From NCBI GenBank assembly GCA_021683455.1, contig GCA_021683455.1_3051.1: a stretch of 64,000 nt of DNA. The stretch is one strand, 5' to 3'. The notes beneath the pieces were generated by a model. The model did not search any database and was not told where the DNA came from. It saw only the letters and a list, made by a program, of their open reading frames with translations. A program made the position numbers and the translations under genes. This document shows, one piece after another, positions 1 through 64,000 of the stretch. Position 1 is the first letter of the stretch. Each line of letters opens with the position of its first letter. The stretch comes from a phage.

Positions 1-70
1 GATAGGATAATATATTATAAAGGGTAGAAACTAAATGATGCCTAGAGAGGCCTGGAAAGGCCTAGATACC

Positions 71-101
71 AAAAAGCCCCAACCTTTTGGTCGGGACTAA
101 G
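71..101 (-). terminator. Minus-strand hairpin plus T-run after the CTS-protein gene; near-identical copy at 626..656
   Basis: Reverse complement reads cccgacc-AAAA-ggttggg followed by gcttttt; the ~31-nt element recurs at 626..656. Confidence 0.55.
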
Positions 102-105
102 AATG

Positions 106-579
106 TTATTTGATTTGTTTAGCAGACCAAATGCGGTCTTTAATAATTTTTTGGATGTCTTCAACATACTCTAGGTCATGAGCATGTGGGTTATCTTTAA
201 AGCTATGAGCACGAGCTAGCTTTTGGCCTTCAGTTTTGATTACTAAAAGCTCTTTAAGGATAGCTTCATATTTGGAGATAATTCCTTTAACGATATTTTT
301 TTCTTGTGCGACTTTAGGATCTGCTTTAGGAGCAGGTTTACCCGAAGCCTTTGCAAAAGCAGCGCCAGTAGCAACTAAACTTTTCCAGGCCATACTAACT
401 GCATTTCCCGTAAATCCTTCCGCTTTCATGTCGCGTGCGAACTGAAATCGCGATTCATCAGAAGCATCTTTGTAAGAATATTTACCCGCTGCAATGGCTG
501 CTTTTGCGACAGCTTGAATTTCGGTGCTAGATGCTTCATTTAACACCGCTTCATTTAAAAATTGAGTATATGATTTCAT
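106..579 (-). CDS. Internal head protein-like protein with N-terminal capsid targeting sequence (157 aa)
   Basis: N-terminus MKSYTQFLNE resembles the T4 IP capsid targeting sequence (IPI here starts MKTYQEF) with an L-x-E prohead-protease site; AGGAAA SD; late promoter upstream. Confidence 0.6.
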   Translation of the reverse strand: MKSYTQFLNEAVLNEASSTEIQAVAKAAIAAGKYSYKDASDESRFQFARDMKAEGFTGNAVSMAWKSLVATGAAFAKASGKPAPKADPKVAQEKNIVKGIISKYEAILKELLVIKTEGQKLARAHSFKDNPHAHDLEYVEDIQKIIKDRIWSAKQIK

Positions 580-615
580 CTTATTTCCTGTTTTAATTCG
601 TGGTTTTAATATACT

Positions 616-623
616 TATTTATA
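616..623 (-). promoter_or_regulatory. T4-type late promoter TATAAATA upstream of the CTS-protein gene
   Basis: Minus strand reads TATAAATA about 35 nt upstream of the start codon at 579. Confidence 0.5.
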
Positions 624-625
624 CT

Positions 626-656
626 AAAAAGCCCCAACCTTTCGGTCGGGGCTAAG
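626..656 (-). terminator. Minus-strand intrinsic terminator closing the tRNA/stable-RNA transcription unit
   Basis: Reverse complement gccccgacc-GAAA-ggttggggc followed by TTTTT. Confidence 0.6.
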
Positions 657-969
657 CCTTGCGGCAACCTTGTCGGGGTTCCACCTGCTAAGGCAAGTGT
701 TTGTACGAAACGCCGGGATTCGAACCCGGTTATTAAGCAGTTGACGCTACTCAATATTTTTAAAAGGCCATATCTCGACCATATCCGAACGTTCCGTCAA
801 AAACGCTACTCGGTTTACGGCAAAGATATTTCCTCGAATCGATAATTCGGTGCGCCGTTTCTGCTGTGATATAAGGGGACATTAACAAAACATAAAGATT
901 TATTAATGCCAGTCCTTAAACAGGGAACATCAGTCCGACGACTTGCCGGTAGCGACCCGGCTTCTTGTC
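657..969 (-). ncRNA. Stable RNA region downstream of tRNA-Arg with a tRNA-like 3' domain; cf. T4 species 1/2 RNAs (rnaC/rnaD)
   Basis: No credible ORF; T-arm-like ccgggTTCGAATcccgg at about 712..728 with a pairing 7-bp acceptor-like stem (cggaacg/cgtttcg); position matches T4 stable RNAs. Confidence 0.4.
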
Positions 970-1045
970 TGGTCGAGGCAGTAGGGATCGAACCTACGAC
1001 CTAGGACTTAGAAGGTCCTTGCTCTTCCTTCTGAGCTATGCCTCG
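970..1045 (-). tRNA. tRNA-Arg (anticodon TCT)
   Basis: Hand-folded cloverleaf on minus strand: acceptor CGAGGCA/TGCCTCG, anticodon loop CTTCTAA, T-arm GGTTCGATCC, encoded CCA. Confidence 0.8.
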
Positions 1046-1049
1046 GATT

Positions 1050-1124
1050 TGGCGGACGTGATAGGATTCGAACCTATAACCAATCGCTTAACAGGCGATC
1101 GCTCTGCCATTGAGCTACACATCC
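1050..1124 (-). tRNA. tRNA-Asn candidate (anticodon GTT)
   Basis: Acceptor GGATGTG/CACGTCC (one G-U), D-arm GCTC..GAGC, anticodon stem ATCGC/GCGAT with loop CTGTTAA, T-arm GGTTCGAATCC, CCA. Confidence 0.7.
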
Positions 1125-1128
1125 AAAT

Positions 1129-1215
1129 TGGTGGGGAGTGATGGAGTCGAACCACCCGAGTCGCAATGACAATGGATTTACAGTCCACACCGCTACCTCT
1201 ACGGGATAACTCCCC
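1129..1215 (-). tRNA. tRNA-Tyr candidate (anticodon GTA), long variable arm
   Basis: Acceptor GGGGAGT/ACTCCCC, anticodon loop CTGTAAA, long extra arm, T-arm GGTTCGACTCC, CCA; D-arm fold is imperfect. Confidence 0.6.
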
Positions 1216-1221
1216 TTAATT

Positions 1222-1296
1222 TGGTGGCCCTGGGTGGAATTGAACCACCATCTGGCGATTATGAGTCGCTTGCTTGAACCTTCCAGCTACAGGGCC
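1222..1296 (-). tRNA. tRNA-Ile (anticodon CAT, as in the T4 AUA-reading tRNA-Ile) or Met
   Basis: Acceptor GGCCCTG/CAGGGCC, anticodon loop CTCATAA, T-arm GGTTCAATTCC, CCA. Confidence 0.7.
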
Positions 1297-1297
1297 T

Positions 1298-1373
1298 TGG
1301 TGCTGATTGACGGAATCGAACCGCCGACCTTCTCATTACAAGTGAGTTGCTCTACCTACTGAGCTAAATCAGC
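1298..1373 (-). tRNA. tRNA-Thr (anticodon TGT)
   Basis: Acceptor GCTGATT/AATCAGC, D-arm TAGCTCAGTAGGTAGAGC, anticodon loop CTTGTAA, T-arm GGTTCGATTCC, CCA. Confidence 0.8.
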
Positions 1374-1378
1374 AAAAC

Positions 1379-1468
1379 TGGCGGAGGCGGTAGGATTTGA
1401 ACCTATGAGTCGCCGGAGCGACTGCCGGTTTTCAAGACCGGTGCATTAAACCACTCTGCCACGCCTCC
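1379..1468 (-). tRNA. tRNA-Ser (anticodon TGA), long variable arm
   Basis: Acceptor GGAGGCG/CGCCTCC, anticodon loop CTTGAAA, long variable arm, T-arm GGTTCAAATCC, CCA. Confidence 0.8.
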
Positions 1469-1474
1469 AAATAT

Positions 1475-2125
1475 TTATATATTGTTAATTTGATTTAGAA
1501 TTCTTTTTGCTTGAGTATGACTTACGCCAATATGCTTAGCATATTTAGATAATTCACCACGCTTAGAAAAATCATATAATTTAGAAATTTCTATTCTTCT
1601 TTTTCTTTCATCCGCAGAAACTTTTGCTTCGTTTGCTTTTGCTATTTTACGTTTAGCTTCTTGAGAATGAGTTTTACCAGCAAAGCCGTTCTTCATTAAT
1701 CCATTTGAAGACCATCCTTTTAATTTTCCGTTAGAATGTGCCTTTTTAACACCCAATGAAATTAATTCGCGTTGCTGATCTGTCATAGGATAATTATTTA
1801 TATGATCCCATCCACCTTCACCTCCAAGTTTTAAATTATACACATCTGGTCTATTTAAAAACTCTTCTGTGACAATATTTTTCTCGGCTTCAAGCATAGA
1901 TTCTTTATCGTCAAAATACTCTAATATTTCTTTAGAAAAATTTTCTATACCATATTTATCTTGGGCTCTTTTTAATAATTTACCAGAACCCATATATCCA
2001 TCATCTAAATTTTCGGTAGAATGCACACCAATATAAATTTTATTATTAATTTTATTTGTTATTTTATAAAGATAAAAATGCATATCAGTCCCTAATAAAG
2101 AACTGAGCGTCTCACGACGAGTCAT
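1475..2125 (-). mobile_element. segB: GIY-YIG homing endonuclease SegB, inserted inside the tRNA cluster (216 aa)
   Basis: N-terminal GIY-YIG module (FYLYKITNKINNKIYIGVHST..GYMGSG); sits between the two tRNA subclusters as T4 segB does. Confidence 0.8.
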
Positions 2126-2129
2126 AAAT

Positions 2130-2203
<74 letters not shown>

Positions 2204-2208
2204 AAATT

Positions 2209-2295
2209 TGGTGCGAGAAGTGGGACTCGAACCCACAAGGAAATCATTCCGCAGCATTTTAAGTGCTGTGCCTTTACCAATTTGACCATTCTCGC
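2209..2295 (-). tRNA. tRNA-Leu (anticodon TAA), long variable arm
   Basis: Acceptor GCGAGAA/TTCTCGC, anticodon loop CTTAAAA, long variable arm, T-arm GGGTTCGAGTCCC, CCA. Confidence 0.8.
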
Positions 2296-2296
2296 G

Positions 2297-2369
2297 CTGG
2301 GAATAAAGGACTCGAACCTTTGCATCTAGCAGTCAAAGTGCTATGCCTTACCAACTTGGCTAATTCCCA
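2297..2369 (-). tRNA. tRNA-Gln (anticodon TTG), no encoded CCA
   Basis: Acceptor TGGGAAT/ATTCCCA, anticodon stem TAGCA/TGCTA with loop CTTTGAC, T-arm AGGTTCGAGTCCT. Confidence 0.75.
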
Positions 2370-2435
2370 ATTATTAACAAAGGCTCTCAAATAAGAGCCC
2401 TTGATGATAGAGGGTATTAATCAGTGCGGTATGAG

Positions 2436-2465
2436 TTAATAATAACAAATAATTCTTAAAGCATA
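2436..2465 (-). promoter_or_regulatory. T4 middle (MotA-dependent) promoter candidate driving the tRNA cluster
   Basis: Minus strand reads aaTGCTTTAagaattatttgTTATTATtaa: MotA-box-like TGCTTTA about 12 nt from a TAnnnT -10; exact 30-nt copy upstream of gene 31 at 63521..63550. Confidence 0.5.
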
Positions 2466-2466
2466 T

Positions 2467-2754
2467 TTACCATTTATGATAATACATATTTACGATGCAG
2501 TCAAGACCCAAAGGATTCTTGAAAATATCATATTCAAGAGGACCTTTTTCTGTTTCAATAAAGAAATCAAAATTTACTGTATTAAATTTACGATCTTCCT
2601 TCACTAATTTAACTTGAGAAGATGAACGGTCAACATAAACCTTTTCAACTTCAAAACATGTTAAAACGCCATAATCATCAATCAAGGCTTTAGCCGCGTC
2701 TTGATCATATTTATATCCATTTTCAATGGATGATACTTTCGCATAAAGAATCAT
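2467..2754 (-). CDS. Hypothetical protein (95 aa)
   Basis: ORF in the early-gene direction, tightly packed with neighbours; no motif recognised. Confidence 0.6.
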   Translation of the reverse strand: MILYAKVSSIENGYKYDQDAAKALIDDYGVLTCFEVEKVYVDRSSSQVKLVKEDRKFNTVNFDFFIETEKGPLEYDIFKNPLGLDCIVNMYYHKW

Positions 2755-2756
2755 TA

Positions 2757-3161
2757 TTAACCTTTATCAACAATAGTATGTGTATGGGCATTTACGATTT
2801 GCCACCAGTCAAAACTATCGCCAAATCGTTTTGATTTATTGTCTTCAATAATTTGGCGTAATTCATCTTCTGTTTCAGCATACGCAATCAAATCATCATA
2901 TCCACCGCAAGGATAGTAATTATCGCCTGCGAACAAAAGAAAATTTACTTTAGATGGGTCTACATAATAATGCTCTTTAGGATATTTAGTTCCTTTCCAA
3001 TCAGTTACTTCAACATAACGATAAGAAAATCCATTTTTACTTTCAACCCAACTCCACGCTTCAAAAGGAGTATTAAAAACTCTATCAGGTATTAAATTAC
3101 CTTCAAAATGAGAAGGATTTGCATAATCCCCAGCATAAACATAATATTCGTTAATATTCAT
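2757..3161 (-). CDS. Hypothetical protein (134 aa)
   Basis: ORF abutting neighbours at both ends; no motif recognised. Confidence 0.65.
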   Translation of the reverse strand: MNINEYYVYAGDYANPSHFEGNLIPDRVFNTPFEAWSWVESKNGFSYRYVEVTDWKGTKYPKEHYYVDPSKVNFLLFAGDNYYPCGGYDDLIAYAETEDELRQIIEDNKSKRFGDSFDWWQIVNAHTHTIVDKG

Positions 3162-3347
3162 TTATTCACCTTTAGAAATTTTATCCATAACAATAGCGAT
3201 TAAACCAATTAAAAATGCTACTACAAGTGAAAAAACATTTTCTGCTGTAGTCAATAATCCGCATATAAATCCAACAAACATTGAAAAACTAAAAGCGGAA
3301 GCAGAAATTGCAATAGCAACATTTCGAATTAATTCACAACGTTTCAT
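3162..3347 (-). CDS. Small hydrophobic membrane protein (61 aa)
   Basis: Two predicted hydrophobic helices; SD GAGGAGAA upstream; early promoter immediately upstream. Confidence 0.55.
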   Translation of the reverse strand: MKRCELIRNVAIAISASAFSFSMFVGFICGLLTTAENVFSLVVAFLIGLIAIVMDKISKGE

Positions 3348-3369
3348 TTTATTCTCCTCAGTAGTTGAT

Positions 3370-3415
3370 AGGGTAATAGTATCACAACTAAAACCCTATG
3401 TAAACAACTTTGTGA
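3370..3415 (-). promoter_or_regulatory. T4 early-type promoter (copy 1 of 3)
   Basis: Minus strand AT-rich UP element, -35 GTTTAC, about 18-nt spacer, -10 TACTAT; shares the aaacaactttgtgaaat core with copies at 3735..3780 and 62245..62300. Confidence 0.55.
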
Positions 3416-3423
3416 AATATTTA

Positions 3424-3708
3424 TTACAAAAGATTTTTAGCAATAATTTTAAGCTGAGCTACTGAAATATGCTTGGCTTTAAACAAAGCAGTTTCTTCAG
3501 CAGGGGAGATAACGATTGTAGCACCATCTTTCTTAGCGGACCATCCATCACCCAGGTAAACAGTACCTTTGACTTCTTCGCCATCAACCAGGCTAATCAT
3601 CGGTTTACCTTCACGTCCTTTGTTTGCTTTAATAACTTCAGAAGTAAGGGTCGCTTCAGTCAAAGTAGAAGCGTTAGTGGTTGAAGTGAATTCTTGATAA
3701 GTTTTCAT
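3424..3708 (-). CDS. ipI: Internal head protein I (IPI), injected with the DNA (94 aa)
   Basis: Starts MKTYQEF (capsid targeting sequence); 94 aa versus T4 IPI 95 aa; sits next to 57B as in T4. Confidence 0.75.
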   Translation of the reverse strand: MKTYQEFTSTTNASTLTEATLTSEVIKANKGREGKPMISLVDGEEVKGTVYLGDGWSAKKDGATIVISPAEETALFKAKHISVAQLKIIAKNLL

Positions 3709-3734
3709 TTTATTTTCCTAATTAATTTTGATGA

Positions 3735-3780
3735 GGTAATAGTATCACTACCTCATCAGCATGTAAACAACTTTGTGAAA
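3735..3780 (-). promoter_or_regulatory. T4 early-type promoter upstream of ipI (copy 2 of 3)
   Basis: -35 GTTTAC and -10 TACTAT on minus strand; -10 lies inside the inverted repeat gatgaggta/tacctcatc. Confidence 0.55.
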
Positions 3781-4477
<697 letters not shown>

Positions 4478-4478
<1 letters not shown>

Positions 4479-5191
4479 TATAGTACCTTTAGTGTATTTT
4501 TAATTTTAGAAAAAAGTTCTTCAAGAGAACCATCGTTTGTAATTACTAAATCGCCATCACGAATTGGCAATCCAGCTTCTGTAATATGAGTATCATTGGA
4601 TTTTTGACCAGGACGAACTACATGAATTACTGTAGCACCCATCGCCCTAGCCGCATCCATTTCATGATCTTGACGGGTATCAGGAACGATATAATAATCA
4701 TAACCTGAGTTAAATTTATCAAGATAATCTAAAGCAAATAATTTTACCCAATACATGCGGTCGAAGTTATTAACAATCAAATCCGTACCTAGGGCTTGCA
4801 TCAGACGACGGACTGACCATTGATCTTCAATATTATTTATAACGTCAGCAATCTTGTTAAATGCTACGAAATTAACTGCGTCATCAAAAACAAACACACC
4901 TTTAATTGGGCTTTTACTATTAAGATAGCAAAATGCTTGTTCCATAATCGTAATTACTTCTAATTTAGTCAGATTTAAATTAGTCTCACGATCATAGTCA
5001 ATTCCTTCAAACTCTTTACGAGTTAAGCAAGGATAGTCAGTGTTTGCTGCAAATACTCCCCATGCATAAGCCAATGCATCCTTAATAGGACCAGCAAGTT
5101 GATATTTAACTGCAGAATAATTGCTCATGATAAAATCAGCAGTAGTATCTTTTCCACTACGCTTTACACCGCTTAAAAAGATTAGTTTCAT
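4478..5191 (-). CDS. 1: gp1, deoxynucleoside monophosphate kinase
   Basis: P-loop GVKRSGKDT; likely start at MKLIFLSG (track ORF extends to 5230); synteny 57A-1-3-2-4. Confidence 0.85.
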
Positions 5192-5240
5192 GTGTTTCTC
5201 CTCAAATTTAATTAAGATTATAACACACAAAACTGAAGCA

Positions 5241-5771
5241 TTAAACTTCTGCTATAATTTTTCCATCTTTTTCTACTTGAAAATAGGTGTAAGGAATCGT
5301 TGCAGTACATACTAAGGCCGGGTCTGAATCTTCCGTGTAGCTAAATTCTACTTCAGATAGGTCAGAAACCCAAGGCTTATAAAAATTTATTGACATCACG
5401 ATTTCAGTTTTGCTATTATCTAAGATGTAAAGCGTAATGTATTCAGGACCTGTTTTTTGGGCAGTATTTTCGCCTGTAAGATAGTTACTAGTTCCTAGCA
5501 TCCATTCATACATTCCTATCCATGACTTAAGTTCTTCATCAACTATAAATCTCACAATGAGTGGATCATACTCAAATGTAACACCTGGACGTTGTGCTCG
5601 GCCCAGTCCAAACGGCCCAGTCACGGTATCAGTAACAGGTATTCTAATTCCTGGAATAGGAACTGACTGAGCATTTAAAGTAAAAGCAGATGTAGTATTA
5701 CTATGCGGTATTGATACTACAAAGTTAGTTGTATTTGCTTGGTTAAAAATTTGTTGCAGAGCTTGCGACAT
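5241..5771 (-). CDS. 3: gp3, tail sheath stabiliser / tail completion protein
   Basis: Internal Met at MSQALQQ gives 176 aa as in T4 gp3 (track ORF extends to 5852); synteny. Confidence 0.8.
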   Translation of the reverse strand: MSQALQQIFNQANTTNFVVSIPHSNTTSAFTLNAQSVPIPGIRIPVTDTVTGPFGLGRAQRPGVTFEYDPLIVRFIVDEELKSWIGMYEWMLGTSNYLTGENTAQKTGPEYITLYILDNSKTEIVMSINFYKPWVSDLSEVEFSYTEDSDPALVCTATIPYTYFQVEKDGKIIAEV

Positions 5772-5877
5772 ATATTCCTCATAATGCTTTATAACTGTTG
5801 GTGGTATAATGGGTCTAAGTCCCTTCCATTCAATTCCATTTAGAACAAACAATAGAAAAGAATGGAAGATAATAGAA

Positions 5878-6702
5878 TTAAATATTTGACCAGACTTTGT
5901 TTGCAGAGAAACGTTTTCCTTTTGAAACGAACTGCTGAAGTGGCATCAACACAACGTTCGCCCAGTCTTTCGGGGCGATTTCAGCAAGGCTACCCATAAT
6001 ATTACCGGGTATATATGCCTTAATCATTTGGTCTGCACCTCTAAATCCTTTCACTTGACTCCAATCAATTTTTAATTTCGTTTTATTAGTAATAGTAGGT
6101 GTATTTGAATATTGCTTTAAAAGCTCTTCTAGAAATTGCTGACGAGCTTTAGGTGGAATATAGTGCAAGTTCAATCCGTACATTAAGTTATGCTTACCTA
6201 AACCAAGGTAAATTATCAAAGGAAATTTATCCCAGTAAGGAAGAGCTTCCTTGTGTTTAGCATCATAAGCAAAAGCATATATTCGTCCCGGCTGCGGGCG
6301 AACAACTTTATGTCCTTTTACTTGCTTAATAGTTTCAGCAAACCATTTTCTGGTTTTATTATTAATTGCTGCACCTTCATTACGAATTTTATCGCGCAAT
6401 GTTTGTCTGAATGAATTTATCATAAGCAGTTGTCTTTCTTGCTTATTGAGTTTATTCATTGGTTTTGATTCAAGCTTTTGAATCTTTTCAGCTGTTTTAA
6501 TTCCTGAAGCATATTTTGACATTGCCGAAGTAAATGTAGAATATTTAATTCCTTTTTCTTCGGCAAATTGCTTTCCTGTCATTCCTTTTGCTTTGGCCTT
6601 TTTATATTCAAGACCTATCTGAATCCATTTCTTTTCGTTTAATGATTGCTTAACCTTTGGAACTTGGGGTGTGCTTTCATTAATTATTTGAAAAATAGCC
6701 AT
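5878..6702 (-). CDS. 2: gp2, DNA end protector protein (274 aa)
   Basis: Size identical to T4 gp2; basic protein; synteny. Confidence 0.85.
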
Positions 6703-7154
6703 TATGCCCCCTTAAAGCCAAGAGCTCGTAATCCATCTTCTGTTAGAATTCTAAATTTTATTCCACGCTTTTCAGCTAAAGCTTGCGCTGCTTTCCATTT
6801 ATCGGTGTTAACAGAATATGTATAAATTTCATTCATAAATCTTTTCTTCGCTGCAGTCGTTAGATGTGCTGGTTTAACTGGTGGTTGTGTTTCTTTTTTA
6901 GGCTTTATTTCAATAAAAAATTCTTGTCCAGAAGAATCTTTCATCCAAATATCCATGAAGTATCTACGTTTTTTCCCTTCTGCATTACAAAAATAAGGAA
7001 TTACTGCTGTTTCACTACCCCATGCAATAATTTCTGGATTTTTATCTAACCATTCAAAAAAGAATTTTTCCCAATTTGATCTATACGTAATTTTTTTAGG
7101 GTCACCTCTATATTTTGATATATTTTTAGGAACCCATTTTCCAGAATATGCCAT
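6702..7154 (-). CDS. 4: gp4, head completion protein (150 aa)
   Basis: Size identical to T4 gp4; synteny; late promoter upstream. Confidence 0.85.
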
Positions 7155-7165
7155 TGGATTCTCCT

Positions 7166-7188
7166 TATAAATAGATAATATATTTATA
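7166..7188. promoter_or_regulatory. Divergent overlapping late promoters (TATAAATA on each strand) for gene 53 and gene 4
   Basis: Plus-strand TATAAATA at 7166..7173; minus-strand TATAAATA encoded by tatttata at 7181..7188. Confidence 0.6.
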
Positions 7189-7201
7189 AACAGGAGGGCC
7201 C

Positions 7202-7792
7202 ATGCTCTTTACATTTTTTGATCCGATTGAATATGCGGCCAAAACGGTGAATAAAAACGCGCCGACTATTCCTATGACAGATATTTTTAGAAACTATAAA
7301 GACTATTTCAAACGTGCTCTTGCGGGATACCGCTTACGTACTTATTATATTAAAGGTTCACCACGCCCGGAAGAATTAGCAAATACTATATATGGAAATC
7401 CACAGTTGTATTGGGTTTTATTGATGTGTAATGATAATTATGATCCATATTATGGATGGATTACTTCACAAGAAGCTGCTTATCAAGCATCTATACAAAA
7501 ATACAAAAACGTAGGTGGAGACCAAATAGTATATCATGTAAATGAGAACGGTGAAAAATTTTATAATTTAGTATCATACGATGATAATCCATATGTTTGG
7601 TATGACAAAGGTGATAAAGCTAGAAAATATCCTCAATATGAAGGAGCACTTGCTGCGGTCGATACGTATGAAGCTGCTGTTCTTGAAAATGAAAAACTTC
7701 GTCAAATAAAAATAATAGCAAAATCAGACATCAATTCATTTATGAACGACCTTATACGTATAATGGAGAAATCTTATGGAAATGATAAGTAA
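7202..7792 (+). CDS. 53: gp53, baseplate wedge subunit (196 aa)
   Basis: Size identical to T4 gp53; immediately precedes gene 5. Confidence 0.85.
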   Translation: MLFTFFDPIEYAAKTVNKNAPTIPMTDIFRNYKDYFKRALAGYRLRTYYIKGSPRPEELANTIYGNPQLYWVLLMCNDNYDPYYGWITSQEAAYQASIQKYKNVGGDQIVYHVNENGEKFYNLVSYDDNPYVWYDKGDKARKYPQYEGALAAVDTYEAAVLENEKLRQIKIIAKSDINSFMNDLIRIMEKSYGNDK

Positions 7793-9503
7793 TAACCTTA
7801 ATTGGTTTGTTGGTGTTGTTGAAGATAGAATGGACCCATTAAAATTAGGTCGTGTTCGTGTTCGTGTGGTTGGTCTGCATCCACCACAAAGAGCACAAGG
7901 TGATGTAATGGGTATTCCAACTGAAAAATTACCATGGATGTCAGTTATTCAACCTATAACTTCTGCAGCAATGTCAGGAATTGGAGGTTCTGTTACTGGA
8001 CCGGTAGAAGGAACTAGAGTTTATGGTCATTTTTTGGACAAATGGAAAACTAACGGAATTGTCCTTGGCACGTATGGTGGAATAGTTCGCGAAAAACCGA
8101 ATAGACTTGAAGGATTTTCTGACCCAACTGGGCAGTATCCTAGACGTTTAGGAAATGATACTAACGTACTAAACCAAGGCGGAGAAGTAGGATATGATTC
8201 GTCTTCTAACGTTATCCAAGATAGTAACTTAGACACCGCAATAAATCCCGATGATAGACCACTATCAGAGATTCCAACTGATGATAATCCAAATATGTCA
8301 ATGGCTGAAATGCTTCGCCGTGATGAAGGATTAAGACTAAAAGTTTATTGGGATACTGAAGGATATCCGACAATTGGTATTGGTCATCTTATCATGAAGC
8401 AGCCAGTTCGTGATATGGCTCAAATTAATAAAGTTTTATCAAAACAAGTTGGTCGTGAAATTACTGGAAACCCAGGTTCTATTACAATGGAAGAAGCGAC
8501 GACTTTATTTGAGCGTGATTTGGCTGATATGCAACGTGACATTAAATCACATTCTAAAGTAGGACCAGTCTGGCAAGCAGTTAATCGTTCTCGTCAAATG
8601 GCGTTAGAAAATATGGCATTCCAAATGGGCGTTGGTGGCGTAGCTAAATTTAACACAATGTTAACTGCTATGTTAGCAGGAGATTGGGAAAAAGCATATA
8701 AAGCTGGTCGCGATTCATTGTGGTATCAACAAACAAAAGGCCGTGCATCCCGTGTTACCATGATTATTCTTACGGGGAATTTGGAATCATACGGTATTGA
8801 AGTGAAAACTCCAGCTAGGTCTTTGTCAGCAATGGCTGCTACTGTAGCGAAGTCTTCTGACCCGGCTGACCCTCCTATTCCGAATGATTCAAGAATTTTA
8901 TTCAAAGAACCAGTTTCTTCATATAAAGGCGAATATCCTTATGTGCATACAATGGAAACTGAAAGTGGACATATTCAGGAATTTGATGATACCCCTGGGC
9001 AAGAACGATATAGATTAGTTCATCCAACTGGAACTTATGAAGAAGTATCACCGTCAGGGAGAAGAACAAGAAAAACTGTTGATAATTTGTATGATATAAC
9101 AAATGCTGATGGTAATTTTTTGGTAGCTGGCGATAAAAAGACTAACGTCGGTGGATCAGAAATTTATTACAACATGGATAATCGTCTTCACCAAATAGAT
9201 GGAAGCAATACGATATTTGTGCGTGGAGATGAAACTAAGACAGTTGAAGGTAATGGAACTATCCTAGTTAAAGGTAATGTTACTATTGTAGTTGAAGGTA
9301 ATGCTGACATTACAGTTAAAGGAGATGCTACCACTTTAGTTGAAGGAAATCAAACTAATACAGTAAATGGAAATCTTTCTTGGAAAGTTGCTGGGACAGT
9401 TGATTGGGACGTTGGTGGTGATTGGACAGAAAAAATGGCATCTATGAGTTCTATTTCATCTGGTCAATACACAATTGATGGATCGAGGATTGACATTGGC
9501 TAA
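7776..9503 (+). CDS. 5: gp5, baseplate hub subunit and tail lysozyme (cell-puncturing device, 575 aa)
   Basis: N-terminus MEMISNNLNWFVGVVEDRMDPLKLGRVRVRV matches my recall of T4 gp5; internal lysozyme domain; C-terminal VxGxxxxx beta-helix repeats. Confidence 0.95.
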   Translation: MEMISNNLNWFVGVVEDRMDPLKLGRVRVRVVGLHPPQRAQGDVMGIPTEKLPWMSVIQPITSAAMSGIGGSVTGPVEGTRVYGHFLDKWKTNGIVLGTYGGIVREKPNRLEGFSDPTGQYPRRLGNDTNVLNQGGEVGYDSSSNVIQDSNLDTAINPDDRPLSEIPTDDNPNMSMAEMLRRDEGLRLKVYWDTEGYPTIGIGHLIMKQPVRDMAQINKVLSKQVGREITGNPGSITMEEATTLFERDLADMQRDIKSHSKVGPVWQAVNRSRQMALENMAFQMGVGGVAKFNTMLTAMLAGDWEKAYKAGRDSLWYQQTKGRASRVTMIILTGNLESYGIEVKTPARSLSAMAATVAKSSDPADPPIPNDSRILFKEPVSSYKGEYPYVHTMETESGHIQEFDDTPGQERYRLVHPTGTYEEVSPSGRRTRKTVDNLYDITNADGNFLVAGDKKTNVGGSEIYYNMDNRLHQIDGSNTIFVRGDETKTVEGNGTILVKGNVTIVVEGNADITVKGDATTLVEGNQTNTVNGNLSWKVAGTVDWDVGGDWTEKMASMSSISSGQYTIDGSRIDIG

Positions 9504-10032
9504 TATACTTCCAATGAGCGCTGATTTAGGAGAATCCATGGAAGGTTCTTCTATCGACGTCACCTTTACCGCTCAATTAGAAACAGGTGAAACGTTAGTA
9601 TCTATAAATATAACTAGTTACGAAGAAACTCCTGGGGTTTTAGTAGAAGAAAATCGCTTATACGGAACATATGAATCTGTGTTTGGATTTGGAAATGACG
9701 CGTTGAAATATCGTTTAGGTGATGAATTTAAAACTGCTGCTTCATGGGAAGAACTTCCTACTGATTCTGACACTCAGTTGTATTTGTGGAAAGCTCCTCA
9801 GAATCTCCAGAAGACATTCACTTACGAAGTAACATTAATATATGACTACCAAGAACAAAGTGAATCTGGAGGTTCTGGCAGTAATTCTAGGTCATCTTCT
9901 GATACTACTGAACCAACAGATCCTCCTGCTCCAGTAAGAAAAACTCTAGTTAAAAATTATACTAAAACTATAGTTGGAAATTGGAGTCGTTGGGCTAATA
10001 AATTAAGAAGCTATGTGTATGAGAGGCCATAG
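9478..10032 (+). CDS. 5.1: gp5.1-like baseplate-associated hypothetical protein
   Basis: ORF between 5 and 5.4; track start at 9475 is TTG, ATG at 9478; overlaps the 3' end of gene 5. Confidence 0.6.
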   Translation: MDRGLTLANILPMSADLGESMEGSSIDVTFTAQLETGETLVSINITSYEETPGVLVEENRLYGTYESVFGFGNDALKYRLGDEFKTAASWEELPTDSDTQLYLWKAPQNLQKTFTYEVTLIYDYQEQSESGGSGSNSRSSSDTTEPTDPPAPVRKTLVKNYTKTIVGNWSRWANKLRSYVYERP

Positions 10033-10326
10033 ATGTCAGGATTAAGTTATGATAAATGTGTTACTGCTGGTCATGAAGCATGGCCTCCAACAGTTGTGAA
10101 TGCTACACAAAGTAAAGTATTCACTGGAGGAATTGCTGTTCTAATAGCAGGCGATCCAATTACAGAACATACAGAAATCAAAAAGCCATATGAAACACAT
10201 GGCGGAGTGACACAACCTAGAACTTCTAAGGTATATGTCACAGGAAAGAAAGCTGTTCAAATGGCTGATTCAATATCATGTGGTGATACTGTGGCTCAGG
10301 CATCATCTAAAGTATTCATTAAATAG
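10033..10326 (+). CDS. 5.4: gp5.4, PAAR-repeat spike tip protein (97 aa)
   Basis: 97 aa as T4 gp5.4; position between 5 and 6. Confidence 0.75.
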
Positions 10327-10334
10327 GATTTAAA

Positions 10335-12317
10335 ATGGCAAATACCCCTGTAAATTATCAATTAACAAGAACAGCAAATGCTATTCCCGAGATATTCGTC
10401 GGGGGTACGTTTGCTGAAATAAAACAAAACCTCATTGAATGGCTTAATGGCCAAAATGAATTTTTGGATTATGATTTTGAAGGCTCAAGATTAAACGTTC
10501 TGTGCGACCTTTTAGCTTATAATACATTGTACATTCAGCAGTTTGGTAATGCTGCTGTGTATGAAAGCTTTATGCGTACTGCTAACTTACGTAGTTCGGT
10601 AGTTCAAGCGGCACAAGATAATGGATATTTACCTACTTCAAAATCAGCTGCTCAAACTGAAATTATGCTAACTTGTACAGATGCATTGAATAGAAATTAC
10701 ATTACTATTCCTCGCGGTACTCGCTTTTTAGCATATGCAAAGGATACTTCTGTTAATCCATATAACTTCGTTTCTACCGAAGACGTTATTGCTATTCGTG
10801 ATAAAAATAACCAATATTTTCCACGATTAAAATTAGCCCAGGGACGTATAGTAAGAACTGAAATCATTTATGATAAATTAACACCTATTATCATTTATGA
10901 CAAAAACATAGATAGAAACCAAGTTAAACTATACGTTGATGGAGCAGAATGGATTAACTGGACAAGAAAGTCAATGGTTCATGCTGGTTCTACATCAACA
11001 ATTTACTACATGCGTGAAACTATTGATGGAAACACTGAATTCTATTTTGGCGAAGGTGAAATTTCTGTTAATGCGGCAGAAGGAGCTCTAACTGCTAACT
11101 ATATTGGAGGTCTTAAACCTACCCAGAACTCTACTATTGTTATTGAGTACATCAGTACTAACGGTGCAGATGCGAATGGTGCAGTCGGATTTTCATACGC
11201 AGATACATTAACAAATATAACTGTCATCAATATTAACGAAAATCCAAATGATGACCCAGATTTTGTTGGGGCCGATGGCGGTGGCGATCCAGAAGATATT
11301 GAGCGTATTCGCGAATTGGGTACTATTAAACGCGAAACCCAGCAACGCTGCGTAACTGCGACCGACTATGATACATTCGTTTCAGAGAGATTTGGTTCTA
11401 TTATTCAAGCTGTTCAGACTTTCACTGATTCTACTAAACCTGGGTATGCATTTATTGCTGCTAAACCTAAATCAGGACTATATTTAACTACTGTGCAACG
11501 TGAAGATATTAAAAATTATCTCAAAGACTATAATTTAGCGCCTATTACACCGTCAATTATTTCTCCTAATTATCTTTTTATTAAGACTAATTTAAAAGTC
11601 ACATATGCTTTAAATAAACTACAAGAATCCGAACAGTGGCTTGAAGGTCAAATAATTGATAAAATTGATCGCTATTATACCGAAGATGTAGAAATTTTTA
11701 ACTCATCTTTTGCCAAGTCTAAGATGTTAACTTACGTAGATGATGCAGATCATTCTATCATTGGTTCATCAGCGACTATTCAAATTGTTCGTGAAGTACA
11801 AAACTTCTATAAAACGCCTGAAGCAGGTATTAAATACAATAATCAAATAAAAGATCGTTCTATGGAATCTAATACGTTTTCATTTAATTCTGGACGAAAG
11901 GTTGTAAATCCTGATACTGGTTTAGAAGAAGATGTATTATATGACGTTCGTATAGTATCAACAGACCGAGATTCTAAAGGAATTGGTAAAGTTATTATTG
12001 GTCCATTTGTTTCTGGCGATGTTACAGAAAATGAAAACATTCAGCCGTATACGGGCAACGATTTTAACAAATTAGCAAATTCTGATGGACGCGACAAATA
12101 CTATGTTATCGGTGAAATAAATTATCCAGCTGACATGATTTATTGGAATATCGCTAAAATTAATTTAACATCTGAAAAATTTGAAGTTCAGACTATTGAA
12201 TTATATTCTGACCCAACCGATGATGTTATCTTTACTCGCGATGGTTCACTGATTGTATTTGAAAATGACTTACGTCCACAATACTTAACTATCGATTTGG
12301 AGCCTATATCACAATGA
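10335..12317 (+). CDS. 6: gp6, baseplate wedge subunit (660 aa)
   Basis: Size identical to T4 gp6; synteny. Confidence 0.9.
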   Translation: MANTPVNYQLTRTANAIPEIFVGGTFAEIKQNLIEWLNGQNEFLDYDFEGSRLNVLCDLLAYNTLYIQQFGNAAVYESFMRTANLRSSVVQAAQDNGYLPTSKSAAQTEIMLTCTDALNRNYITIPRGTRFLAYAKDTSVNPYNFVSTEDVIAIRDKNNQYFPRLKLAQGRIVRTEIIYDKLTPIIIYDKNIDRNQVKLYVDGAEWINWTRKSMVHAGSTSTIYYMRETIDGNTEFYFGEGEISVNAAEGALTANYIGGLKPTQNSTIVIEYISTNGADANGAVGFSYADTLTNITVININENPNDDPDFVGADGGGDPEDIERIRELGTIKRETQQRCVTATDYDTFVSERFGSIIQAVQTFTDSTKPGYAFIAAKPKSGLYLTTVQREDIKNYLKDYNLAPITPSIISPNYLFIKTNLKVTYALNKLQESEQWLEGQIIDKIDRYYTEDVEIFNSSFAKSKMLTYVDDADHSIIGSSATIQIVREVQNFYKTPEAGIKYNNQIKDRSMESNTFSFNSGRKVVNPDTGLEEDVLYDVRIVSTDRDSKGIGKVIIGPFVSGDVTENENIQPYTGNDFNKLANSDGRDKYYVIGEINYPADMIYWNIAKINLTSEKFEVQTIELYSDPTDDVIFTRDGSLIVFENDLRPQYLTIDLEPISQ

Positions 12318-15300
12318 CAGTAAAAGCACCTTCAGTCACTAGTCTCAGAATTTCCAAGTTATCCGCTAATCAGGTGCAAGTACGCTGGGATGACGTTGGT
12401 GCTAATTTCTACTACTTTGTAGAAATCGCTGAGACAAAATCAAACTCGGGAAAAAATCTCCCGAGTAATCAATATCGTTGGATTAATTTAGGATATACAG
12501 CAAATAATAGTTTCTTTTTTGATGATGCTGATCCACTGACATCATATGTTATTAGAGTAGCTACAGCTGCGCAAGATTTTGAGCAGTCTGATTGGATTTA
12601 TACCGAAGAGTTTGAAACTTTTGCTACAAATGCTTATACATTTCAAAACATGATTGAAATGCAATTAGCCAATAAATTCATTCAGGAAAAATTTACTCTT
12701 AATAATTCTGATTATGTTAATTTCAATAATGACACAATAATGGCTGCGTTGATGAATGAATCATTTCAGTTCAGCCCATCGTATGCTGATGTCTCATCAA
12801 TCAGTAATTTTATTATTGGTGAAAACGAGTATCATGAAATACAAGGTTCTATTCAGCAAGTATGTAAGGATATTAACCGAGTTTATTTGATGGAATCAGA
12901 AGGGATTCTATATCTTTTTGAGCGTTATCAACCCGTAGTTAAAGTATCCAATGATAAAGGACAAACCTGGAAAGCTGTAAAGCTCTTCAATGACCGTGTA
13001 GGATATCCTTTATCTAAGACTGTATATTACCAATCTGCAAACACAACATACGTTCTAGGATACGATAAGATTTTCTATGGCCGTAAATCGACTGACGTTA
13101 GATGGTCAGCAGATGATGTCAGATTCAGTTCACAGGATATAACATTTGCTAAATTAGGAGACCAACTTCATTTAGGATTCGATGTTGAAATCTTCGCTAC
13201 TTATGCGACTTTACCAGCGAATGTATATCGTATAGCTGAAGCCATTACTTGTACGGATGATTATATCTATGTTGTTGCCAGAGATAAAGTTAGATATATA
13301 AAAACGAGTAATGCACCTATAGATTCTGACCCGTTATCACCAACATACTCGGAAAGACTTTTTGAACCTGATACAATGACTATAACTGGAAATCCTAAAG
13401 CTGTATGCTATAAAATGGATTCTATTGGTGATAAAGTTTTTGCTCTTATTATTGGTGAAGTTGAAACATTAAATGCTAATCCTAGAACATCAAAAATAAT
13501 TGATTCCGCTGATAAAGGAATATATGTTTTAAATCATGACGAAAAAACATGGAAAAGAGTTTTTGGTAACACTGAAGAAGAAAGAAGACGTATTCAACCT
13601 GGATATGCGAATATGTCAACTGATGGTAAATTAGTTTCTCTGTCTTCGAGTAATTTTAAATTTTTAAGTGATAACATTGTTAATGACCTTGAAACTGCAG
13701 CGAAATATCAGTTAATCGGTGCTGTTAAATATGAATTTCCTCGCGAATGGTTAGCTGATAAACATTATCATATGATGGCGTTTATAGCGGATGAAAAATC
13801 TGATTGGGAGACTTTTACTCCTCAACCGATGAAATACTACGCAGAACCGTTCTTTAATTGGTCTAAAAAATCTAACACTCGTTGTTGGATAAACAACTCT
13901 GATAAAGCTGTAGTAGTTTATGCTGATTTAAAATACACTAAAGTTATAGAAAATATTCCGGAAACATCACCAGATAGATTAGTTCATGAATACTGGGATG
14001 ATGGCGATTGCACTATAGTAATGCCAAACGTTAAATTCACGGGATTTAAAAAATATGCGTCTGGGATGCTTTTTTATAAATCTTCTGGTGAAATAATTTC
14101 TTACTATGATTTTAACTATCGTGTGAGAGATACGGTTGAAATAATTTGGAAGCCAACTGGAATATTTTTAAAAGCATTTTTACAAAACCAAGAGCGCGAA
14201 ACTCCTTGGTCACCAGAAGAAGAACGTGGATTAGCTGACCCTGATTTAAGACCATTGATTGGCACAATGATGCCTGATTCTTATTTGTTACAAGATTCTA
14301 ATTTTGAGGCATTTTGTGAAGCATATATTCAATATCTTTCTGACGGATATGGAACTCAGTATAACAATTTACGAAATTTAATTCGTAACCAATATCCGCG
14401 AGAAGAGCATGCGTGGGAATATTTATGGTCAGAAATATATAAAAGAAACATTTATTTAAATGCTGACAAACGCGATGCTGTTGCAAGATTTTTTGAATCA
14501 CGTAGTTATGATTTTTATTCTACTAAAGGAATTGAAGCATCATATAAATTTCTTTTTAAAGTTCTTTATAATGAAGAAGTTGAAATTGAAATTGAATCGG
14601 GAGCAGGTACTGAATATGATGTAATCATTCAATCTGATTCTCTTACAGAAGATTTAGTAGGACAAACTATCTATACTGCAACTGGAAGATGTAATGTTAC
14701 TTATATAGAAAGAAGCTATTCTAATGGTAAATTGCAATGGACTGTGACTATACATAATCTTTTGGGGCGGTTAATAGCAGGGCAAGAAGTTAAAGCAGAA
14801 AGACTTCCGGGCTTTGAAGGTGAAATTATTCGTGGGGTTAAAGGAAAAGATTTGCTTCAAAATAATATAGACTATATTAATAGAAGTAGATCATATTATG
14901 TAATGAAAATTAAATCCAATTTACCTTCTTCTCGTTGGAAATCTGACGTTATTCGTTTTGTTCATCCAGTAGGATTTGGATTTATAGCAATTACACTTTT
15001 AACGATGTTTATTAATGTTGGTTTAACTCTTAAACACACAGAGACTATAATTAATAAATACAAAAACTATAAATGGGATTCTGGATTGCCTACTGAATAT
15101 GCTGATAGAGTAGCTAAATTGACTCCAACTGGTGAAATTGAGCATGATTCGGTAACAGGCGAAGCAATTTATGAGCCTGGCCCAATGGCTGGTGTAGAAT
15201 ATCCTCTTCCTGATGACTATAATGCTGAAAATAACAATTCAATATTTCAAGGTCAATTGCCGTCTGAACGACGTAAATTAATGAGTCCTTTATTTGATGC

Positions 15301-15412
15301 ATCTGGAACAACATTTGCGCAATTTAGAGATTTAGTTAATAAACGTCTAAAAGACAATATAGGAAATCCAAGAGACCCTGAAAATCCAACACAGGTTAAA
15401 ATAGATGAATGA
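12314..15412 (+). CDS. 7: gp7, baseplate wedge initiator (1032 aa)
   Basis: Size identical to T4 gp7; synteny. Confidence 0.9.
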   Translation: MTVKAPSVTSLRISKLSANQVQVRWDDVGANFYYFVEIAETKSNSGKNLPSNQYRWINLGYTANNSFFFDDADPLTSYVIRVATAAQDFEQSDWIYTEEFETFATNAYTFQNMIEMQLANKFIQEKFTLNNSDYVNFNNDTIMAALMNESFQFSPSYADVSSISNFIIGENEYHEIQGSIQQVCKDINRVYLMESEGILYLFERYQPVVKVSNDKGQTWKAVKLFNDRVGYPLSKTVYYQSANTTYVLGYDKIFYGRKSTDVRWSADDVRFSSQDITFAKLGDQLHLGFDVEIFATYATLPANVYRIAEAITCTDDYIYVVARDKVRYIKTSNAPIDSDPLSPTYSERLFEPDTMTITGNPKAVCYKMDSIGDKVFALIIGEVETLNANPRTSKIIDSADKGIYVLNHDEKTWKRVFGNTEEERRRIQPGYANMSTDGKLVSLSSSNFKFLSDNIVNDLETAAKYQLIGAVKYEFPREWLADKHYHMMAFIADEKSDWETFTPQPMKYYAEPFFNWSKKSNTRCWINNSDKAVVVYADLKYTKVIENIPETSPDRLVHEYWDDGDCTIVMPNVKFTGFKKYASGMLFYKSSGEIISYYDFNYRVRDTVEIIWKPTGIFLKAFLQNQERETPWSPEEERGLADPDLRPLIGTMMPDSYLLQDSNFEAFCEAYIQYLSDGYGTQYNNLRNLIRNQYPREEHAWEYLWSEIYKRNIYLNADKRDAVARFFESRSYDFYSTKGIEASYKFLFKVLYNEEVEIEIESGAGTEYDVIIQSDSLTEDLVGQTIYTATGRCNVTYIERSYSNGKLQWTVTIHNLLGRLIAGQEVKAERLPGFEGEIIRGVKGKDLLQNNIDYINRSRSYYVMKIKSNLPSSRWKSDVIRFVHPVGFGFIAITLLTMFINVGLTLKHTETIINKYKNYKWDSGLPTEYADRVAKLTPTGEIEHDSVTGEAIYEPGPMAGVEYPLPDDYNAENNNSIFQGQLPSERRKLMSPLFDASGTTFAQFRDLVNKRLKDNIGNPRDPENPTQVKIDE

Positions 15413-16409
15413 TTCAAGTGTTATCTATCGTGCGATAGTTACTTCAAAATTTAGAACAGAAAAAATGTTGAATTTTTATAATTCAATTGGAAGTGGTCCG
15501 GATAAAAACACTATCTTTATCACATTTGGAAGATCAGAACCATGGTCATCAAATGAAAATGAGGTGGGCTTTGCCCCACCTTATCCTACCGATTCTGTAT
15601 TAGGTGTAACTGACATGTGGACTCATATGATGGGAACAGTAAAAGTTCTTCCATCTATGCTTGATGCAGTTATTCCTCGTCGAGATTGGGGAGATACTAG
15701 ATATCCGGATCCATACACATTTAGAATTAATGATATTGTAGTGTGCAACTCAGCTCCTTACAACGCTACTGAATCAGGCGCGGGATGGTTAGTGTATCGC
15801 TGTTTAGATGTTCCTGATACTGGAATGTGCTCAATAGCATCTTTAACTAATAAGGATGAATGCCTTAAATTAGGTGGAAAATGGACTCCTTCTGCTAGGT
15901 CAATGACTCCTCCTGAAGGCCGAGGAGATGCTGAAGGAACAATTGAACCCGGCGATGGATATGTATGGGAATATCTTTTTGAGATTCCGCCTGATGTATC
16001 TATAAATAGATGCACGAATGAGTATATTGTAGTTCCTTGGCCTGAGGAATTAAAAGAAGACCCGACTAGATGGGGGTATGAAGATAATCTCACTTGGCAG
16101 CAAGATGATTTTGGGTTAATTTATCGTGTTAAAGCTAATACAATTCGTTTTAAAGCATATTTAGATTCAGTTTATTTTCCTGAAGCTGCATTGCCGGGAA
16201 ATAAAGGATTTAGACAAATATCGATAATTACAAATCCTCTTGAAGCTAAAGTTCATCCAAATGATCCAAACGTTAAAGCTGAAAAGGATTATTATGATCC
16301 GGAAGATTTAATGAGGCATTCGGGCGAAATGATTTATATGGAAAATAGGCCACCTATTATTATGGCAATGGATCAGACAGAAGAAATCAATATTCTGTTT
16401 ACATTTTAA
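15405..16409 (+). CDS. 8: gp8, baseplate wedge subunit (334 aa)
   Basis: Size identical to T4 gp8; synteny. Confidence 0.9.
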   Translation: MNDSSVIYRAIVTSKFRTEKMLNFYNSIGSGPDKNTIFITFGRSEPWSSNENEVGFAPPYPTDSVLGVTDMWTHMMGTVKVLPSMLDAVIPRRDWGDTRYPDPYTFRINDIVVCNSAPYNATESGAGWLVYRCLDVPDTGMCSIASLTNKDECLKLGGKWTPSARSMTPPEGRGDAEGTIEPGDGYVWEYLFEIPPDVSINRCTNEYIVVPWPEELKEDPTRWGYEDNLTWQQDDFGLIYRVKANTIRFKAYLDSVYFPEAALPGNKGFRQISIITNPLEAKVHPNDPNVKAEKDYYDPEDLMRHSGEMIYMENRPPIIMAMDQTEEINILFTF

Positions 16410-16415
16410 ATTAAG

Positions 16416-16439
16416 GGAGCCCATGGGCTCCCTTTTTCT
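16416..16439 (+). terminator. Intrinsic terminator after gene 8
   Basis: Perfect hairpin gggagccc/gggctccc followed by TTTTT. Confidence 0.6.
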
Positions 16440-16440
16440 T

Positions 16441-16448
16441 TATAAATA
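16441..16448 (+). promoter_or_regulatory. Late promoter TATAAATA for gene 9
   Basis: TATAAATA about 25 nt upstream of the gene 9 ATG. Confidence 0.6.
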
Positions 16449-16472
16449 CTATAAACTCATAAGGAAACCGCT

Positions 16473-17339
16473 ATGTTCATTCAAGAACCAAAGAAATTGA
16501 TTGATACCGGCGAAATTGGTAACGCTTCTACTGGTGATATCTTATTCGACGGTGGTAATAAAATTAATAGTGATTTTAACGCAATTTATAACGCGTTTGG
16601 CGATCAACGTAAAATGGCAGTAGCAAATGGCACTGGAGCAGATGGTCAAATTATCCATGCTACTGGATATTATCAAAAACACTCTATTGCAGAGTATGCA
16701 ACTCCAGTAAAAGTTGGCACTAGGCATGATATTGATACCTCTACTGTAGGTGTTAAAGTTATCATTGAAAGAGGCGAACTTGGCGACTGCGTTGAATTTA
16801 TTAACTCAAATGGATCAATATCAGTTACTAATCCTTTAACGATTCAAGCTATTGATTCAATTAAAGGCGTTTCAGGTAATTTAGTAGTAACTAGTCCATA
16901 TAGTAAAGTTACCTTACGTTGTATTTCATCTGATAATTCTACGTCGGTTTGGAATTATTCTATTGAAAGTATGTTTGGTCAAAAGGAATCACCTGCTGAA
17001 GGTACATGGAATATTTCTACATCTGGATCAGTTGACATTCCACTATTTCATCGCACTGAATACAATATGGCTAAATTGCTAGTTACGTGCCAATCAGTAG
17101 ATGGAAGAAAAATTAAAACAGCAGAAATAAATATTCTTGTGGATACTGTTAATTCAGAGGTCATTTCTTCTGAATATGCTGTCATGCGAGTTGGGAATGA
17201 AACCGAAGAAGACGAAATCGCTAATATTGCATTTAGTATTAAAGAAAATTACGTAACGGCGACTATAAGTTCTTCAACTGTCGGCATGAGAGCAGCAGTT
17301 AAAGTTATCGCTACGCAGAAAATCGGGGTGGCTCAATAA
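16473..17339 (+). CDS. 9: gp9, baseplate wedge / long tail fibre socket (288 aa)
   Basis: Size identical to T4 gp9; synteny. Confidence 0.9.
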   Translation: MFIQEPKKLIDTGEIGNASTGDILFDGGNKINSDFNAIYNAFGDQRKMAVANGTGADGQIIHATGYYQKHSIAEYATPVKVGTRHDIDTSTVGVKVIIERGELGDCVEFINSNGSISVTNPLTIQAIDSIKGVSGNLVVTSPYSKVTLRCISSDNSTSVWNYSIESMFGQKESPAEGTWNISTSGSVDIPLFHRTEYNMAKLLVTCQSVDGRKIKTAEINILVDTVNSEVISSEYAVMRVGNETEEDEIANIAFSIKENYVTATISSSTVGMRAAVKVIATQKIGVAQ

Positions 17340-19144
17340 TGAAACAAAATATTAATATCGGTAATGTTGTAGATGATGGTACCGGTGACTACCTGCGTAA
17401 AGGTGGTATAAAAATAAATGAAAACTTTGATGAGCTTTATTATGAACTTGGTGATGGTAATGTTCCATATTCAGCCGGTGCCTGGAAAACTTATAATGCT
17501 TCATCTGGGCAAACATTAAAAGCTGAATGGGGAAAATCATACGCTATTAATACTTCGTCTGGAAGAGTAACACTGCAACTTCCTAAAGGAACTGTTAATG
17601 ATTATAATAAAGTAATTAGAGCTAGGGATGTATTTGCAACATGGAATGTTAATCCAGTTACTTTAGTAGCCGCTTCTGGTGATACTATCAAAGGTTCATC
17701 ATCATCGGTTGAAATTAACGTTCAATTTAGTGATTTAGAGCTAGTTTATTGCGCTCCGGGTCGTTGGGAATATGTCAAAAATAAACAAATTGACAAAATT
17801 ATTAGTTCAGACATTAGCAATGTAGCTCGTAAAGAATTTTTAGTCGAAGTTCAAGGACAAACAGACTTTTTAGATATTTTCCGTGGAACTAGTTATAATG
17901 TTAATAACATCAGAGTAAAACACCGCGGTAATGAATTGTATTACGGCGATGTTTTTAGCGAAAACAGTGACTTTGGCTCTCCAGGGGAAAATGAAGGAGA
18001 ATTGGTTCCTCTTGATGGATTTAATATTAGATTAAGACAGCCTTGTAATATTGGTGACACTGTTCAAATTGAAACATTTATGGACGGTGTATCGCAGTGG
18101 AGAAGTTCATACACAAGACGTCAAATAAAAGTATTAGATTCAAAATTAACATCAAAAACTTCTTTGGAAGGAAGTATTTACGTTACTGATTTATCGACAA
18201 TGAAATCAATTCCATTCTCCGCATTTGGATTAATTCCAGGAGAACCTATTAATCCTAATTCTCTTGAAGTTCGTTTTAATGGAATTTTACAACAACAAGC
18301 TGGAACAGCCGGATATCCTCTGTTTTTATGTGAAGGCGCTAATTCAGATACACAAGAAGGATGTATATCTCTTGGTGGTGAATGGAAAGAATCAAACACA
18401 GATTATTCTATAGAATATGAAGATGGAAAACCGATCAGTCTTTTATTTGATAGAAAATTTGAATCAGGTGATATAATCGTTATAACATGGTTCAATAATG
18501 ATTTAGGAACTCTTTTGGAAAAAGATGACATCATTGAATTAACTGATGAACGCTATGTTAGCAAAGGATCATCTACTGAAGTTACTGGTGATGTAGCCTT
18601 AACTGATTTTGATAAAATCGGTTGGCCAAATGTTGAAAAAGTTGATTCTTATACTAGAACATATAATTCAATATCATCTATTTTCGATAGCATTTATCCC
18701 ATTGGTTCAATTTATGAAAATGCTATAAACCCAAATAATCCGGTGACTTATATGGGGTTTGGTTCATGGAAATTATTTGGTAAAGGACAAGTTTTAGTAG
18801 GATGGAATGATGATGTTACGGATCCAAACTTTGCATTAAACAACAATGATTTAGATTCTAGCGGAAATCCTTCACATACTGCTGGTGGAACAGTTGGAAC
18901 AACATCAGTGACACTTGAGAACGCAAATCTTCCTGCGACTAAAACTGATGAAAAAGTTTTAATTGAAGATGAAAACGGATCAGTTATTATTGGAGGTTGT
19001 CAATATGACCCAGACGAAACTGGTCCTATATATACAAAATATCGTGAAGACTACGCAACAACAAACTCTTCACATACTCCTCCTGCTAATATTAGTAATA
19101 TTCAACCGTCTATTACTGTATACCGTTGGATAAGGATTGCATAA
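17339..19144 (+). CDS. 10: gp10, baseplate wedge subunit and tail pin (601 aa)
   Basis: T4 gp10 is 602 aa; synteny. Confidence 0.9.
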
Positions 19145-19803
19145 TGAGTTTACTTAATAATAAAGCGGGAGTTATTTCCCGCTTAGCAGATTTTCTTGGT
19201 TTTAGAACTAAGAAAAATGATATTTCGGTTATGAATAATCAGCCAGTAGGTGCTGTAACAATTTCACAAATAGCAAAAGGTTTTTATGACCCAAATGTAG
19301 AATCTGCTATCAATGATGTTAGAAATATGGCAGAGCAACAGGTTGGAGCTGTATTAGTTAATATAAGTGGCGTATCTCCTACTGGCGTGCAGCAAACAGA
19401 CTATTGGTCATTTGAAGGAACTGTTACTGATACTTCAGCCAAACCAGGTGACCCAGTTATTGTTAATATGTTTGGCATTCCTGTTAAAGCTACTAATGGA
19501 ATGACTTCAATCGAATTTACCAGTGCCGTTAGAACAGCTCTGCAGGAAATGGTTGCAAAATTTATTGCAATTGATTCATTTGAAGACCATCCTACCATAG
19601 GAAATAAAATACAAGTTAAGTATTTAGATAACCAAGAACATATCTTAGAACAATACTCTGATAAAGGAATTACTTTCAAACAGGAAATAATTTCTCCTTC
19701 TAAACCTGGGTATGGAACTTGGCAATTATTAGGTGCGCAAACTGTTACGCTAGATAGTCACACCCAACCTACAGTATTTTATTATTTTGAGAGAATAGCA
19801 TGA
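19144..19803 (+). CDS. 11: gp11, baseplate wedge / short tail fibre attachment
   Basis: Start at MSLLNNKAG in an ATAATG overlap with the gene 10 stop gives 219 aa as in T4 gp11 (track ORF starts at 19126). Confidence 0.85.
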
Positions 19804-21350
19804 GTAACAATACATATCAGCACGTATCAAATGAATCAAAATACGTTAAATTCGATCCTGCAGGATCGAATTTTCCTGACACTGTCACGACAGTGCAGTC
19901 AGCATTATCAAAAATAAGTAATATCGGCGTAAATGGTATTCCTGATGCAACTATGGAAGTTAAAGGAATAGCAATGATTGCATCGGAGCAAGAGGTTTTA
20001 GATGGAACTAATAATTCTAAAATCGTTACACCAGCTACATTAGCAACAAGATTATTGTATCCAAATGCTACTGAAACTAAATATGGATTAACACGCTATT
20101 CAACAAATGAAGAAACTTTAGAAGGCTCAGATAATAATTCATCAATAACGCCACAAAAACTGAAATACCATACTGACGATGTATTCCAAAATAGGTATTC
20201 ATCTGAATCATCAAATGGAGTTATTAAAATATCATCTACTCCTGCGGCTTTGGCTGGAGTTGATGATACTACGGCGATGACTCCGTTGAAAACCCAAAAA
20301 CTCGCAATAAAATTAATTTCGCAAATAGCTCCTTCAGAAGACACAGCATCAGAATCTGTTAGAGGTGTAGTTCAGTTATCAACTGTCGCTCAAACTCGTC
20401 AAGGAACTCTCCGCGAAGGATATGCAATTTCTCCGTATACCTTTATGAATTCTGTTGCAACACAAGAATATAAGGGTGTTATACGTTTAGGAACACAATC
20501 AGAAATTAACAGTAATTTGGGAGATGTTGCAGTAACAGGTGAAACATTAAATGGTCGAGGAGCTACCGGTTCTATGCGTGGGGTAGTAAAATTAACGACG
20601 CAAGCCGGTATTGCCCCTGAAGGTGATAGCTCTGGAGCATTAGCATGGAACGCAGATGTAATTAATACTCGCGGTGGACAAACTATTAATGGTTCTTTAA
20701 ATTTAGATCATTTAACAGCAAATGGAATTTGGTCGCGCGGCGGAATGTGGAAAAATGGCGATCAACCTGTTGCCACTGAAAGATATGCGTCCGAAAGGGT
20801 TCCAGTTGGAACTATTATGATGTTTGCTGGAGATTCAGCTCCTCCTGGTTGGATTATGTGCCACGGCGGAACCGTGTCAGGAGATCAATATCCTGATTAT
20901 AGAAACACGGTTGGAACAAGATTTGGTGGTGATTGGAATAACCCTGGCATTCCTGATATGCGAGGTCTTTTCGTCAGAGGAGCTGGCACGGGCGGTCATA
21001 TTTTAAATCAACGAGGGCAAGATGGTTACGGGAAGGATAGACTTGGTGTAGGATGTGACGGAATGCATGTTGGCGGTGTTCAAGCACAACAGATGTCATA
21101 CCATAAACATGCTGGCGGTTGGGGAGAATACCAAAGACATGAAGCTCCATTTGGCGCGTCTGTTTATCAAGGATATCTTGGAACTAGAAAATATGCCGAC
21201 TGGGATAATGCTTCATACTTCACTAATGATGGATTTGAATTAGGTGGACCGAGAGATGCCCTTGGTACACTTAATCGTGAAGGATTAATTGGTTATGAAA
21301 CTAGACCATGGAATATATCATTAAACTATATTATTAAAATTCATTACTAA
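19800..21350 (+). CDS. 12: gp12, short tail fibre (516 aa)
   Basis: Synteny and size (T4 gp12 is 527 aa). Confidence 0.85.
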
Positions 21351-22817
<1,467 letters not shown>

Positions 22818-22848
22818 CATGGGGCCGCAAGGCCCTAAAGGATTTTAA

Positions 22849-24550
<1,702 letters not shown>

Positions 24551-24591
24551 TAAATATTATAAACTAATTAAAGCCCAGATTAGGAGAAATC

Positions 24592-27732
<3,141 letters not shown>

Positions 27733-27760
27733 TATTAAAGCATATTAAAGAGGATTAAAA

Positions 27761-29740
27761 ATGACTTTATTATCTCCGGGCATTGAGCTCAAAGAAACTA
27801 CGGTTCAAAGCACCGTGGTTAATAACTCTACTGGTACAGCAGCTTTGGCCGGTAAATTCCAGTGGGGTCCTGCTTTTCAGATTAAACAGGTTACAAATGA
27901 AGTAGATTTAGTTAATACTTTTGGTCAACCAACCGCTGAAACTGCTGACTATTTTATGTCTGCGATGAATTTCTTGCAGTACGGAAATGACTTACGAGTA
28001 GTTCGTGCTGTTGATAGAGATACCGCTAAAAACTCATCGCCAATTGCTGGTAATATTGAATACACAATTTCTACCCCAGGTAGTAACTATGCAGTTGGAG
28101 ATAAAATCACGGTCAAATATGTTTCAGATGATATTGAAACTGAAGGTAAAATTACTGAAGTAGACGCAGATGGAAAAATTAAGAAAATTAATATTCCTAC
28201 TGCAAAAATTATTGCTAAAGCTAAAGAAGTTGGCGAATACCCAGCATTAGGTTCTAACTGGACTGCAGAAATTTCTTCATCTTCTTCCGGTTTAGCTGCA
28301 GTAATAACTCTTGGAAAAATTATTACTGATTCCGGTATTTTATTAGCTGAAATCGAGAGCGCTGAAACTGCTATGACAGCAGTTGATTTTCAGGCAAATC
28401 TTGAAAAATATGGAATTCCAGGAGTAGTAGCTCTCTATCCAGGCGAATTAGGCGATAAAATTGAAATTGAAATCGTATCTAAAGCTGACTATGCGAAAGG
28501 CGCTTCTGCATTACTCCCAATTTATCCAGGTGGTGGTACTCGTGCATCTACTGCTAAAGCGGTGTTTGGATATGGACCACAAACTGATTCACAGTACGCT
28601 ATTATAGTTCGTCGTAATGATGCTATTGTTCAAAGCGTTGTTCTTTCAACTAAGCGTGGCGAAAAAGATATTTACGATAGTAACATCTATATCGATGACT
28701 TTTTCGCAAAAGGCGGCTCAGAATATATTTTTGCAACTGCACAAAATTGGCCAGAAGGCTTCTCTGGAATTTTAACTCTGTCTGGTGGATTATCATCAAA
28801 TGCTGAAGTAACAGCAGGAGATTTGATGGAAGCTTGGGACTTCTTTGCTGACCGTGAATCTGTTGACGTTCAACTGTTTATTGCGGGTTCTTGTGCTGGT
28901 GAATCTTTAGAAACAGCATCTACTGTCCAAAAACATGTTGTTTCAATCGGGGATGCTCGTCAAGATTGCTTAGTATTGTGCTCACCACCACGTGAAACTG
29001 TAGTTGGAATTCCTGTAACTCGCGCTGTTGACAACTTAGTCAACTGGAGAACTGCAACAGGTTCATACACTGATAATAACTTTAATATCAGTTCAACATA
29101 TGCAGCAATTGATGGTAACTACAAATATCAGTATGACAAATATAATGATGTGAATCGTTGGGTTCCATTAGCAGCTGATATTGCTGGTTTATGCGCAAGA
29201 ACTGATAACGTATCTCAGACTTGGATGTCTCCAGCTGGTTATAATCGTGGCCAGATTCTTAACGTTATTAAACTTGCTATTGAAACTCGCCAAGCTCAGC
29301 GCGACCGTTTATACCAAGAAGCTATTAACCCAGTAACTGGTACAGGTGGCGATGGTTACGTATTGTATGGTGATAAAACAGCTACTTCTGTTCCTTCTCC
29401 ATTTGATCGTATTAACGTTCGTCGTCTGTTTAATATGTTGAAAACGAATATCGGACGTAGTTCAAAATATCGTTTGTTCGAATTAAACAATGCGTTTACT
29501 CGTTCATCATTCCGCACAGAAACTGCCCAGTACTTACAGGGAATTAAAGCTCTCGGTGGAATTTATGAATATCGTGTAGTTTGCGATACAACAAATAACA
29601 CTCCGTCAGTAATTGATAGAAATGAGTTTGTTGCAACATTCTACATCCAACCGGCTCGTAGTATAAATTATATCCAACTTAATTTCGTCGCAACTGCTAC
29701 TGGTGCAGATTTCGATGAGTTAACTGGTCTTGCAGGTTAA
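27761..29740 (+). CDS. 18: gp18, contractile tail sheath protein (659 aa)
   Basis: Size identical to T4 gp18; synteny. Confidence 0.95.
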   Translation: MTLLSPGIELKETTVQSTVVNNSTGTAALAGKFQWGPAFQIKQVTNEVDLVNTFGQPTAETADYFMSAMNFLQYGNDLRVVRAVDRDTAKNSSPIAGNIEYTISTPGSNYAVGDKITVKYVSDDIETEGKITEVDADGKIKKINIPTAKIIAKAKEVGEYPALGSNWTAEISSSSSGLAAVITLGKIITDSGILLAEIESAETAMTAVDFQANLEKYGIPGVVALYPGELGDKIEIEIVSKADYAKGASALLPIYPGGGTRASTAKAVFGYGPQTDSQYAIIVRRNDAIVQSVVLSTKRGEKDIYDSNIYIDDFFAKGGSEYIFATAQNWPEGFSGILTLSGGLSSNAEVTAGDLMEAWDFFADRESVDVQLFIAGSCAGESLETASTVQKHVVSIGDARQDCLVLCSPPRETVVGIPVTRAVDNLVNWRTATGSYTDNNFNISSTYAAIDGNYKYQYDKYNDVNRWVPLAADIAGLCARTDNVSQTWMSPAGYNRGQILNVIKLAIETRQAQRDRLYQEAINPVTGTGGDGYVLYGDKTATSVPSPFDRINVRRLFNMLKTNIGRSSKYRLFELNNAFTRSSFRTETAQYLQGIKALGGIYEYRVVCDTTNNTPSVIDRNEFVATFYIQPARSINYIQLNFVATATGADFDELTGLAG

Positions 29741-30385
29741 TTGATTATGGGGCTTCGGCCCCTATTCTCGAGGAAACAAGTGATTATTTCTAAGTTTGTT
29801 ACAATAAAACCAAGAAATCATTCAAAAATGTGGTCGACAATTCTGGGATATAAAGTATCATATCATGATACAGTATCTGTTCCAATAGAATTAATGCCAA
29901 AGAATAGTAATAAAATAGTTGACGCTAAATGTGATTTGTGTGGTACTAAATTTAGTAGAAGCATTCAACTTTTAAATAGAACACCCACACATGCGTGTAG
30001 AAAATGTAGCATTAAACAAGTTGCTATTAAAAATTCGGAAGTTCAATCTGGAATAAGCAGACCATGGCAAAGAGGTGATAAACATCCTCGATGGACTGGC
30101 AAAAGAAAAGAGTTTGCATTATATGCTAGTAGAGTTCATTCTATAACTAAGTCAGCTAAAATAAGAAAAATCTGGTCAAAATGGCCAAATGCTGATAAAA
30201 TAGGAGTGTGTGGCGTAGAAGGTGCTTACCAACTCGATCATAAAGTATCTATCAAATATGGATTTGATAATTTAATTCCGCCGGAAATTATAGCAAGCGT
30301 AAAAAATTTAGAAATAATCACTTGGGAATCTAACCGAGAAAAGTCAAAAAGAAATAGCGTAGATCTTTGGGATTTACTAGAATGA
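29741..30385 (+). mobile_element. Free-standing HNH homing endonuclease inserted between genes 18 and 19
   Basis: N-terminal Cys-rich motif (CDLCGTKF..CRKC); C-terminal HNH-like motif (QLDHKVSIKYGF..NLEIITWESNREK); track ORF start spans the terminator hairpin, so the real start is probably near 29780 (GTG with GAGG SD) or 29828 (ATG). Confidence 0.7.
29749..29762 (+). terminator. Stable UUCG-tetraloop hairpin after gene 18 (attenuator or RNA stability element)
   Basis: GGGGC-TTCG-GCCCC perfect stem-loop just after the gene 18 stop; weak T-run. Confidence 0.45.
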
Positions 30386-30470
30386 TTCTAAAGGCCTGTT
30401 TCGGCAGGCCATATAAATACACTATATCCTTAATTCTTTAATTCTATATGCCCTAGGTTAAACATAGGGA

Positions 30471-30478
30471 TATAAATA
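30471..30478 (+). promoter_or_regulatory. Late promoter TATAAATA for gene 19
   Basis: TATAAATA 15 nt upstream of the gene 19 ATG. Confidence 0.6.
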
Positions 30479-30492
30479 CTACAGAGGCTAAT

Positions 30493-30984
30493 ATGTTTGT
30501 AGATGATGTAACACGAGCGTTTGAATCTGGTGATTTTGCTCGACCTAACTTATTCCAAGTAGAAATTTCTTATCTTGGACAAAATTTTACGTTCCAATGT
30601 AAAGCCACTGCTTTACCAGCTGGTATTGTAGAAAAAATTCCAGTCGGATTTATGAACCGTAAAATTAACGTGGCAGGCGATCGTACATTCGATGACTGGA
30701 CTGTTACAGTAATGAACGATGAAGCTCATGATGCTCGCCAGAAGTTTGTTGATTGGCAAAGCATTGCCGCAGGACAAGGAAACGAAATTACTGGTGGAAA
30801 ACCTGCAGAGTATAAAAAGAGCGCTATTGTTCGTCAATATGCTCGTGATGCTAAAACAGTAACAAAAGAAATTGAAATTAAAGGTCTGTGGCCTACTAAC
30901 GTGGGTGAACTTCAATTAGATTGGGATTCAAACAATGAAATCCAAACCTTTGAAGTAACTCTTGCTCTCGATTATTGGGAATAA
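30493..30984 (+). CDS. 19: gp19, tail tube protein (163 aa)
   Basis: Size identical to T4 gp19; synteny. Confidence 0.95.
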   Translation: MFVDDVTRAFESGDFARPNLFQVEISYLGQNFTFQCKATALPAGIVEKIPVGFMNRKINVAGDRTFDDWTVTVMNDEAHDARQKFVDWQSIAAGQGNEITGGKPAEYKKSAIVRQYARDAKTVTKEIEIKGLWPTNVGELQLDWDSNNEIQTFEVTLALDYWE

Positions 30985-31016
30985 AATGAATGGGGAGAAA
31001 TCCCCATCCTGCTTAA

Positions 31017-32641
<1,625 letters not shown>

Positions 32642-32642
<1 letters not shown>

Positions 32643-32878
32643 TGGAAGGTTTAATTGAAGCTATTAAATCAAACGACCTCGTAGCCGCTCGTAAATTATT
32701 TGCTGAAGCCATGGCTGCAAGAACGACTGATTTAATCAAAGAAGAAAAAATCACTATCGCTCGTAATTTCTTAATTGAGGGTGAAGAACCTGATGACGAG
32801 GATGACGACGAAGATAGCGATGATGATAAAGACGACAAAAAAGACAAAGACTCTGACGAAGACGAGGATGATGAATAA
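32642..32878 (+). CDS. 67: gp67, prohead core protein with acidic C-terminal tail
   Basis: Small protein with a poly-Asp/Glu tail between 20 and 68, as T4 gp67. Confidence 0.85.
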
Positions 32879-33303
32879 TGATTCTAATCCCTGAAACTCA
32901 TGAATTAGTTCTCGAGAATGTCGAAGCACTTATTCCTGAAGCACAGGGTCGCTTTGACGAGTTGTCTTCTGCTTTAAATAAAGACGATATAAATAAAATT
33001 ATCGAGAATATGCTTGATGATGAAACTGATTTAGCGGTTGCATTAGCTTCTATTAATGAAAATATGCCGTTAAATGAATTTATCGTTAAACATGTTTCTG
33101 CCCGTGGTGAAATTACTCGCACTAAAGATCGCAAAACCCGCGAACGTAATGCATTTCAAACTACCGGGTTGTCTAAAGCAAAACGTAGACAAATTGCTCG
33201 TAAAGCTACCAAAACGAAGATTGCCAATCCAGCAGGTCAATCTCGTGCTCAGCGTAAGCGTAAAAAAGCTCTTAAACGCCGTAAAGCATTAGGATTAAGC
33301 TAA
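32878..33303 (+). CDS. 68: gp68, prohead core protein (141 aa)
   Basis: Size identical to T4 gp68; synteny. Confidence 0.85.
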
Positions 33304-33941
33304 TGAATGAACCCCAATTGCTAATTGAAACTTGGGGTCAACCTGGCGAAATTATTGATGGTGTGCCAATGCTTGAATCCCATGATGGGAAAGACTTAGG
33401 TTTAAAACCTGGTTTATACATCGAAGGAATATTCATGCAAGCAGAAGTCGTCAATAGAAATAAACGTCTTTATCCAAAACGTATATTAGAAAAAGCGGTA
33501 AAAGACTATATTAATGAGCAAGTTTTAACTAAACAAGCTCTCGGAGAATTAAATCATCCTCCACGCGCTAATGTTGACCCAATGCAAGCCGCTATCATTA
33601 TAGAAGATATGTGGTGGAAAGGAAATGACGTATACGGACGAGCTCGTGTTATTGAAGGTGACCACGGTCCTGGAGATAAATTAGCAGCTAATATTCGTGC
33701 CGGATGGATTCCAGGAGTTTCTTCTCGTGGATTAGGTTCATTGACTGACACAAATAAAGGTTATCGTATCGTAAACGAAGGATTCAAATTAACTGTAGGT
33801 GTTGATGCAGTATGGGGTCCAAGTGCTCCAGATGCATGGGTAACTCCTAAGGAAATTACCGAATCACAGACGGCGGAAGCCGATACAAGTGCCGATGACG
33901 CCTATATGGCTCTCGCAGAGGCCATGAAAAAAGCGTTATAA
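33303..33941 (+). CDS. 21: gp21, prohead core scaffold protease (212 aa)
   Basis: Size identical to T4 gp21; synteny 68-21-22-23. Confidence 0.9.
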   Translation: MNEPQLLIETWGQPGEIIDGVPMLESHDGKDLGLKPGLYIEGIFMQAEVVNRNKRLYPKRILEKAVKDYINEQVLTKQALGELNHPPRANVDPMQAAIIIEDMWWKGNDVYGRARVIEGDHGPGDKLAANIRAGWIPGVSSRGLGSLTDTNKGYRIVNEGFKLTVGVDAVWGPSAPDAWVTPKEITESQTAEADTSADDAYMALAEAMKKAL

Positions 33942-33944
33942 ATA
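33937..33944 (+). promoter_or_regulatory. Late promoter TATAAATA for gene 22
   Basis: TATAAATA about 28 nt upstream of the gene 22 ATG. Confidence 0.55.
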
Positions 33945-33971
33945 TTATTATCTAAACAACAGGACTACAAA

Positions 33972-34781
33972 ATGCTTAAAGAACAACTGATTGCCGAAGC
34001 GCAGAAAATTGATGCTTCCGTTGCTCTTGATAGTATTTTCGAATCAGTTAATATTTCTCCGGAAGCAAAAGAAACTTTCGGCACTGTATTCGAAGCTACC
34101 GTCAAGCAGCACGCCGTTAAATTAGCTGAATCTCATATCGCTAAAATTGCTGAAAAAGCAGAAGAAGAAGTAGAAAAAAATAAAGAAGAAGCAGAAGAAA
34201 AAGCTGAGAAGAAAATCGCTGAGCAAGCTTCTAAATTCCTTGACCATCTTGCAAAAGAATGGCTCACTGAAAATAAATTAGCAGTAGATAAAGGCATCAA
34301 AGCCGAACTGTTTGAATCCATGCTTGGTGGATTGAAAGAGCTCTTCGTTGAACACAACGTTGTTGTTCCAGAAGAATCAGTTGATGTTGTAGCTGAAATG
34401 GAAGAAGAACTGCAAGAACATAAAGAAGAATCAGCTCGTCTGTTCGAAGAACTCAATAAGCGTGACGCATATATCAATTATGTGCAGCGTGAAGTGGCAT
34501 TGAGCGAAAGTACTAAAGATCTGACTGAGTCTCAAAAAGAAAAAGTCTCTGCTCTGGTCGAAGGTATTGATTATTCAGATGCATTCTCAAGCAAATTGAG
34601 TGCCATCGTAGAAATGGTGAAGAAATCTAATAAAGATGAAAGCACTATTACTGAGAGTATAAATACTCCTGATACTGAAGCAGCCGGACTGAATTTCGTC
34701 ACTGAAGCTGTAGAAGATAAATCTGCGCAAGGTGCAGAAGATATTGTAAGTGTATATGCGAAAGTCGCATCTCGTTTCTAA
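33972..34781 (+). CDS. 22: gp22, prohead core scaffold protein (269 aa)
   Basis: Highly charged alpha-helical protein; size identical to T4 gp22. Confidence 0.9.
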   Translation: MLKEQLIAEAQKIDASVALDSIFESVNISPEAKETFGTVFEATVKQHAVKLAESHIAKIAEKAEEEVEKNKEEAEEKAEKKIAEQASKFLDHLAKEWLTENKLAVDKGIKAELFESMLGGLKELFVEHNVVVPEESVDVVAEMEEELQEHKEESARLFEELNKRDAYINYVQREVALSESTKDLTESQKEKVSALVEGIDYSDAFSSKLSAIVEMVKKSNKDESTITESINTPDTEAAGLNFVTEAVEDKSAQGAEDIVSVYAKVASRF

Positions 34782-34799
34782 TTTTAAAGGTTAACACAA

Positions 34800-36365
34800 A
34801 TGACTATCAAAACTAAAGCTGAACTTTTGAACAAATGGAAGCCATTACTGGAAGGTGAAGGTTTACCGGAAATTGCTAATAGCAAACAAGCGATTATCGC
34901 TAAAATCTTTGAAAACCAGGAAAAAGATTTCCAGACAGCTCCGGAATATAAAGACGAAAAAATTGCTCAGGCATTCGGTTCTTTCTTAACAGAAGCTGAA
35001 ATCGGTGGTGACCACGGTTACAATGCTACCAACATCGCTGCAGGTCAGACTTCTGGCGCAGTAACTCAGATTGGCCCAGCTGTTATGGGTATGGTACGTC
35101 GTGCTATTCCTAACCTGATTGCTTTCGATATTTGCGGTGTTCAGCCGATGAACAGCCCGACTGGTCAGGTATTCGCACTTCGTGCGGTATATGGTAAAGA
35201 CCCAATCGCTTCCGGCGCTAAAGAAGCATTCCACCCAATGTATGGTCCAGATGCAATGTTCTCTGGTCAGGGTGCTGCTAAGAAATTCGCTGCTTTGAAA
35301 GCAAGTGATACTCTTGAAGTTGGAACTATTTACACCCACTTCTTCCAGGACACTGGTACTGTGTATCTGCAAGCTACAGAAGCTAAACAAATTGATTCAG
35401 GCGCATCTGACGCAGCTAAATTAGATGCTGAAATTAAGAAACAAATGGAAGCAGGTGTACTGGTAGAAATCGCTGAAGGTATGGCTACTTCTATCGCTGA
35501 ACTCCAGGAAGGTTTTAACGGTTCTACCGATAACCCATGGAATGAAATGGGCTTCCGTATCGATAAGCAAGTTATCGAAGCTAAATCTCGTCAGCTGAAA
35601 GCTGCTTACTCTATTGAATTAGCACAAGACCTCCGCGCTGTTCATGGTATGGATGCTGATGCTGAACTGTCTGGTATTCTGGCTACCGAAATTATGCTGG
35701 AAATCAACCGCGAAGTTGTTGATTGGATTAACTACTCCGCTCAGGTTGGTAAATCTGGTATGACCCTGACTCCGGGTTCTAAAGCTGGTGTATTCGACTT
35801 CCAGGACCCAATCGATATTCGTGGTGCTCGCTGGGCGGGTGAATCCTTTAAAGCTCTGTTGTTCCAGATTGACAAAGAAGCAGTTGAAATTGCTCGTCAA
35901 ACCGGTCGTGGTGAAGGTAACTTCATTATCGCTTCCCGTAACGTAGTTAACGTTCTGGCTTCAGTTGATACCGGCATTTCTTATGCTGCACAAGGTCTGG
36001 CTACCGGCTTTAACACTGATACTACCAAGTCAGTATTTGCTGGTGTTCTGGGTGGTAAATACCGTGTATATATCGACCAGTATGCTAAACAGGATTATTT
36101 CACTGTAGGTTATAAAGGTCCGAACGAAATGGATGCTGGTATTTACTACGCTCCATATGTAGCTCTGACTCCACTGCGTGGTTCTGATCCGAAGAACTTC
36201 CAACCGGTAATGGGGTTCAAAACTCGTTACGGTATCGGTATCAACCCATTTGCAGAATCCGCTGCTCAGGCTCCGGCTTCTCGCATTCAGAGTGGTATGC
36301 CTTCTATCCTGAACAGCCTTGGTAAGAACGCTTACTTCCGCCGTGTATATGTTAAAGGTATCTAA
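34800..36365 (+). CDS. 23: gp23, major capsid protein precursor (521 aa)
   Basis: N-terminus MTIKTKAELLNKWKPLLEGEGLPEIANSKQAIIAKIFENQ matches my recall of T4 gp23; 521 aa. Confidence 0.97.
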   Translation: MTIKTKAELLNKWKPLLEGEGLPEIANSKQAIIAKIFENQEKDFQTAPEYKDEKIAQAFGSFLTEAEIGGDHGYNATNIAAGQTSGAVTQIGPAVMGMVRRAIPNLIAFDICGVQPMNSPTGQVFALRAVYGKDPIASGAKEAFHPMYGPDAMFSGQGAAKKFAALKASDTLEVGTIYTHFFQDTGTVYLQATEAKQIDSGASDAAKLDAEIKKQMEAGVLVEIAEGMATSIAELQEGFNGSTDNPWNEMGFRIDKQVIEAKSRQLKAAYSIELAQDLRAVHGMDADAELSGILATEIMLEINREVVDWINYSAQVGKSGMTLTPGSKAGVFDFQDPIDIRGARWAGESFKALLFQIDKEAVEIARQTGRGEGNFIIASRNVVNVLASVDTGISYAAQGLATGFNTDTTKSVFAGVLGGKYRVYIDQYAKQDYFTVGYKGPNEMDAGIYYAPYVALTPLRGSDPKNFQPVMGFKTRYGIGINPFAESAAQAPASRIQSGMPSILNSLGKNAYFRRVYVKGI

Positions 36366-36380
36366 TCTTTGACGATTTAA

Positions 36381-36399
36381 GGGACCTTCGGGTCCCTTT
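36381..36399 (+). terminator. Intrinsic terminator after gene 23
   Basis: gggacc-TTCG-ggtccc hairpin followed by a T-run. Confidence 0.6.
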
Positions 36400-36413
36400 A
36401 GTTGTTTTTATGG

Positions 36414-36421
36414 TATAAATA
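36414..36421 (+). promoter_or_regulatory. Late promoter TATAAATA for gene 24
   Basis: TATAAATA about 28 nt upstream of the gene 24 ATG. Confidence 0.6.
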
Positions 36422-36448
36422 AATCATATAAACTGAAAGGAAAGCGCA

Positions 36449-37732
36449 ATGGCTAAAATCAACGAACTTCTGCGCGAATCAACCACAACGAATAGCAACT
36501 CAATCGGTCGCCCAAATCTCGTTGCTTTGACTCGCGCTACCACTAAATTAATATATTCTGACATTGTAGCAACGCAAAGAACTAATCAACCTGTTGCTGC
36601 TTTTTATGGTATCAAATACCTTAACCCAGACAACGAATTTACATTTAAAACTGGTGCTACTTATGCTGGCGAAGCTGGATATGTAGACCGAGAAAAAATC
36701 ACAGAATTAACAGAAGAGTCTAAATTAACTCTCAATAAAGGCGATTTATTCAAATATAATAATATCGTTTATAAAGTATTAGAAGATACACCATTTGCTG
36801 ATATTGAAGAAAGTGATTTAGAATTAGCTCTTCAGATTGCAATTGTTCTTTTAAAGGTTCGTCTATTTTCTGACGCAGCGTCAACAAGCAAATTTGAAAG
36901 CTCTGATAGTGAAATTGCGGATGCTAGATTCCAGATTAATAAATGGCAAACCGCAGTTAAATCTCGTAAACTTAAAACTGGTATCACGGTTGAATTAGCA
37001 CAAGATTTAGAAGCAAATGGATTCGATGCTCCTAATTTCTTAGAAGATTTGCTTGCAACTGAAATGGCAGATGAAATCAATAAAGATATTCTGCAGTCTT
37101 TGATTACAGTATCAAAACGTTATAAAGTTACAGGAATTACTGATACTGGATTCATTGATTTGAGTTATGCATCTGCACCTGAAGCTGGTCGTTCATTATA
37201 CCGAATGGTATGCGAAATGGTTTCGCATATCCAAAAAGAATCAACTTATACAGCAACGTTCTGTGTTGCTTCTGCTCGTGCCGCTGCGATTCTTGCTGCA
37301 TCTGGTTGGTTAAAACATAAACCAGAAGATGACAAGTATCTTTCACAAAATGCCTATGGGTTCTTAGCTAATGGTTTACCGCTTTATTGCGATACTAACA
37401 GCCCATTAGATTATGTAATCGTTGGCGTAGTAGAAAATATCGGTGAAAAAGAAATTGTTGGATCAATTTTCTATGCTCCGTATACAGAAGGTCTCGACTT
37501 AGATGACCCTGAACATGTAGGTGCATTTAAAGTTGTGGTTGATCCAGAAAGCTTACAACCGTCTATCGGTTTATTAGTTAGATATGCTTTATCTGCAAAT
37601 CCTTACACCGTAGCAAAAGATGAAAAAGAAGCAAGAGTAATTGATGGTGGAGACATGGATAAAATGGCGGGTCGTTCAGATTTGTCCGTTTTATTAGGTG
37701 TTAAGCTACCAAAAATTATCATTGATGAATAA
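36449..37732 (+). CDS. 24: gp24, capsid vertex protein (427 aa)
   Basis: Size identical to T4 gp24; gp23 paralog position. Confidence 0.95.
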   Translation: MAKINELLRESTTTNSNSIGRPNLVALTRATTKLIYSDIVATQRTNQPVAAFYGIKYLNPDNEFTFKTGATYAGEAGYVDREKITELTEESKLTLNKGDLFKYNNIVYKVLEDTPFADIEESDLELALQIAIVLLKVRLFSDAASTSKFESSDSEIADARFQINKWQTAVKSRKLKTGITVELAQDLEANGFDAPNFLEDLLATEMADEINKDILQSLITVSKRYKVTGITDTGFIDLSYASAPEAGRSLYRMVCEMVSHIQKESTYTATFCVASARAAAILAASGWLKHKPEDDKYLSQNAYGFLANGLPLYCDTNSPLDYVIVGVVENIGEKEIVGSIFYAPYTEGLDLDDPEHVGAFKVVVDPESLQPSIGLLVRYALSANPYTVAKDEKEARVIDGGDMDKMAGRSDLSVLLGVKLPKIIIDE

Positions 37733-37738
37733 AACAAA

Positions 37739-37759
37739 GGGACCGAAAGGTCCCTTTTT
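37739..37759. terminator. Bidirectional terminator between convergent gene 24 and rnlB
   Basis: gggacc-GAAA-ggtccc hairpin flanked by A-run and T-run. Confidence 0.6.
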
Positions 37760-37761
37760 AT

Positions 37762-38766
37762 TTAGCTCACCAACTCAATCCAAGCCGGACGAAGTACATC
37801 TTGTACCATTTTAACTAATTCCTTTTTAACCAAAGAAGGATTATCTGCTTGAGTTAGAGCAATACCTTCACGAGAAGTTTCTTCCAAAATATCTTGGACA
37901 GTTAGCCCCATCACCTTTCCAAAATCCTTTGGACCAATTTCGCCAATTTTAGAAATAACGTTATTTACTCGGTTCAGTGTAACGTAACAAGCTAAAATTC
38001 CCACCAATTTGTTATCAGCTTCTGACAATTCAACTTTAGCTTTAATAGGCTTATCAGACTTTTTCTTTTCACTAAATTTAGAATTCTTGCATTTGATGGC
38101 TACACGATTGCGATTAGGCAGCCAAGAAGGATAACAAGGTTTCAATACATATCCTTCAGCGGTAAATACTTCGCCTTTGGCTTCGGCATTCCAAACGCAT
38201 TTATTTGCATCAACTAATCCAGCATGGTCTACTGTAAAATTATAATCTTGGATGACAGAATCTAAATCATTTGGCAATTTAATAAGCTCTTCAAATTTAC
38301 CGCGACCTAAAAGTGGAGCGATTTTAAACCCAAATGAATTACAGAATGATTCCATCATATAATCATCGACATAAGTCACATCACCACTTTCTGTAGTGAC
38401 AATAATGTCAAATACATAAAAATCTTTATCACCATAATCAACATTCTTCTGAATGCCAGGTCCAGCGAATTCGCCAAAGACTTGATAAGATACAACCGCT
38501 GAAGTTTCCATAATATCTTGTACTGCTTTAATGGAATCAGCGTAATTTTTTAGAATAATTTCATACCCAAAGAAATCTTCAGCAGGAAGAATCGGTCCAG
38601 TACGTTTAGCGCAAGTTACTTTATCACGCTCAATAATCAATGAGAAATTTGTGCCGTGAATCTTTTCACGAGCTACCCATTCGCCGCCAGTCAATCCCAA
38701 GCTATAAAGTTTTTCAATAAATTTAGAGTTGTAATGATTTTCAAGACTGCTATACTTTTTAAACAT
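37762..38766 (-). CDS. rnlB: RNA ligase 2 (Rnl2, 334 aa)
   Basis: Nucleotidyltransferase lysine motif KIHGTN; 334 aa as T4 Rnl2; synteny after gene 24. Confidence 0.9.
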
Positions 38767-38775
38767 AATTAATCC

Positions 38776-39054
38776 TCAAAATGTAATTTCTAACCAATCA
38801 CCATCACGCTGATCACTATTGACTTTAAAATTAAATCCTTCTTTTCTCAGCCAATCACCAATTTCTTCAGTAATCAATTTATCACGAGCAGTACAATAAT
38901 AACTAAAATATGTTTTACCTTGTTCAGCTGCTTTATTAGCAAGTTCTGAAAAATCTTTAATAAAACACTCTAGCTTAAACTGTTTACTTTTTAATGCTTT
39001 TTCACGTAATTGATTAGCAAAAGATTCATTTTCATAAAGATCATACTGTTCCAT
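38776..39054 (-). CDS. Hypothetical protein (92 aa), T4 24.2-like by position
   Basis: ORF between rnlB and hoc. Confidence 0.6.
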   Translation of the reverse strand: MEQYDLYENESFANQLREKALKSKQFKLECFIKDFSELANKAAEQGKTYFSYYCTARDKLITEEIGDWLRKEGFNFKVNSDQRDGDWLEITF

Positions 39055-39057
39055 TTT

Positions 39058-39255
39058 TCACCTTTTATTAATGTGTCTTTTTCTATAGACAACTTTTTCT
39101 CGAGTCTCAAATTTATTCTTTGCAGTCATAGCTCGAGCCCATAATACAGCCACTTCTTTCGCCTGTAAGTTTAATTCACGAGCAATTTCAATGAATGACT
39201 TTCCAGACTCATGAAGTGTAAACACCACAACTTCAGTTCTCATAATCAATCTCAT
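39058..39255 (-). CDS. Hypothetical protein (65 aa), T4 24.3-like by position
   Basis: Small basic ORF between rnlB and hoc. Confidence 0.5.
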   Translation of the reverse strand: MRLIMRTEVVVFTLHESGKSFIEIARELNLQAKEVAVLWARAMTAKNKFETREKVVYRKRHINKR

Positions 39256-39324
39256 GTTATCGAGTTGGTGCCATTATATACATCATTTTCTGATCGTGTT
39301 TTGGATGCTTTCAAAATGAAAAAA

Positions 39325-39345
39325 GGGCCGAAGCCCCTTTCGATT
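39325..39345 (-). terminator. Intrinsic terminator after hoc (minus strand)
   Basis: Minus strand GC hairpin (ggggc-ttcg-gccc) followed by TTTTTTC. Confidence 0.55.
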
Positions 39346-40762
39346 ATGGATAAGTATAGATGATACCAGTTTCTAAAGCAGTTTTATGGATGATGTATCC
39401 ATTACGTGATTCTTGAACATCAACTTCTGGATAATCTTTCATCATCTTCTGAAGCGTATAACGATGCAAGTAGTACTTACTATCTGGATCATCAGTTTTC
39501 CAATCTTTACCTTCTTCTGTCATTTTTTGGATTTCATCCATAACCCACCAACCGCACCAGATGTAAGCTGAAGTACGGTGTGGAAGAGGATGAACATAAG
39601 GCAATTCACCTTCTGGTTCCGGAGCAACTTTATCAGTTACCTGAACTTGACCCGTCGTTTTAACTGTTTTGCTATCATAATCAGTAGCAGTAACAGTTGC
39701 CGTAACTTCAATAGTTTGACTTCCAATAGATGAGGTATCAACGGTATATACATTAGTTGACCCTTCTGCAGGAGAAGAATCTTTCTTCCATGAATATTCA
39801 ATTTGCGCTTCTTCTGGAGCACCAGTGACATTAGCGGTAAATGTAGCTGAAGCATCTTGCTGAACGTTAATAGAAGGAGGAGTCAATGTAACCTGTGGAT
39901 TCATTGTCTTCTTATTAACTGTTAATGATACTTCATTAGAAGTAACTTCCTTTTCATTGTAATTTTCTGCTGTTACTTGGGCTACGCATTTAATTCTTTT
40001 TACTCCACTTGTAGTTGGAGTATAGCTAAATGTAGAGTTAGTTTCTCCACCAACTTGAGAATCATCTACATACCATTTATATGTAGCAGACGCTCCATCA
40101 GGTTGAGAAGCTAAGGCAGCAGTAAATTGAACTGGGGTTCCAATTACTCCTGCTGGAGGACTATTAGGAGTTACTGCCAAAGTAGTTGTCTGTGTCTTTT
40201 TATTAACAGTCAGTGATACTTCATTCGAAGTAACGGTTTTTTCATCATAATTTGTCGCGGTTACTTGAGCTACACACTTGATTTTTTTAACTCCGCTGGC
40301 GGCAGGAGTGTAATTAAATGTAGCAGAAGTCGCTTCGTCTACAGGAGAATCGTCAACGTACCATTGATACGTAGCAGATGCACCTGATGGCTGCGAAGCT
40401 AAGGCAGCAGTAAATTTAACAGCTGTTCCGATTACTCCAGCAGCGGGACTATTGGGAGTTACTGCCAATGTAGTTGTCTGAGTTTTATTTTTAACCGTTA
40501 TAGTAGTTGATGCTTGAGCTGTTTCAGGACTACTATCTGCAACTTGGTTTGTTGCAACTACCTTAATAGTCTTTTGACCGGCAGGTCCTTTTAACGTATA
40601 ATCAAAAGTTGCAGACGTTTCTTCCTGCGGTGCATCGTCAACAGTCCAAGCATAGGTAATAGGTCCATCTCCAGTTTGACCACTGGGCGTAGCAGTAAAC
40701 TGCTGAGTCTGATCTATAACTCCAGCAGGTGTTTTAGGAGTTATATCAACTGTAAAAGCCAT
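39344..40762 (-). CDS. hoc: Hoc, highly immunogenic outer capsid protein with an extra tandem Ig-like domain (472 aa)
   Basis: Ig-like repeat modules; two adjacent ~96-aa modules near-identical (NKKTQTTTLAVTPNSP..); T4 Hoc is 376 aa. Confidence 0.85.
   Translation of the reverse strand: MAFTVDITPKTPAGVIDQTQQFTATPSGQTGDGPITYAWTVDDAPQEETSATFDYTLKGPAGQKTIKVVATNQVADSSPETAQASTTITVKNKTQTTTLAVTPNSPAAGVIGTAVKFTAALASQPSGASATYQWYVDDSPVDEATSATFNYTPAASGVKKIKCVAQVTATNYDEKTVTSNEVSLTVNKKTQTTTLAVTPNSPPAGVIGTPVQFTAALASQPDGASATYKWYVDDSQVGGETNSTFSYTPTTSGVKRIKCVAQVTAENYNEKEVTSNEVSLTVNKKTMNPQVTLTPPSINVQQDASATFTANVTGAPEEAQIEYSWKKDSSPAEGSTNVYTVDTSSIGSQTIEVTATVTATDYDSKTVKTTGQVQVTDKVAPEPEGELPYVHPLPHRTSAYIWCGWWVMDEIQKMTEEGKDWKTDDPDSKYYLHRYTLQKMMKDYPEVDVQESRNGYIIHKTALETGIIYTYP
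39910..40485 (-). repeat. Tandem direct duplication (~2 x 288 bp) inside hoc encoding duplicated Ig-like domains
   Basis: Protein residues ~93..188 and ~189..284 are near-identical; the DNA copies are visibly similar. Confidence 0.7.
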
Positions 40763-40771
40763 ATGTTATCC

Positions 40772-41452
40772 TTATTTTAATGTTACGAAAGAAGAATTGC
40801 GTGTTTCACGAATTAAAACTGATCCGTCGCGATTAATGTAATAAATTAAGCTAAACAAAGTTTGGTGTGCTGACGCGTGTTCAAAACTAGTTGGATGAGA
40901 TTTCCAATCAGGAGTTTCAGCGATCCATTGATAAATCCACCAAGGAACCGTACAGAATCCTGGATTTTTCCCCAATAATTGAAGATTCGGGCTAAAGTTT
41001 TCCGGAAGAGTAAATACAGACGGCTTTTCAGATTCAATAATCTCAGCTACAGCTTGTTCAAACTTTTCTTCAACAAAAGGAGTGTCTTCAATCAAAACGT
41101 CAGTATTTTCAGGAATTTTATCCGTTTCTACCACTTCAATTTTAATATCAGATTTAACTGGAGAATCAATCAGAAGTGCTGCTTCTGGATTAACTTCTTC
41201 ATCGTCATATTTTAATCCCTCTGCAGCATCAGCAGCATCAATTAAGTCTTTAATAGATAACCCATCAGTCTCTGGCATAGGTTCACTAGCGAGCTTCTGG
41301 AGGGCTTCTTCAATATCAACAACGATATTATCAAAAGATTTATTCTTTTTGACCTTTATACCAAACTGTTCAGCGTATTCAGCTAATTTAGCTTTAGCTT
41401 CTTTATTATCATCAAGAGCCTTCAGCTCTGCAATATAATCTTTATCTATCAT
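40772..41452 (-). CDS. inh: Inh (hoc.1), inhibitor of prohead protease gp21 (226 aa)
   Basis: Position between hoc and segE/uvsW; size consistent with T4 Inh. Confidence 0.7.
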   Translation of the reverse strand: MIDKDYIAELKALDDNKEAKAKLAEYAEQFGIKVKKNKSFDNIVVDIEEALQKLASEPMPETDGLSIKDLIDAADAAEGLKYDDEEVNPEAALLIDSPVKSDIKIEVVETDKIPENTDVLIEDTPFVEEKFEQAVAEIIESEKPSVFTLPENFSPNLQLLGKNPGFCTVPWWIYQWIAETPDWKSHPTSFEHASAHQTLFSLIYYINRDGSVLIRETRNSSFVTLK

Positions 41453-41501
41453 AATATTTCCTCAGTATAAATATAGATATATTTATTACTCGGAAAATAG
41501 T

Positions 41502-42119
41502 ATGTACCACTTTGTATATGAAACAACAAATCTAATAAATGGTAAAAAGTATATAGGAAAACACTCTACTGATGACTTGAATGATGGTTACCTTGGTTCC
41601 GGTAAGGCAATTCAGCAGGCTATAAAGAAATATGGTGAAAACAATTTCTCTAGAACAATACTAAAAGAGTTTAAAACTTCTGAAGAAGCGTACATGTATG
41701 AAGAAGAAATTATAACTCCTGAACTAATAAAAAGCAAAAATTATTATAATATGAAACCTGGTGGAATTGGTGGAATTGTTATGACTACAGAGGTTATAAC
41801 AAAGATGAAAGAATCTTCCGCTAAAAGATTTGAAAACTCACCAGGCACGGTATTAGGTAAAACTTGTTACACTAATGGAACTAAAAATATTTTTATTAAA
41901 CCTGGAGAACTTGTTCCAGAAGGATTTGTAAAAGGGATGGTTCATCCTAATAGAAAGTCCAGAAAAGGATGTAAAGTCAAACCGACTACCACAGGAACTT
42001 TTTGGGTCAATAATGGCGCAATAAATAAATTAATACAACCAGACGGTATTATTCCCGACGGATTTATTAAAGGTCGTCTCATGAAAAGAGATTCTAAAGG
42101 CAAATTTAGTAAGGCATAA
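41502..42119 (+). mobile_element. segE: GIY-YIG homing endonuclease SegE (205 aa)
   Basis: GIY-YIG module (HFVYETTNLINGKKYIGKHS..GYLGSG); location between inh and uvsW as T4 segE. Confidence 0.8.
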
Positions 42120-42121
42120 TT

Positions 42122-43630
42122 ATGGATATTAAAGTACATTTTCACGACTTCAGTCATGTACGCATCGATTGTGAAGAGAGCACGTTCCACGAATTAAGAG
42201 ATTTCTTTTCGTTTGAGGCCGATGGATATAGATTTAACCCTCGCTTCAGATATGGCAACTGGGATGGACGAATCCGTCTTTTAGATTATAATCGCCTTCT
42301 TCCATTCGGCTTAGTCGGGCAAATTAAAAAGTTCTGTGATAACTTTGGCTATAAAGCCTGGATTGACCCACAAATTAACGAAAAAGAAGAATTATCAAGA
42401 AAAGATTTTGATGAATGGCTTTCTAAATTAGAAATCTATTCAGGAAATAAAAGAATTGAACCACACTGGTATCAAAAAGATGCAGTGTTCGAAGGATTAG
42501 TTAATCGTCGTAGAATTCTTAATCTTCCAACATCTGCAGGTAAATCTTTAATTCAGGCTCTGCTTGCGCGATATTATTTGGAAAATTATGAAGGTAAAAT
42601 TCTTATCATTGTTCCAACAACTGCTCTAACAACTCAGATGGCTGATGATTTCGTTGACTATCGTTTATTCAGTCATGCAATGATAAAGAAAATCGGTGGT
42701 GGAGCATCAAAAGATGATAAATATAAAAATGATGCACCAGTCGTTGTTGGTACATGGCAAACTGTAGTAAAACAACCAAAAGAATGGTTCTCACAGTTTG
42801 GAATGATGATGAATGATGAATGTCATCTTGCTACAGGAAAAAGTATTTCATCTATCATATCAGGTTTAAATAACTGTATGTTCAAATTTGGTCTATCTGG
42901 TTCATTACGTGATGGCAAAGCCAATATCATGCAGTATGTTGGAATGTTTGGCGAAATATTTAAGCCAGTAACGACTTCTAAGTTAATGGAAGATGGACAA
43001 GTAACTGAGCTAAAAATTAATAGTATTTTTCTTCGTTATCCTGATGAGTTCACTACTAAATTAAAGGGAAAAACTTACCAAGAAGAAATAAAAATTATTA
43101 CGGGGCTTAGTAAAAGAAATAAATGGATCGCTAAATTAGCTATTAAGCTTGCGCAAAAAGATGAAAACGCTTTTGTCATGTTTAAACATGTATCGCACGG
43201 TAAAGCTATTTTCGATTTAATTAAAAATGAATACGATAAAGTTTATTACGTATCAGGGGAAGTTGATACCGAAACCCGCAATATAATGAAAACCTTAGCT
43301 GAAAATGGTAAAGGAATAATTATAGTAGCTAGTTATGGTGTATTTTCTACTGGTATTTCAGTTAAAAATCTGCATCACGTTGTTTTAGCGCACGGTGTTA
43401 AATCAAAAATCATTGTATTACAAACAATCGGTCGTGTATTACGTAAGCATGGTTCTAAGACAATAGCAACTGTCTGGGACCTCATAGATGACGCGGGCGT
43501 AGTTTCTAAATCAAAAACATCTTCTAAAAAATACTCGCATTTAAACTATCTTTTAAAACATGGACTTGATCGTATTCAGCGTTATGCTGATGAAAAGTTT
43601 AATTATGTGATGAAAGAGGTTAAACTTTGA
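42122..43630 (+). CDS. uvsW: UvsW, DNA/RNA helicase (branch migration, 502 aa)
   Basis: Walker A TSAGKSL and DECH box (MNDECH); size as T4 UvsW. Confidence 0.9.
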   Translation: MDIKVHFHDFSHVRIDCEESTFHELRDFFSFEADGYRFNPRFRYGNWDGRIRLLDYNRLLPFGLVGQIKKFCDNFGYKAWIDPQINEKEELSRKDFDEWLSKLEIYSGNKRIEPHWYQKDAVFEGLVNRRRILNLPTSAGKSLIQALLARYYLENYEGKILIIVPTTALTTQMADDFVDYRLFSHAMIKKIGGGASKDDKYKNDAPVVVGTWQTVVKQPKEWFSQFGMMMNDECHLATGKSISSIISGLNNCMFKFGLSGSLRDGKANIMQYVGMFGEIFKPVTTSKLMEDGQVTELKINSIFLRYPDEFTTKLKGKTYQEEIKIITGLSKRNKWIAKLAIKLAQKDENAFVMFKHVSHGKAIFDLIKNEYDKVYYVSGEVDTETRNIMKTLAENGKGIIIVASYGVFSTGISVKNLHHVVLAHGVKSKIIVLQTIGRVLRKHGSKTIATVWDLIDDAGVVSKSKTSSKKYSHLNYLLKHGLDRIQRYADEKFNYVMKEVKL

Positions 43631-44319
43631 ATTATAAATTAATATATGATAATTTAATTAATAGAGCCCAGAATCGGGCTCGCCTTAATGGATACACTGA
43701 AACACATCATATAATTCCTAGATGTATGGGTGGTACAAATGATAAGTGTAATTTAGTAGAACTAACGGCTGAAGAACATTTTATAGCCCATAAACTTTTA
43801 GCTAAAATTCATCCAAACCATTACGGTATAATTAAAGCTGTTATATGTATGGGGATGAATTCAAATACTCATGAAAGACATGTTAATAAATCTTACGCAT
43901 GGGAACGTCGTAAAATGGCAGAACTTCAATCCGGCGAAGGTAATCCATTTTACGGAAAACACCATACGGAAGAACATAAACAATATATGTCAAAACTCAT
44001 GAAAAGTCGTCCAATTACATGGGGAAATAAAATTAGTAAAACTAAAAGAATGAACCCAACGAAATGGACTGAAGAAGCTAAAAGATTACATTCAATCAAT
44101 CAATCGGGTAAAAATAACGGCATGTATGGAAGGAAACATTCTGCTAAATCTATTCAGAAAATTAAAGATAACATGCCAGATAATTCAGGAGCTAATAACC
44201 CAGCTGCTAAACCTATAGAAGTAAATGGTGTTAAATATAAATGTATGAAAGATGCTTCTAAAGCTACTGGATTATCAATGTACAAACTAAGAATACTTAG
44301 AAAAACAGTTAATTTATAA
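43627..44319 (+). mobile_element. Free-standing HNH homing endonuclease with NUMOD-like repeats, inserted after uvsW (230 aa)
   Basis: HNH motif ETHHIIPRCMGGTNDKCNLVELTAEEH; repeats NPFYGKHHTEEHK and NGMYGRKHSAKS; TTG start with AAGAGG SD overlapping the uvsW stop. Confidence 0.75.
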
Positions 44320-44332
44320 GGGCTTCGGCCCT

Positions 44333-44578
44333 TTGGAGAAAAAGATGTTACTAGAATTTAAACAATTTCTTTATGAAGCTTCTATTGATGAATTTATGGG
44401 TAAAATTGCCTCTTGTCAAACATTAGAAGGTTTAGAAGAACTTGAAGCTTATTATAAGAAAAGAGTCAAAGAAACTGAATTAAAAGATACTGATGACATC
44501 TCTGTGAGAGATGCTTTGGCAGGAAAAAGAGCTGAATTAGAAGATTCAGACGATGATGAAGTAGAAGAAAGCTTTTAA
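44333..44578 (+). CDS. uvsW.1: UvsW.1-like small acidic protein (81 aa)
   Basis: Small acidic ORF downstream of uvsW; position matches T4 uvsW.1. Confidence 0.55.
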   Translation: MEKKMLLEFKQFLYEASIDEFMGKIASCQTLEGLEELEAYYKKRVKETELKDTDDISVRDALAGKRAELEDSDDDEVEESF

Positions 44579-44633
44579 ATTAAAAAAGGCCCAACCGAAA
44601 AGGAAGGGCCAAAACTATAGACTAAAGGTCACA

Positions 44634-44801
44634 CTATAGCAAAAGTTGTGTTTCATTTAATTGTTCTTCCGAACTTTCTGAAACTGGTAGTTCTTTAATG
44701 TAATTATAGCAAGGCCCAGGATGTACAGGACCTTTGTCTGTTTCAACAACCAATGCAGAATCGATTGGAGTTTTACAGACAACACAAATCTTATCTGACA
44801 T
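44634..44801 (-). CDS. Small ORF (55 aa) with three Cys, uvsY.-1 position; below the track's length cut-off
   Basis: ATG preceded by GAGGAG SD; reads MSDKICVVCKTP.. to TAG; in operon position upstream of uvsY. Confidence 0.4.
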   Translation of the reverse strand: MSDKICVVCKTPIDSALVVETDKGPVHPGPCYNYIKELPVSESSEEQLNETQLLL

Positions 44802-44924
44802 GATTGTCTCCTCTGAATTATATATCTATTTATAACCCCATCTTAAAGCGCATTTCTTGTACACGCTTTAAACATGCTTCCATTTCTGCTAAAAGTCTAA
44901 ATACTTCTTTATAATTTGTCATAT

Positions 44925-45152
44925 TTACCCCATATCTCTCATATGCATATCAATGCCCATATCTTTAGAATAAAAATATTCATCAAGATATCCGGCAAAT
45001 TTTCCTTTAATATAAAGGACATCTTCACCACACGGGTGGTCGGCCAGGATACGAATATCCTGACGCTTAAGATTATGCTTTTTCATTAAGAATTGAATTT
45101 CCGTTTCAAATTCTTCTTCATAATTAAAAGCATCATCAATGCTATATCTCAT
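44925..45152 (-). CDS. Hypothetical protein (75 aa), uvsY.-2 position
   Basis: ORF abutting the uvsY start. Confidence 0.55.
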   Translation of the reverse strand: MRYSIDDAFNYEEEFETEIQFLMKKHNLKRQDIRILADHPCGEDVLYIKGKFAGYLDEYFYSKDMGIDMHMRDMG

Positions 45153-45565
45153 TATTTTCCAGCCTCAAATGCTCGCATGTCTTGAATATGCTTAATAGCA
45201 AATCCACGTGATTTAATAGCATCAAGAGCTCCGCTACAGAAATCCAATAAAATCCCCCAATATTGTAACGAGGTATCAACCTTTAAAACATCCTTATCAG
45301 CTGATAGAACTGTTTTCATTTCTGATTTCTCGTAACGATCCATACTAAATTCATCACCATCTCCTCGTCCCGAGTAGTAATCTAATTTAGCTTTAAGAGC
45401 AACTTTTTTCTGTGCTTCAATTCTAAGCATTTCCTTTTTAATACTTGAATGCTTATTAAGCCATTTACTATATAACATCACATTATTAGCTGCTTCATAC
45501 TGTAATTTAGTCGAATCTATAAACACATCTTTCTTCAATTCTTCTTGAAGATCTTCTAATCTCAT
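45152..45565 (-). CDS. uvsY: UvsY, recombination mediator protein (137 aa)
   Basis: 137 aa as T4 UvsY; begins MRLEDLQEELKKDV; synteny. Confidence 0.9.
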   Translation of the reverse strand: MRLEDLQEELKKDVFIDSTKLQYEAANNVMLYSKWLNKHSSIKKEMLRIEAQKKVALKAKLDYYSGRGDGDEFSMDRYEKSEMKTVLSADKDVLKVDTSLQYWGILLDFCSGALDAIKSRGFAIKHIQDMRAFEAGK

Positions 45566-45631
45566 ATTGTTCTCTATTCAATTGTTATTGGATGGACTTA
45601 GATTCATTATACCACGTTTTAACGTGAAGCA

Positions 45632-46030
45632 TTATACCCTATTACTGGAAGCCAGTTGCAGTTTTATCTGCTCAATATCATCAGGGTTATCGATGACTGA
45701 AAAGCGTATTTCTACTATCAGAGTATAATCATCATAAACGGGTATCACATTAACTGCTAATTTATCAATACGTGGCTCATAGTTTCTTACTGCGCTTTCA
45801 ATGTTACGCTCAACCGTGTCAGCAGTAAGAGGAGTCATATTCTCAAAAAGTTGGTCAGATAAATCACATCCAAATTCAGGGTCAAACGGTCTTGAACCTT
45901 TTCTTGTTGTAATAATTCCTAAAAGACTATTTTTAATTGACCTTAATCCAAGTGATCTTGAAACGTCTTTGTTCCAATCCATTTTCATCTCTGGGTCAAT
46001 ATCAGAATAAAGCTTATTAATATTTGCCAT
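45632..46030 (-). CDS. 25: gp25, baseplate wedge subunit (132 aa)
   Basis: Size identical to T4 gp25; synteny 25-26 divergent from 51. Confidence 0.9.
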   Translation of the reverse strand: MANINKLYSDIDPEMKMDWNKDVSRSLGLRSIKNSLLGIITTRKGSRPFDPEFGCDLSDQLFENMTPLTADTVERNIESAVRNYEPRIDKLAVNVIPVYDDYTLIVEIRFSVIDNPDDIEQIKLQLASSNRV

Positions 46031-46656
46031 TACAATAGCTCAAAGAATTCTTTGAGTCCTCTTATTACATGAGCGTGAGTTTTTCCACACTCTGGACATT
46101 TAATTGGAACAGCCAAATAAACAGTAGGCTTTAAAAGCATATCTTTTATAGCTACAATATCTGACTCTGTGATGATAGAATATAAATCTTCCAATTCTTT
46201 TTCATTTAAGTCTTCAACTGGAATGCTTTCCCCGTTAGCGTGAATCGTTTCTATACATGATACTATCATGTGGGCTATATTTTTATCATCAAAAATTTTA
46301 GGGTAATGGAATTTAATTTTAATGTCACCCAGTGTATACCAGAGGTCTTCTGGTGCATCTATTTGTGTATGTAATAGATTTATATGGGTTGGTATTTCAG
46401 TTCCACAGGTGCACTTCCAGGAGTTTTCGTGATTAACTTCACCAAGAGAATGTGCCCATAAATGAATCAATAATAGTTCTGATTCTTGGCGGTTTAAATC
46501 TTTTGCATTTGTACAGTCTTTGATTAGCTTTTTAACAATTGCTTCTACAGAACCATTATTTTTGGCAGTAATAAGTTCTAGATATTCTTTAAGCGTGAAT
46601 GCGCGACAATTGATTATTTTAGAACCAACTCTCACATCAAATTTGTATTCATACAT
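46030..46656 (-). CDS. 26: gp26, baseplate hub subunit (208 aa)
   Basis: Size identical to T4 gp26; synteny. Confidence 0.85.
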
Positions 46657-46681
46657 ATTTAGCTCCTTTATTTATCATATT

Positions 46682-46689
46682 TATAAATA
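46682..46689 (+). promoter_or_regulatory. Late promoter TATAAATA for gene 51 in the divergent 26/51 intergenic region
   Basis: TATAAATA about 18 nt upstream of the gene 51 ATG. Confidence 0.55.
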
Positions 46690-46706
46690 GAATAAAAGGA
46701 GCATCT

Positions 46707-47459
46707 ATGGCAAACATTATTCGTTGTAAATTACCAGATGGTGTTCATCGTTTTAAACCATTTACGGTAGAAGATTATCGAGATTTTTTGTTAGTTCGAA
46801 ACGATATAGAACATCGGTCACCACAAGAACAAAAAGAAGTAATTGCTGATTTAATTGCTGATTATTTTGGAGACTATCCAAAGACTTGGCAACCATTTAT
46901 ATTTTTGCAGGTATTTGTAGGTTCAATAGGTAAAACTAAAGTACCAGTCACATTTGTATGTCCAAAATGTAAAAAAGAAAAGACAATTCCATTTGAAATA
47001 TATCAAAAAGAATTAAAGGAACCTATTTTTGATGTAGCTAATGTTAAAATTAAATTAAATTTTCCTTCTGAGTTTTATGAAAATAAAGCAAAGATGATTA
47101 CTGAAAATATTCATTCTGTTCAAGTAGATGAAATGTGGTATGATTGGAAGGAAATTAGTGAATCAAGTCAAATAGAACTTGTTGACGCCATCGAGATAGA
47201 AACATTAGAAAAAATTCTCGATGCAATGAATCCTATTAATTTAACATTGCACATGTCGTGTTGTGATAAGTACATTAAAAAATACACTGATATAGTAGAT
47301 GTGTTTAAGCTATTAGTTAATCCAGATGAGATATTTACTTTTTATCAAATTAATCACACGCTTGTAAAAAGTAATTATAGCTTAAATTCAATAATGAAAA
47401 TGATTCCTGCCGAGCGCGGATTCGTATTAAAACTGATTGAGAAGGATAAACATCAATGA
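46707..47459 (+). CDS. 51: gp51, baseplate hub assembly catalyst (250 aa)
   Basis: Size as T4 gp51 (249 aa); synteny. Confidence 0.85.
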
Positions 47460-48628
47460 GTATGTTACAACGTCCTGGATATCCAAATCTCAGCGTTAAA
47501 TTATTTGAGAGTTATGACGCTTGGAGTAATAATAGATTTGTTGAATTAGCTGCTACTATTACCACATTAACTATGCGTGACTCTCTTTATGGTCGAAATG
47601 AAGGAATGCTGCAGTTTTATGATTCTAAAAACATCCATACAAAAATGGATGGAAATGAAATAATTCAGATTTCTGTAGCTAATGCAAACGATATTAATAA
47701 TGTTAAAACACGAATTTATGGATGCAAGCATTTTTCCGTGTCAGTAGATTCAAAAGGCGATAACATCATTGCTATTGAATTGGGAACTATTCATTCTATA
47801 GAAAATCTTAAATTTGGTAGACCATTTTTCCCTGATGCCGGTGAATCTATAAAGGAAATGCTTGGCGTAATTTATCAAGATCGTACATTATTAACTCCAG
47901 CGATAAATGCTATTAATGCTTATGTTCCTGATATTCCATGGACTAGCACATTTGAAAACTATTTGTCATATGTAAGAGAAGTTGCTCTAGCGGTAGGAAG
48001 CGATAAGTTCGTATTTGTATGGCAAGACATCATGGGAGTTAACATGATGGACTATGATATGATGATAAATCAAGAACCATATCCAATGATTGTAGGTGAG
48101 CCAACTTTAATAGGTCAATTCGTCCAAGAATTGAAATATCCATTAGCATATGATTTTGTTTGGTTGACTAAATCAAACCCGCATAAACGCGATCCAATGA
48201 AAAATGCTACTATCTATGCTCATTCATTTTTAGATTCTTCATTACCAATGATTACTACAGGAAAGGGTGAAAACTCTATTGTAGTGTCAAGGTCAGGTGC
48301 TTATTCTGAAATGACTTATAGAAATGGATATGAAGAAGCTATTCGTCTTCAGACTATGGCGCAGTATGATGGTTACGCTAAATGTTCTACTGTCGGTAAT
48401 TTTAACTTGACTCCCGGCGTTAAAATTATTTTTAATGATAGTAAAAACCAATTTAAAACAGAATTTTACGTTGATGAAGTTATTCACGAATTATCAAATA
48501 ATAATTCCGTAACTCATCTTTATATGTTCACTAATGCAACGAAACTGGAAACAATCGACCCAGTTAAGGTTAAAAATGAATTTAAAACTGATACTACCAC
48601 TGAAGAAAGTAGTTCTTCCGATAAGTAA
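47456..48628 (+). CDS. 27: gp27, baseplate hub subunit (390 aa)
   Basis: Size as T4 gp27 (391 aa); synteny. Confidence 0.9.
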
Positions 48629-49109
48629 TAAAGAAGTTTCTATTCCTAAAATGGGTCTTAAACATTATAACATTTTAAAAGATGTTAAAGGTCCTGATGA
48701 AAATTTAAAACTTCTTATTGATTCTATTTGTCCGAATTTATCACCGGCAGAAGTTGATTTCGTTTCCATTCATTTGCTAGAATTTAATGGAAAGATTAAA
48801 TCTCGTAAAGAAATAGATGGTTATACTTATGATATTAATGACGTTTATGTATGCCAAAGATTGGAATTTCAATACCAAGGAAATACATTTTATTTTAGAC
48901 CTCCTGGAAAATTTGAACAATTTTTAACTGTAAGCGATATGTTATCCAAATGCTTGCTTAAGGTCAATGATGAAGTTAAAGAAATTAATTTTCTTGAGAT
49001 GCCAGCATTTGTTTTAAAATGGGCAAATGATATTTCTACAACTTTAGCAATTCCTGGCCCTAATGGTCCAATAACCGGAATTGGCAATATTATTGGATTA
49101 TTTGAATGA
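48576..49109 (+). CDS. 28: gp28, baseplate hub distal subunit
   Basis: Start at the internal Met MNLKLIL gives 177 aa as T4 gp28; overlaps the gene 27 end by about 53 nt (track ORF starts at 48534). Confidence 0.8.
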
Positions 49110-50878
49110 AAAAGCCACAAGAAATGCAAACGATGCGTAGAAAAGTTATTTCAGATAATAAACCAACACAGGACGCGGCTAAATCCGCTTCTAATACTTT
49201 ATCTGGTCTTAATGACATTTCTACAAAATTAGATGATGCTCAAGCTGCTTCTGAATTAATAGCTCAGACTGTTGAAGAAAAATCAAATGAAATAGTTGGA
49301 GCAATTGATAACGTTGAAAGCGCAGTAAGTGATACTACTGCCGGTTCTGAGTTAATTGCTGAAACTGTTGAAATTGGAAACAATATTAATAAAGAAATCG
49401 GTGAATCGCTCGGAAGCAAATTAGATAAATTAACAAGTTTACTGGAACAAAAAATTCAGACAGCTGGAATTCAGCAAACTGGAACGAGTTTAGCAGTAGT
49501 CGAAAATGCTATTCCTGTTAAAGTCGTCGAGGATGATACAGCTGAATCTGTGGGTCCTTTATTACCGGCTCCTGAAGCAGTTAATAATGATCCTGATGCT
49601 GATTTTTTCCCTACCCCTCAGCCAATTGAACCAAAACAAGAGTCTCCAGAAGAGAAGCAAAAAAGAGACGCATTTAACTTAAAAATATCTAATGCATTAG
49701 ATAAATTAACAAAGACAGTTGATTTCGGATTTAAGAAATCTATTTCAATTACTGATAAAATATCTAGTATGCTATTTAAGTATACCGTCAGTGCTGCTAT
49801 TGAAGCTGCTAAAATGGTTGCATTGATAATGGCTGTTGTTATTGGAATAGACCTGCTGATGGTTCATTTTAAATACTGGTCAGATAAATTTTCAAAAGCC
49901 TGGGATTTATTTGGTACTGATTTTACTAAATTCTCTAGCGAAACCGGAACATGGGGTCCTTTATTACAAAGCATCTTTGATTCTATTGATAAAATTAAAC
50001 AACTTTGGGAAGCTGGAGATTGGGGCGGATTAACAGCAGCTATTGTTGAAGGGCTTGGAAGTGTTCTTTATAATTTAGGAGAGCTTATTCAATTAGGTAT
50101 GGCTAAATTATCTGCAGCAATTCTTCGAGTTATTCCTGGCATGAAGGATACTGCTGATGAAGTAGAAGGAAGAGCATTAGAAAATTTTCAAAATTCTACT
50201 GGAGCATCTCTTAATAAAGAAGACCAAGAAAAAGTAGCAAATTATCAAGATAAACGAATGAATGATGATCTTGGCCCAATAGCAAAAGGATTAGACAAAA
50301 TTGCGAATTGGAAAACTCGTGCATCTAACTGGATTCGTGGTGTAGATAATAAAGAAGCATTGACTACTGACGAAGAACGTGCAGCAGAAGAAGAAAAATT
50401 AAAACAACTTTCACCGGAAGAAAGAAAAAATGCTTTAATGAAAGCTAATGAAGCTCGTGCTGCGATGATTCGTTTTGAAAAATACGCTGATTCAGCTGAT
50501 ATGAGCAAAGACTCAACGGTTAAATCAGTTGAATCTGCCTATGAAGACCTTAAAAAACGGATGGATGACCCGGATTTAAATAATTCACCGGCGGTTAAAA
50601 AAGAACTTGCTGCTAGATTTTCTAAAATTGATGCTACTTATCAAGAGCTCAAGAAAAATCAGCCTAATGCCAAACCTGAAACTTCTGCTAAATCGCCAGA
50701 AGCGAAACAGGTCCAGGTGATTGAAAAGAACAAAGCACAACAAGCTCCTGTTCAACAAGCATCTCCTTCAATCAATAATACTAATAATGTTATTAAGAAA
50801 AATACTGTCGTTCATAATATGACACCTGTCACAAGCACAACTGCTCCTGGTGTATTTGGTGCGACGGGAGTTAATTAA
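49106..50878 (+). CDS. 29: gp29, baseplate hub subunit / tail length determinator (590 aa)
   Basis: Size identical to T4 gp29; synteny. Confidence 0.9.
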   Translation: MKKPQEMQTMRRKVISDNKPTQDAAKSASNTLSGLNDISTKLDDAQAASELIAQTVEEKSNEIVGAIDNVESAVSDTTAGSELIAETVEIGNNINKEIGESLGSKLDKLTSLLEQKIQTAGIQQTGTSLAVVENAIPVKVVEDDTAESVGPLLPAPEAVNNDPDADFFPTPQPIEPKQESPEEKQKRDAFNLKISNALDKLTKTVDFGFKKSISITDKISSMLFKYTVSAAIEAAKMVALIMAVVIGIDLLMVHFKYWSDKFSKAWDLFGTDFTKFSSETGTWGPLLQSIFDSIDKIKQLWEAGDWGGLTAAIVEGLGSVLYNLGELIQLGMAKLSAAILRVIPGMKDTADEVEGRALENFQNSTGASLNKEDQEKVANYQDKRMNDDLGPIAKGLDKIANWKTRASNWIRGVDNKEALTTDEERAAEEEKLKQLSPEERKNALMKANEARAAMIRFEKYADSADMSKDSTVKSVESAYEDLKKRMDDPDLNNSPAVKKELAARFSKIDATYQELKKNQPNAKPETSAKSPEAKQVQVIEKNKAQQAPVQQASPSINNTNNVIKKNTVVHNMTPVTSTTAPGVFGATGVN

Positions 50879-50886
50879 GGAATAAT

Positions 50887-51981
50887 ATGGCAATTGTTAA
50901 AGAAATAACTGCTGATTTAATTAAAAAGTCCGGTGAAACAATTTCAGCCGGACAGAGTACTAAATCAGAAGTAGGAACTAAAACATACACAGCCCAGTTT
51001 CCAACTGGGCGTGCTAGTGGTAATGACACTACAGGGGACTTCCAGGTAACAGATCTATATAAGAATGGATTATTATTTACTGCATACAATATGTCATCTA
51101 GGGATTCTGGAAGTCTTAGAACGATGAGATCTAACTACTCTTCTTCATCTTCGAGTATTTTACGTACAGCCAGAAACACTATCAGTAATACAGTATCAAA
51201 ACTATCAAATGGACTAATATCAGATAATAATTCAGGAACAATAAGTAAAGTTCCTGTTGCAAATATTCTTTTACCTAGATCTAAATCTGACGTCGATACG
51301 TCATCACATAGATTTAATGATGTTCAAGATAGTCTTATTACAAAAGGCGGAGGTACTGCTACTGGTGTGCTAAGTAATATGGCTTCAACTGCAGTATTTG
51401 GTGCGCTTGAAAGTATAACACAAGGAATAATGGCTGATAATAATGAACAGATCTATACAACAGCTAGAAGTATGTATGGCGGTGCTGAAAATAGAACAAA
51501 AGTGTTCACCTGGGATTTGACTCCACGCTCAACAGAAGATTTAATGGCTATTATTAATATCTATCAGTATTTTAACTATTTTTCTTACGGTGAAACTGGT
51601 AAATCTCAATATGCTGCTGAAATAAAAGGATATTTAGATGAGTGGTATCGTTCTACATTTATTGAACCATTAACGCCAGAAGACGCGATTAAAAACAAGA
51701 CGTTATTTGAAAAAATGACATCGAGTTTAACGAACGTTCTTGTAGTTTCAAACCCGACAATTTGGATGGTGAAAAACTTTGGTGCAACTTCTAAATTTGA
51801 TGGAAAGACTGAAGTATTCGGTCCATGCCAAATACAGAGTATTAGATTTGATAAAACACCAAATGGTAACTTTAATGGATTAGCTATTGCTCCTAACCTT
51901 CCAAGTTCTTTTACACTCGAGATTACTATGAGAGAGATTATTACGTTAAACCGTGCTTCTTTATATACGGGGACTTTCTAA
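50887..51981 (+). CDS. 48: gp48, baseplate tail tube cap (364 aa)
   Basis: Size identical to T4 gp48; synteny. Confidence 0.9.
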   Translation: MAIVKEITADLIKKSGETISAGQSTKSEVGTKTYTAQFPTGRASGNDTTGDFQVTDLYKNGLLFTAYNMSSRDSGSLRTMRSNYSSSSSSILRTARNTISNTVSKLSNGLISDNNSGTISKVPVANILLPRSKSDVDTSSHRFNDVQDSLITKGGGTATGVLSNMASTAVFGALESITQGIMADNNEQIYTTARSMYGGAENRTKVFTWDLTPRSTEDLMAIINIYQYFNYFSYGETGKSQYAAEIKGYLDEWYRSTFIEPLTPEDAIKNKTLFEKMTSSLTNVLVVSNPTIWMVKNFGATSKFDGKTEVFGPCQIQSIRFDKTPNGNFNGLAIAPNLPSSFTLEITMREIITLNRASLYTGTF

Positions 51982-52946
51982 TGTATTCTTTAGAGGAATT
52001 TAATAATCAAGCAATAAACGCAGACTTCCAACGTAATAATATGTTCAGCTGTGTTTTTGCTACAACTCCATCAACTAAAAGCTCATCGTTAATAAGCTCA
52101 ATTAGTAACTTTGCTTATAATAACTTGGGTCTAAATTCAGATTGGTTGGGATTAACTCAAGGTGATATTAATCAGGGAATTACCACGCTAATTACCGCTG
52201 GCACACAAAAACTAATAAGAAAATCGGGAGTCAGTAAATATCTTATTGGCGCTATGAGTCAGCGTACTGTTCAGAGTTTATTAGGCTCATTTACAGTTGG
52301 TACATATTTAATTGACTTCTTTAACATGGCATATAACTCATCTGGATTGATGATATATTCTGTAAAAATGCCAGAGAATAGATTATCCTATGAAACTGAC
52401 TGGAACTATAATTCTCCTAATATTCGTATAACTGGAAGAGAATTAGACCCTTTGGTTATTTCATTCAGAATGGATTCAGAAGCTTGTAACTATCGTGCAA
52501 TGCAAGACTGGGTTAACGCTGTTCAAGACCCAGTAACTGGATTGCGTGCTTTACCGCAAGATGTCGAGGCAGATATTCAGGTTAATCTTCATTCTCGCAA
52601 TGGATTACCTCATACTGCGGTGATGTTCACTGGATGCATTCCAATATCAGTGAGCGCTCCTGAGTTATCATATGATGGAGATAACCAAATAACTACATTT
52701 GACGTTACTTTTGCGTATAGAGTGATGCAGGCTGGAGCAGTTGATAGACAAGCTGCCCTTGAATGGCTTGAATCTGCTACTATAAATGGTATTCAAAGCG
52801 TTCTCGGAAATAGTGGAGGTGTTACTGGACTATCTAATTCGCTTTCACGACTTAGTAGATTAGGGGGAACTGCAGGAAGCATTTCAAATATTAATACTAT
52901 GACAGGAATTGTCAATTCGCAAAGTAAAATATTAGGAGCAATATAA
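51981..52946 (+). CDS. 54: gp54, baseplate tail tube initiator (321 aa)
   Basis: Size as T4 gp54 (320 aa); synteny. Confidence 0.9.
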   Translation: MYSLEEFNNQAINADFQRNNMFSCVFATTPSTKSSSLISSISNFAYNNLGLNSDWLGLTQGDINQGITTLITAGTQKLIRKSGVSKYLIGAMSQRTVQSLLGSFTVGTYLIDFFNMAYNSSGLMIYSVKMPENRLSYETDWNYNSPNIRITGRELDPLVISFRMDSEACNYRAMQDWVNAVQDPVTGLRALPQDVEADIQVNLHSRNGLPHTAVMFTGCIPISVSAPELSYDGDNQITTFDVTFAYRVMQAGAVDRQAALEWLESATINGIQSVLGNSGGVTGLSNSLSRLSRLGGTAGSISNINTMTGIVNSQSKILGAI

Positions 52947-52951
52947 CAATG

Positions 52952-52978
52952 GGGACCGAAAGGTCCCCATATTTTTAT
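52952..52978. terminator. Bidirectional terminator between gene 54 and the alt operon
   Basis: ggggacc-GAAA-ggtcccc hairpin with flanking T-run. Confidence 0.6.
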
Positions 52979-53265
52979 TTACGGAATGAAATAAAAGCAG
53001 CAACTGAAGAAACAGAGGTTTCTTCAATATAAACCTCAATTTTTACCGGAGCTTCTGACTCAAATTTACCTGTTACTACACCTTGGAAAATACTTTCAGT
53101 CTGTTCTGGCTTTGAAAAATTTTCAGAAGGAAAAATTCCAAACTTTTTATCGGTTCCGAAAATTTTAATAAATTCATCATAAACTGCTTCATTGAAAGCG
53201 TTATCAGCGGGAATAACGCCCTCAACGACGAGTTCTTGACCTAAAAAGCGCAAAGAAGATTTCAT
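52975..53265 (-). CDS. Hypothetical protein (96 aa) downstream of alt
   Basis: ORF in alt-operon orientation; no motif recognised. Confidence 0.55.
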   Translation of the reverse strand: MKSSLRFLGQELVVEGVIPADNAFNEAVYDEFIKIFGTDKKFGIFPSENFSKPEQTESIFQGVVTGKFESEAPVKIEVYIEETSVSSVAAFISFRK

Positions 53266-53325
53266 TTTGTGTTCCTCATGTTATGTCAGTAAAACTACTA
53301 TAACACAATACGAGGGACTTGTAAA

Positions 53326-55383
53326 CTACATTTTGAACTTTTTAGACATTCCGTTGATGTTAACCAAAGAAGCTAAGATTTGAGAAACTTCGCTTTCCTC
53401 TTCTTTTGATTCTTCTACAAGGAATTGATTAAATCTAGCCATTGGACGAACTTCTCCGGTTTCCATCAAATGGTCACCATCATATACCGATTCCTCTAAT
53501 TGTTCAGAAGGAGGAACAATCGTGCCTTCAATTAGATACTTATTATAAGCGGTTTCTTTCATCATGTACGTACTTACTTTATTAATCTTCAGTAAAATTC
53601 CACGTGGTAGAATAACTTCAGCTTCTGATGGAAATCCTGATAAATGACCTGGAACGATAACTTTGATTCGCTCAGCTCCTTTAATTACCATACCCACGCT
53701 AGTTTCAGCATCTTCATTAGCATATGTAGAATGACTACCCATATGCATCAAATCTTCTGCATCAACAGAACCTTCTCCTTCGCCAGAAAATACTGCGCCG
53801 GAATCATCTAGAGCCATATAGTTTTTACCATGCTCACCGAAGATATTTGGTTTAAGCGATGTGGATACGAAGTTCTTGAAATAGAACATTTTATTTTCAA
53901 TGTTATGACGCAAAGTTTTAAAGGTAACTTCTTGTCCACGGTAAAGTGTAGTTCCTGGAGGAAGAACTGAACCTTTAGCGAATGCAGAATCAAGCGTCTC
54001 AATATGTTTAATAGCTCGTTCCATATATTCTTCACGGGTAGAATCTGGTTTACCTAAAAGGAATGAGTTCATTTCAACATATGAATCTGCACAATAATCT
54101 TCAATTACATCAGATTCAGCCTGAGTTAATCCTTTTGGAGTTACTTCAGTACTTGCATATTCATATGCCTGAGCGGCAGATTCATCAATTAATTTATAAA
54201 TTCCATTCATTACAAATTGAATAATAGCTGTCTTTTCATCTGGTGTAGCTTTAGAACCTTTAACTAAATCATTGATAATTTTCTTAATAACATCAAAACT
54301 ATTAGAAATATTAATGTCAGCAAGATCGCTTAAAATTTTATCAGTTTTATAATCAAAGAATTCTTTATTCTTTAAATATTCTTGAGAACCTTGATATGTT
54401 ATATCGCTCTGCAACTTGATAGATGGATCACGTAAACGTGCATGGGCTAATGCAATATGATTTCGGAAACTTTCTAGTTCATAATCGTTAGATTTAAAAC
54501 GAGAAGCACTTCTCATACCACCGATAGCTCCTTTGCTAAAGTTTGAACCAATCTGGATAACCCCGGAGTTCATTGGTCCTTCTGCTTTATACACCGGAAC
54601 TTTAGATTCAAACTCTTGATATTTCTTAGCAGCGAAGCTATCGCCTTGAAGCGAAGCATCGACAGTAGAATATTGAGCTTGTGCTGCTAATCGACGACTA
54701 ATTTTAGTTTTCTGAATAACAGCTTGATCCGTACGCTTATCATTTTCTAAAGCAATAGAAGCAGCAACTGCGACAGCTTTAGGAACAGCATTACCTGTTT
54801 TAACATCTACATAAACATCACCGACCTTCGATTCAACTTTTGTGAATAGCTCTGTTGAAATAGGAGGTACACCTGGAATGTCTTCTAAATTGGCATTTTT
54901 ACGGTAAACCATAATATATGCATATTTCTTATCATAGTCCCAGATTTCCTTTAAAAGAACATATCGACCTGCTCCTTTAGTACGTACTAAGCGGTCAGCA
55001 ATAACTTGCATTTGACGAGCTGCGCCATTTGTTTTACTTTTTAGTACGCGGAATAGGCATGCATCAATTTTATACTGTTTCATTGTTTGAAGAGCAGTAT
55101 CAAAAACAGCATTAATGACGCCAATTGGATTTCCACCCAAGTTTTTAAGCTTAACTAACGATAATTTCTCGTTGACACCTATCATTACGATATGCATCAT
55201 TTTGTCGCCTGGCTTAACGTTTTTATTCGTATCACCACCAGAGGTGTATGTACAAAATCTAAATCCAGGAAGCACGCTTTCTTCACCGGCTTGAATAGCA
55301 AAAATTTGAGGTATTTTATGCTTAGGATTTAAGTTAACAACCGGCGCCGAAGCGCCGTCAAATAATTCTGTAATAAGTTCCAT
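53326..55383 (-). CDS. alt: Alt-family mono-ADP-ribosyltransferase, paralog A (685 aa)
   Basis: R-S-E catalytic signature (LYRGQ, FVSTSL, EAEVILPRG); N-terminus MELITELFD shared with the upstream paralog; T4 Alt is 682 aa. Confidence 0.85.
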   Translation of the reverse strand: MELITELFDGASAPVVNLNPKHKIPQIFAIQAGEESVLPGFRFCTYTSGGDTNKNVKPGDKMMHIVMIGVNEKLSLVKLKNLGGNPIGVINAVFDTALQTMKQYKIDACLFRVLKSKTNGAARQMQVIADRLVRTKGAGRYVLLKEIWDYDKKYAYIMVYRKNANLEDIPGVPPISTELFTKVESKVGDVYVDVKTGNAVPKAVAVAASIALENDKRTDQAVIQKTKISRRLAAQAQYSTVDASLQGDSFAAKKYQEFESKVPVYKAEGPMNSGVIQIGSNFSKGAIGGMRSASRFKSNDYELESFRNHIALAHARLRDPSIKLQSDITYQGSQEYLKNKEFFDYKTDKILSDLADINISNSFDVIKKIINDLVKGSKATPDEKTAIIQFVMNGIYKLIDESAAQAYEYASTEVTPKGLTQAESDVIEDYCADSYVEMNSFLLGKPDSTREEYMERAIKHIETLDSAFAKGSVLPPGTTLYRGQEVTFKTLRHNIENKMFYFKNFVSTSLKPNIFGEHGKNYMALDDSGAVFSGEGEGSVDAEDLMHMGSHSTYANEDAETSVGMVIKGAERIKVIVPGHLSGFPSEAEVILPRGILLKINKVSTYMMKETAYNKYLIEGTIVPPSEQLEESVYDGDHLMETGEVRPMARFNQFLVEESKEEESEVSQILASLVNINGMSKKFKM

Positions 55384-55386
55384 GAT

Positions 55387-57483
55387 TTATCCTTGAACGA
55401 ACTTGTAAGGCATGTTTGCAATATCTATGCAAGACGCAATAATTCCAAGAGATGATTCTACTTTTTGTTTAACATTTGATGAAACAAATGATGCAAAGTC
55501 AACTCTGTCTTCTATTTCAATATCACCTGTCATTGCAACTACTTCACCAGTTTCCATTAGACGGTCTCCGTCATAGATTATCGATTCGGTGAGCTCTTCC
55601 GTGGTCATAACTTCAGCTTGAATGAGTTTTGTATTATTAGATGTTGTTCCGTCATTATTAGAAGCATCAGTTATTTTATTAACTTTGACCATCAATCCAC
55701 GCGGTAGAATAACTTCAGCTTCTGTTGCTATTCCGAGACTTCCTGGATATACAACATTAACTTTATGAGCTCCATCAATTGCCCATCCTATTTGAACTTT
55801 AACGTATTCAGGATTTTCTTTATACGCTCTTATTTCGTTTGGATTAATAGTTATTCCTTCTTCATTTTTATCAACTGTTAATTCATTGCGAGCTTCTGGT
55901 TCTAAAAGACCAATACCAGCATGTGTGATTCCAAAACGTCCAAAAATGATAGGAGTTAAAGAAGTAGATACAAAATTTCTGAAGTAGAACACTTTATTTT
56001 TAACTAACGCTTCATATATAGGAGCAGTCATACTTTGAGCACGATAAACTGTAATGCCTTCTGGTATACGGTCACCATTTTCAAAAGCTGAATCTAAGTT
56101 ATTTATAGCAGATTCAATTTCTTTTTCATTCATTACATCATATCGTTCTGGATTGTAACGACCTAAAAGAAGATTATTGATGTCAGTATATCCTGAACCG
56201 CAATATTCTCTAATGCCACGCTTTTGTGATGGAGTATATTTAGAACCATCGCGTGCAATAGTAATATCAATCATTGGACCAGCACCAATTCCAGAAAAAC
56301 TGTAAATCATTCGTTTGAGGAATTTAGTTTTTGCTGCGTTCCAGGAATTTTTAGTTATTTCTTCCCAGACTTCATCTGATTGTCCTTTACGATTTTTATT
56401 ATGATTAGCAAGCCATTTATCTTTATAATCTTCAAAGAATTGATTTACAGCTGCTGCGTATTTCTCTAAACATTTTATTGAAGTAGTTGGTTCATTTTTA
56501 ATTGCATTAAAAATTACTTCTTTAATTTTTTCTGAAACTTCACCGACTTGACTCATTGGAAAGAATTTATAATCATAGTGAAGTTCATCTGCCGTTCCTT
56601 CAGCAATAATTTTTGCTGCCTTTGTTTTAGAAGCTAATGAATTAATTCCAATTTTCATTTCTTCTGCTTCGGGAATTAAAGGTGCAGTAGCTGGTTTATT
56701 AAAATTGGCTGCTGTAGATTCATACTTCTGGAATAATTCACTTTCAAATCTAGAAGATTCCAATGACTGACTTTGTGCAATTGCTCTACGGGAAATTTTA
56801 ACTTTAACGATTACAGCTTGGTCAGAACGTTTATCATTTTCTTGTGCAATAGATGCTGCAATTGCCTCATTTTTAGTTACTTGAGCTCCAGTATCTTTAT
56901 TGATATAAACATCACCGACCTTCGATTCAACTTTAGTAAAGAGCTCTGTACTAATTTCCGGAACTCCTGGAATGTCTTCTAGTGATACATTTTTGCGATG
57001 TATAAGAATATATGCATACTTTTTATCGTAATCCCAGAGTTCCTTAAGAAGGACGTATCTGCCACCTGAACGACTACGGATAAGTCTATCAGCAATAAGT
57101 TGAATTTGTCGAGCTTGACCGGCGGTTTTAGACTTAAGAATACGAAGCATGCAGGCATCAATTTTATATTGACGCATTGTTTGCATTGCAACAGTAAAAA
57201 CTGAATTGATATAATTAATCGGGCTTGGACCAAGACCTTTTAATTTAGCAATTGAACCTTTAGCAGTTAATGTAAAAGGAACAATATGCATCATTTTATC
57301 GCCCATCTTTAAATCGCGATTAGTATCACCTCCAGATGTATATGTACATAAACGAAAGCCTGGCTGTTCAATTGCATCATCAACATGAACTGAAAAAATT
57401 TGCGGTATTTTCTTCTTTGGATTTAAGTTTGTAATCGGAAGAGTAGTATCTTCGTCAAATAATTCTGTAATAAGTTCCATCAT
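55387..57483 (-). CDS. alt: Alt-family mono-ADP-ribosyltransferase, paralog B (698 aa)
   Basis: Same N-terminal (residues ~1..230) and C-terminal ART modules (VYRAQ, FVSTSL, EAEVILPRG) as paralog A; central ~250 residues diverged. Confidence 0.85.
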   Translation of the reverse strand: MMELITELFDEDTTLPITNLNPKKKIPQIFSVHVDDAIEQPGFRLCTYTSGGDTNRDLKMGDKMMHIVPFTLTAKGSIAKLKGLGPSPINYINSVFTVAMQTMRQYKIDACMLRILKSKTAGQARQIQLIADRLIRSRSGGRYVLLKELWDYDKKYAYILIHRKNVSLEDIPGVPEISTELFTKVESKVGDVYINKDTGAQVTKNEAIAASIAQENDKRSDQAVIVKVKISRRAIAQSQSLESSRFESELFQKYESTAANFNKPATAPLIPEAEEMKIGINSLASKTKAAKIIAEGTADELHYDYKFFPMSQVGEVSEKIKEVIFNAIKNEPTTSIKCLEKYAAAVNQFFEDYKDKWLANHNKNRKGQSDEVWEEITKNSWNAAKTKFLKRMIYSFSGIGAGPMIDITIARDGSKYTPSQKRGIREYCGSGYTDINNLLLGRYNPERYDVMNEKEIESAINNLDSAFENGDRIPEGITVYRAQSMTAPIYEALVKNKVFYFRNFVSTSLTPIIFGRFGITHAGIGLLEPEARNELTVDKNEEGITINPNEIRAYKENPEYVKVQIGWAIDGAHKVNVVYPGSLGIATEAEVILPRGLMVKVNKITDASNNDGTTSNNTKLIQAEVMTTEELTESIIYDGDRLMETGEVVAMTGDIEIEDRVDFASFVSSNVKQKVESSLGIIASCIDIANMPYKFVQG

Positions 57484-57503
57484 ATCCTCTCTAGTGTTTA
57501 TTC

Positions 57504-57511
57504 TATTTATA
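57504..57511 (-). promoter_or_regulatory. Late promoter TATAAATA for the alt operon
   Basis: Minus-strand TATAAATA about 20 nt upstream of the paralog B start; fits late synthesis of head-packaged Alt. Confidence 0.55.
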
Positions 57512-57532
57512 AAATTAAAGGCCCGAAGGCCT

Positions 57533-57721
57533 TTAATAATCTATTGGTAAGAGAGTACGATATATTTCAAACTTTGGACCTTTTTCATAAGCATCAAAAG
57601 TTTCTGTGAATTTATTATAAGCATATGCATCTATAAATTCGAGAATGACTTGTGATACAGAAGTAGAAACATCTCCACCTTCTTTTTGAGCAATGACAAT
57701 TGTTTCTAAGTAAGCTTTCAT
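57533..57721 (-). CDS. Hypothetical protein (62 aa) between ligase and alt
   Basis: Small ORF overlapping the ligase stop by 4 nt. Confidence 0.45.
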   Translation of the reverse strand: MKAYLETIVIAQKEGGDVSTSVSQVILEFIDAYAYNKFTETFDAYEKGPKFEIYRTLLPIDY

Positions 57722-59181
57722 AGACCAGTTACCTCATGAAAATCACCAAATACATCCTCGAATGTATTAGCTTTAGTTTTATCTTCACGTAAACGAATTG
57801 CAATTGGAAGAAATAGCTTAACGTAATCAGTACGTCCATCTAATTTTACCCAGCCGTTGCATTCGCACTCTAGAATTTTTCCAATATAATAATTTTGGTT
57901 TTCCATAATGCGAGTACGGTCAAGTTCATGCGATTTTACGCCGGCTTTATCTTTTAAGCCTGAACCAGCATTTACTTTAATTTTTCCACACTCTGATTCA
58001 AGAATGAAACCACCTGCTTTAGTAGGGTCTTTACGGTGAGGATAAATTCCTACAATTTTTAAATCAACATCAATTACTTCTTTAAATTTATAAAGATTTT
58101 TTGAACGAGCATTTTCCCATAATCCATCGATATTTTTGAGAATAATACCTTCAAGACCTTGGTCAATATACTTTTTGTAAATTACCTTAGCTTCATCTAG
58201 GTTATTTACTATCTGGTTTTCAATTAAAATTACTTTATCATAGCCTGATGTCATTTGTTCTAGTTTAGAAAAACGTACATCATATTTTAAACGAAACGCC
58301 GGAAGACCGTATATTTCTACCAACGGAACATAATCCCAGACCTGAAACTTCATGCATTGAGCTTCTTTTTCTGAAATAGTTCCCTTTAAAGATTTATTAG
58401 CGATTCCATTAGAAGTAGTACGTGATTCAGCTACTTCGGCGAATTCTTTAGCTTTACTAATTTCAGGATAAGCATCAAAAAGAAAATCTAGGCCTTCTGG
58501 CTCCTTTTCAACTTGCTCATGGTATACCAATTCGCCATCAATTAACACACCTTCTGGATGAATCTGGCGAGCTTCTGCAGTCATTTTGATTAACTCTTCC
58601 TTGAGAAGATCTAATCCTAGATATTCATTACCAGCTCGTGATAAAAGACGAACATCATCTAATTCATCACCTCTGACTTCAGCAAAGCACCGAGCTCCAT
58701 CAGCTTTTAATTGGGCAAAGGCTGGAAATTTGATATTCTTATTAATGCCTTTTTCATCATAAGAACTTGCCAGCATTTGAGGTTGTTCAGGAATTAAACC
58801 TGGCCAAACTTTGTTTGCAATAGATACTGATGCACCGCATTCAAGGTCTCGCATCATCACCCGACGCAAAACTTCAACATCATCTTTTTTACCGTCAGTA
58901 ATATATCCAGTTAATTCCTCAATTGCCGCATTTCCAGTCAATTTCCGAGTAGCTAATGTGAATTCAATGAAGTCAAGCATATCGGTAAGAGTCAACATTC
59001 CAAAACTCTGGGTAGCAATACCAGGTTTAGGCCATTTCTTGATATAATACTGTAACCCACGAGAATAAGTCAGACGATATACTCGTTTGAGCAATTCATT
59101 ATCTTTATTCTTTTCAAGAATTGCTTGCTTTTGCTTAGTTGAACCAATAGATGCTATTTCATTCAGAATTTTAAGAATCAT
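57718..59181 (-). CDS. 30: gp30, ATP-dependent DNA ligase (487 aa)
   Basis: Adenylation motif KADGAR; 487 aa identical in length to T4 DNA ligase. Confidence 0.95.
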   Translation of the reverse strand: MILKILNEIASIGSTKQKQAILEKNKDNELLKRVYRLTYSRGLQYYIKKWPKPGIATQSFGMLTLTDMLDFIEFTLATRKLTGNAAIEELTGYITDGKKDDVEVLRRVMMRDLECGASVSIANKVWPGLIPEQPQMLASSYDEKGINKNIKFPAFAQLKADGARCFAEVRGDELDDVRLLSRAGNEYLGLDLLKEELIKMTAEARQIHPEGVLIDGELVYHEQVEKEPEGLDFLFDAYPEISKAKEFAEVAESRTTSNGIANKSLKGTISEKEAQCMKFQVWDYVPLVEIYGLPAFRLKYDVRFSKLEQMTSGYDKVILIENQIVNNLDEAKVIYKKYIDQGLEGIILKNIDGLWENARSKNLYKFKEVIDVDLKIVGIYPHRKDPTKAGGFILESECGKIKVNAGSGLKDKAGVKSHELDRTRIMENQNYYIGKILECECNGWVKLDGRTDYVKLFLPIAIRLREDKTKANTFEDVFGDFHEVTGL

Positions 59182-59447
59182 TGTTCATCCTTTAGAGTTT
59201 GGTTTACAGCTCTATTATAAATCAATTCATCATTAAGCTCAGTCAAAGACCTGTGGTACGTGGTTCTAACTTTATTTCCTTGCATCCAGTGCTTGACGTA
59301 AATGAAACCTTGCTCTACACATTTTTTAAAAATTCGTTCGTCTTTTTGAGCTCGGAATTCTGGATTGCATCTAAAAAATTGATTTACGTGACCGTAATCA
59401 CGTGTAGTATTACCTTCATTTTCATAAATAGTATGAACAACAAACAT
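59178..59447 (-). CDS. Hypothetical protein (89 aa), 30.1 position
   Basis: ORF overlapping the ligase start; translationally coupled. Confidence 0.6.
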   Translation of the reverse strand: MFVVHTIYENEGNTTRDYGHVNQFFRCNPEFRAQKDERIFKKCVEQGFIYVKHWMQGNKVRTTYHRSLTELNDELIYNRAVNQTLKDEQ

Positions 59448-60289
59448 TAGAATGCTCCTTGTAAAATATTATCACCACTAGTAGGTCTATTATACAAATA
59501 CTCTATGCCACCAGGTTTAATATAGTTCCATGTATGAAATGGATGCACATGATATGGATGTGTATAATATGGATGGTATGGATTTAATCCAGGAGTTCTC
59601 CAGGTAGTATTCCAACGAAAAGAATCGTTTTTAATCATCTTTTCAATTACATCTTTTATAGCTTTTTCACTATCAAAACTTTCTTTATTTTCATTCGATG
59701 GAAAAAGCTTATTCTCTACATCATTCCATGTATAAACTCGCTGTGCAGTTTTTGGAATACTGTCACGCTCCCCTCGAGCCATCCAATAAACAGGAACATT
59801 TAATATTTCACTCGCGTGATCGCAGTGGTGAGCGAGATCGTCAATATAACAAATTACGTTATATTTCTCTTTTGCCTTTTTGAACAACTCTTCTTTTGAA
59901 GAATCATGACCACACATCAATACTTCTGAGAAGGCACCAGGAAAAAGAGCATTCAAATTAAATTGACGATTCAGCAGAGCGTCAATAGAATCACCCAATG
60001 CTGTAACAGCTACAAAATTATAATCTTCTTTTAATTTGTTAATTACACACAGGGCATCTTTATATGGAGACAAGTAACGAATAAAATCTGAACGATTGTA
60101 TTTTTCAATTAACTTGACGCCAAGTTCTTCATCGCAATTAAAGAGCTTACCAGGAGAAATAAATTTTTCGTCCTGAATCATTTTTAAAATATGTTCTAAT
60201 GGAAGATTATATTTTTGGGCAAAATAAGGAAGACCTGATTGCCAGCTTAAACATACACCATCAATATCAGTCAAAATAGTAGGCTTCAT
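59447..60289 (-). CDS. HAD-superfamily phosphatase/nucleotidase-like protein with His/Pro/Tyr-rich C-terminus (280 aa)
   Basis: HAD motif I ILTDIDGV, motif II-like AVTALG, motif IV CYIDD; C-terminal HPYHPYYTHPYHVHPFH. Confidence 0.65.
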   Translation of the reverse strand: MKPTILTDIDGVCLSWQSGLPYFAQKYNLPLEHILKMIQDEKFISPGKLFNCDEELGVKLIEKYNRSDFIRYLSPYKDALCVINKLKEDYNFVAVTALGDSIDALLNRQFNLNALFPGAFSEVLMCGHDSSKEELFKKAKEKYNVICYIDDLAHHCDHASEILNVPVYWMARGERDSIPKTAQRVYTWNDVENKLFPSNENKESFDSEKAIKDVIEKMIKNDSFRWNTTWRTPGLNPYHPYYTHPYHVHPFHTWNYIKPGGIEYLYNRPTSGDNILQGAF

Positions 60290-60750
60290 AGAGAGTCTCT
60301 TAATAGGTTTAACACATCAATAAATTCAGCTTCGGTTAGTATTGTATCATCTTTTGTTAGACCGCTGGCCATGCTGTGCTTCAAAACTTTTCCTTTCGAG
60401 GCTTGTAATGCATCACGAAACCCTTTATTTTGGATCGCGGCTTCAAAATATGCATTTGTGTATAATTCTTTCCACGCTGGAGAGTATCTTGAAAACGGAA
60501 CTCCGAGCCAGAAGAGGGTCCCACGGTCCTGAGCTCTAGCATAAGACCTTCCAGCTTGTTGGGCGGCAAGCCCGGATAACCCAAATACACGACGTTGCTG
60601 TTCAACATTTTTCACCTTACATCCTTGGAGAAATCCTTCAAGACCTCCGAATTGAATACCATCCATGACAAAAGGCCATTGGGCGAAATTACTTAATGCA
60701 CATGATGGCCATTTAAAATTGCTTCTAATCTCTAACTCAGACATTTTCAA
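60286..60750 (-). CDS. NADAR (YbiA/DUF1768-like) domain protein (154 aa)
   Basis: LSNFAQWP..DG segment resembles the conserved FSNFA.WP..DG core of E. coli YbiA as I recall it; 4-nt overlap with the HAD gene. Confidence 0.55.
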   Translation of the reverse strand: MKMSELEIRSNFKWPSCALSNFAQWPFVMDGIQFGGLEGFLQGCKVKNVEQQRRVFGLSGLAAQQAGRSYARAQDRGTLFWLGVPFSRYSPAWKELYTNAYFEAAIQNKGFRDALQASKGKVLKHSMASGLTKDDTILTEAEFIDVLNLLRDSL

Positions 60751-60943
60751 TACTTATAATTTCAACATCAGCCCAATGACCATAGCAAGGAAGACGAAAC
60801 TCAACTGGCCAGTCACTACCCTTTTCTAGTATAATAGACTTGACTTGTGGTTCTTCATGCTCGTCAGTATATGGATTTTTATCTGTTACTTTATATGTGA
60901 CCTTAATGTACTGAATTCCAAAAATCTTATTAATTATATTCAT
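60737..60943 (-). CDS. Hypothetical protein (68 aa)
   Basis: Overlapping, coupled small ORF in the early cluster. Confidence 0.5.
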   Translation of the reverse strand: MNIINKIFGIQYIKVTYKVTDKNPYTDEHEEPQVKSIILEKGSDWPVEFRLPCYGHWADVEIISIENV

Positions 60944-61137
60944 ACTAATTCCTTTAATCCGTAAATAGGAGATAATTCATCACCCATACGAAGGTCTTCA
61001 TTTCCATCTACCCAGGAAACAATATAAGCCTCTTTTATTTGAATACCACTCCATTTAAATGGAGGTAGAACCTTAGAAATTAATCCAGGTATACCAACTC
61101 CCTTTAATTCAACAGTTTGACCTAAAAAGAATTTCAT
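60940..61137 (-). CDS. Hypothetical protein (65 aa)
   Basis: Overlapping, coupled small ORF in the early cluster. Confidence 0.5.
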   Translation of the reverse strand: MKFFLGQTVELKGVGIPGLISKVLPPFKWSGIQIKEAYIVSWVDGNEDLRMGDELSPIYGLKELV

Positions 61138-61423
61138 TAGAACCTCATCTGAAAACCATGTGATTTAACATTACCGCCGCCAATATCAGAAATGTTAATT
61201 TCACGCGCAATTGAAGGGTCAATGTCAATTTCACCATTAAGTTTAGCGATAGCTAAAGTATCACGCCCATTTACTGTACGGAATTCTAAAGGACAAACCA
61301 CATCAACATAATTTTTAATCGATTCACTAGTAGGTTGCAAATGAGCAGGAAGGTCTTTAGGCGCCTTAGAGAAAACCACTTCACAAAAATTTTTGCGGGT
61401 GTCAAAATAAGTAGTCATAAACA
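61137..61423 (-). CDS. Hypothetical protein (~95 aa; track ORF extends to 61475 from a TTG)
   Basis: Probable ATG start near 61423 with GAGGA SD; hairpin aggggc-TGAA-gcccct at 61441..61456 in the intercistronic gap. Confidence 0.55.
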
Positions 61424-61464
61424 TAATATTTTCCTCAGTAAGGGGCTGAAGCCCCTCATTTATT

Positions 61465-61830
61465 TTAAATATCAAATTCGTTAAGAACTACATCAAAGAT
61501 TGCTTCAAGATGCTCAGGTTTAGCTCTATTACTCAGAATATGACGAATCCAAGTTTTAACCAGAAGCTTACGATTAACGCCATTCCAGCAAGGATGAGTC
61601 CCTAAATCACGTTGACGAAAATCATCATCTAAAGCGATTTTAAAATTTGAACCTTCCATTGTGATTGAAACCGTGATGCCATTTTCAAATCGCATATAAA
61701 CGTAGTTAGGAGTCATATACTGTTCAATTTCGCATACTGAACCATTTTGATGTTTCCAAAGGCAAATAGTATCAATAGAACCTGCAATACCATTAGAAAC
61801 ATATTTACGTTCAAAGTTGATGTAGTTCAT
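61465..61830 (-). CDS. Hypothetical protein (121 aa)
   Basis: ORF in the early cluster; no motif recognised. Confidence 0.6.
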   Translation of the reverse strand: MNYINFERKYVSNGIAGSIDTICLWKHQNGSVCEIEQYMTPNYVYMRFENGITVSITMEGSNFKIALDDDFRQRDLGTHPCWNGVNRKLLVKTWIRHILSNRAKPEHLEAIFDVVLNEFDI

Positions 61831-61898
61831 TTTTATTCTCCGAGATGTTTAATTGCGGTACAGGTATATAATATCATATCCTGTACCAAAGTAAACAA

Positions 61899-62231
61899 TT
61901 ATTTTACTACTTTCCAGTACTTCATGTCAAGTTTACCAACTTTTTTCATCTTCTCAATTAAGCGTTCGGCACGTTGGCGAGCTGTAACATAATACCATTC
62001 ACCTAATTCATTTTGTTCAATTTTTCCAACGATTACTGTATTCAATTCATAAATCCAACCAGTAAAGAAATTATGAACTTGAATTGTAAAGGTGAAATCT
62101 GTTCCCATACCTTCTGTTGTTTCTACTTCAATAATATCACCTTCAACTGCCATTAAGAACCACATAGTTTCATCATATTTACCATTGAAGCATTTAGTTT
62201 TAACTGCAGCGTTCAGATTAATCGTTTTCAT
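61899..62231 (-). CDS. Hypothetical protein (110 aa)
   Basis: ORF with early promoter copy 3 immediately upstream. Confidence 0.6.
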   Translation of the reverse strand: MKTINLNAAVKTKCFNGKYDETMWFLMAVEGDIIEVETTEGMGTDFTFTIQVHNFFTGWIYELNTVIVGKIEQNELGEWYYVTARQRAERLIEKMKKVGKLDMKYWKVVK

Positions 62232-62244
62232 TTTATTCTCCTTT

Positions 62245-62300
62245 GTTTGTGTAAGATAATACTATCACAAAGGAACCATTACTGTAAACAACTTTATGCA
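62245..62300 (-). promoter_or_regulatory. T4 early-type promoter (copy 3 of 3)
   Basis: Minus-strand -35 GTTTAC and -10 TAGTAT; shares the aaacaactttatgcaat/taatactatcac core with the two ipI-region copies. Confidence 0.5.
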
Positions 62301-62319
62301 ATCTTTGGAAAATAAAAAA

Positions 62320-62337
62320 GGACTCCCGAAGGAGTCC
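62320..62337 (-). terminator. Intrinsic terminator (minus strand) after the basic 72-aa ORF
   Basis: Minus strand ggactcc-TTCG-ggagtcc followed by TTTTTTATTTT. Confidence 0.6.
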
Positions 62338-62342
62338 TCAAC

Positions 62343-62561
62343 TTATGCTTTCTGCTTACCAAAACGAGAAGCATCATCTCGAAGAACCGCACGTGCTCGG
62401 CGCATGATCTTCTCAACAGTTTGATTGATACGAGAGTTCGACCCACGCTTGTAGCCAGCGCGTTTAGAATCACCAACTTTCTTTTCAACTGCTTTCTTTG
62501 CTTTAGCTTGTTTTGCCATTATAAATTCTCTTTTAAATGAAAATGCAGGACTTATTGGCAT
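62343..62561 (-). CDS. Small highly basic protein (72 aa from track; 58 aa from MAKQAKAKK)
   Basis: Lys/Arg-rich ORF followed by a strong terminator. Confidence 0.5.
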   Translation of the reverse strand: MPISPAFSFKREFIMAKQAKAKKAVEKKVGDSKRAGYKRGSNSRINQTVEKIMRRARAVLRDDASRFGKQKA

Positions 62562-62764
62562 TGCCTGCGCAAGCCCTCAAGGGGAACATAGGTTTTTGGA
62601 TATTTAACGACCAGGATAACCATAAACCCGTCATCATTCACATTCAAGAGGTACACCGTAAAACTGCCGGGGTCTTAAAACTATAATGATTCGCAAATCA
62701 TTAATCAGACAGTTCGACGGCTCCTCGATTTTAGCTCACACTAAGGCAGTGAATCTCCAATAAA

Positions 62765-63013
62765 TTACTTCAATGTTACCACAAAGTGACGAACTGCTTT
62801 TCGTGCAGCAGAAGCCAGAGGCTTGGCATATTTAAGTTCATCTTTTTCCTGAAGCTCAGCAGCTAATGCAGTTTGAGCAGGATTCAGATGTTTGAAATAA
62901 CGCAGGATTTCAAGAGCTTCGGCTTCAACATCAATAGATGCGCCATAGTTTTCGTGACCATTATTCCATGCGTTTCGTTGCAGTTCAAGAGCGTGTTGTA
63001 ATTGTTTAATCAT
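62765..63013 (-). CDS. rIII: rIII-like lysis-inhibition accessory protein candidate (82 aa)
   Basis: 82 aa, the same length as T4 RIII, immediately downstream of gene 31; assigned by size and position only. Confidence 0.45.
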   Translation of the reverse strand: MIKQLQHALELQRNAWNNGHENYGASIDVEAEALEILRYFKHLNPAQTALAAELQEKDELKYAKPLASAARKAVRHFVVTLK

Positions 63014-63161
63014 TTAAAAAATTCTCGTTAGAGATTAAAACTCGGTAGTCACGTTCTTCTGAATTTCATCTTCTTTCGACAGATCTCTCAGTTGTAGACT
63101 ACCACGTAGAATTGTTCGGGTAACTTATTATTCCGACACCCAATTCATATTATTATTTATA

Positions 63162-63497
63162 TCACTTATAAAGACATGGAATAGCTTTATAGTGGCAAGT
63201 GACGAATTTTTGTTTAATTTCTTTTGGCTGCTTAAGACCCAGAGCTACAAAAGGATGCGGAACATTTCGAATTTGACCAACTGGAAGAGAAGTCAAATCA
63301 CCAACTTCGCAGAAACCTTCAGGAACATCAGGACCGACAGAGTGAACTACACACAGTTCAGGAACTTCACCTTGAACACGTTTACCGATAATAAGTCCTG
63401 ATTCTGTAACTTCTTCATCACCGGCTTGTGCAGGTTCAGAAACTAAAATAACATATTCACCGACAGCACGAATTGGCAGCTGTTGTACTTCAGACAT
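63162..63497 (-). CDS. 31: gp31, GroES-like co-chaperonin for capsid protein folding (111 aa)
   Basis: [26 protein letters not shown].. matches my recall of T4 gp31; 111 aa. Confidence 0.9.
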
Positions 63498-63520
63498 CGT
63501 TTTTCCTTTTTTGTTAACAG

Positions 63521-63550
63521 ATGAATTAATAATAACAAATAATTCTTAAA
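63521..63550 (-). promoter_or_regulatory. T4 middle (MotA-dependent) promoter candidate for gene 31
   Basis: Exact 30-nt copy of the element at 2436..2465: MotA-box-like TGCTTTA plus TAnnnT -10, about 25 nt upstream of the gene 31 start. Confidence 0.5.
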
Positions 63551-63554
63551 GCAT

Positions 63555-63863
63555 TTATTTACCAATAAATTGGAGTAAATGCTCAACTTTCATACCATTA
63601 ACAGAAATCAATTTGTCAATAGAAAAACCTCGCCAAGCGCCAAGTTCAATATCAAATACTGGAATCATGTCAGTAGATTCTTTCCGAGTAGATTCAGTCA
63701 ATTTACCGGTTTGCATGGTTGGCATAAAGTCTGCATCACGAGTACCTTTCATAGTACGAATAGTACCATCAGACTTTTCAAAAACTACGTTTGAAACACC
63801 CATGGACAATTTAGTTTTCAAAATTTCGCGAATTGCTACTTTCTGCTCAGTTGTCAGTTTCAT
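63555..63863 (-). CDS. Hypothetical protein (102 aa) upstream of gene 31
   Basis: ORF in the same orientation; position of T4 31.1. Confidence 0.55.
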   Translation of the reverse strand: MKLTTEQKVAIREILKTKLSMGVSNVVFEKSDGTIRTMKGTRDADFMPTMQTGKLTESTRKESTDMIPVFDIELGAWRGFSIDKLISVNGMKVEHLLQFIGK

Positions 63864-64000
63864 TTATTTACCTATTACAGTTTTAATATGAGTTGTTCCA
63901 CGTTCTTTAAGGGTGGAAAGCAATTTTTGGCATTTTTCTAAATCAGATTTCCAACTATATGGTCTATCAATACAAACCCATTCTGACTTATAATACTGCT

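Follow-up and report, generated by a model that had tools for sequence, protein, structure and literature searches.

Genes and features at the locus

The 64-kb stretch of phage DNA analysed here (the window) belongs to a Tequatrovirus, and over the first 1.5 kb it shares 95-97% identity with hundreds of Tequatrovirus genomes from Escherichia, Shigella and Yersinia. On the minus strand the window follows the T4 gene order, from gene 2 through gene 3, gene 1, 57A, 57B, ipI, trna.4 and trna.3 to trna.2, then into the tRNA genes with segB among them and the rnaD and rnaC homologues. These are followed by a small cassette that lies between the tRNA/rnaC operon and e.8 (Table 1). Elsewhere in the window are an ipI orthologue (3424-3708; Pfam IPI_T4, E 1.3e-51) and the gene for the gp21 prohead protease (33303-33941; Peptidase_S77, E 1.5e-111). 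A search of Rfam returned no family matching the rnaC/rnaD region of the window.

A sequence-only reading of this DNA had described an ORF for a 157-aa protein starting MKSYTQFLNE, served by its own late promoter and flanked on both sides by near-identical hairpin-plus-T-run elements of about 31 nt. These features are all present at the locus. The ORF (ORF157) begins with ATG and its product starts MKSYTQFLNEAVLNEASS. The promoter is an exact TATAAATA, placed straight after the upstream T-run and 36 nt upstream of the ATG; the octamer has 11 minus-strand copies in the 64 kb, and the chance of finding one in the 46-nt gap is ~0.8%. A predicted late promoter is annotated at the same place in phage fPS-90, and Klebsiella phage RCIP0032 carries the exact TATAAATA at the same spacing after hairpin-TTTTTAG; in Mosigvirus PhAPEC2 only a near-match, AATAAATA, stands instead of the exact octamer. 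The predicted late expression would fit the timing of prohead assembly.

A terminator scan called both flanking elements on the minus strand, each with a 10-bp stem (6-7 G-C pairs), a 4-nt loop (GAAA or AAAA) and a T-run. The two 31-nt copies are identical at 29 of 31 positions and are the sole matches in the 64 kb at up to 3 mismatches; 100 shuffles gave 0 matches, and 0 are expected by chance. The upstream copy is the native terminator that ends the tRNA/rnaD/rnaC operon, and it is the sole copy kept in T4 (L002 7831-7861).

Table 1 Features of the cassette and its flanks, with window coordinates.
Feature	Position	Strand	Evidence
Left flank, common to the empty site of T4; leads to e.8, itself outside the window	1..70	.	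Alignment to T4
Downstream terminator copy (hairpin 98..75, then T-run); ends ORF157, distal repeat arm	71..101	-	-17 kcal/mol, z -3.1
Indel unit of 555 bp (one repeat copy, ORF and promoter), absent from T4, T2 and T6	71..625	.	T4 alignment
CDS of the 157-aa internal-protein-like product (phrog_2280), stop codon included	106..579	-	Profile match; tblastn; dN/dS
Codons 88-157, helical-hairpin C-terminal domain	109..318	-	Model, alignment, dN 0.031
Codons 76-87, disordered Pro/Ala/Lys-rich linker (AKASGKPAPKAD), PAPK-type	319..354	-	Alignment, model
Codons 16-75, conserved three-helix N-terminal domain; motifs AGKYSY, ESRFxF, GF, AWKS	355..534	-	Model pLDDT 80-91
Codons 1-15, capsid-targeting-like leader MKSYTQFLNE-AVLNE with two L-N-E sites	535..579	-	Family alignment; predicted disordered (pLDDT <50)
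Ribosome-binding site AGGAAA, 4 nt before the ATG	584..589 (read 589..584)	-	Sequence inspection
T4-type late promoter TATAAATA, abutting the T-run of the upstream terminator (GGGGCTTTTTAGTATAAATA)	616..623	-	Exact octamer
Upstream terminator copy (hairpin 653..630, then T-run); rnaC-proximal repeat arm	626..656	-	-24.9 kcal/mol, z -4.4
rnaC and rnaD homologues (T4 stable RNAs), between tRNA-Arg and the upstream terminator	657..969	-	170/175 identity, collinear with the T4 rnaC/rnaD region

The ORF157 family was found by tblastn in 512 phage records, 468 of which cover at least 80% of its length and 332 of which are 95-99% identical to it; in some isolates the gene is truncated or frameshifted. 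Only 13 clusters were matched when a profile was searched against 1.8 billion cluster representatives, and those with a named source are from T4-like phages or phage-like contigs. Between ORF157 and its Mosigvirus orthologue dN/dS is ~0.08 overall, and ORF157 is a real gene under purifying selection. A foreign origin was considered and rejected: GC content is not anomalous at 38.8%, the window as a whole having 35.9% and ipI 38.9%.

Over its full length (residues 1-157) the protein matches phrog_2280, a PHROGs family of "unknown function", at E 4.2e-60; the same family is matched by Klebsiella and metagenomic homologues and by ORF187, a second ORF of this site described below. Almost every record seen annotates the gene as "hypothetical". 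The RB18 record, which calls it 'RB32ORF132c, hypothetical', is a curated one from the MH55 accession series, which also includes the T6 record with Ip5 and Ip6 named, and one UniRef entry for the Klebsiella homologue reads 'Internal head protein'. Locus-tag searches for an earlier literature name of the gene gave nothing relevant.

A capsid-targeting-like leader ends in a predicted gp21 cleavage motif

The T4 leaders of IPII and IPIII read MKTYQEFIAE, and that of IPI reads MKTFKEFTST. The first ten residues of the ORF157 product are identical to the IPII/IPIII leader at five positions (M1, K2, Y4, F7 and E10) and conservative at two more (S/T3 and L/I8), so the likeness to the T4 capsid targeting sequence pointed out in the sequence-only reading holds; position 6 in the window allele is Q, not E. 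A strict M-K-x-Y-x-E/Q-F-type start is found in the 64-kb window only in ORF157 and the ipI orthologue. The L-x-E protease site that had been proposed is present twice, as LNE10↓A and LNE15↓A (the arrow marks the predicted cut).

When eight family members are aligned, all of them have E15 followed by A/Q-S. Shorter alleles carry a single F-L-x-E↓A/Q-S site, and the window allele has a five-residue duplication that gives FLNE-AVLNE. The tag M-K-x-Y/F-x-E/Q-F-L-x-E and the L-x-E↓A cleavage motif are kept in homologues in which the C-terminal domain has been replaced, and distant members (profile E down to 4e-4) keep M-x-x-F/Y-x-E/D/Q/S-F-L/V-x-E/D while the rest of the protein is weakly similar, at ~20-30% identity. 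The end of the leader is marked by a putative gp21 cleavage motif in a phage that encodes the protease. The predicted new N-terminus would be ASSTEIQAVAK after a cut at E15 and AVLNEASSTEIQAVAK after a cut at E10. A further window ORF with a similar start (44345-44578, MLLEFKQFLYE↓AS) was considered as gp67 and rejected, Pfam assigning it to UvsW.1; the real gp67 lies at 32642-32878.

Architecture and divergence of the protein

The AlphaFold model, built from a shallow family alignment and of moderate confidence (pLDDT 74), shows residues 1-15 (the leader) as disordered, 18-75 as a confidently modelled three-helix part, 76-87 as a disordered linker and 88-154 as a long helical hairpin. The predicted mature protein of 142 aa has a pI of 9.52, next to 9.02-9.65 for T4 IPI*, IPII* and IPIII*, and would be small and basic like the processed T4 internal proteins.

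Alignment against T4 IPI, IPII and IPIII, which the sequence-only reading had suggested, bore out the resemblance of the leader and none for the mature part: BLASTP found no similarity to these proteins outside the leader, and Pfam gave no domain above noise, including IPI_T4 (PF11634), the GmrSD inhibitor fold. Homology of the mature part to IPI, IPII or IPIII was rejected on these two results. The best Foldseek hit in the PDB had an E of 2.2, a sequence-profile search of the PDB returned nothing, and in BFVD, a library of viral structures, family members alone matched. With a moderate model and no PDB fold or profile match, assignment of a function from structure was dropped.

The two domains have diverged at different rates. 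In the comparison with the Mosigvirus orthologue the N-domain evolves ~9 times faster than the C-domain (dN 0.031 for the latter). Comparisons between E. coli phages give 86-94% identity for the C-domain and as little as 65-73% for the N-domain, whereas homologues from Klebsiella and Yersinia keep ~65% in the N-domain and have an unrelated domain (16-19%) in place of the C-domain. Comparing fPS-90 (Tequatrovirus) with PhAPEC2 (Mosigvirus) segment by segment, nucleotide identity is 88-100% in the rnaC/rnaD region, 56-65% in the N-terminal half of ORF157, 81-86% in its C-terminal half, 95% in ORF187 and 88% in e.8. The N-domain of ORF157 is therefore a local divergence hot spot. The low dN of the C-domain and the 332 records at 95-99% identity show no obvious arms-race pattern.

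Evidence for packaging and a possible role at entry

Internal proteins of T4-type phages are defined by their leader, processing, packaging and injection, and mutual homology is not a criterion. Virion evidence bearing on the family comes from Yersinia phage fD1, whose g140 is a 97% identical orthologue in the same position. In Table S3 of Skurnik et al. 2021 (PMC8309999), g140 is marked "PPAP", a mark given where LC-MS/MS of purified particles detected two or more peptides (PMC8309999). The fD1 ipI orthologue, g146, carries the same mark and the neighbours g138 and g139 (e.8) do not (PMC8309999). The fD1 list is permissive, with 113 proteins that include rIIB and the chaperone 57A (PMC8309999), and the detection of g140 is supportive of packaging, not decisive. 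The earlier claim that the protein is probably packaged has indirect support, from a tag and motif kept in very divergent homologues, from gp21 in the window and from the fD1 orthologue in this permissive list.

We infer packaging, cleavage, injection and anti-defence activity for the ORF157 product, and hold these steps with different confidence. That it is a packaged internal protein we put at roughly 75%. The gene probably represents a new family of T4-type internal proteins, possibly one already counted among the 'more than 30 IP variants' of Repoila 1994/Comeau 2007. The site, between the rnaC terminator and e.8, is a third, unrecognised IP locus. In the window-phage relatives ESh25 and fD1, ipII and ipIII are missing between denV and e, and relatives carry other leader-bearing genes, of which fD1 g129 (phrog_3155, "internal virion protein") is an example; this lineage and T4 therefore have substantially different sets of IPs.

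As a packaged internal protein, the product would be made from a late transcript started at its own TATAAATA, with the upstream terminator of the tRNA operon insulating the gene from that operon. The N-terminal leader would carry the precursor into the assembling prohead core, where gp21 would remove it at L-N-E↓A, most likely after E15. This would leave a basic protein of ~15.5 kDa, in which a flexible Pro/Ala/Lys linker joins the three-helix N-domain to the helical-hairpin C-domain; this protein would be ejected into the cell alongside the DNA. There the mature protein may neutralise one specific host defence at entry, by analogy with T4 Ip1, Ip2 and Ip3.

The chance that the ORF157 product has an anti-defence role is, by our estimate, a little under even. 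Ip1, Ip2 and Ip3 each inhibit a different GmrSD variant (Silas et al. 2025, PMC12373910). In the same study ip4-10 gave no reproducible target among the GmrSD variants tested (PMC12373910); the phrog_2280 family may be one of these ip4-10. Seven other ip genes being without a reproducible GmrSD target, the tag does not guarantee a known target. The protein has no sequence or fold similarity to characterised proteins, and its function is therefore argued by analogy alone. That the target is specifically a type IV restriction enzyme of the GmrSD type is unlikely. We also considered, as a speculative reading with a rather low chance of being right, that phrog_2280 proteins are modular injected effectors at the third IP locus aimed at a target other than the GmrSD variants blocked by Ip1-3; the conserved, surface-variable three-helix N-domain would recognise the host defence protein, and the C-domain would be swappable via the linker. 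If so, absence of the gene from T2, T4 and T6 would account for some of the host-range gap between these phages and RB-type or wild Tequatrovirus/Mosigvirus therapy phages.

A packaged protein could also be purely structural or physico-chemical, condensing, neutralising or ejecting DNA with no specific host target. The basic pI of 9.5, the simple helical architecture with its lysine-rich linker, the strong purifying selection on the C-domain (with so many near-identical records) and the lack of similarity to any known inhibitor in the PDB fold and profile searches and in BFVD would all suit such a protein. A structural role is harder to reconcile with dispensability, the gene being absent in T2, T4 and T6 and truncated or frameshifted in some isolates, or with a divergence hot spot in the N-domain amid a locus that is otherwise 88-100% identical; moreover, all three T4 internal proteins were formerly deemed inert and now have specific targets (PMC12373910). 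We judge a structural role improbable, yet it stays viable because the C-domain is strongly constrained and no target is at hand.

Occupancy of the site and history of the cassette

The sequence-only reading had also seen a swappable module in the repeated flanks, and the relatives bear this out: T4, T2 and T6 have an empty site with a single terminator, and other phages carry a different tag-bearing ORF or both ORFs in tandem. Its comparison with IP-type loci stands as far as the site is polymorphic in the manner of such loci; the site itself, downstream of rnaC, is neither of the two IP loci of the literature.

Window positions 1-70 align with T4 L002 7761-7830 (67/70) and positions 626-800 with T4 7831-8005 (170/175). 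T4 lacks exactly 555 bp, a unit whose register is arbitrary within the 31-bp repeat, and the gap is bounded exactly by that repeat. In T2 and T6 the flanks are the same, one terminator copy is present and the site is empty. The presence/absence polymorphism thus ends in the repeat. The gene is dispensable, since T2, T4 and T6 do without it and some isolates have it truncated or frameshifted. Across phages the 31-mer occurs at 516 places in 420 records, with 1 or 2 copies in each record listed, which makes the repeat a local duplication rather than a mobile element of dispersed copies. The hairpin takes a different form in Mosigvirus, where it is likewise duplicated on both sides of the ORF.

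Many phages carry the ORF157 cassette alone, with a record span of ~1365 bp vs 812 bp for the empty site. CT01 and Pu-Krd-SF2 have instead an ORF of 162 or 188 aa that starts MKTYAEFLTE↓AAKL and has its own hairpin, AAAAAGCCCTATCATTTAGATAGGG. In fPS-90, ZN18 and Mosigvirus PhAPEC2 both ORFs stand in tandem with a terminator after each. The locus is thus polymorphic among relatives (empty, ORF157, ORF187 or both) between conserved flanking regulatory repeats. The second tag-bearing ORF (ORF187; 162-188 aa) was found in 165 records and matches phrog_2280 over its full length at E 2e-53; tentatively, it is probably a distant paralogue of ORF157. Firm paralogy was not upheld, the direct tests being weak (hhalign probability 10-18%; a transitive BLASTP link via P0018 at E 2.6e-5). 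Synteny of the arrangement extends to Mosigvirus and to a T4-like phage of Klebsiella; in the latter the homologue occupies the same position behind the tRNAs, with hairpin-TTTTTAG-TATAAATA before it and a different hairpin after it.

The most economical history would start from an ancestral slot for a leader-bearing ORF directly after the tRNA-operon terminator, from which the terminator-promoter-ORF unit would have been duplicated in tandem. Later losses by recombination between terminator copies would give the T4 state, and recombination at the shared AAAAAGCCC would give the window state. Cassettes at this third locus would be lost through homologous recombination between their flanking terminator copies, and probably exchanged in the same way. 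Between the two genera ORF187 is 95% identical and ORF157 76%, which argues for cassette-wise exchange between lineages.

The two terminators could instead be ordinary independent stops that have nothing to do with gains or losses of genes, and the cassette look would then be incidental. Each has an evident job, at the end of the tRNA operon and of ORF157; the 31-mer is restricted to this locus, with no more than 2 copies per genome among the records listed, and the Klebsiella homologue is followed by a different hairpin. Independent terminators would not, however, be identical at 29-31 of 31 positions including the non-stem AAAAA...CTAAG, and the empty site of T4, T2 and T6 is the exact product expected of recombination between the copies. 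The Mosigvirus variant, again duplicated around its ORF, and the unequal identities of the two ORFs across genera also speak against this explanation. It is disfavoured by the near-perfect copy identity and the exact empty site, and we consider it very unlikely.

The alternative cassette bears in turn on whether the ORF157 product is packaged at all. It could be a late protein that stays in the cell and acts there late, for example in assembly or lysis timing, its leader likeness being coincidental or vestigial: support for packaging is not direct, the fD1 list also holds clearly non-virion proteins, and UvsW.1 in the window shows a leader-like start and is not a known internal protein; this explanation has very little probability, being disfavoured by deep conservation of the leader with its L-x-E↓A (at ~20-30% identity or with swapped C-domains), by the even closer leader of the neighbouring cassette (MKTYAEFLTE↓AA), by the restriction of the strict start to ORF157 and ipI, and by a predicted promoter timing that fits prohead assembly.

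Significance of the locus

Injected internal proteins act before the expression of any phage gene. In T4 all three are now known to disable specific type IV restriction enzymes, which makes each new leader-bearing family an anti-defence candidate with a delivery route. About 500 of the T4-like phages sequenced carry the present family, and many of these are isolates for therapy or biocontrol; it is labelled "hypothetical" in almost every record seen and absent from the three model T-evens, which is probably why it has gone unstudied. The empty site of T4, T2 and T6, with identical flanks, offers a natural knock-in position for gain-of-function tests, and the locus is a clean natural case of cassette loss and exchange by recombination between duplicated terminators. 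For a T4 specialist the finding is unsurprising in principle, and its value lies in a concrete, widespread and unstudied candidate for an injected effector.

Comparison with known systems

The proposed cleavage of the ORF157 product would follow the L/I-x-E↓ logic of the gp21 substrates gp23, gp24, gp67, gp68, gp22 and Alt. The gp23 (major capsid protein) of the window phage has its own cleavage site, FLTE↓AE, closely similar to FLNE↓AV and VLNE↓AS in ORF157. Those substrates are essential or core components encoded in the head gene cluster, whereas ORF157 is an accessory gene outside the cluster.

PeSL cassettes of the RB49/phi1 type (Arbiol et al. 2010; Comeau et al. 2014) share with the present cassette a terminator-promoter element that flanks a small non-essential ORF, and indel end points inside the repeated element. 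The PeSL promoter is sigma-70-like and early, whereas the ORF157 cassette has the late TATAAATA; a scan of the minus strand found no good sigma-70 site beside the stem-loop. PeSL elements are many and dispersed in hyperplastic regions, whereas here 2 copies are found in 64 kb, both at the locus. Membership of the PeSL class was rejected, the promoter being late and the repeat not dispersed.

T4 IPI, IPII and IPIII are closer. Like ORF157 they have a capsid-targeting leader of ~10 aa ending in L/I-x-E and a small basic mature protein, and they too are non-essential late-promoter genes at a variable locus by the tRNA/e region, present in some close relatives and not in others. The ORF157 product differs from them in a mature part without detectable sequence or fold similarity and in its predicted two-domain helical architecture with a flexible linker; its gene sits at rnaC/e.8, and the T4 IP sites are 57B/trna.4 or denV/e. 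Its likeness to T4 Ip1-3, each an inhibitor of a specific GmrSD variant (PMC12373910), is one of leader and properties.

Later papers credit Repoila et al. 1994 with two polymorphic IP loci, the ORFs of which lie between conserved regulatory sequences. As described, the flanks of the T-even ip loci are early-promoter based with weak AT-rich stem-loops, whereas the present cassette has a strong GC-rich terminator and a late promoter. What the loci share is a choice of alternative leader-bearing ORFs at each site (Ip4-Ip10, Ip5/Ip6 of T6 and g129 of fD1 being examples), separated by conserved regulatory sequences that are usable as recombination substrates.

Internal proteins of the lineage

The internal protein (IP) repertoire of this lineage is mostly different from that of T4. 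Neither ipII nor ipIII was present in the denV-e interval of close relatives, namely the Yersinia phage fD1 and ESh25 (ESh25 record L001, 682-740). On the other side of denV, fD1 carries g129, which begins MKTYQEFITE/AA (slash, putative gp21 cleavage point) and is distinct from both missing genes. Together, the missing pair and the presence of g129 indicate a repertoire largely unlike that of T4.

In some isolates (records T4_ev240, SfPhi01 and vB_EcoM-G28) ORF157, the IP-like gene of the window, occurs in frameshifted or shortened versions of 97-111 aa, consistent with its being dispensable under laboratory propagation.

The N-terminus of UvsW.1 (MLLEFKQFLYE/AS) also resembles a capsid-targeting and cleavage motif. 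UvsW.1 is not among the known head proteins, and the resemblance is probably a coincidence; the loose motif by itself is therefore not diagnostic.

Table. Features of the window and of fD1 (record L007)
Feature	Coordinates	Strand	Description
fD1 g129	L007 786-1259		leader-bearing, 157 aa; phrog_3155 'internal virion protein'
rnaC and rnaD homologues	window 657-969	minus	T4 stable RNAs, species 1 and 2; between tRNA-Arg and terminator
tRNA cluster	window 970-2369		composition unlike T4's
segB	window 1475-2125		GIY-YIG homing endonuclease
Trna.3	window 2757-3161		
Hoc-like ORF	window 39344-40762	minus	472 aa; Ig-like segments repeated internally
HNH-motif ORF	window 43627-44319	plus	230 aa; directly upstream of uvsW.1
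UvsW.1	window 44345-44578	plus	Pfam PF11637

Sequences flanking ORF157 and other loci

The rnaC and rnaD homologues were 97% identical to those of T4, and no Rfam family covered either RNA in this stretch. In ESh25 a CDS set by a gene caller overlaps these RNAs and the terminator; it is the counterpart of plus-strand positions 600-845 of the window and is probably spurious.

P0013 (94 aa), encoded on a 2.9-kb contig, is a chimeric ORF. Its N-terminal part is similar to Trna.3 and is joined in frame to the final ~30 residues of ORF157; this fusion implies that the entire intervening tRNA/segB/rnaC block was lost by natural deletion.

T4 Hoc has ~376 aa. The Hoc-like ORF, in which the unit TTLAVTPNSP...KCVAQVTA occurs twice, is longer and seems to have additional repeats.

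Comparison with T4

Compared with the T4 tRNA cluster, that of the window contains Asn, Tyr and Met(CAT) and lacks Ile and Pro. Its segB lies between tRNA-Ser and tRNA-Gly, whereas that of T4 adjoins tRNA-Arg. The HNH-motif ORF (HHIIPRCMGG...EEH, judged by eye) is likely to be a free-standing homing endonuclease absent from this site in T4.

Follow-up and report, generated by a model that had tools for sequence, protein, structure and literature searches.

To our knowledge, rnaC and rnaD, two bacteriophage T4 RNAs that are abundant and have been known for fifty years, have no known function. Deletions of the T4 tRNA region are viable on laboratory hosts. The T4 tRNA operon is expressed as a single primary transcript, the precursor of eight tRNAs and of the species I and II RNAs, and transcription terminates after species I (PMC2330249). 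In T4, northern blotting has detected RNAC as a discrete, stable RNA of about 140 nt (PMC9697503), and both RNAC and RNAD are classed as late RNAs with unknown function (PMC9697503; PMC3014915).

The window analysed here, 64,000 nucleotides from a T4-like (Tequatrovirus) phage, carries a locus that occupies the same place as rnaC and rnaD of T4, after tRNA-Arg and before the operon terminator, with no essential difference (Table 1). An earlier note on this DNA had proposed that counterparts of two T4 stable RNAs lie in the segment. Direct alignment to the annotated T4 genome (NC_000866; rnaD at 71053-71171, rnaC at 70908-71046) and to RB9 records bore this out, showing the two elements to be orthologues of T4 rnaD and rnaC. 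The rnaC sequence matches T4 at 136 of 139 positions (97.8%) and RB9 at 138 of 139; two of the three substitutions relative to T4 fall in helices, as G.U and A-U variants. Identity of rnaD is 83.6% with T4 and 98.3% with RB9. Altogether 807 phage records have a match to the region; in several of these rnaC or rnaD is annotated. The element itself is already known, and its occurrence in another T4-like genome is ordinary.

Table 1. Features of the 3' portion of the tRNA operon (window coordinates; positions are numbered from the annotated rnaC start)
Feature	Coordinates	Strand	Size or rnaC positions	Remarks
tRNA-Arg(UCU)	970..1045	-		ARAGORN; Rfam tRNA, 68.1 bits; last true tRNA in operon
rnaD (T4 species 2 RNA)	848..968	-	121 nt	coordinates transferred from RB9 and T4 annotations via alignment
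spacer AAUUA, rnaD/rnaC	843..847	-	5 nt	
rnaC (T4 species 1 RNA)	704..842	-	139 nt	T4/RB9 annotation; alignment
rnaC acceptor-like stem, 5' strand CGAUUCG	835..841	-	positions 2-8	pairs with 712..706
rnaC long irregular arm	765..834	-	positions 9-78	apical 6-nt loop UUGACG at 800..795
rnaC A-rich single-stranded joiner UUUAAAAA	757..764	-	positions 79-86	
rnaC 10-bp hairpin	731..756	-	positions 87-112	6-nt loop CGUCAA at 746..741
rnaC T-arm	713..729	-	positions 114-130	5-bp stem, 7-nt loop UUCGAAU
rnaC acceptor-like stem, 3' strand CGUUUCG, and tail UACAA	701..712	-		strand 712..706; conserved tail 705..701
3' trailer	657..703	-	47 nt	annotated rnaC end to terminator; conserved in Tequatrovirus; one small 7-bp hairpin
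intrinsic terminator of the tRNA operon	626..656	-		10-bp stem with 7 G-C pairs, GAAA loop, U-run

The gene order on the minus strand (tRNA-Arg, rnaD, rnaC, trailer, terminator) is the same in T4, RB9 and GiZh, with the encoded CCA of tRNA-Arg(UCU) 1 nt ahead of the rnaD start. Of everything that the transcript of the tRNA operon yields, rnaD and rnaC come last. The terminator scan found the hairpin at 653..630 followed by a T-run, as well as a copy at 98..75, and the record of phage GiZh annotates the corresponding operon terminator as a terminator. The earlier placement of both stable RNAs between the tRNAs and the terminator needs one correction: the order is right, and the last 47 nt form a trailer that belongs to neither RNA. 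This trailer is 95.7-100% identical to those of T4, RB9 and GiZh, and it folds no better than its shuffled versions (z = -0.27); the z-scores of rnaC alone, rnaD alone and the interval 620-972 are -3.97, -2.68 and -5.85, respectively. The ends of both RNAs given in Table 1 are those of database annotation. A covariance model built for rnaC (R1) recovers the element at 158.7 bits, its sole match in the window; the match extends to 701. The rnaC ends are uncertain by 1-3 nt, and an RNase P cut at the base of the stem would place the 5' end at C2, 1 nt inside the annotated start.

Protein coding was rejected for the region, in agreement with the view that it holds no credible ORF. The 81-aa plus-strand ORF mentioned in the earlier note (600..845) exists and is reduced to 34 aa at the equivalent T4 position; no conserved ORF is present in the 313 nt from 969 to 657, and Pfam matched neither the 81-aa ORF nor either of two short minus-strand ORFs, of 53 and 42 aa. 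Nor did a scan of 6 kb with Rfam return anything at E<=1 over 657-969. A permissive Rfam scan of 620-975 gave only chance matches below threshold (tRNA-Sec, whose gathering score is 47, at 16.6 bits; isrK; anti-hemB). A standard anticodon arm had been judged absent, and there is indeed no ARAGORN tRNA call, and no Rfam tRNA at E<=1, in 657-969.

The fold of rnaC was assessed on 28 distinct sequences representing Tequatro-, Mosig-, Gapriver-, Winkler-, Kanagawa-, Karam-, Moon-, Gelderland-, Mosuguk- and Marfavirus. Comparison shows these to conform to one model, a four-way junction of an acceptor-like stem with its T-arm, a long irregular arm, an A-rich joiner and a 10-bp hairpin. The stem is coaxial, in sequence order, with the T-arm, and the pair of them resembles a tRNA's top half. 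The model comprises 47 pairs, with 93% of cells paired as opposed to about 40% when the partners are slid against each other. Conserved structure across related phages was what the earlier note had made its proposal depend on, and in rnaC 29 of the 47 pairs show compensatory changes, both sides having changed; the observed values were reached in none of 500 shuffles. RNAalifold, run on 20 rnaC sequences, returned 44 pairs, 24 of them compensatory.

The changes are spread over the helices. In the long arm, 16 of the 19 pairs counted are compensatory, the arm occurring in two sequence types with the same shape. The 10-bp hairpin, which sits roughly where a tRNA has its anticodon arm or its variable arm, shows compensatory change in nine of its ten pairs. 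The joiner is unpaired in all predictions and its AAAAU core is nearly invariant. What had been described as a 7-bp acceptor-like stem has seven positions, five of them Watson-Crick pairs and two of them internal, conserved U.U mismatches. One of its pairs, 4-135, is A-U (n=10), G-C (n=17) or G.U (n=1). Pectobacterium phage PM2 is the only member in which both U.U positions are Watson-Crick, having become U-A, and there C2-G137 has become A-U. The perfect T-arm-like element noticed earlier is present as CCGGG-UUCGAAU-CCCGG, and its middle stem pair covaries (U-A, n=14; G-C, n=11; A-U, n=1). Winklervirus Kc304 and Kanagawavirus IME523 have departed from the loop consensus (UGCAUUC, UGCAUGC); because of this, T-loop-specific recognition of rnaC cannot be universal. 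The conserved tail that follows the stem reads U-ACA-A in most genera, U-CCA-A in Marfavirus and U-CCA-U in PM2. An alternative tRNA-like fold, chosen by ARAGORN and by the tRNA-Sec model, takes positions 47-53 as the 5' acceptor strand (with 131-137); it was discarded, since 8 of 20 sequences cannot form pair 49-135 and no compensatory change is seen there.

The two apical loops of rnaC, UUGACG and CGUCAA, are each exactly 6 nt long and are perfectly complementary in 27 of the 28 sequences. They read UUGACG/CGUCAA in 24 cases and UUGGCG/CGCCAA in the three from Marfavirus, and three further Marfavirus-type sequences from IMG/VR also have UUGGCG/CGCCAA; in PM2 the complementarity is shortened to 4 bp. 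Pair 46-104 is A-U in 25 sequences and G-C in three, and the first loop is closed by a covarying pair, 42-49. A pattern search in which the loops were left unspecified found both of them intact in all 27 complete loci recovered. The loop-loop duplex energies are -5.5 and -7.6 kcal/mol. Given their complementarity and covariation, a 6-bp kissing complex between the two loops is most likely. Such a contact would probably form within one molecule and close rnaC into a compact, nuclease-resistant shape; whether the 25-bp arm can bend back onto the 10-bp hairpin was judged by rough geometry. The alternative to an intramolecular contact is a head-to-tail rnaC dimer held by the same loops.

The covariation of the loops amounts to one independent compensatory event, in the Marfavirus clade, the loops being invariant elsewhere apart from PM2; invariant loops would also fit recognition of each of them by another partner. 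Two further ideas about loop sequences were set aside. A specific anticodon mimic (GUC for Asp, GAC being its codon) is disfavoured, as Marfavirus has GCC/GGC. Pairing of the rnaD loop with the GUAGCG repeats of rnaC would be a 6-mer match, of which about 4 are expected by chance.

The second RNA, rnaD, is structured in its own right, separately from rnaC, and is restricted to tRNA operons of the T4 type (Tequatrovirus and the closely similar VR7/ESh15-type loci). RNAalifold on 12 rnaD sequences gave 34 pairs, nine of them compensatory. The 5' hairpin, RCCGG-GUCGCUA-CCGGY, lies at 961..945 on the minus strand. The basal stems are invariant and the central arm is hypervariable (about 919..872), differing from that of T4 as it does among all Tequatroviruses; the core of rnaD is conserved and its apical arm freely replaceable. 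In all lines of phage BW1 that were evolved on a semi-permissive host, an identical rnaD SNP arose (PMC12685909). The 3' end of rnaD sits exactly where other genera have the CCA end of a tRNA. A tRNA-like rnaD with a CCA end was rejected: the RNA ends in CCG, CCA, CAG or CCU depending on the phage, its basal stem leaves an overhang of only 2 nt, and neither R1 nor Rfam gives a match. Of the tRNA-like domain that had been claimed for the segment, the part that stands is the T-arm and acceptor-like stem of rnaC; rnaD is not tRNA-like.

Unlike rnaD, rnaC is kept in about ten genera of T4-like phages, and R1 recognises the family across them, although it is often mis-annotated there as a small protein or a tRNA: many GenBank records put "hypothetical protein" CDSs over the region, and ARAGORN mis-calls the 3' 95 nt of rnaC as a tRNA in some phages. 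Outside Tequatrovirus, rnaC is usually part of a tRNA array, where 5 nt separate it from a CCA end upstream and 7-10 nt from the tRNA that follows; the 5-nt leader after the CCA is AAUUA or AACAA. In Karam-, Gelderland- and Winklervirus it stands in the middle of the array. The nearest annotated tRNA is about 630 nt upstream of rnaC in PEi20, and Kosakonia phage 305 has no annotated tRNA within the 1.2-kb stretch examined. The rnaC signature had no match in 185,579 bacterial and archaeal genomes. A loose two-gap pattern scan of IMG/VR gave about 95 chance matches and only one new, truncated member; weak R1 matches at other IMG/VR loci turned out to be normal class II tRNAs or a tRNA-like element that is not related. 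BLAST walks from KaAlpha, PEi20, EI and PM2 reached no genera beyond those in the alignment. Rfam 15 contains no such family model and no such kissing-loop fold, and neither was found in the searchable literature.

Because of its place in the tRNA arrays of other genera, 5 nt after a CCA and shortly before the next tRNA, rnaC is probably excised in the manner of a tRNA. Going by its anatomy and by what is known of tRNA processing, the 5' side of the acceptor-like stem, which is preceded by U or A, would be the site of RNase P cleavage; the AAUUA spacer may be a target of RNase E, and the trailer would be removed by 3' exonucleases. Leaving function aside, the identity of rnaC and rnaD, the rnaC fold and this biogenesis together make up an account that we hold with considerable confidence.

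What rnaC does is a matter for more guarded proposals. Present in abundance and uncharged, it may imitate the acceptor/T-arm half of tRNA and so divert or occupy a host or phage factor that recognises this half, a possibility we would not rate as likely; candidate factors would be a processing enzyme or a tRNA-end-targeting toxin of a defence system. A wider and somewhat more speculative proposal is that rnaC could be the first known of a class of tRNA top-half mimics specific to phages, locked by an internal 6-bp kissing loop, excised by the tRNA-processing machinery of the host and acting as decoy or inhibitor of some reader of the acceptor/T-arm half, such as a toxin that defends against phages by modifying or cleaving the 3' ends of tRNAs. 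In that case rnaD, whose arm is hypervariable and whose SNP is convergent, would be a second host-range determinant. Such a class would span at least ten genera of T4-like Enterobacterales phages and be absent from cellular genomes.

These proposals compete with another one, doubtful to a similar degree, in which rnaC and rnaD have no function in trans and are processing and stability modules that provide RNase P and RNase E cleavage sites, shield neighbouring tRNAs from exonucleases and persist by their own stability. Both RNAs are co-transcribed with the tRNAs and form the operon's 3' end in Tequatrovirus (PMC2330249); the gap between the upstream element and rnaC is exactly 5 nt in every case, which suggests coupled processing, and the free replaceability of the rnaD arm is also in keeping with a modular role. 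However, 3' protection would be needless in Karam-, Gelderland- and Winklervirus, where rnaC is flanked by tRNAs, and rnaC is not adjacent to tRNAs in PEi20 and Kosakonia phage 305. Furthermore, the invariant single-stranded blocks and covarying loops, maintained in about ten genera, point to selection on the folded RNA beyond the needs of a spacer. The accessibility of those loops and the invariance of their hexamers or heptamers could also be taken to mean that rnaC, rnaD or both are base-pairing regulatory small RNAs, with UUGACG, CGUCAA and the rnaD GUCGCUA pairing with host or phage mRNAs or tRNAs, and recent papers do use the term "small regulatory RNAs" loosely for the two (PMC9697503). 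Yet T4 has no trans-acting small RNA with a characterised function (PMC3014915), and a 6-nt seed is by itself too short for target specificity. Moreover, the two rnaC loops complement one another, and in Marfavirus both have changed in step, as internal pairing predicts and a fixed external target does not. A regulatory role of this type seems improbable.

It is very unlikely that rnaC is a working, odd-shaped tRNA or a tmRNA-like adaptor that is CCA-repaired, aminoacylated and active on the ribosome. The acceptor and T-arm minihelix with a discriminator-like U, the NCCA tail encoded in Marfavirus and PM2 and the ARAGORN mis-call mentioned above would all suit an adaptor. Against this, the tail is UACA rather than NCCA in most genera, the window included; there is no 7-nt anticodon loop, D-arm, tag reading frame or tmRNA call; the cloverleaf-like acceptor pairing is broken in the 8 of 20 sequences noted above; and the anticodon-like loop would be taken up by the predicted kissing contact. 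Hardly credible at all is the idea that the region is a decaying pseudo-tRNA, a junk spacer or a small-protein gene. The CDSs placed over it in many records speak for coding, and the restriction of real tRNA similarity to the T-arm might speak for decay, but substitutions are compensatory in helices rather than synonymous, the ORFs are neither conserved nor matched by any family, rnaC is 97.8% identical to T4 while the flanking rnaD is 83.6% identical, and rnaC has been retained in about ten genera.

The comparative model offers experimental handles, namely a loop complementarity that can be broken and restored and a tRNA-like end that lends itself to assays of processing and of 3' status. Were rnaC indeed a decoy for host factors that target tRNAs, it would be an RNA-only addition to the counter-defences of phages, and this role would account for its travelling with phage tRNA clusters.

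Among known RNAs, canonical tRNA (RF00005) is an obvious point of reference. As in tRNA, a 7-position stem is joined directly to a 5-bp T-stem with the loop UUCGAAU; the T-arm with a UUCRANY-type loop on an acceptor stem is thus present, with covariation in both helices, and rnaC is embedded in tRNA arrays with tRNA-like spacing. In contrast to tRNA, rnaC forms no cloverleaf, its hairpin consisting of a 10-bp stem and a 6-nt loop; it lacks a D-arm and a 7-nt anticodon loop, has two conserved U.U mismatches in the stem, carries about 65 extra nt in the long arm and scores below the threshold of every tRNA model. Its 3' end is encoded as UACA here and in most genera, and the NCCA form appears as UCCA in Marfavirus and PM2. 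In a comparison with 109 phage tRNAs, no part of rnaC other than the T-arm region scored higher than shuffled controls. An origin from one particular tRNA was considered and dropped: the best partners differ from phage to phage, and no ancestor can be named. The stem and T-arm follow the same plan as the acceptor/T-arm minihelix, the minimal substrate of RNase P and of the CCA enzyme.

The tRNA-like domain of tmRNA and the bacterial Y-RNA-like YrlA both fuse a mimic of the tRNA top half to a long extra helix, and the plan of rnaC is similar. It differs from them in having no Rfam match to either, no ARAGORN tmRNA call, no tag reading frame and, in most members, no encoded CCA. For the loops, the closest parallels are HIV TAR-TAR* and ColE1 RNA I/RNA II, kissing complexes in which loops of 6-7 nt are fully paired. 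As in these, the whole of both 6-nt rnaC loops is Watson-Crick complementary; in rnaC, however, the two hairpins belong to one RNA, and their predicted contact would close a ring through the four-way junction.

The interval 657-969 is an already known element, the rnaD and rnaC genes of T4, and forms part of a T4-type tRNA operon that occupies the minus strand of the window's initial 2.4 kb (order Gln, Leu, Gly, a GIY-YIG ORF, Ser, Thr, Met(CAU), Tyr, Asn, Arg). The coordinates of the two genes come from the RB9 (KM606998) and T4 (NC_000866; rnaD 71053-71171, rnaC 70908-71046) annotations, carried over by an alignment with few gaps; compared with T4, rnaD is 83.6%, rnaC 97.8% and the trailer 95.7% identical. 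The alignment bears out the earlier note's proposal that the T4 stable RNAs lie here; the tRNA-like domain that it described belongs to rnaC, and rnaD has none. When 600-1000 was compared by BLAST with 50,697 phage records, 807 matched (top identity 99.3%), nearly all from Tequatrovirus-like phages of Escherichia, Shigella, Yersinia and Salmonella, and some carry rnaC/rnaD annotation over the region. The interval is non-coding: the 81-aa plus-strand ORF, rightly discounted beforehand, exists, has no Pfam match and is 34 aa long at the same place in T4. A consensus terminator scan detects the operon terminator and a near-copy at 98..75. The same type of scan flags the plus strand at 945-961 (GCCGGTAGCGACCCGGC plus a T-run), which is the rnaD 5' hairpin read on the opposite strand and no separate feature.

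Features of the operon end in window coordinates, and structural elements of rnaC in rnaC numbering (window coordinate = 843 minus position)
Feature	Location	Strand	Length	Detail
tRNA-Arg(UCU)	970-1045	minus		
rnaD	968..848	minus	121 nt	
Spacer	847..843	minus	5 nt	AAUUA
rnaC	842..704	minus	139 nt	
Trailer	703..657	minus	47 nt	
Terminator	656..626	minus	31 nt	
rnaC acceptor-like stem	2-8 with 131-137			
rnaC long-arm base	9-11 with 76-78			
rnaC long irregular arm	up to ~73			apical loop 43-48, UUGACG, 6 nt
rnaC A-rich joiner	79-86			unpaired
rnaC hairpin	87-96 with 103-112		10 bp	loop 97-102, CGUCAA, 6 nt
rnaC T-arm	114-118 with 126-130			

Against shuffled controls, rnaC folds with z = -3.97 (0/200 shuffles as good) and rnaD with z = -2.68 (3/200), while the trailer does no better than its controls (z = -0.27). 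Conservation of structure among related phages, on which the earlier note had made its reading depend, was found for rnaC, whose fold is backed by compensatory changes across 28 sequences. RNAalifold, given 20 distinct rnaC sequences, predicted 44 pairs, 24 of them with compensatory changes. When the explicit structure was counted on the alignment of 28 distinct sequences, 93.0% of the cells in its 47 pairs were paired, as compared with 36-49% when the 3' partners were slid by 1-3 columns; 29 of the 47 pairs had changes on both sides, and none of the observed measures was reached by any shuffle (0/500). A covariance model built from this alignment finds a single copy in the 64-kb window (701-842, minus strand, 158.7 bits).

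The 3' strand of the acceptor-like stem noted from the sequence was located at 712..706, directly 3' of the T-arm, and pairs with 841..835. The stem comprises five Watson-Crick pairs (C2-G137, G3-C136, A4-U135, C7-G132, G8-C131) and two mismatches (U5.U134, U6.U133). A4-U135 becomes G-C in most other genera; in phage PM2 both U.U mismatches become U-A and C2-G137 becomes A-U, changes that fix the register of the stem. The long arm occurs as two unrelated sequence types with identical shape and loop, and its apical pair 42-49, which closes the loop, covaries (U-A, U.G, G-C). ARAGORN and the Rfam tRNA-Sec model favour a competing fold with 47-53 as the 5' acceptor strand; its pairing is disrupted in 8 of the 20 sequences, and no compensation is seen.

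The two six-nucleotide loops of rnaC are perfectly complementary, and a search pattern leaving them unspecified found both intact in 27/27 complete loci. In the Marfavirus clade they read UUGGCG and CGCCAA, so that one A-U of the contact is replaced by G-C; the same pair was seen in three further contigs. PM2 has a contact shortened to GACG/CGUC. Predicted loop duplex energies are -5.5 kcal/mol for the T4 type, -7.6 kcal/mol for the Marfavirus type and -4.9 kcal/mol for a tolerated G.U intermediate. These sequence comparisons support, but do not prove, a 6-bp kissing contact within one molecule or between two, because the compensatory event is a single independent one. A constant outside partner for each loop is made improbable by this joint change, and so is imitation of any single anticodon by the hairpin loop.

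The announced T-arm (CCGGG-UUCGAAU-CCCGG) lies at 729..713 and is the only rnaC region that resembles real phage tRNA sequence above shuffled controls. Its T-loop consensus is altered to UGCAUUC or UGCAUGC in Kc304 and IME523. The acceptor-like strand is followed by U and then ACA in most genera, the window included; U-CCA is encoded in Marfavirus and PM2. From the tail, the confinement of tRNA likeness to the T-arm and the T-loop variation it follows that rnaC imitates the acceptor/T-arm half of a tRNA without being a tRNA itself. Neither a tRNA or tmRNA call nor an Rfam family match was obtained in 657-969.

BLAST walks outside the window recovered rnaC homologues from Winklervirus (Kc304), Kanagawavirus (IME523, PEi20, Kosakonia phage 305), Karamvirus (KaAlpha, UFV01), Moonvirus (NM4.3, KM16), Gelderlandvirus (Melville), Mosugukvirus (Pectobacterium phage PM2), Gaprivervirus (VR7), Mosigvirus (ESh15) and Marfavirus (EI, VAC36, Potts1), and pattern scans added members from IMG/VR and metagenome contigs. 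None of the 185,579 bacterial and archaeal genomes scanned contained the rnaC signature. The gene usually sits inside tRNA arrays: it is flanked by tRNA-Trp and tRNA-Gly in Karamvirus and Gelderlandvirus and by an unannotated tRNA (36 bits) and tRNA-Trp in Winklervirus, lies immediately 3' of tRNA-Met in IME523 and ~70 nt downstream of tRNA-Met in Marfavirus. A directly upstream tRNA or rnaD, where present, ends 5 nt before rnaC position 1, and a following tRNA starts 7-10 nt past the acceptor-like strand. Genomically, rnaC thus behaves like one of the tRNAs of the array.

Many records label rnaC as a small hypothetical protein; such GenBank CDSs over rnaC/rnaD homologues include L137:518-655, L138:517-654, L135:444-617 and L134:615-743 (coordinates within comparison loci). 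In others (PG7, KKP_3262) its 3' part is labelled tRNA-Met or tRNA-Phe, and ARAGORN makes false calls on rnaC in several loci (Met, Phe, 'Stop', ~95 nt). The unannotated tRNA of Kosakonia phage Kc304 (L004:1431-1502), directly upstream of rnaC, is atypical: it scores 36 bits with Rfam tRNA, is not called by ARAGORN, and has a GAA-like anticodon loop, a weak anticodon stem and T-loop AUCGUUA. A weak rnaC-model match (27.7 bits) in a 98-kb IMG/VR contig (3300033066_001150; L149:12398-12511) is an element of ~115 nt whose acceptor stem is clean (ACACCCG/CGGGUGU) and which also has a D-arm, a T-arm and a long insertion in the anticodon-arm place; it could be an intron-bearing tRNA or another tRNA-like RNA in an unrelated virus.

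rnaD was found in T4-type operons only; in other genera, a tRNA standing immediately upstream of rnaC takes rnaD's place. Among 12 distinct sequences the 5' hairpin RCCGG-GUCGCUA-CCGGY is kept, with one covarying pair, and the basal stems are invariant; the central arm is replaced wholesale in some phages (loci L013, L015). The last three bases are CCG, CCA, CAG or CCU, hence no CCA is conserved. rnaD matched neither tRNA models nor the rnaC model.

The stretch 75-656, an insert absent from T4 and RB9 at the same place and present in GiZh and many other records, holds a 157-aa minus-strand ORF (579..106, no Pfam match) between near-identical terminator copies (653..630, 98..75), with a T4 late-promoter motif (TATAAATA, 623..616) just past the first terminator and upstream of the ORF; it has the look of a small mobile gene cassette with a terminator repeat at either end. 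The GIY-YIG homing-endonuclease ORF (1475-2125, minus, 216 aa), between tRNA-Gly and tRNA-Ser, occupies the place of tRNA-Pro in RB9 and T4, a tRNA absent from this cluster. The first 117 residues share 83% identity with T4 SegB, to which the C-terminal half is unrelated; possibly the enzyme is related to SegB, has exchanged its DNA-binding domain and has inserted at a new site.

In T4, transcription runs through the entire tRNA cluster and ends after the species I (rnaC) gene; this primary transcript gives rise to eight tRNAs and to species I and II (PMC2330249). RNAC is detected by northern blot and both RNAs are classed as late (PMC9697503); their biological role is not known (PMC3014915). 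In every line of phage BW1 evolved on ECOR34, a semi-permissive host, an identical rnaD SNP arose (PMC12685909). That SNP is the sole functional hint found in the literature searched. Judging from the anatomy and established tRNA processing, RNase P would free rnaC by cutting at the base of the acceptor-like stem; the preceding nucleotide is U or A, a trait of good RNase P substrates. RNase E possibly cleaves the AAUUA spacer, the trailer or short spacer would then be trimmed from the 3' end, and the kissing contact would lock the molecule.

Tentatively, stable rnaC might imitate the top half of a tRNA without being charged and tie up a factor that recognises tRNA ends. That it is instead purely a processing or stability module, the main rival, agrees with its position in Tequatrovirus but appears doubtful, being at odds with its mid-array or stand-alone location in other genera and with the strong conservation of its unpaired blocks. 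As compared with the known T4 RNAs, what is new for rnaC is the definition of a family over some ten genera, its tRNA-like genomic treatment, and a fold backed by covariation, with a probable kissing loop.

Follow-up and report, generated by a model that had tools for sequence, protein, structure and literature searches.

Orthologs of T4 trna.4, trna.3, and trna.2 form an early accessory operon between ipI and the tRNA array of a phage genome

Locus organization

The window analyzed here is a stretch of 64,000 nucleotides of phage DNA (contig GCA_021683455.1_3051.1). Three short open reading frames (ORFs) lie on its minus strand between a tRNA array and ipI. An earlier note on this DNA had placed ORFs of 95, 134, and 61 amino acids at this site, and their coordinates were confirmed exactly. 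From upstream to downstream, the features of the locus are as follows.

3781-4236, minus strand: 57B, encoding the Acb1 anti-CBASS phosphodiesterase, second upstream neighbor (PF23474, E 1e-59)
3739-3767, minus strand: early promoter copy of ipI (promoter scan)
3424-3708, minus strand: ipI, encoding internal protein I, upstream neighbor (PF11634, E 1e-51)
3376-3418, minus strand: early (sigma-70 type) promoter before trna.4 (conserved upstream block, -35 GTTTACA, TG-extended -10 TACTAT)
3354-3359, minus strand: Shine-Dalgarno (SD) sequence GAGGAG, 6 nt upstream of the trna.4 ATG (read from the sequence)
3162-3347, minus strand: ORF of 61 aa, trna.4 ortholog (ORF list)
2757-3161, minus strand: ORF of 134 aa, trna.3 ortholog (ORF list)
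2467-2754, minus strand: ORF of 95 aa, trna.2 ortholog (ORF list)
2439-2466, minus strand: MotA-dependent middle promoter of the tRNA array (T4 PtRNA), with MotA box ATATGCTTTA at 2466-2457, a 12-nt spacer, and -10 TATTAT at 2444-2439
2378-2403, minus strand: 11-bp leader hairpin that separates tRNA-Gln from the start of the middle promoter (RNA fold, -20.2 kcal/mol; z -3.4 versus shuffles)
2130-2369, minus strand, same as the ORFs: first block of the tRNA array (Gln, Leu, Gly; ARAGORN and Rfam RF00005)

Early promoters of T4 are of the UP/-35/TGn/-10 type (PMC2988021), and a promoter scan found TTTACA-17-TACTAT with an extended TG at 3404-3376, before trna.4. Alignment of the trna.4 and ipI promoter regions revealed two identical blocks of 21 and 14 bases (ATTTCACAAAGTTGTTTACAT and GTGATACTATTACC), which bears out the earlier proposal that a copy of an early promoter drives these genes. 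The trna.3 ATG abuts the trna.4 stop codon (0 nt), while the trna.2 ATG lies 2 nt past the trna.3 stop codon, and SD-like sequences (AAGGTG and AAGGT, respectively) are present at the coupled trna.3 and trna.2 starts. No intrinsic terminator was predicted in 2100-4400, and an Rfam scan of 1-5000 returned tRNAs only.

Downstream, the middle promoter starts where trna.2 ends, on the final base of its stop codon (2469-2467), and extends directly beyond it; a pattern match covers 2439-2463, with a predicted start near 2432. The MotA consensus is (a/t)3TGCTTtA at 12+/-1 bp from the -10 element, and T4 PtRNA starts at 72593 (PMC2988021), which is 35 nt beyond the T4 trna.2 stop according to the T4 annotation coordinates. 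An identical 25-mer at 63529-63553 raised the suspicion that the window wraps on itself, a possibility that was dismissed when identity at that offset proved to be 28%. This repeat corresponds to a block of ~40 nt carrying a MotA box and a -10 element before gene 31. The three genes constitute one early, translationally coupled accessory operon that runs from a strong early promoter to the middle promoter of the tRNA array.

Identity with T4 genes, conservation, and selection

The ORFs are the orthologs of T4 trna.4, trna.3, and trna.2 (UniProt P13322, P13323, and P13324; AF158101.6 73514-72628), as a megablast search and the T4 annotation show, and both their identity and their layout are established. 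Protein identity to T4 is 100% for Trna.4 (61/61), 85% for Trna.3 (116/136 aligned columns), and 93% for Trna.2, and the order, strand, neighbors (ipI, 57B/acb1, and tRNA-Gln), and promoters in T4 are all as in the window. Differences from T4 are found in a loop of the Trna.3 C domain (NKSKRFGDS in the window phage versus NENKPDYGSNR in T4), in the slightly different C terminus of Trna.2, and in the tRNA array behind the genes. The earlier note had called these genes uncharacterized, but they had been recognized before: they are already named trna.2, trna.3, and trna.4 in T4, and two of their products now bear the family names PF27001 (Trna.2) and PF26894, "Phage_T4_Y07C" (Trna.3). The finding is therefore correct but not new: it reidentifies hypothetical genes that are already catalogued in T4. 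Our literature search for trna.3 and trna.4 yielded nothing beyond supplementary tables.

All three proteins match PHROG families (trna.2, 2023 at E 5e-47; trna.3, 1411 at 3e-50; trna.4, 1692 at 6e-35), and single-copy homologs were found in 804 (trna.2), 764 (trna.3), and 791 (trna.4) phage records, extending across genera down to 27-40% protein identity. Within Tequatrovirus, dN for trna.4 is 0 at a dS of 0.05-0.16. For trna.3, dN/dS is 0.13-0.35, and for trna.2, it is 0.10-0.37 in most comparisons and 0.59 in one nearly identical pair. All three genes are under purifying selection. A comparison of loci upheld in part the view that the region varies between T-even phages: trna.3 and the ipI slot do vary, but trna.4 and trna.2 are 95-100% identical in nucleotide sequence among Tequatroviruses.

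Further searches were uninformative about function. No PADLOC profile matched the three proteins or stand-alone PF26894 members below E 0.03, NCBIfam gave no match for the three proteins above noise, profile searches against PDB sequences gave no match, and a BFVD Foldseek search matched only uncharacterized phage proteins. The matches to Tpt1 (E 0.22), TusC (0.045), and REase_II (0.03) in Pfam, NCBIfam, and PADLOC were set aside as subthreshold noise.

Features of the three proteins

Trna.4 is identical in sequence in 429 phage records, and in all Tevenvirinae loci that carry the gene, it is flanked by the ip slot and trna.3 and lies on the strand of the tRNA array. As previously noted, the 61-aa protein is hydrophobic with two predicted helices: its GRAVY is 1.22, with hydrophobic stretches at ~10-32 and 38-54 (Kyte-Doolittle, both >1.6). 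The PHROG 1692 match spans residues 1-61; across genera, M1, K2, E5, I7, R8, N9, S22, G26, L32, E36, M54, and I57 are invariant, and the charged ends and a TTxEN loop are conserved. Trna.4 is predicted to be a two-helix inner-membrane hairpin with an N-in/C-in topology. A Pfam scan at E<=1 returned only subthreshold DUF7554, DUF2721, and NLRC4_HD2, with no match to an Imm or Sp family. A class II (two-TMD) holin or pinholin was considered and rejected, given the early promoter and RNA class, the lack of an adjacent lysis gene, and the neutrality of insertions.

Trna.3 is acidic and aromatic rich, and it appears to carry two tandem PF26894 domains, a variable N domain (~1-70) and a conserved C domain (~71-134). 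The earlier note saw no recognizable motif in any of the three proteins. For the 134-aa protein, this is contradicted by an internal duplication of a domain with the strong PF26894 motif FAGxxYYPxGGxxD...DWWQIV, which falls in the C domain at residues 79-90 (GDNYYPCGGYDD) and 118-123 (DWWQIV). The family form is F-x-G-x-x-Y-Y-P-x-G-G-x-x-D ... (D)W(W/Y)(Q/H)I(V), and the motif columns are invariant or nearly so in both alignments. The N domain aligns to the C-domain family with an hhalign probability of 88% (E 2.9e-6), precomputed PF26894 matches exist on all close and distant homologs, and the neighboring-gene table names PF26894 as well. A purpose-built PF26894 profile recovers the window Trna.3 at E 1e-27, and the AF2 model of the protein (pLDDT 72.6, moderate confidence) shows two alpha/beta units. 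At E<=1e-3, Trna.3 matches 457 representative clusters, most of them free-standing proteins that are 60-80 aa in length. What is new here is that Trna.3, as judged from these profile comparisons, appears to be a tandem duplication of a small domain widespread in phages: most members of PF26894/PHROG 1411 have a single domain, whereas Trna.3 has two tandem copies, of which the first is strongly diverged.

The number of PF26894 copies at the locus is 1, 2, or 3 depending on the genus, and some genera have one copy or an extra free copy. Nucleotide identity in trna.3 falls, with sharply defined edges, to 47-65%, against 95-100% for trna.4 and trna.2 on either side, and the N- and C-terminal halves reassort, such that relatives P0003 and P0006 pair other N-domain types with the C domain of the window phage. 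The pattern is that of a hypervariable cassette, trna.3, flanked by two genes that hardly vary. The trna.3 alleles do not covary with trna.2, which is 97-100% identical under any trna.3 allele. Many types of phage have stand-alone PF26894 genes, which sit among arrayed small accessory ORFs; in two cases, the neighbor is RtcB or NAMPT. One relative (P0079) is fused to an HTH domain and so fits the idea that PF26894 is a binding or oligomerization module.

Trna.2 is a mostly beta protein of 95 aa with 16 D+E versus 12 K+R (pI 4.9), and its AF2 model is of moderate confidence (pLDDT 70.2). Its homologs carry PF27001, the PHROG 2023 match covers residues 1-95 (full length), and G13, D17, V36, S44, N58, V60, F64, I77, and I87 are invariant across subfamilies. 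A recent study reports copurification of T4 Trna.2 with the defense reverse transcriptase DRT1: in T4-infected cells, Inh and Trna.2 were the only proteins enriched with the wild-type enzyme relative to an RT-dead mutant (PMC13275509, 2026). According to the same work, DRT1 carries A-rich single-stranded DNA (ssDNA) adducts, and DRT1 escape mutations occur in dda and not in trna.2. T4 Trna.2 shares copurification with an active reverse transcriptase with phage factors that engage defense RTs, such as T4 Dda for DRT1, but escape maps to dda. Because T4 encodes Trna.2 and stays DRT1 sensitive, Trna.2 is not an effective inhibitor of the DRT1 tested. The enrichment could also mirror changed protein abundance in aborted infections.

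Expression, dispensability, and toxicity

Early expression, as expected from the promoter, is corroborated by the T4 orthologs, which are all in the early RNA class; T4 trna.2 and trna.3 are early at both the RNA and the protein level, with Trna.2 and Trna.3 detected by mass spectrometry; for trna.4, the RNA is early and no protein was detected (PMC9697503 supplement). In a T4 transposon screen, the three genes had insertion indices of 0.92, 0.975, and 0.94 and were all classed as "Non-essential," and trna.4 insertions were neutral on K-12. The three genes are dispensable on laboratory Escherichia coli.

A toxicity screen of early proteins from Mosigvirus AV110 bears on the suggestion that these products inhibit the host. 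The screen yielded six growth inhibitors, gp94, 135, 204, 208, 214, and 263, and the trna.2-4 homologs fall, by numbering, at about gp248-252. The Trna.2 and Trna.3 homologs appear to lie outside these six, and the host-inhibitory reading finds no support for these two proteins, which are probably not generally toxic. Trna.4 was probably outside the screen, because the protein was undetected in the T4 proteome that defined the candidates, and so the screen offers no toxicity evidence for or against it. The AV110 growth inhibitor Emp, or Gp263, was considered as one of these genes and rejected: Emp is a 109-aa ORF beside motA.

Functional interpretation

We propose that the early accessory operon trna.4/3/2 has a conditional host-interaction or counterdefense role, and not one in housekeeping or general host killing, with a probability of about 0.45. 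The operon would act like its neighbors ipI and acb1. IpI inhibits type IV restriction by GmrS/GmrD, a function cited in both the Silas et al. and the HIDEN-SEQ preprints, and T4 57B/acb1 is conditionally essential with CBASS (HIDEN-SEQ). The three genes resemble ipI and acb1 in being adjacent to them in a common early-transcribed dispensable block, and phages that are nearly identical elsewhere carry divergent replacement alleles of trna.3, as they do at the ipI slot. They differ from IpI and Acb1 in that the three proteins have no sequence or fold similarity to them, no capsid-targeting signal, and no 2H phosphodiesterase motifs. The antidefense neighbors, trna.3 allele replacement, N/C reassortment, and change in PF26894 copy number are the kind of accessory or arms-race signals that would suggest such a role. 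However, for arms-race genes, trna.4 and trna.2 show an unusual degree of conservation, which counts against it. Also, the main text of the T4 HIDEN-SEQ preprint, which covers RexAB, RnlAB, CBASS, DarTG1, DarTG2, and minimal medium, does not name the three genes among its hits, and one of its comparison sheets gives an adjusted p of 1 for all three.

In the proposed mechanism, each protein would make its own contribution. Trna.4 would engage a conserved membrane-associated target through an invariant head on the cytoplasmic side (MKRxExIRN) and a loop on the periplasmic side (TTxEN). Trna.3 would act as a soluble binder, acidic and rich in aromatic residues, that is built from two PF26894 modules. 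The conserved C module may supply the fold or oligomerization; the N module would occur in several deeply divergent allelic forms exchanged by recombination, in keeping with a protein that tracks a variable host or defense target. Trna.2 would be a small acidic beta-rich protein that engages the DRT1 defense complex or its A-rich ssDNA adduct and that may be linked to tRNA biology.

The link to tRNAs gives rise to a rival that we consider rather unlikely, namely, an accessory role of Trna.2, and perhaps of the entire operon, in the maturation, 3'-end (CCA) handling, stabilization, or protection of phage tRNAs, exerted at single-stranded RNA ends. A second new observation bears on it: Trna.2 relatives adjoin or sit within tRNA arrays (Tevenvirinae and a 371-kb metagenomic contig) or precede the gene for a CCA-adding enzyme (Vequintavirinae). 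In all of the Tevenvirinae loci compared (~30, from at least 8 genera), the homolog is the last or next-to-last ORF before a same-strand tRNA array, at a distance of 3-630 nt, despite differing tRNA repertoires. In Erwinia phage Cronus and one further locus (L040), it sits alone inside the tRNA array, without trna.3 or trna.4, and a relative also lies inside the array of the metagenomic contig (L054-L057). At Vequintavirinae-type loci (L035-L039), it is found 10-280 nt upstream of the gene for tRNA nucleotidyltransferase, the CCA-adding enzyme, and in Mydo an HNH endonuclease gene separates the two; no tRNA lies within 4 kb of the Trna.2 homolog at these loci, Mydo included. As a control, a tRNA within 5 kb was present at only 1 of 7 loci with a stand-alone PF26894 gene, a result by which PF26894 itself was rejected as tRNA linked in the manner of Trna.2. 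The RT-dependent copurification with DRT1 and its A-rich adducts would also fit a binder of single-stranded A-rich ends. Against this rival, the acidity of Trna.2 is unusual for a nucleic acid binder, the weakest homolog (L058) has no tRNA-related neighbor, and the tRNA array has its own middle promoter. Moreover, phage tRNA arrays are hot spots for accessory or mobile ORFs, so cotransfer could yield the linkage without a functional tie, and since the Tevenvirinae loci descend from a common ancestor, no more than three or four of the contexts are independent. A composite reading, which we regard as quite improbable, makes the Trna.2 family a hitherto unrecognized phage factor associated with tRNA arrays and with the CCA-adding enzyme. 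It would recognize single-stranded A-rich or 3'-end nucleic acid and in this way help to trigger, or blunt, DRT1, perhaps along with tRNA-targeting defenses. In this reading, Trna.3 would be a two-module PF26894 binder, and its swapped hypervariable N-module alleles would set which host or defense protein is neutralized.

Imm and Sp are small early membrane proteins of T4 that act in superinfection exclusion, and they are the precedent for a further explanation, that the 61-aa protein works as an effector at the membrane, where it would exclude superinfecting phages or inhibit a host function, and that the other two are host shutoff peptides. Trna.4 resembles Imm and Sp in being small, early, very hydrophobic, predicted to be membrane embedded with two helices, and dispensable in the laboratory, and its identity across so many records points to a target that is itself conserved, for example a component of the host membrane or the injection apparatus of the phage itself. 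But Trna.4 is shorter, has a conserved charged N-terminal head, and matches no Pfam family above threshold; the neutral trna.4 insertions on K-12, together with the apparent absence of Trna.2 and Trna.3 homologs from the six AV110 inhibitors, also argue against this explanation, which we judge unlikely. It is highly improbable that the ORFs arose by chance and lack function, as mere open stretches within an extended leader at the 5' end of the tRNA transcript. They are indeed short, AT rich, nonessential, and upstream of the tRNA array. Nevertheless, this reading is refuted by dN/dS values far below 1, with zero nonsynonymous change in trna.4 at a dS of up to 0.16, by conservation across genera, by the SD sequences and coupled start and stop codons, by the T4 Trna.2 and Trna.3 peptides, and by the separate promoter of the tRNA array, which lies downstream of trna.2. 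Of the earlier note, the description of genuine early genes with a two-helix hydrophobic 61-aa product is supported; its statement on motifs is wrong for the 134-aa protein, and a host-inhibitory role finds no support for Trna.2 and Trna.3.

Significance

T4 is the best-studied large lytic phage, and about half of its genes, including these three, are without an assigned function. The segment that begins with acb1 and reaches to the tRNA array is emerging as a counterdefense neighborhood, with ipI directed against type IV restriction and acb1 against CBASS, and the three ORFs are among its most widely conserved unassigned genes. If Trna.2 does engage DRT1 or tRNA metabolism, it would provide a handle on how DRT1 senses infection. 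Also, if PF26894 is a binding module, this would annotate hundreds of small phage proteins from phages of both Gram-negative and Gram-positive hosts.

Identity, Expression, and Coding Status of the Three Genes

The source of the window is a T4-like phage of the genus Tequatrovirus. A nucleotide search with a 2-kb query around the three small ORFs matched 875 phage records, the best matches being Escherichia phage OES_C-3 (96%) and T4 (94%). By identity, the ORFs are T4 trna.4, trna.3, and trna.2, which the T4 reference places between ipI/57B and tRNA-Gln. Downstream of trna.2, the window has nine tRNA genes, with a GIY-YIG endonuclease ORF among them.

Features of the locus
57B, anti-CBASS enzyme Acb1 (PF23474), upstream neighbor
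3424-3708, minus strand, ipI (PF11634), upstream neighbor
3404-3376, minus strand, early promoter TTTACA-17-TACTAT with extended TG, before trna.4
3347-3162, minus strand, trna.4 ortholog, 61 aa, 100% protein identity to T4
3161-2757, minus strand, trna.3 ortholog, 134 aa, 85% protein identity to T4
2754-2467, minus strand, trna.2 ortholog, 95 aa, 93% protein identity to T4
2466-2457, minus strand, perfect MotA box ATATGCTTTA, opening with the final base of the trna.2 stop codon

The earlier note had placed three uncharacterized ORFs at 2467-3347; its coordinates and lengths match the ORF list exactly, and the genes are indeed uncharacterized, though long annotated in T4. What the analysis adds is concrete leads that can be tested, not a discovery.

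Several independent grounds establish trna.2, trna.3, and trna.4 as real coding genes. Each has a full-length PHROG match (E values of 6e-35 to 3e-50), a Shine-Dalgarno-like sequence before it, and single-copy homologs by tblastn (804, 764, and 791 phage genomes for the three ORFs). In a codon-level comparison with 14 related loci, dN/dS is well below 1 for all three, and trna.4 shows no amino acid change among Tequatroviruses at a dS of up to 0.16. Time-resolved RNA sequencing and proteomics of T4 (PMC9697503 supplement) class trna.2 and trna.3 as early at the RNA and protein levels and trna.4 as early at the RNA level; its protein went undetected, which is unsurprising for a membrane protein of 61 residues.

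The "early promoter copy" of the earlier note is confirmed as the promoter at 3404-3376, which has two blocks, of 21 and 14 bases, in common with the ipI promoter. Stop and start codons within the operon are 0 and 2 nt apart, and overlap in other genera, which indicates translational coupling. At the other end, pattern matching places TATTAT 12 nt after the MotA box, in agreement with the published consensus and with the T4 middle promoter PtRNA, whose start site maps 35 nt beyond the T4 trna.2 stop (PMC2988021); that the tRNA array has its own middle promoter is also stated in PMC2330249. The three ORFs therefore constitute an early unit, behind which the tRNA array has a middle promoter of its own.

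A block of about 40 nt (TGGTAAAT..ATGCTTTAAGAATTATTTGTTATTATTAA.TCAT; 2431-2472, minus strand), which holds the MotA box and -10 element of the tRNA middle promoter, has a nearly identical copy at 63497-63560 (minus strand), ahead of gene 31 (co-chaperonin, 63162-63497). Because P31 is listed as a T4 middle promoter, the two copies, 61 kb apart, appear to be a shared promoter cassette. Also, in the leader that runs from the predicted start of the middle-promoter transcript (about 2432) to tRNA-Gln (2369), RNA folding predicts an 11-bp hairpin at 2378-2403 (minus strand; -20.2 kcal/mol, z of -3.4), which may serve in processing or stabilizing the tRNA precursor.

The array itself (970-2369) comprises tRNAs for Gln, Leu, Gly, Ser, Thr, Met, Tyr, Asn, and Arg. 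Relative to T4, Pro and Ile are missing, and Met, Tyr, and Asn are present, a content like that of the T2L-type array (PMC2330249). The 216-aa GIY-YIG ORF (1475-2125, minus strand; TIGR01453, E value of 3e-12) is 48% identical to T4 SegB; it lies between tRNA-Gly and tRNA-Ser, whereas T4 segB lies between tRNA-Ile and tRNA-Arg.

Trna.3 Is a Hypervariable Tandem-Domain Protein

When the window is compared with three Tequatrovirus contigs, nucleotide identity is 95 to 100% in trna.4 and trna.2 but falls to 47 to 65% in trna.3, with sharp boundaries at the gene ends. The dS of trna.3, 1.3 to 1.6 against 0.04 to 0.1 in the flanks, indicates that the variants are old alleles swapped by recombination rather than recent mutations.

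Through the family hits that its homologs carry, Trna.3 is assigned to PF26894, whose label "Phage_T4_Y07C" apparently derives from the UniProt entry of T4 Trna.3. Among its homologs, the C-terminal half (residues about 71 to 134) is nearly invariant and the N-terminal half variable. With a profile of these homologs, HMMER run over all 1.8 billion representative proteins returned 457 clusters at an E value of ≤1e-3; almost all match the C-terminal half alone, and stand-alone proteins of 60 to 80 aa predominate. The family signature is F-x-G-x-x-Y-Y-P-x-G-G-x-x-D followed by (D)WW(Q/H)IV. The stand-alone genes occur within arrays of small accessory ORFs, where no neighbor is constant, and one member is fused to an HTH domain. 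Profile alignment (hhalign probability of 88%, E value of 2.9e-6) indicates that the N-terminal half, too, is a copy of this domain, though diverged, giving Trna.3 a tandem architecture, and the AlphaFold model predicts two similar alpha/beta units (pLDDT of 72.6). The protein is acidic (net charge of -10) and 19% aromatic.

Domain number varies: one in Gelderlandvirus (loci L010, L021, and L022; 70-aa Trna.3), two in most genera, and three in most of the Klebsiella/Enterobacter-type phages examined, locus L033 excepted. The third is a free copy of 60 to 70 aa between trna.4 and trna.3 (loci L011, L028 to L032, and L034). The two halves also reassort, as seen in database homologs P0003 and P0006. 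Allele exchange, reassortment, and copy-number change are the pattern expected of a protein tracking a variable partner.

Nearby, in many phages that are collinear otherwise (loci L014 to L034), the ORFs in the ipI slot are unrelated or highly diverged, and even against T4, ipI has a dS of 0.58, compared with 0.06 to 0.16 in flanking genes. Both are consistent with the HIDEN-SEQ report that another inhibitor of type IV restriction occupies this locus in phage Bas37. Elsewhere, a 94-aa metagenomic database protein (P0057) joins residues about 34 to 99 of a Trna.3 allele, at a shared K(E/D)NPHAH, to the last 28 to 30 residues of an ORF equivalent to window 106-579. This fusion implies a natural variant in which a deletion took out the last part of trna.3, trna.2, and all of the tRNA/stable-RNA region.

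Trna.2: Genomic Linkage to tRNA Genes and Reported Copurification with DRT1

In every Tevenvirinae locus examined, a Trna.2 homolog closely precedes the tRNA array, at a distance of 3 to 630 nt and on the same strand. It stands alone within the array in Erwinia phage Cronus and contig L040, and the homolog on a 371-kb metagenomic contig likewise lies inside a tRNA array. Vequintavirinae-type genomes have no tRNA within 4 kb; there, the homolog directly precedes a tRNA nucleotidyltransferase gene. Neither neighbor accompanies a weak homolog on a 50-kb contig, and stand-alone PF26894 genes, used as a control, do not show tRNA linkage.

Work by Neville et al. (Nat Struct Mol Biol 2026, PMC13275509) used tagged DRT1, a defense reverse transcriptase with A-rich single-stranded DNA adducts, for pulldown from T4-infected cells. 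Compared with the RT-dead mutant, the wild-type enzyme showed enrichment of Inh and Trna.2 alone, and the authors left the lead there. They remarked that Trna.2 is limited to T4's closest relatives, which reflects their panel of 23 phages; by tblastn, about 800 genomes carry it, in two subfamilies.

The annotated 198-aa gp122 of Proteus phage Mydo (L012, 2689-3285) appears to combine two genes. In the related Vequintavirinae-type contigs L035 to L039, its N-terminal and Trna.2-like parts are separate ORFs, the latter beginning at the internal Met. In a Mosigvirus-like viral contig (L018), an ochre-suppressor-like "tRNA-Stop" of 94 nt (anticodon UUA) is predicted by ARAGORN at 5580-5673 (plus strand), downstream of tRNA-Met/Arg.

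Trna.4, Essentiality, and Toxicity

Trna.4 (GRAVY of 1.22) has two hydrophobic helices, a basic N terminus, and a charged C terminus, and so an N-in/C-in hairpin is expected. Its sequence is identical in 429 phage records, and protein-family profile searches gave no match. Positions invariant across genera form three clusters: the N-terminal head MKRxExIRN, S22 and G26 in helix 1, and the loop glutamate in TTxEN.

The HIDEN-SEQ transposon study lists T4 trna.2, trna.3, and trna.4 as "Non-essential" on E. coli K-12, with 92 to 98% of TA sites hit. They are absent from the conditionally essential genes that its main text names for RexAB, RnlAB, CBASS, DarTG1, DarTG2, or minimal medium, and in one comparison sheet, whose condition is not identified, all three have an adjusted P of 1. 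The screen reported in a 2026 preprint covered 45 early proteins from Mosigvirus AV110, picked as homologs of T4 proteins detected early, and yielded six growth inhibitors (gp94, 135, 204, 208, 214, and 263). With numbering calibrated on gp94, the 109-aa ORF adjoining motA, the trna.2/3/4 homologs fall at about gp248 to gp252, outside the six, and so Trna.2 and Trna.3 are probably not toxic; Trna.4 was probably absent from the screen.

Possible Functions of the Operon

The analysis itself establishes that the genes are T4 trna.2 to trna.4 and that they are coding, with an early promoter and coupling; it likewise establishes the tRNA middle promoter that begins at the final base of the trna.2 stop codon, the tandem PF26894 architecture, the behavior of trna.3 as a hypervariable cassette, and the tRNA/CCA linkage of Trna.2. 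We tentatively propose, with a probability of roughly 0.45, that the operon encodes conditional host-interaction or counter-defense factors. The early expression, nonessentiality, and DRT1 pulldown come from the T4 literature. The main rival, a tRNA-related role for Trna.2, takes up the tRNA/CCA linkage, which the 50-kb contig lacks, and we consider it somewhat unlikely. The earlier note read the hydrophobic Trna.4 as a membrane effector; that reading is unsupported and, in our judgment, unlikely. Across three proteins, these possibilities are not mutually exclusive. Counter-defense and a tRNA-related role could also merge, for example, by guarding the tRNA pool from tRNA-targeting defenses.

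Follow-up and report, generated by a model that had tools for sequence, protein, structure and literature searches.

A putative homing endonuclease-like gene of the HNH superfamily between the tail sheath and tail tube genes of T-even phages

The tail sheath gene (gene 18) and the tail tube gene (gene 19) of T4-type phages belong to a conserved structural block. In the T6-like phage DNA analyzed here an additional open reading frame (ORF), designated ORF19.1, lies between them. What does this ORF encode, and is it a mobile gene or part of the phage's own equipment? The window is the whole stretch of DNA that was analyzed, 64,000 nucleotides of contig GCA_021683455.1_3051.1 (GenBank assembly GCA_021683455.1). 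The features of the locus are listed in Table 1.

Insertion site, start codon and expression signals

The original prediction described genes 18 and 19 as adjacent in T4 and the ORF as an insertion between them. Both statements were borne out. In T4 the two genes are spaced by 116 bp without any ORF between them. Alignment of both junctions showed that the 645-bp insert of the window stands where T4 has 8 bp, TACGGTGC. The T4 empty site reads TAA-TACGGTGC-ATTCTAAAGGCC and in the window TACGGTGC is exchanged for the insert, which starts immediately 3' of the gene 18 stop codon. A 9-nt gap was identical in 14 of 14 empty Tequatrovirus loci examined, giving a uniform empty site. No remnants of the ORF were found at the empty junctions that were compared, where the gaps ranged from 23 to 214 nt and contained unrelated sequences. 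ORF19.1 is oriented in the same direction as genes 18 and 19 and is located in the packaging/tail block between the terminase gene 17 and the portal gene 20. It has a G+C content of 32.5% compared to 39% in both flanking genes.

Table 1. Positions of features at the gene 18/19 junction, numbered from the first nucleotide of the window
Feature	Position	Strand	Basis or remark
Tail sheath gene 18	27761-29740		Pfam domains Gp18 and Phage_sheath
Island of mostly synonymous variation in gene 18 3' end, 41-100 nt 5' of insertion point	29641..29700	+	Diversity scan
TATAAATT	29662-29669		
ORF as originally read	29741-30385	+	ORF list
Insert relative to T4, 645 bp (own hairpin, ribosome-binding site and ORF19.1)	29741..30385	+	Junction alignment
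Stem-loop GGGGC-UUCG-GCCCC, insert-borne, between gene 18 stop and ribosome-binding site of the ORF	29749..29762	+	RNA fold
Shine-Dalgarno GAGG, 6 nt 5' of GTG start	29770..29773	+	Read from sequence; kept in all carriers examined
ORF19.1 coding sequence, 201 aa, GTG start, TGA stop	29780..30385	+	Homologue N-termini, GenBank T6 annotations, phrog_5104
Zinc ribbon CxxC...CxxC (C51, C54, C73, C76), in N-terminal domain (residues 1 to ~90)	29930..30007	+	Cysteines invariant or nearly so
HNH-like core Y150-Q-L-D153-H154 ... N176-L ... W182-x-x-N185-R-x-K188	30227..30343	+	
Native stem-loop, directly after gene 18 in T4, here after the insert	30393..30410	+	Identical in T4
First TATAAATA late-promoter motif 5' of gene 19, native, outside the insert	30412..30419	+	Sequence; identical in T4
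Second TATAAATA late-promoter motif 5' of gene 19, native	30471..30478	+	Sequence; identical in T4
Tail tube gene 19	30493-30984		Pfam domain Phage_T4_gp19

The real start of the gene had been expected at a GTG or ATG 40 to 90 nt into the original reading frame, and it was located at a GTG 39 nt into it. This GTG is taken as the true start because the homologues begin there (MIISK) and the in-frame TTG and ATG further 5' are not conserved; these are mutated in other carriers whereas GAGG and the GTG are retained. The phrog_5104 match (4e-82) begins at the same residue and the GenBank T6 annotations agree on the start.

The UUCG hairpin that had been seen after gene 18 was confirmed and is kept in both A-type and B-type alleles. 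It has no U-tract. In a sigma-70 and terminator scan no terminator was called for this hairpin or for the native stem-loop behind the insert, which has a fold energy of -14.1 kcal/mol (z = -3.05). A hairpin masking the ribosome-binding site was considered and rejected, as the fold was no stabler than shuffled sequence (z -0.72) and GAGG stays unpaired. The scan identified no convincing sigma-70 promoter belonging to ORF19.1 and none in the 39-nt spacer 5' of the ORF. A TATAAT-type promoter and a G+C-rich hairpin precede the homologue in QL01 and Roth16. In other genera TATAAATA, the T4 late-promoter motif, lies directly 5' of the homologue. ORF19.1 would probably be expressed late and at a low level, through gene 18 late transcripts reading through its UUCG hairpin. 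Translation would be initiated at the GTG behind the GAGG ribosome-binding site.

The predicted protein and its family

ORF19.1 is not a chance ORF, because its family comprises 6059 cluster representatives (homologues were counted at E≤1e-3) and ten independent alleles were all intact with a pN/pS of 0.11 (26 synonymous and 12 non-synonymous variant codons). The protein is under purifying selection. Among 241 phage records 233 match at least 80% of the protein length.

Clustered cysteines near the N-terminus and an HNH-like motif near the C-terminus had been pointed out in the protein. Numbered on the 201-aa protein, the cysteines are C51, C54, C73 and C76, and the second motif is YQLDH...NL...WxxNRxK. 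The N-terminal domain weakly matched the treble-clef zinc finger DUF4379 and kinetoplastid mS66. This beta-rich zinc-ribbon domain is presumed to be the DNA-recognition module. The HNH-like core has a predicted layout of strand, loop, strand and helix. Structure models had pLDDT values of 89 and 85. The core motif was invariant or nearly so across 27 to 144 homologues. D153-H154, N176 and N185 did not vary among 27 close or among 27 diverse homologues and reached at least 90% conservation across 144, and the D-H, N and N positions are the most conserved among more than 140 diverse relatives. The residues match the pattern of an HNH-type catalytic site, in which a catalytic His, usually with Asp before it, ends strand 1, an Asn acts as a brace and an Asn or His in the helix binds the metal. 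The C-terminal domain also has the strand-strand-helix arrangement of the metal-binding HNH or His-Me finger fold. D153-H154 would provide the general base, N176 would brace the hairpin and N185 would be a metal ligand. The loop between the two catalytic strands is approximately 22 residues, longer than in textbook HNH domains.

The check on the expected HNH fold was mixed and on balance favorable: the D-H, N and N residues are invariant, but profile searches call no HNH. No HNH call was obtained for ORF19.1 in Pfam, NCBIfam or PADLOC, no curated HNH profile recognized it at threshold, and PHROGs placed it in family 5104, "unknown function". Apart from this the profile libraries gave only zinc-finger matches below threshold. 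Pfam HNH_4 was reached by 2 of 144 relatives at approximately 1e-3 and no other HNH profile was touched by any relative. A Foldseek search of the full model against the PDB returned nothing at E<1. PDB sequence-profile searches with three alignments returned no HNH match; the matches to zinc fingers, kinetoplastid mS66 and ribosomal L31 were judged spurious. Leucine-rich-repeat matches of the C-terminal domain alone were also spurious, because the segment IGxIxNLQxxPWxxN resembles the repeat consensus. No defence or anti-defence profile matched ORF19.1.

The core was compared to characterized HNH domains. The Cas9-type HNH (Pfam HNH_4, PF13395) shares the H-N-N variant, and YQLDH...N...NRxK is in register with YDVDH...N...NRGK, a statistically weak correspondence. 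The matching Cas9 residues are D839-H840, N854 and N863. An hhalign comparison with the HNH domain of SpCas9 placed YQLDH on YDVDH in the right register at a probability of at most 10%, and with such weak statistics it was rejected as proof of the fold. The Cas9-type HNH is also wholly different from ORF19.1 in biology and in the architecture around the domain. The small nicking endonucleases Gme HNH and phage GVE2 HNH bear a cysteine/histidine zinc site around the core, whereas the ORF19.1 core has no zinc site and the zinc ribbon is in a separate N-terminal domain. ORF19.1 differs from them further in the loop of approximately 22 residues between the two strands, and has only 10-20% sequence identity to them (PDB 4h9d and 5h0o, respectively). 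In Mob proteins an HNH_3 domain forms the N-terminal part and a zinc finger the C-terminal part (PMC10448857). This order is reversed in ORF19.1, with the zinc ribbon at residues 51-76 and the nuclease motif at residues 150-188, setting it apart from MobA-E.

In relatives the C-terminal domain is likewise present but joined to NUMOD3, HTH_23/38/7, DUF4379 or DUF7487. Some relatives sit between Mre11-like and Rad50-like genes. One follows a gp25 homologue and a 607-aa ORF, which was taken as gp6-like despite having no Pfam match. Some homologues are labeled "HNH endonuclease" or "homing endonuclease" in GenBank, and other current labels are "hypothetical", "holin" and "type II restriction endonuclease".

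Distribution, alleles and flanking variation

The T6-type allele was found in 70 of 658 flank-matching phage records, counted as those covering at least 80% of the insert-spanning query. A second allele was found in approximately 48 further records, where similarity at the DNA level is confined to the 3' third. Total carriers were approximately 118 of the 658 Tequatrovirus-type records (~18%). The gene is absent from approximately 80% of Tequatrovirus records and approximately 97% of sampled T4-like junctions. The junction was occupied in 1 of 15 gp19-anchored IMG/VR loci and, in a second gp19-anchored sample, in 2 of 79 environmental T4-like loci. Comparison of the 18/19 junction across relatives thus placed the gene in a minority of them, and it is not a conserved core gene.

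When loci were found by protein profile, the gene lay between gp18 and gp19 homologues in 50 of 80 IMG/VR loci. The site is constant even where gp18 is only 35-48% identical to that of the window. A homologue is present between genes 18 and 19 in VR7, Roth16 and Acj61 and directly after the sheath gene in Sinorhizobium phage phiM7. When present, the full-length form nearly always follows the sheath gene, very distant relatives included. In one environmental phage the 18/19 junction is occupied by an unrelated 238-aa ORF.

In some pairs of loci the flanking proteins were at least 90% identical whereas the ORFs shared only 33-57% identity. Phages whose flanks are 99% identical have alleles of approximately 50% identity with unrelated N-terminal halves. 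Between the window and RB6 alleles the identity is 30-38% in residues 1-126 and rises to 87% in residues 127-201. Close relatives hold very different alleles, indicating allele replacement. Within the T6-type lineage divergence was similar in the ORF and its flanks (96.4-98.0% and 95.3-97.9% identity, respectively). Recent cross-genus transfer was considered and rejected, as there was no direct sign of it: no ORF much more similar than its flanks was found among the locus pairs compared.

Features of homing genes were found at this locus. Presence and absence are polymorphic among close relatives with precise boundaries, the distribution is sporadic at a constant site with a history discordant with the flanks, and a nuclease-like domain is combined with interchangeable putative DNA-binding modules, as seen in the allele halves and in the NUMOD3, HTH, DUF4379 and DUF7487 relatives.

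The 3' end of gene 18 contains an island of variation. Nucleotide diversity in the island reached 0.18 compared to a mean of 0.039 over 740 nt and approximately 0.004 in the adjoining 100 nt (33 loci). The sole residue change in the encoded peptide, ARSINYI(Q/T)LNFVA, is Q/T. Synonymous positions -58 and -52 separated 20 of 20 carriers from 13 of 14 empty loci. The two sites had seemed fixed in 10 loci, but a fixed difference between carriers and non-carriers was rejected in the larger sample, where the empty phage L201 showed the carrier flank haplotype and broke the association. Simple linkage would by itself associate flank variants with the gene, and the association is compatible with homing, not diagnostic of it. 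The island is a candidate target or co-conversion zone. There is thus a hint of a possible target within the 3' part of gene 18 and not in the intergenic junction itself.

Homing and the alternative explanations

The best reading of ORF19.1, which we judge likely, is a free-standing, homing endonuclease-like gene of the HNH (His-Me finger) superfamily. It would be an ordinary kind of element, one that is common in such phages, and a new member of that kind from a large uncharacterized family; its nuclease activity, target, expression timing and homing are inferred. In a mixed infection the enzyme would nick or cut the DNA of a relative without the gene, at or close to the 3' end of gene 18. 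The broken genome would then receive the gene, along with nearby markers, through T4-type recombination-dependent repair on the carrier template. The literature searched contained no cleavage, homing or expression data for ORF19.1.

ORF19.1 was compared to the free-standing homing genes of T-even phages, which include the GIY-YIG Seg genes (SegF, SegG, SegB), the HNH Mob genes (MobA-E), SegH and Hef. It shares with these a small size and a place between conserved genes that run in its own direction, and some close relatives have it while others cleanly lack it. It has alternative alleles at one site, as where segH and hef replace mobC and mobE in some phages. Late-type expression signals 5' of its homologues and localized variation in the neighboring conserved gene are further likenesses. 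Unlike them ORF19.1 is not GIY-YIG and has no HNH_3 match, and its full-length form keeps the sheath-adjoining site far beyond the T-even group. The comparison was drawn in part from a review (PMC2988022) and from Table 5 of PMC2993671.

It is unlikely that ORF19.1 is a domesticated HNH-type nuclease kept for a phage function, such as acting against co-infecting relatives by exclusion or degradation, breaking down host or unmodified DNA, or setting off recombination by which neighboring genes are amplified. The purifying selection, the intactness of nearly all copies, the retention of the sheath-adjoining position across very deep divergence and the similar divergence of ORF and flanks within the T6-type lineage would all agree with domestication. 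There is also a precedent for such enzymes benefiting a phage in the T6 homing endonuclease SegB, which reportedly drives the amplification of anti-defence genes (2026 paper, PMC13096335). However, any domesticated function would be dispensable because the gene is absent from most relatives, in the proportions given above. Allele replacement in near-identical phages is the outcome of selfish elements competing for one site, and the profile searches gave no link to defence or anti-defence. Less probable again is passive shuffling of a cassette, which would be inserted, deleted or exchanged by recombination between short flanking stem-loop or promoter motifs, with a protein function unrelated to mobility. 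Such motifs are known in T4-type phages as promoter-early stem-loop (PeSL) elements (Arbiol et al. 2010, PMC2839356). A G+C-rich stem-loop stands on either side of the insert (GGGGC-TTCG-GCCCC to the left and GGCCTGT-TTCG-GCAGGCC to the right), the two loops are similar, and TGATT is repeated at both junctions. The stem-loop beside this variable ORF also has the GGGG...CCCC form that is typical of PeSL elements (PMC2839356). The promoter and hairpin preceding the ORF in QL01 and Roth16, the unrelated 238-aa ORF at one junction and the carrier haplotype of one empty phage, which is compatible with clean excision, also favor shuffling. PeSL elements are known from hyperplastic orphan-gene regions, whereas the window locus is in a conserved late structural block and has no early promoter, the 39-nt spacer lacks a sigma-70-type promoter, and the cargo is a conserved nuclease-like family and not an orphan gene. 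Shuffling leaves unexplained why a single family with invariant nuclease-like residues tracks the site across the T4 superfamily, and why family members are found at other core-gene junctions. The two mechanisms, shuffling and homing, are not mutually exclusive.

We consider it least probable of all that the protein is a non-nuclease, such as a zinc-ribbon DNA- or RNA-binding late regulator, or a terminase-associated HNH helper like HK97 gp74 or GVE2 HNH. The lack of a significant HNH profile or Foldseek match and the position of the gene in the packaging/tail block between genes 17 and 20 agree with these roles. The conservation of D-H, N and N above all other positions in more than 140 relatives is, however, hard to explain for a non-enzyme, and the relatives fused to NUMOD3 or HTH domains point to DNA-acting nucleases. 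As for a packaging helper, ORF19.1 is similar to the HK97 and GVE2 terminase partners in fold only, and T4 and most T4-like phages, which have the same terminase and portal genes, package their DNA without it. T4 gp17 has its own nuclease for headful packaging, which makes such a helper unneeded.

With ORF19.1 read as a homing endonuclease-like gene, a wider proposal can be put forward tentatively, and we regard it as possible and rather doubtful. The family would be a very large HNH clade unrecognized by curated profiles, comprising 6000 or more clusters at 50% identity. In full length it would have stayed at the 3' end of the sheath gene across the whole T4 superfamily, from T-even coliphages to Acinetobacter and Sinorhizobium phages and environmental relatives, with an occupancy of a few percent maintained by repeated invasion and loss and with retargeting by exchange of the N-terminal module. 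The two Tequatrovirus alleles, with unrelated recognition halves and a near-identical catalytic third, would be competing for one site, and the island in gene 18 would be the footprint of target escape.

When T-even phages co-infect a cell, free-standing homing endonucleases influence recombination, marker exclusion and gene flow between them. ORF19.1 is an uncharacterized candidate in the model phage T6, situated amid essential tail genes, and T4 is its natural empty-site partner. It also marks the 18/19 junction as a place where T-even genomes tolerate an insertion. Current profile libraries miss the large nuclease-like family defined by the C-terminal domain, and a curated model of it would improve phage annotation.

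Insertion between the sheath and tube genes

The phage is a T6-like Tequatrovirus. Positions 29400-30800 share 99.9% identity with Shigella phage ESh32 and 98.7% with T6. Two database entries under Pseudomonas phage names (OR584013.1 and PV654520.1) match the same region at 98.6-98.7% identity and may reflect mislabelled hosts or database contamination. The interval between genes 18 and 19 is 752 nt in the window compared to 116 nt in T4, which has no ORF there. The original prediction was therefore correct that the two genes are adjacent in T4 and that an ORF of about 200 aa fills the gap here. T4 reads TAA-TACGGTGC-ATTCTAAAGGCCTGTTTCGGCAGGCC at this place, and in the window 645 nt (29741-30385) replace TACGGTGC. 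The short T4-type gap was identical in all 14 empty Tequatrovirus loci examined, that is, loci without the gene. The insertion is real and encodes a product of 201 aa, ORF19.1.

Features of the gene 18-gene 19 region and of relatives at a second junction
Feature	Position	Strand	Remark
Gene 17 (terminase)		+	
Gene 18 (sheath)	27761-29740	+	
TATAAATT	29662-29669		Inside gene 18; 7-of-8 match to T4 late-promoter motif
GGGGC-UUCG-GCCCC hairpin	29749-29762		Within the ORF as first drawn
GAGG	29770-29773		Six nt before GTG start
ORF19.1	29780-30385	+	
Stem-loop	30393-30410		Native T4 sequence by T4 alignment; directly after gene 18 in T4
Two TATAAATA motifs	30412-30419 and 30471-30478		Native T4 sequence by T4 alignment
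Gene 19 (tube)	30493-30984	+	
Gene 20 (portal)		+	
Mre11/Rad50-junction relatives	L056:1742-2362, L075:3330-3929, L096:3333-3923		Environmental T4-like contigs

The ORF as first drawn (29741-30385) opens with a TTG abutting the gene 18 stop codon. As had been noted, its upstream end passes through the UUCG hairpin, and a start further downstream was correctly anticipated. Comparison with homologues places the true start at GTG 29780. This is because the sequence MIISK beginning at this residue is the N-terminus of 26 homologues, the PHROG 5104 alignment starts from the same residue, and other carriers (phages with this T6-type allele or a second, RB6-type allele) have the upstream TTG and ATG mutated while GAGG and GTG are retained. 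The gene was intact in 10 of 10 independently sampled alleles, with 26 synonymous and 12 non-synonymous variant codons (pN/pS 0.11).

A promoter and terminator scan found nothing promoter-like in the 39-nt spacer that precedes ORF19.1 and called neither the hairpin upstream nor the stem-loop downstream a terminator. Masking of the ribosome-binding site by the upstream hairpin was ruled out, as GAGG is left exposed. Most economically, ORF19.1 would be expressed late and at a low level by read-through from gene 18. The TATAAATT motif could act as an alternative late start point; it is shared by carriers of both alleles and by some empty phages, while T4 has GCATTAAC there instead. Outside this genus, a hairpin and a canonical TATAAATA are found upstream of the homologue in phage VR7 and in five other loci (L036, L039, L041, L044 and L062). 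Phages QL01 and Roth16 have a TATAAT-type promoter and a G+C-rich hairpin in this position.

The predicted nuclease domain

Both protein motifs of the original prediction were recovered in an alignment of 27 homologues. The Cys-rich N-terminal motif corresponds to a zinc ribbon with aligned cysteines C51, C54, C73 and C76. The C-terminal HNH-like motif lies in an invariant block of Y150, Q151, D153, H154, S157, G161, F162, N176, L177, W182, N185, R186 and K188. Six of these residues (D153, H154, N176, L177, N185 and K188) stay at least 90% conserved in 144 more distant relatives, and G145, D153, H154, N176 and N185 are the sole invariant columns of a C-terminal-only alignment. The pattern DH-x3-[SP]-x3-G-[GF]...NL...N-x2-K corresponds to the H-N-N form of the HNH pattern.

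The HNH fold itself was partly upheld. No profile scored above noise in Pfam, NCBIfam or PADLOC, PHROG 5104 is labelled "unknown function" and Foldseek gave no match to the model. The structure models were confident (full length, pLDDT 89; residues 95-201, pLDDT 85 and pTM 0.73), and both contain a predicted strand at 150-154, strand at 177-181 and helix at 182-188. In an hhalign comparison with the Cas9 HNH domain, YQLDH fell on YDVDH in the expected register with weak statistics. The motif and the predicted fold, and not a significant profile match, make it very probable that the C-terminal domain is a His-Me finger nuclease.

The stretch PPEIIASVKNLEIITWESN (30300-30343, residues about 165-188) resembles the leucine-rich-repeat consensus. 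It therefore draws spurious matches to leucine-rich-repeat proteins in profile searches and is a trap for automated annotation.

Distribution and constancy of the site

ORF19.1 is sporadic and not a core gene of its relatives. The insert was covered in 70 of 658 phage records matching the flanks. In about 48 further records, RB6, RB10, pSs-1 and HY03 among them, the match is confined to the 3' third of the ORF (88-89%); these records carry the second allele, of 205 aa, at the equivalent place. Among gp19-anchored IMG/VR junctions the family occupied 1 of 15 and then 2 of 79 in a second sample, where 76 were empty and one held an unrelated 238-aa ORF. This ORF (L130:1748-2464, environmental T4-like contig) has two H-x-T-L motifs suggesting a 2H phosphoesterase, and the junction therefore accepts other cargo too.

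By tblastn the protein was found in 241 phage records, with at least 80% of it covered in 233. Hosts include Escherichia, Klebsiella, Acinetobacter, Serratia and Sinorhizobium. The site is constant to a striking degree. Placement between gp18 and gp19 was seen in 50 of 80 IMG/VR loci from a profile-based search and extends to contigs whose gp18 and gp19 are 35-48% and 26-39% identical to those of the window. Cultured examples are VR7 (annotated gp19.1), Klebsiella phage Roth16 and Acinetobacter phage Acj61. In Sinorhizobium phage phiM7 the homologue comes directly after the sheath gene, and the next gene downstream is a different one.

Of 1.84 billion representative proteins searched, 6059 matched at E<=1e-3 and 1644 of these also at E<=1e-10. 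Pfam scans of the best 143 relatives identified the fusion partners of the C-terminal domain as DUF4379 zinc fingers, DUF7487, NUMOD3 and several helix-turn-helix families; two relatives touched HNH_4. In three contigs (table), relatives with a helix-turn-helix and zinc N-terminus are flanked by an Mre11-like and an SMC/Rad50-like gene, which correspond to T4 genes 47 and 46. Upstream of a 259-aa relative (L065:3000-3779, 171-kb T4-like contig) lie a gp25 homologue and a 607-aa ORF, taken to be gp6-like although it has no Pfam match, so that the family has a third type of insertion site. Free-standing homing endonucleases are usually marked by this combination of a single nuclease domain, exchangeable DNA-binding modules and a place between conserved genes.

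Allele history and alternative explanations

Comparison of 32 loci indicated that the history of the ORF disagrees with that of its flanks. ORF identity correlated only moderately with gp18 or gp19 identity, at Spearman 0.55-0.59, compared to 0.75 for flank against flank, and 14 pairs had flanks at least 90% identical with ORFs only 33-57% identical. The flanking proteins of the window and RB6 are 99-100% identical, while identity between the two ORFs is 30-38% for residues 1-126 and 87% for residues 127-201. The two ORFs thus read as a mosaic of an unrelated recognition half and a shared catalytic third. ORF divergence has kept pace with that of the flanks inside the T6-type lineage, and no pair among the 32 loci had an ORF much more similar than its flanks. 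Replacement is therefore evident and a very recent long-range jump is not. Six amino-acid changes clustered at residues 168-175 in at least one sampled T6-type allele (comparison of the window with L207) match the RB6-type allele, suggesting patchy gene conversion between the two.

Across 33 Tequatrovirus loci the last 740 nt of gene 18 had a mean nucleotide diversity of 0.039, with a discrete island (29641-29700) in which it peaks at 0.18 between 51 and 90 nt upstream of the stop codon. The adjoining 100 nt had about 0.004 and the gene 19 side a maximum of 0.064. The island has three or four haplotypes among otherwise 97-100% identical sequences. Its peptide, ARSINYI(Q/T)LNFVA, is conserved; variation is mostly synonymous and Q/T is the only residue changed. 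Synonymous site -58 is T in 20 of 20 carriers of either allele and C in 13 of 14 empty loci; synonymous site -52 is C in the carriers and A or T in those 13 loci. The exception (L201, LC348380.1) is an empty phage with the gene 18 flank of the RB6-type allele; it may be a recombinant or may have lost the gene cleanly. The island and the two sites fit a zone within gene 18 that is targeted or co-converted. Simple linkage would give an equal pattern, and this is a lead and not a result.

Passive shuffling by recombination between the flanking stem-loops, as in the promoter-early stem-loop (PeSL) model (PMC2839356), could account for gain and loss of the insert, possibly alongside homing, but leaves unexplained why one protein family tracks the site. 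ORF19.1 may also be a domesticated nuclease benefiting the phage. Purifying selection on the gene is compatible with this, but most relatives can do without it. A non-nuclease or terminase helper is unlikely, as both the conservation pattern and the distribution count against it. Existing labels vary: a few recent GenBank records have "HNH endonuclease", "homing endonuclease" or "type II restriction endonuclease" (PQ657790.1 and PQ657822.1, Klebsiella phages Roth16 and Roth78), others have "holin" (MW883059.1 and OP168898.1, phages SYGD1 and ZCEC14) and most have "hypothetical protein". The "holin" label is almost certainly wrong.

No experimental work on ORF19.1 was found in the literature searched. 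The original prediction of a likely homing endonuclease is supported. ORF19.1 belongs to a well-known kind of element but is itself uncharacterised; what makes it modestly more interesting is how large the unrecognised family is and how faithfully it has stayed with the sheath gene over the long term.

Follow-up and report, generated by a model that had tools for sequence, protein, structure and literature searches.

Genomic context and features of the hoc locus

The window, by which we mean the whole 64,000-nt stretch of phage DNA analyzed here, carries a hoc gene on its minus strand. In the open reading frame (ORF) listing, the coding sequence (CDS) runs from ATG to stop at 39344..40762 and specifies 472 amino acids (aa). 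Among solved structures, T4 Hoc, the highly immunogenic outer capsid protein (376 aa; PDB entries 5VF3 chain Z, 8T1X, and others), was the best and only match to the product (E = 5e-217), which bears out the proposal of an earlier note on this DNA that the ORF is a Hoc ortholog of 472 aa against 376 aa in T4. The gene order rnlB-24.2-24.3-hoc-inh-segE-uvsW is as in T4, judged from the T4 annotation and from the Pfam-labelled neighbors of hoc in the metagenomic contig L001 (see below), with hoc holding the same position, between inh and 24.3/24.2/rnlB, in both genomes. The 24-kb surroundings of hoc are ~96% identical to phages KMB39, PST, and T6, which identifies the source, on sequence grounds, as a T6/PST-like Tequatrovirus. 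The features of the locus are as follows:

39320..39341, minus strand: terminator-like hairpin and T-run directly 3′ of the hoc stop codon (consensus scan, pattern match only)
39344..39622, minus strand: C-terminal capsid-binding domain (aa 381-472) and stop codon; nearly identical to T4 Hoc 285-376
39623..39910, minus strand: Ig-like domain 3 (D3, aa 285-380); Pfam Ig_3/I-set hit spanning aa 289-367; 88% identical to T4 D3 in aa sequence; beta-sandwich in the AlphaFold2 (AF2) model
39911..40198, minus strand: D2 unit B (aa 189-284), corresponding to T4 domain 2 (91% identical in aa sequence)
40199..40486, minus strand: D2 unit A (aa 93-188), "extra" relative to T4; 81% aa identity to T4 D2
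40487..40762, minus strand: Ig-like domain 1 (D1, aa 1-92); AF2 beta-sandwich, pLDDT above 90
41502-42119, plus strand: 205-aa GIY-YIG ORF flanked by inh and uvsW, where T4 has the homing endonuclease gene segE

The putative terminator is GC-rich and consists of a 9-pair stem, GAAAGGGGC-TTCG-GCCCTTTTT, followed by the T-run; it was picked up by the consensus scan only. An out-of-frame 72-aa ORF (39637..39855) and ORFs antisense to inh were regarded as spurious.

The GIY-YIG ORF at the segE position is present in phages NiC89 and G157lw and absent from the otherwise very similar loci of L001, ESh24, and Sf23. This site thus holds a mobile gene with a presence/absence polymorphism ~750 nt from hoc, and the gene could promote local recombination or co-conversion. 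The positional comparison of inh with ESh24 and G157lw was left out, as a 3-nt length difference makes it meaningless.

Domain architecture of the 472-aa Hoc

The structure-sequence match placed T4 Hoc residues 1-113 on residues 1-113 of the window protein and T4 residues 93-376 on residues 189-472. These blocks mean that the window protein contains exactly one additional 96-aa D2-like module, so that the size difference is accounted for by a single module of ~96 aa, as the note had supposed. The additional unit (A) lies between D1 and the T4-like D2 (unit B). Outside it, over the shared 1131 nt, the window and T4 genes differ at 143 nt. The C-terminal domain is ~97% identical to that of T4 Hoc, with a single substitution over window residues 379-472 in the printed alignment.

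Domain prediction agreed with this layout. Pfam recognized PKD (in two stretches) and Ig_3/I-set, and an AF2 model built from 32 homologues folded residues 1-380 into four beta-sandwich domains at a pLDDT above 90. In this model the strands of unit B repeat the pattern of those of unit A at a shift of exactly 96 residues. Confidence was low for the C-terminal domain, which was modeled from a shallow alignment; here we used its identity in sequence to the solved domain of T4 in place of the model. In the PDB, the best Foldseek matches of the model were the four-Ig arrays Dscam, Sidekick, and ICAM-5 D1-D4 (E about 1e-13). The window gene is a T4-type hoc ortholog whose product comprises D1, unit A, unit B, D3, and the C-terminal domain.

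The two D2 units are diverged paralogs

Self-comparison of hoc revealed a tandem repeat by each approach. Tandem Repeats Finder reported a 288-nt period at 39905-40495 (2.1 copies, 78% matches, score 707), and an ungapped repeat finder returned two 288-nt copies at 77% identity (39905-40192 versus 40193-40480). At the protein level, self-matches peaked at an offset of 96, with 113 identities compared to ≤56 at any other offset, and those at offset 96 were restricted to about aa 89-190. The note's tandem paralogs of one Ig-like domain, at residues ~93..188 and ~189..284, are therefore real, the domain concerned being domain 2.

The description of these copies as "near-identical," on the other hand, did not hold. 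Units A and B share 78 of 96 aa (81%) and 76.4% of their nucleotides, with a longest in-register exact DNA match of 22 nt. Of the 68 differences in 288 nt, 45 fall at third codon positions. By the Nei-Gojobori method (NG86), dN is 0.117 and dS is 1.35, a value that dates the divergence of the units and not necessarily the moment of their tandem joining; YN00 gave no usable values because of saturation, so that the rates are from NG86 only. Synonymous sites between A and B are close to saturation, far from the near-identity expected of a recent duplication. Both units have been kept under purifying selection (dN/dS about 0.09). Among the 18 aa differences, 12 map to predicted loops, especially unit positions 50-55, a distribution compatible in the model with two functional, slightly different binding surfaces. 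Each unit is closer to units of other phages (A, 100%; B, 99%) than to its sister (76%).

Tandem D2 units are common and ordered across T4-like phages

The window hoc gene matched 665 of 50,697 phage records (megablast), the best at only 94.5% identity. In many of these records hoc is 1419 nt long and goes by the label Hoc, PKD-domain protein, or capsid and scaffold protein. When the A/B junction was probed with a 200-nt sequence, coverage reached at least 80% in 236 phage records, a rough count that is inflated by a few two-piece matches (e.g., T2); T4 itself covers only 55% of the probe. About a third of deposited Tequatrovirus-type hoc records (~236/665) thus carry a tandem D2. Hoc lengths were also tallied in the best 120 protein clusters from a search of 5.8 billion proteins: 78 clusters were of 376 aa, 29 of 472 aa, and 9 of 567-570 aa (8 of these, 568-570 aa). 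Some of the 472-aa clusters represent 58-167 member sequences. As this census combines representatives of 90%-identity clusters with megablast coverage, its proportions are rough. Shorter hoc alleles of about 840 nt, with two Ig domains, also exist.

The five-domain architecture of the window protein recurs in the 472-aa Hoc of Shigella phage Sf23, of Escherichia phages NiC89, ECML-363, JY01, and BECP11, and of many other Tequatrovirus records. The 472-aa, four-Ig Hoc is a common allele, found with annotation in hundreds of T4-like genomes already deposited.

From the best 120 protein clusters plus the window we extracted 167 D2-type units, which fell into three types (A, B, and C) at a distance cut of 17%. 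Their positions in multiunit alleles, where the 30 alleles of 472 aa are the window and 29 database clusters, were as follows (among the best 120 clusters plus the window):

Type A: first unit in 29/30 alleles of 472 aa and in 8/8 alleles of 568/570 aa
Type B: second unit in 25/30 alleles of 472 aa and in 8/8 alleles of 568/570 aa
Type C: third unit in 6/8 alleles of 568/570 aa and second unit in 4/30 alleles of 472 aa

Single-unit Hocs of 376 aa among the best 120 clusters carried A in 15 cases, B in 54, and C in 9. Segments of types A, B, and C are often combined as mosaics within single D2 units, that of T4 itself among them. The 568-570-aa Hocs, for instance those of Escherichia phages UGKSEcP1 and UGKSEcP2, share the D2 cassette array and unit order of the window protein but differ in having a third unit, of type C, after B.

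The window allele is a mosaic with near-identical one-unit siblings

Unit A of the window is 100% identical at the nucleotide level to the first unit of Sf23, SfPhi01, BECP11, NiC89, ECML-363, and JY01. For unit B, nucleotide identity is 99.0% with the only D2 unit of the Shigella phage ESh24 and 97.6% with the unit at the second position in NiC89/Sf23. Nucleotide differences from the window were counted per segment (D1, 276 nt; A, 288 nt; B, 288 nt; D3, 288 nt; C-terminal domain, 279 nt) and are given below in the order D1/A/B/D3/C-terminal domain, with a dash for a missing unit:

NiC89 (472 aa): 58/0/8/7/6
Sf23 (472 aa): 58/0/8/20/4
ESh24 (Shigella phage; 376 aa, single B unit): 1/-/3/1/11
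L001 (Logan assembly of SRR22802629; 376 aa, single A unit): 0/7/-/2/8
L002 (independent ENA k141 assembly; 376 aa, single A unit): 0/9/-/2/8

The closest overall relatives of the window backbone, at ~99% nucleotide identity, are thus one-unit siblings, the metagenomic contigs L001 and L002 without B and ESh24 without A. In the two independent metagenomic/SRA assemblies (L001:6001-7131 and L002:726-1856), hoc corresponds to the window gene minus B at 98.5% nucleotide identity, and the encoded proteins match the window Hoc without unit B at 375/376 aa (P0057, from L001) and 374/376 aa.

The 472-aa hoc genes of the Sf23/NiC89 type are 93.8-94.5% identical to the window gene overall, and their D1 is 21% diverged: the window D1 has 0-2 mismatches to L001, ESh24, and G157lw, compared to 58/276 to NiC89 and Sf23. 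A tract of 305 nt (window 40182-40486; cds 277-581, minus strand) is 100% identical to NiC89, and it begins at the first nucleotide of unit A, directly after the diverged D1. The D1/A border is thus a sharp recombination breakpoint relative to NiC89, and the window allele is a different mosaic from those of NiC89 and Sf23.

A trace of unit loss may be preserved in L001. When its single unit was compared with all 289 in-register A/B hybrids, the best fit (15 versus 17 mismatches) had its crossover within the final ~27 nt, and L001 is B-like at three of the four sites that are diagnostic at the unit's 3′ end. These 3 of 4 sites are suggestive of a loss of B from L001 through crossover in the conserved, NEVSLTVNK-encoding stretch that ends the unit.

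Origin of the two-unit array

We favor the reading that the D2 tandem is old and diverged and that its copy number represents a standing polymorphism, which homologous recombination reshuffles, and not the product of a fresh duplication (probability, about 0.85). Because the closest relatives of each unit are found in other genomes and not in its sister unit, the duplication is likely old and the array inherited. Likewise, the A-B order, the orthologous units, and the prevalence of the tandem argue that the duplication predates the diversification of these phages. The recent part of the history would then be only the recombinational reshuffling of preexisting units. In the phage population, the D2 region would act as an array of cassettes A, B, and C in fixed order, with one-, two-, and three-unit alleles existing side by side. 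Homologous recombination between co-infecting T-even phages would interconvert these alleles, units being transferred via crossovers favored at the conserved unit borders and lost by crossover between repeats. The window allele itself would combine an L001/ESh24-type backbone (D1, B, and D3) with a unit A tract from a NiC89/Sf23-type tandem allele; the direction of such single events is inferred, and a gain of A by the window and the loss of a unit by ESh24- or L001-like alleles are both compatible with the sequences. A more far-reaching version is possible but tentative: an ordered array of three cassettes, of which the subsets A, B, C, A-B, A-C, and A-B-C sit on nearly identical backbones and are frequently interconverted at unit borders, perhaps promoted by segE. 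If true, capsid-fiber length and mucin-binding valency would be a rapidly switchable polymorphism at the population level.

The earlier note had interpreted the array as a recent tandem duplication, of which the tandem domain duplication stands and the recency does not. A recent duplication of domain 2 in situ, in the lineage of the window phage, would account for the perfect 288-nt, in-frame, head-to-tail repeat and for the single unit of the closest backbone relatives (L001/L002 and ESh24). We nevertheless rejected it as highly improbable, given the substitution divergence of A and B (76% nucleotide identity, near-saturated dS of 1.35), the orthologous units in other phages (A at 100% and B at 97.6-99% identity), and the recurrence of the A-B order in hundreds of genomes. 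The note had also asked for an assembly error to be excluded, tandem repeats being a classic source of such errors. Assemblers would not confuse units that differ at 68/288 nt and share at most 22 nt of in-register exact sequence, however, and an identical A followed by a near-identical B, with the same junction, occurs in several independently sequenced phages. Some 236 phage records show the tandem as well, the frame is uninterrupted, and the AF2 model has a full Ig fold for each unit. A spurious extra unit from misassembly is thus very unlikely, the least probable of the explanations weighed here, and was rejected.

More deserving of consideration, if still improbable, is a recent tandem that arose de novo in a co-infected cell, by unequal or illegitimate crossover of an A-type (L001-like) and a B-type (ESh24-like) allele on the same backbone. 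Both single-unit "parents" are known, at ~99% nucleotide identity to the matching parts of the window gene. Yet the window unit A matches NiC89/Sf23, in which the tandem already exists, without a single mismatch, compared to 7 mismatches with L001, and the junction that would be needed, between a unit end and the D1 end, offers only a poor homology of ~17 nt. The nearly invariant placement of A before B (29/30 and 8/8 alleles among the best 120 clusters plus the window) points to a single origin of the array, and the B-like sites at the 3′ end of the L001 unit (3 of 4) are as expected from loss of B.

Fiber length, mucus binding, and published Hoc variation

T4 Hoc is a 180-Å fiber made up of three domains of the Ig-like type, together with a C-terminal capsid-binding domain (Fokine et al. 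2023, PMC10385173). Since the C-terminal domain of the window protein is nearly identical to that of T4, it would be expected to dock at the center of each gp23* hexamer, with the Ig string extending outward, and we infer by analogy with T4 that one Hoc monomer occupies each hexamer center and that the protein would be dispensable for infectivity. On the same analogy, a fourth Ig domain should lengthen the ~180-Å fiber by about a quarter. In phage PhiPNJ-9, which has a "variant" Hoc with two Ig domains, Hoc domain 2 recognizes fucose as its ligand and binds MUC2 via S183/L184/T185 within the motif N180-EVSLT185 (Fu et al. 2024, PMC11853027). NEVSLT occurs twice in the window protein, at aa 180-185 (unit A) and aa 276-281 (unit B). 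By extension from PhiPNJ-9 and T4, weak adherence to mucus or to cell surfaces may differ in reach or valency when a longer fiber carries two copies of the motif. It is plausible from this literature (PMC11853027, PMC10385173) that Ig copy number tunes adherence.

Variation in Ig number is itself already published. Hoc homologues such as that of Serratia phage Muldoon document it: the 650 reported ones have from 1 to 10 Ig-like domains in a row, and the Ig domains are highly variable even among close relatives of T4 (PMC10385173). The window therefore adds an example and not a discovery. The two-Ig Hoc of PhiPNJ-9 lacks D3 and has thus lost a different domain than the one that varies in the window array (PMC11853027). 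We found no open-access paper that specifically describes the 472-aa Tequatrovirus Hoc allele, and a limited search of the open-access literature yielded no description of the ordered A-B(-C) cassette array or of near-isogenic pairs that differ by one unit. The modest novelty lies in this ordered-cassette population structure and in the natural, near-isogenic one- and two-unit alleles. Hoc is the best-studied candidate for phage mucus adherence and also serves widely as a display scaffold. Natural alleles that are nearly identical apart from holding one, two, or three D2 units offer material with which to relate Ig copy number to fiber length, mucin binding, and immunogenicity.

Other Hoc variants and irregular records

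Gain of an Ig domain was also seen with another domain type. The four-Ig Hocs of Klebsiella phage JIPh_Kp122 (Jiaodavirus; L007:301-1707) and Escherichia phage dhaeg (Dhakavirus; L008:301-1713) have their most similar units at positions 3 and 4, with 78% identity in JIPh_Kp122 and 60% in dhaeg, and these units resemble T4 D3, not D2. Such D3-type duplicates in Jiaodavirus and Dhakavirus indicate that Hoc has gained Ig domains independently more than once.

Exchange between distant alleles appears to have occurred in P0048, a 567-aa sequence available as protein only, in which a T4-like D1 and an A unit are followed by three domains that match the divergent ES21-type Hoc (L009) at 90-99% identity. 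Judged from this alignment, P0048 represents domain shuffling between very different hoc alleles.

Several deposited records are irregular. A hoc of Tequatrovirus type (1419 nt, 91% identity) lies in the 32-kb GenBank entry MG010123.1, labelled "Staphylococcus phage SAJK-IND," and this entry is probably mislabelled or contaminated. In the records of vB_EcoM-UFV05/06/09/10/11 (MZ291552.2, OP572230.1, and OP555980-82), one full-length hoc match spans several CDS, annotated as capsid and scaffold protein (twice) and hypothetical protein (twice). The match is 1 nt shorter in UFV05/06, and hoc may be frameshifted or split in these five records.
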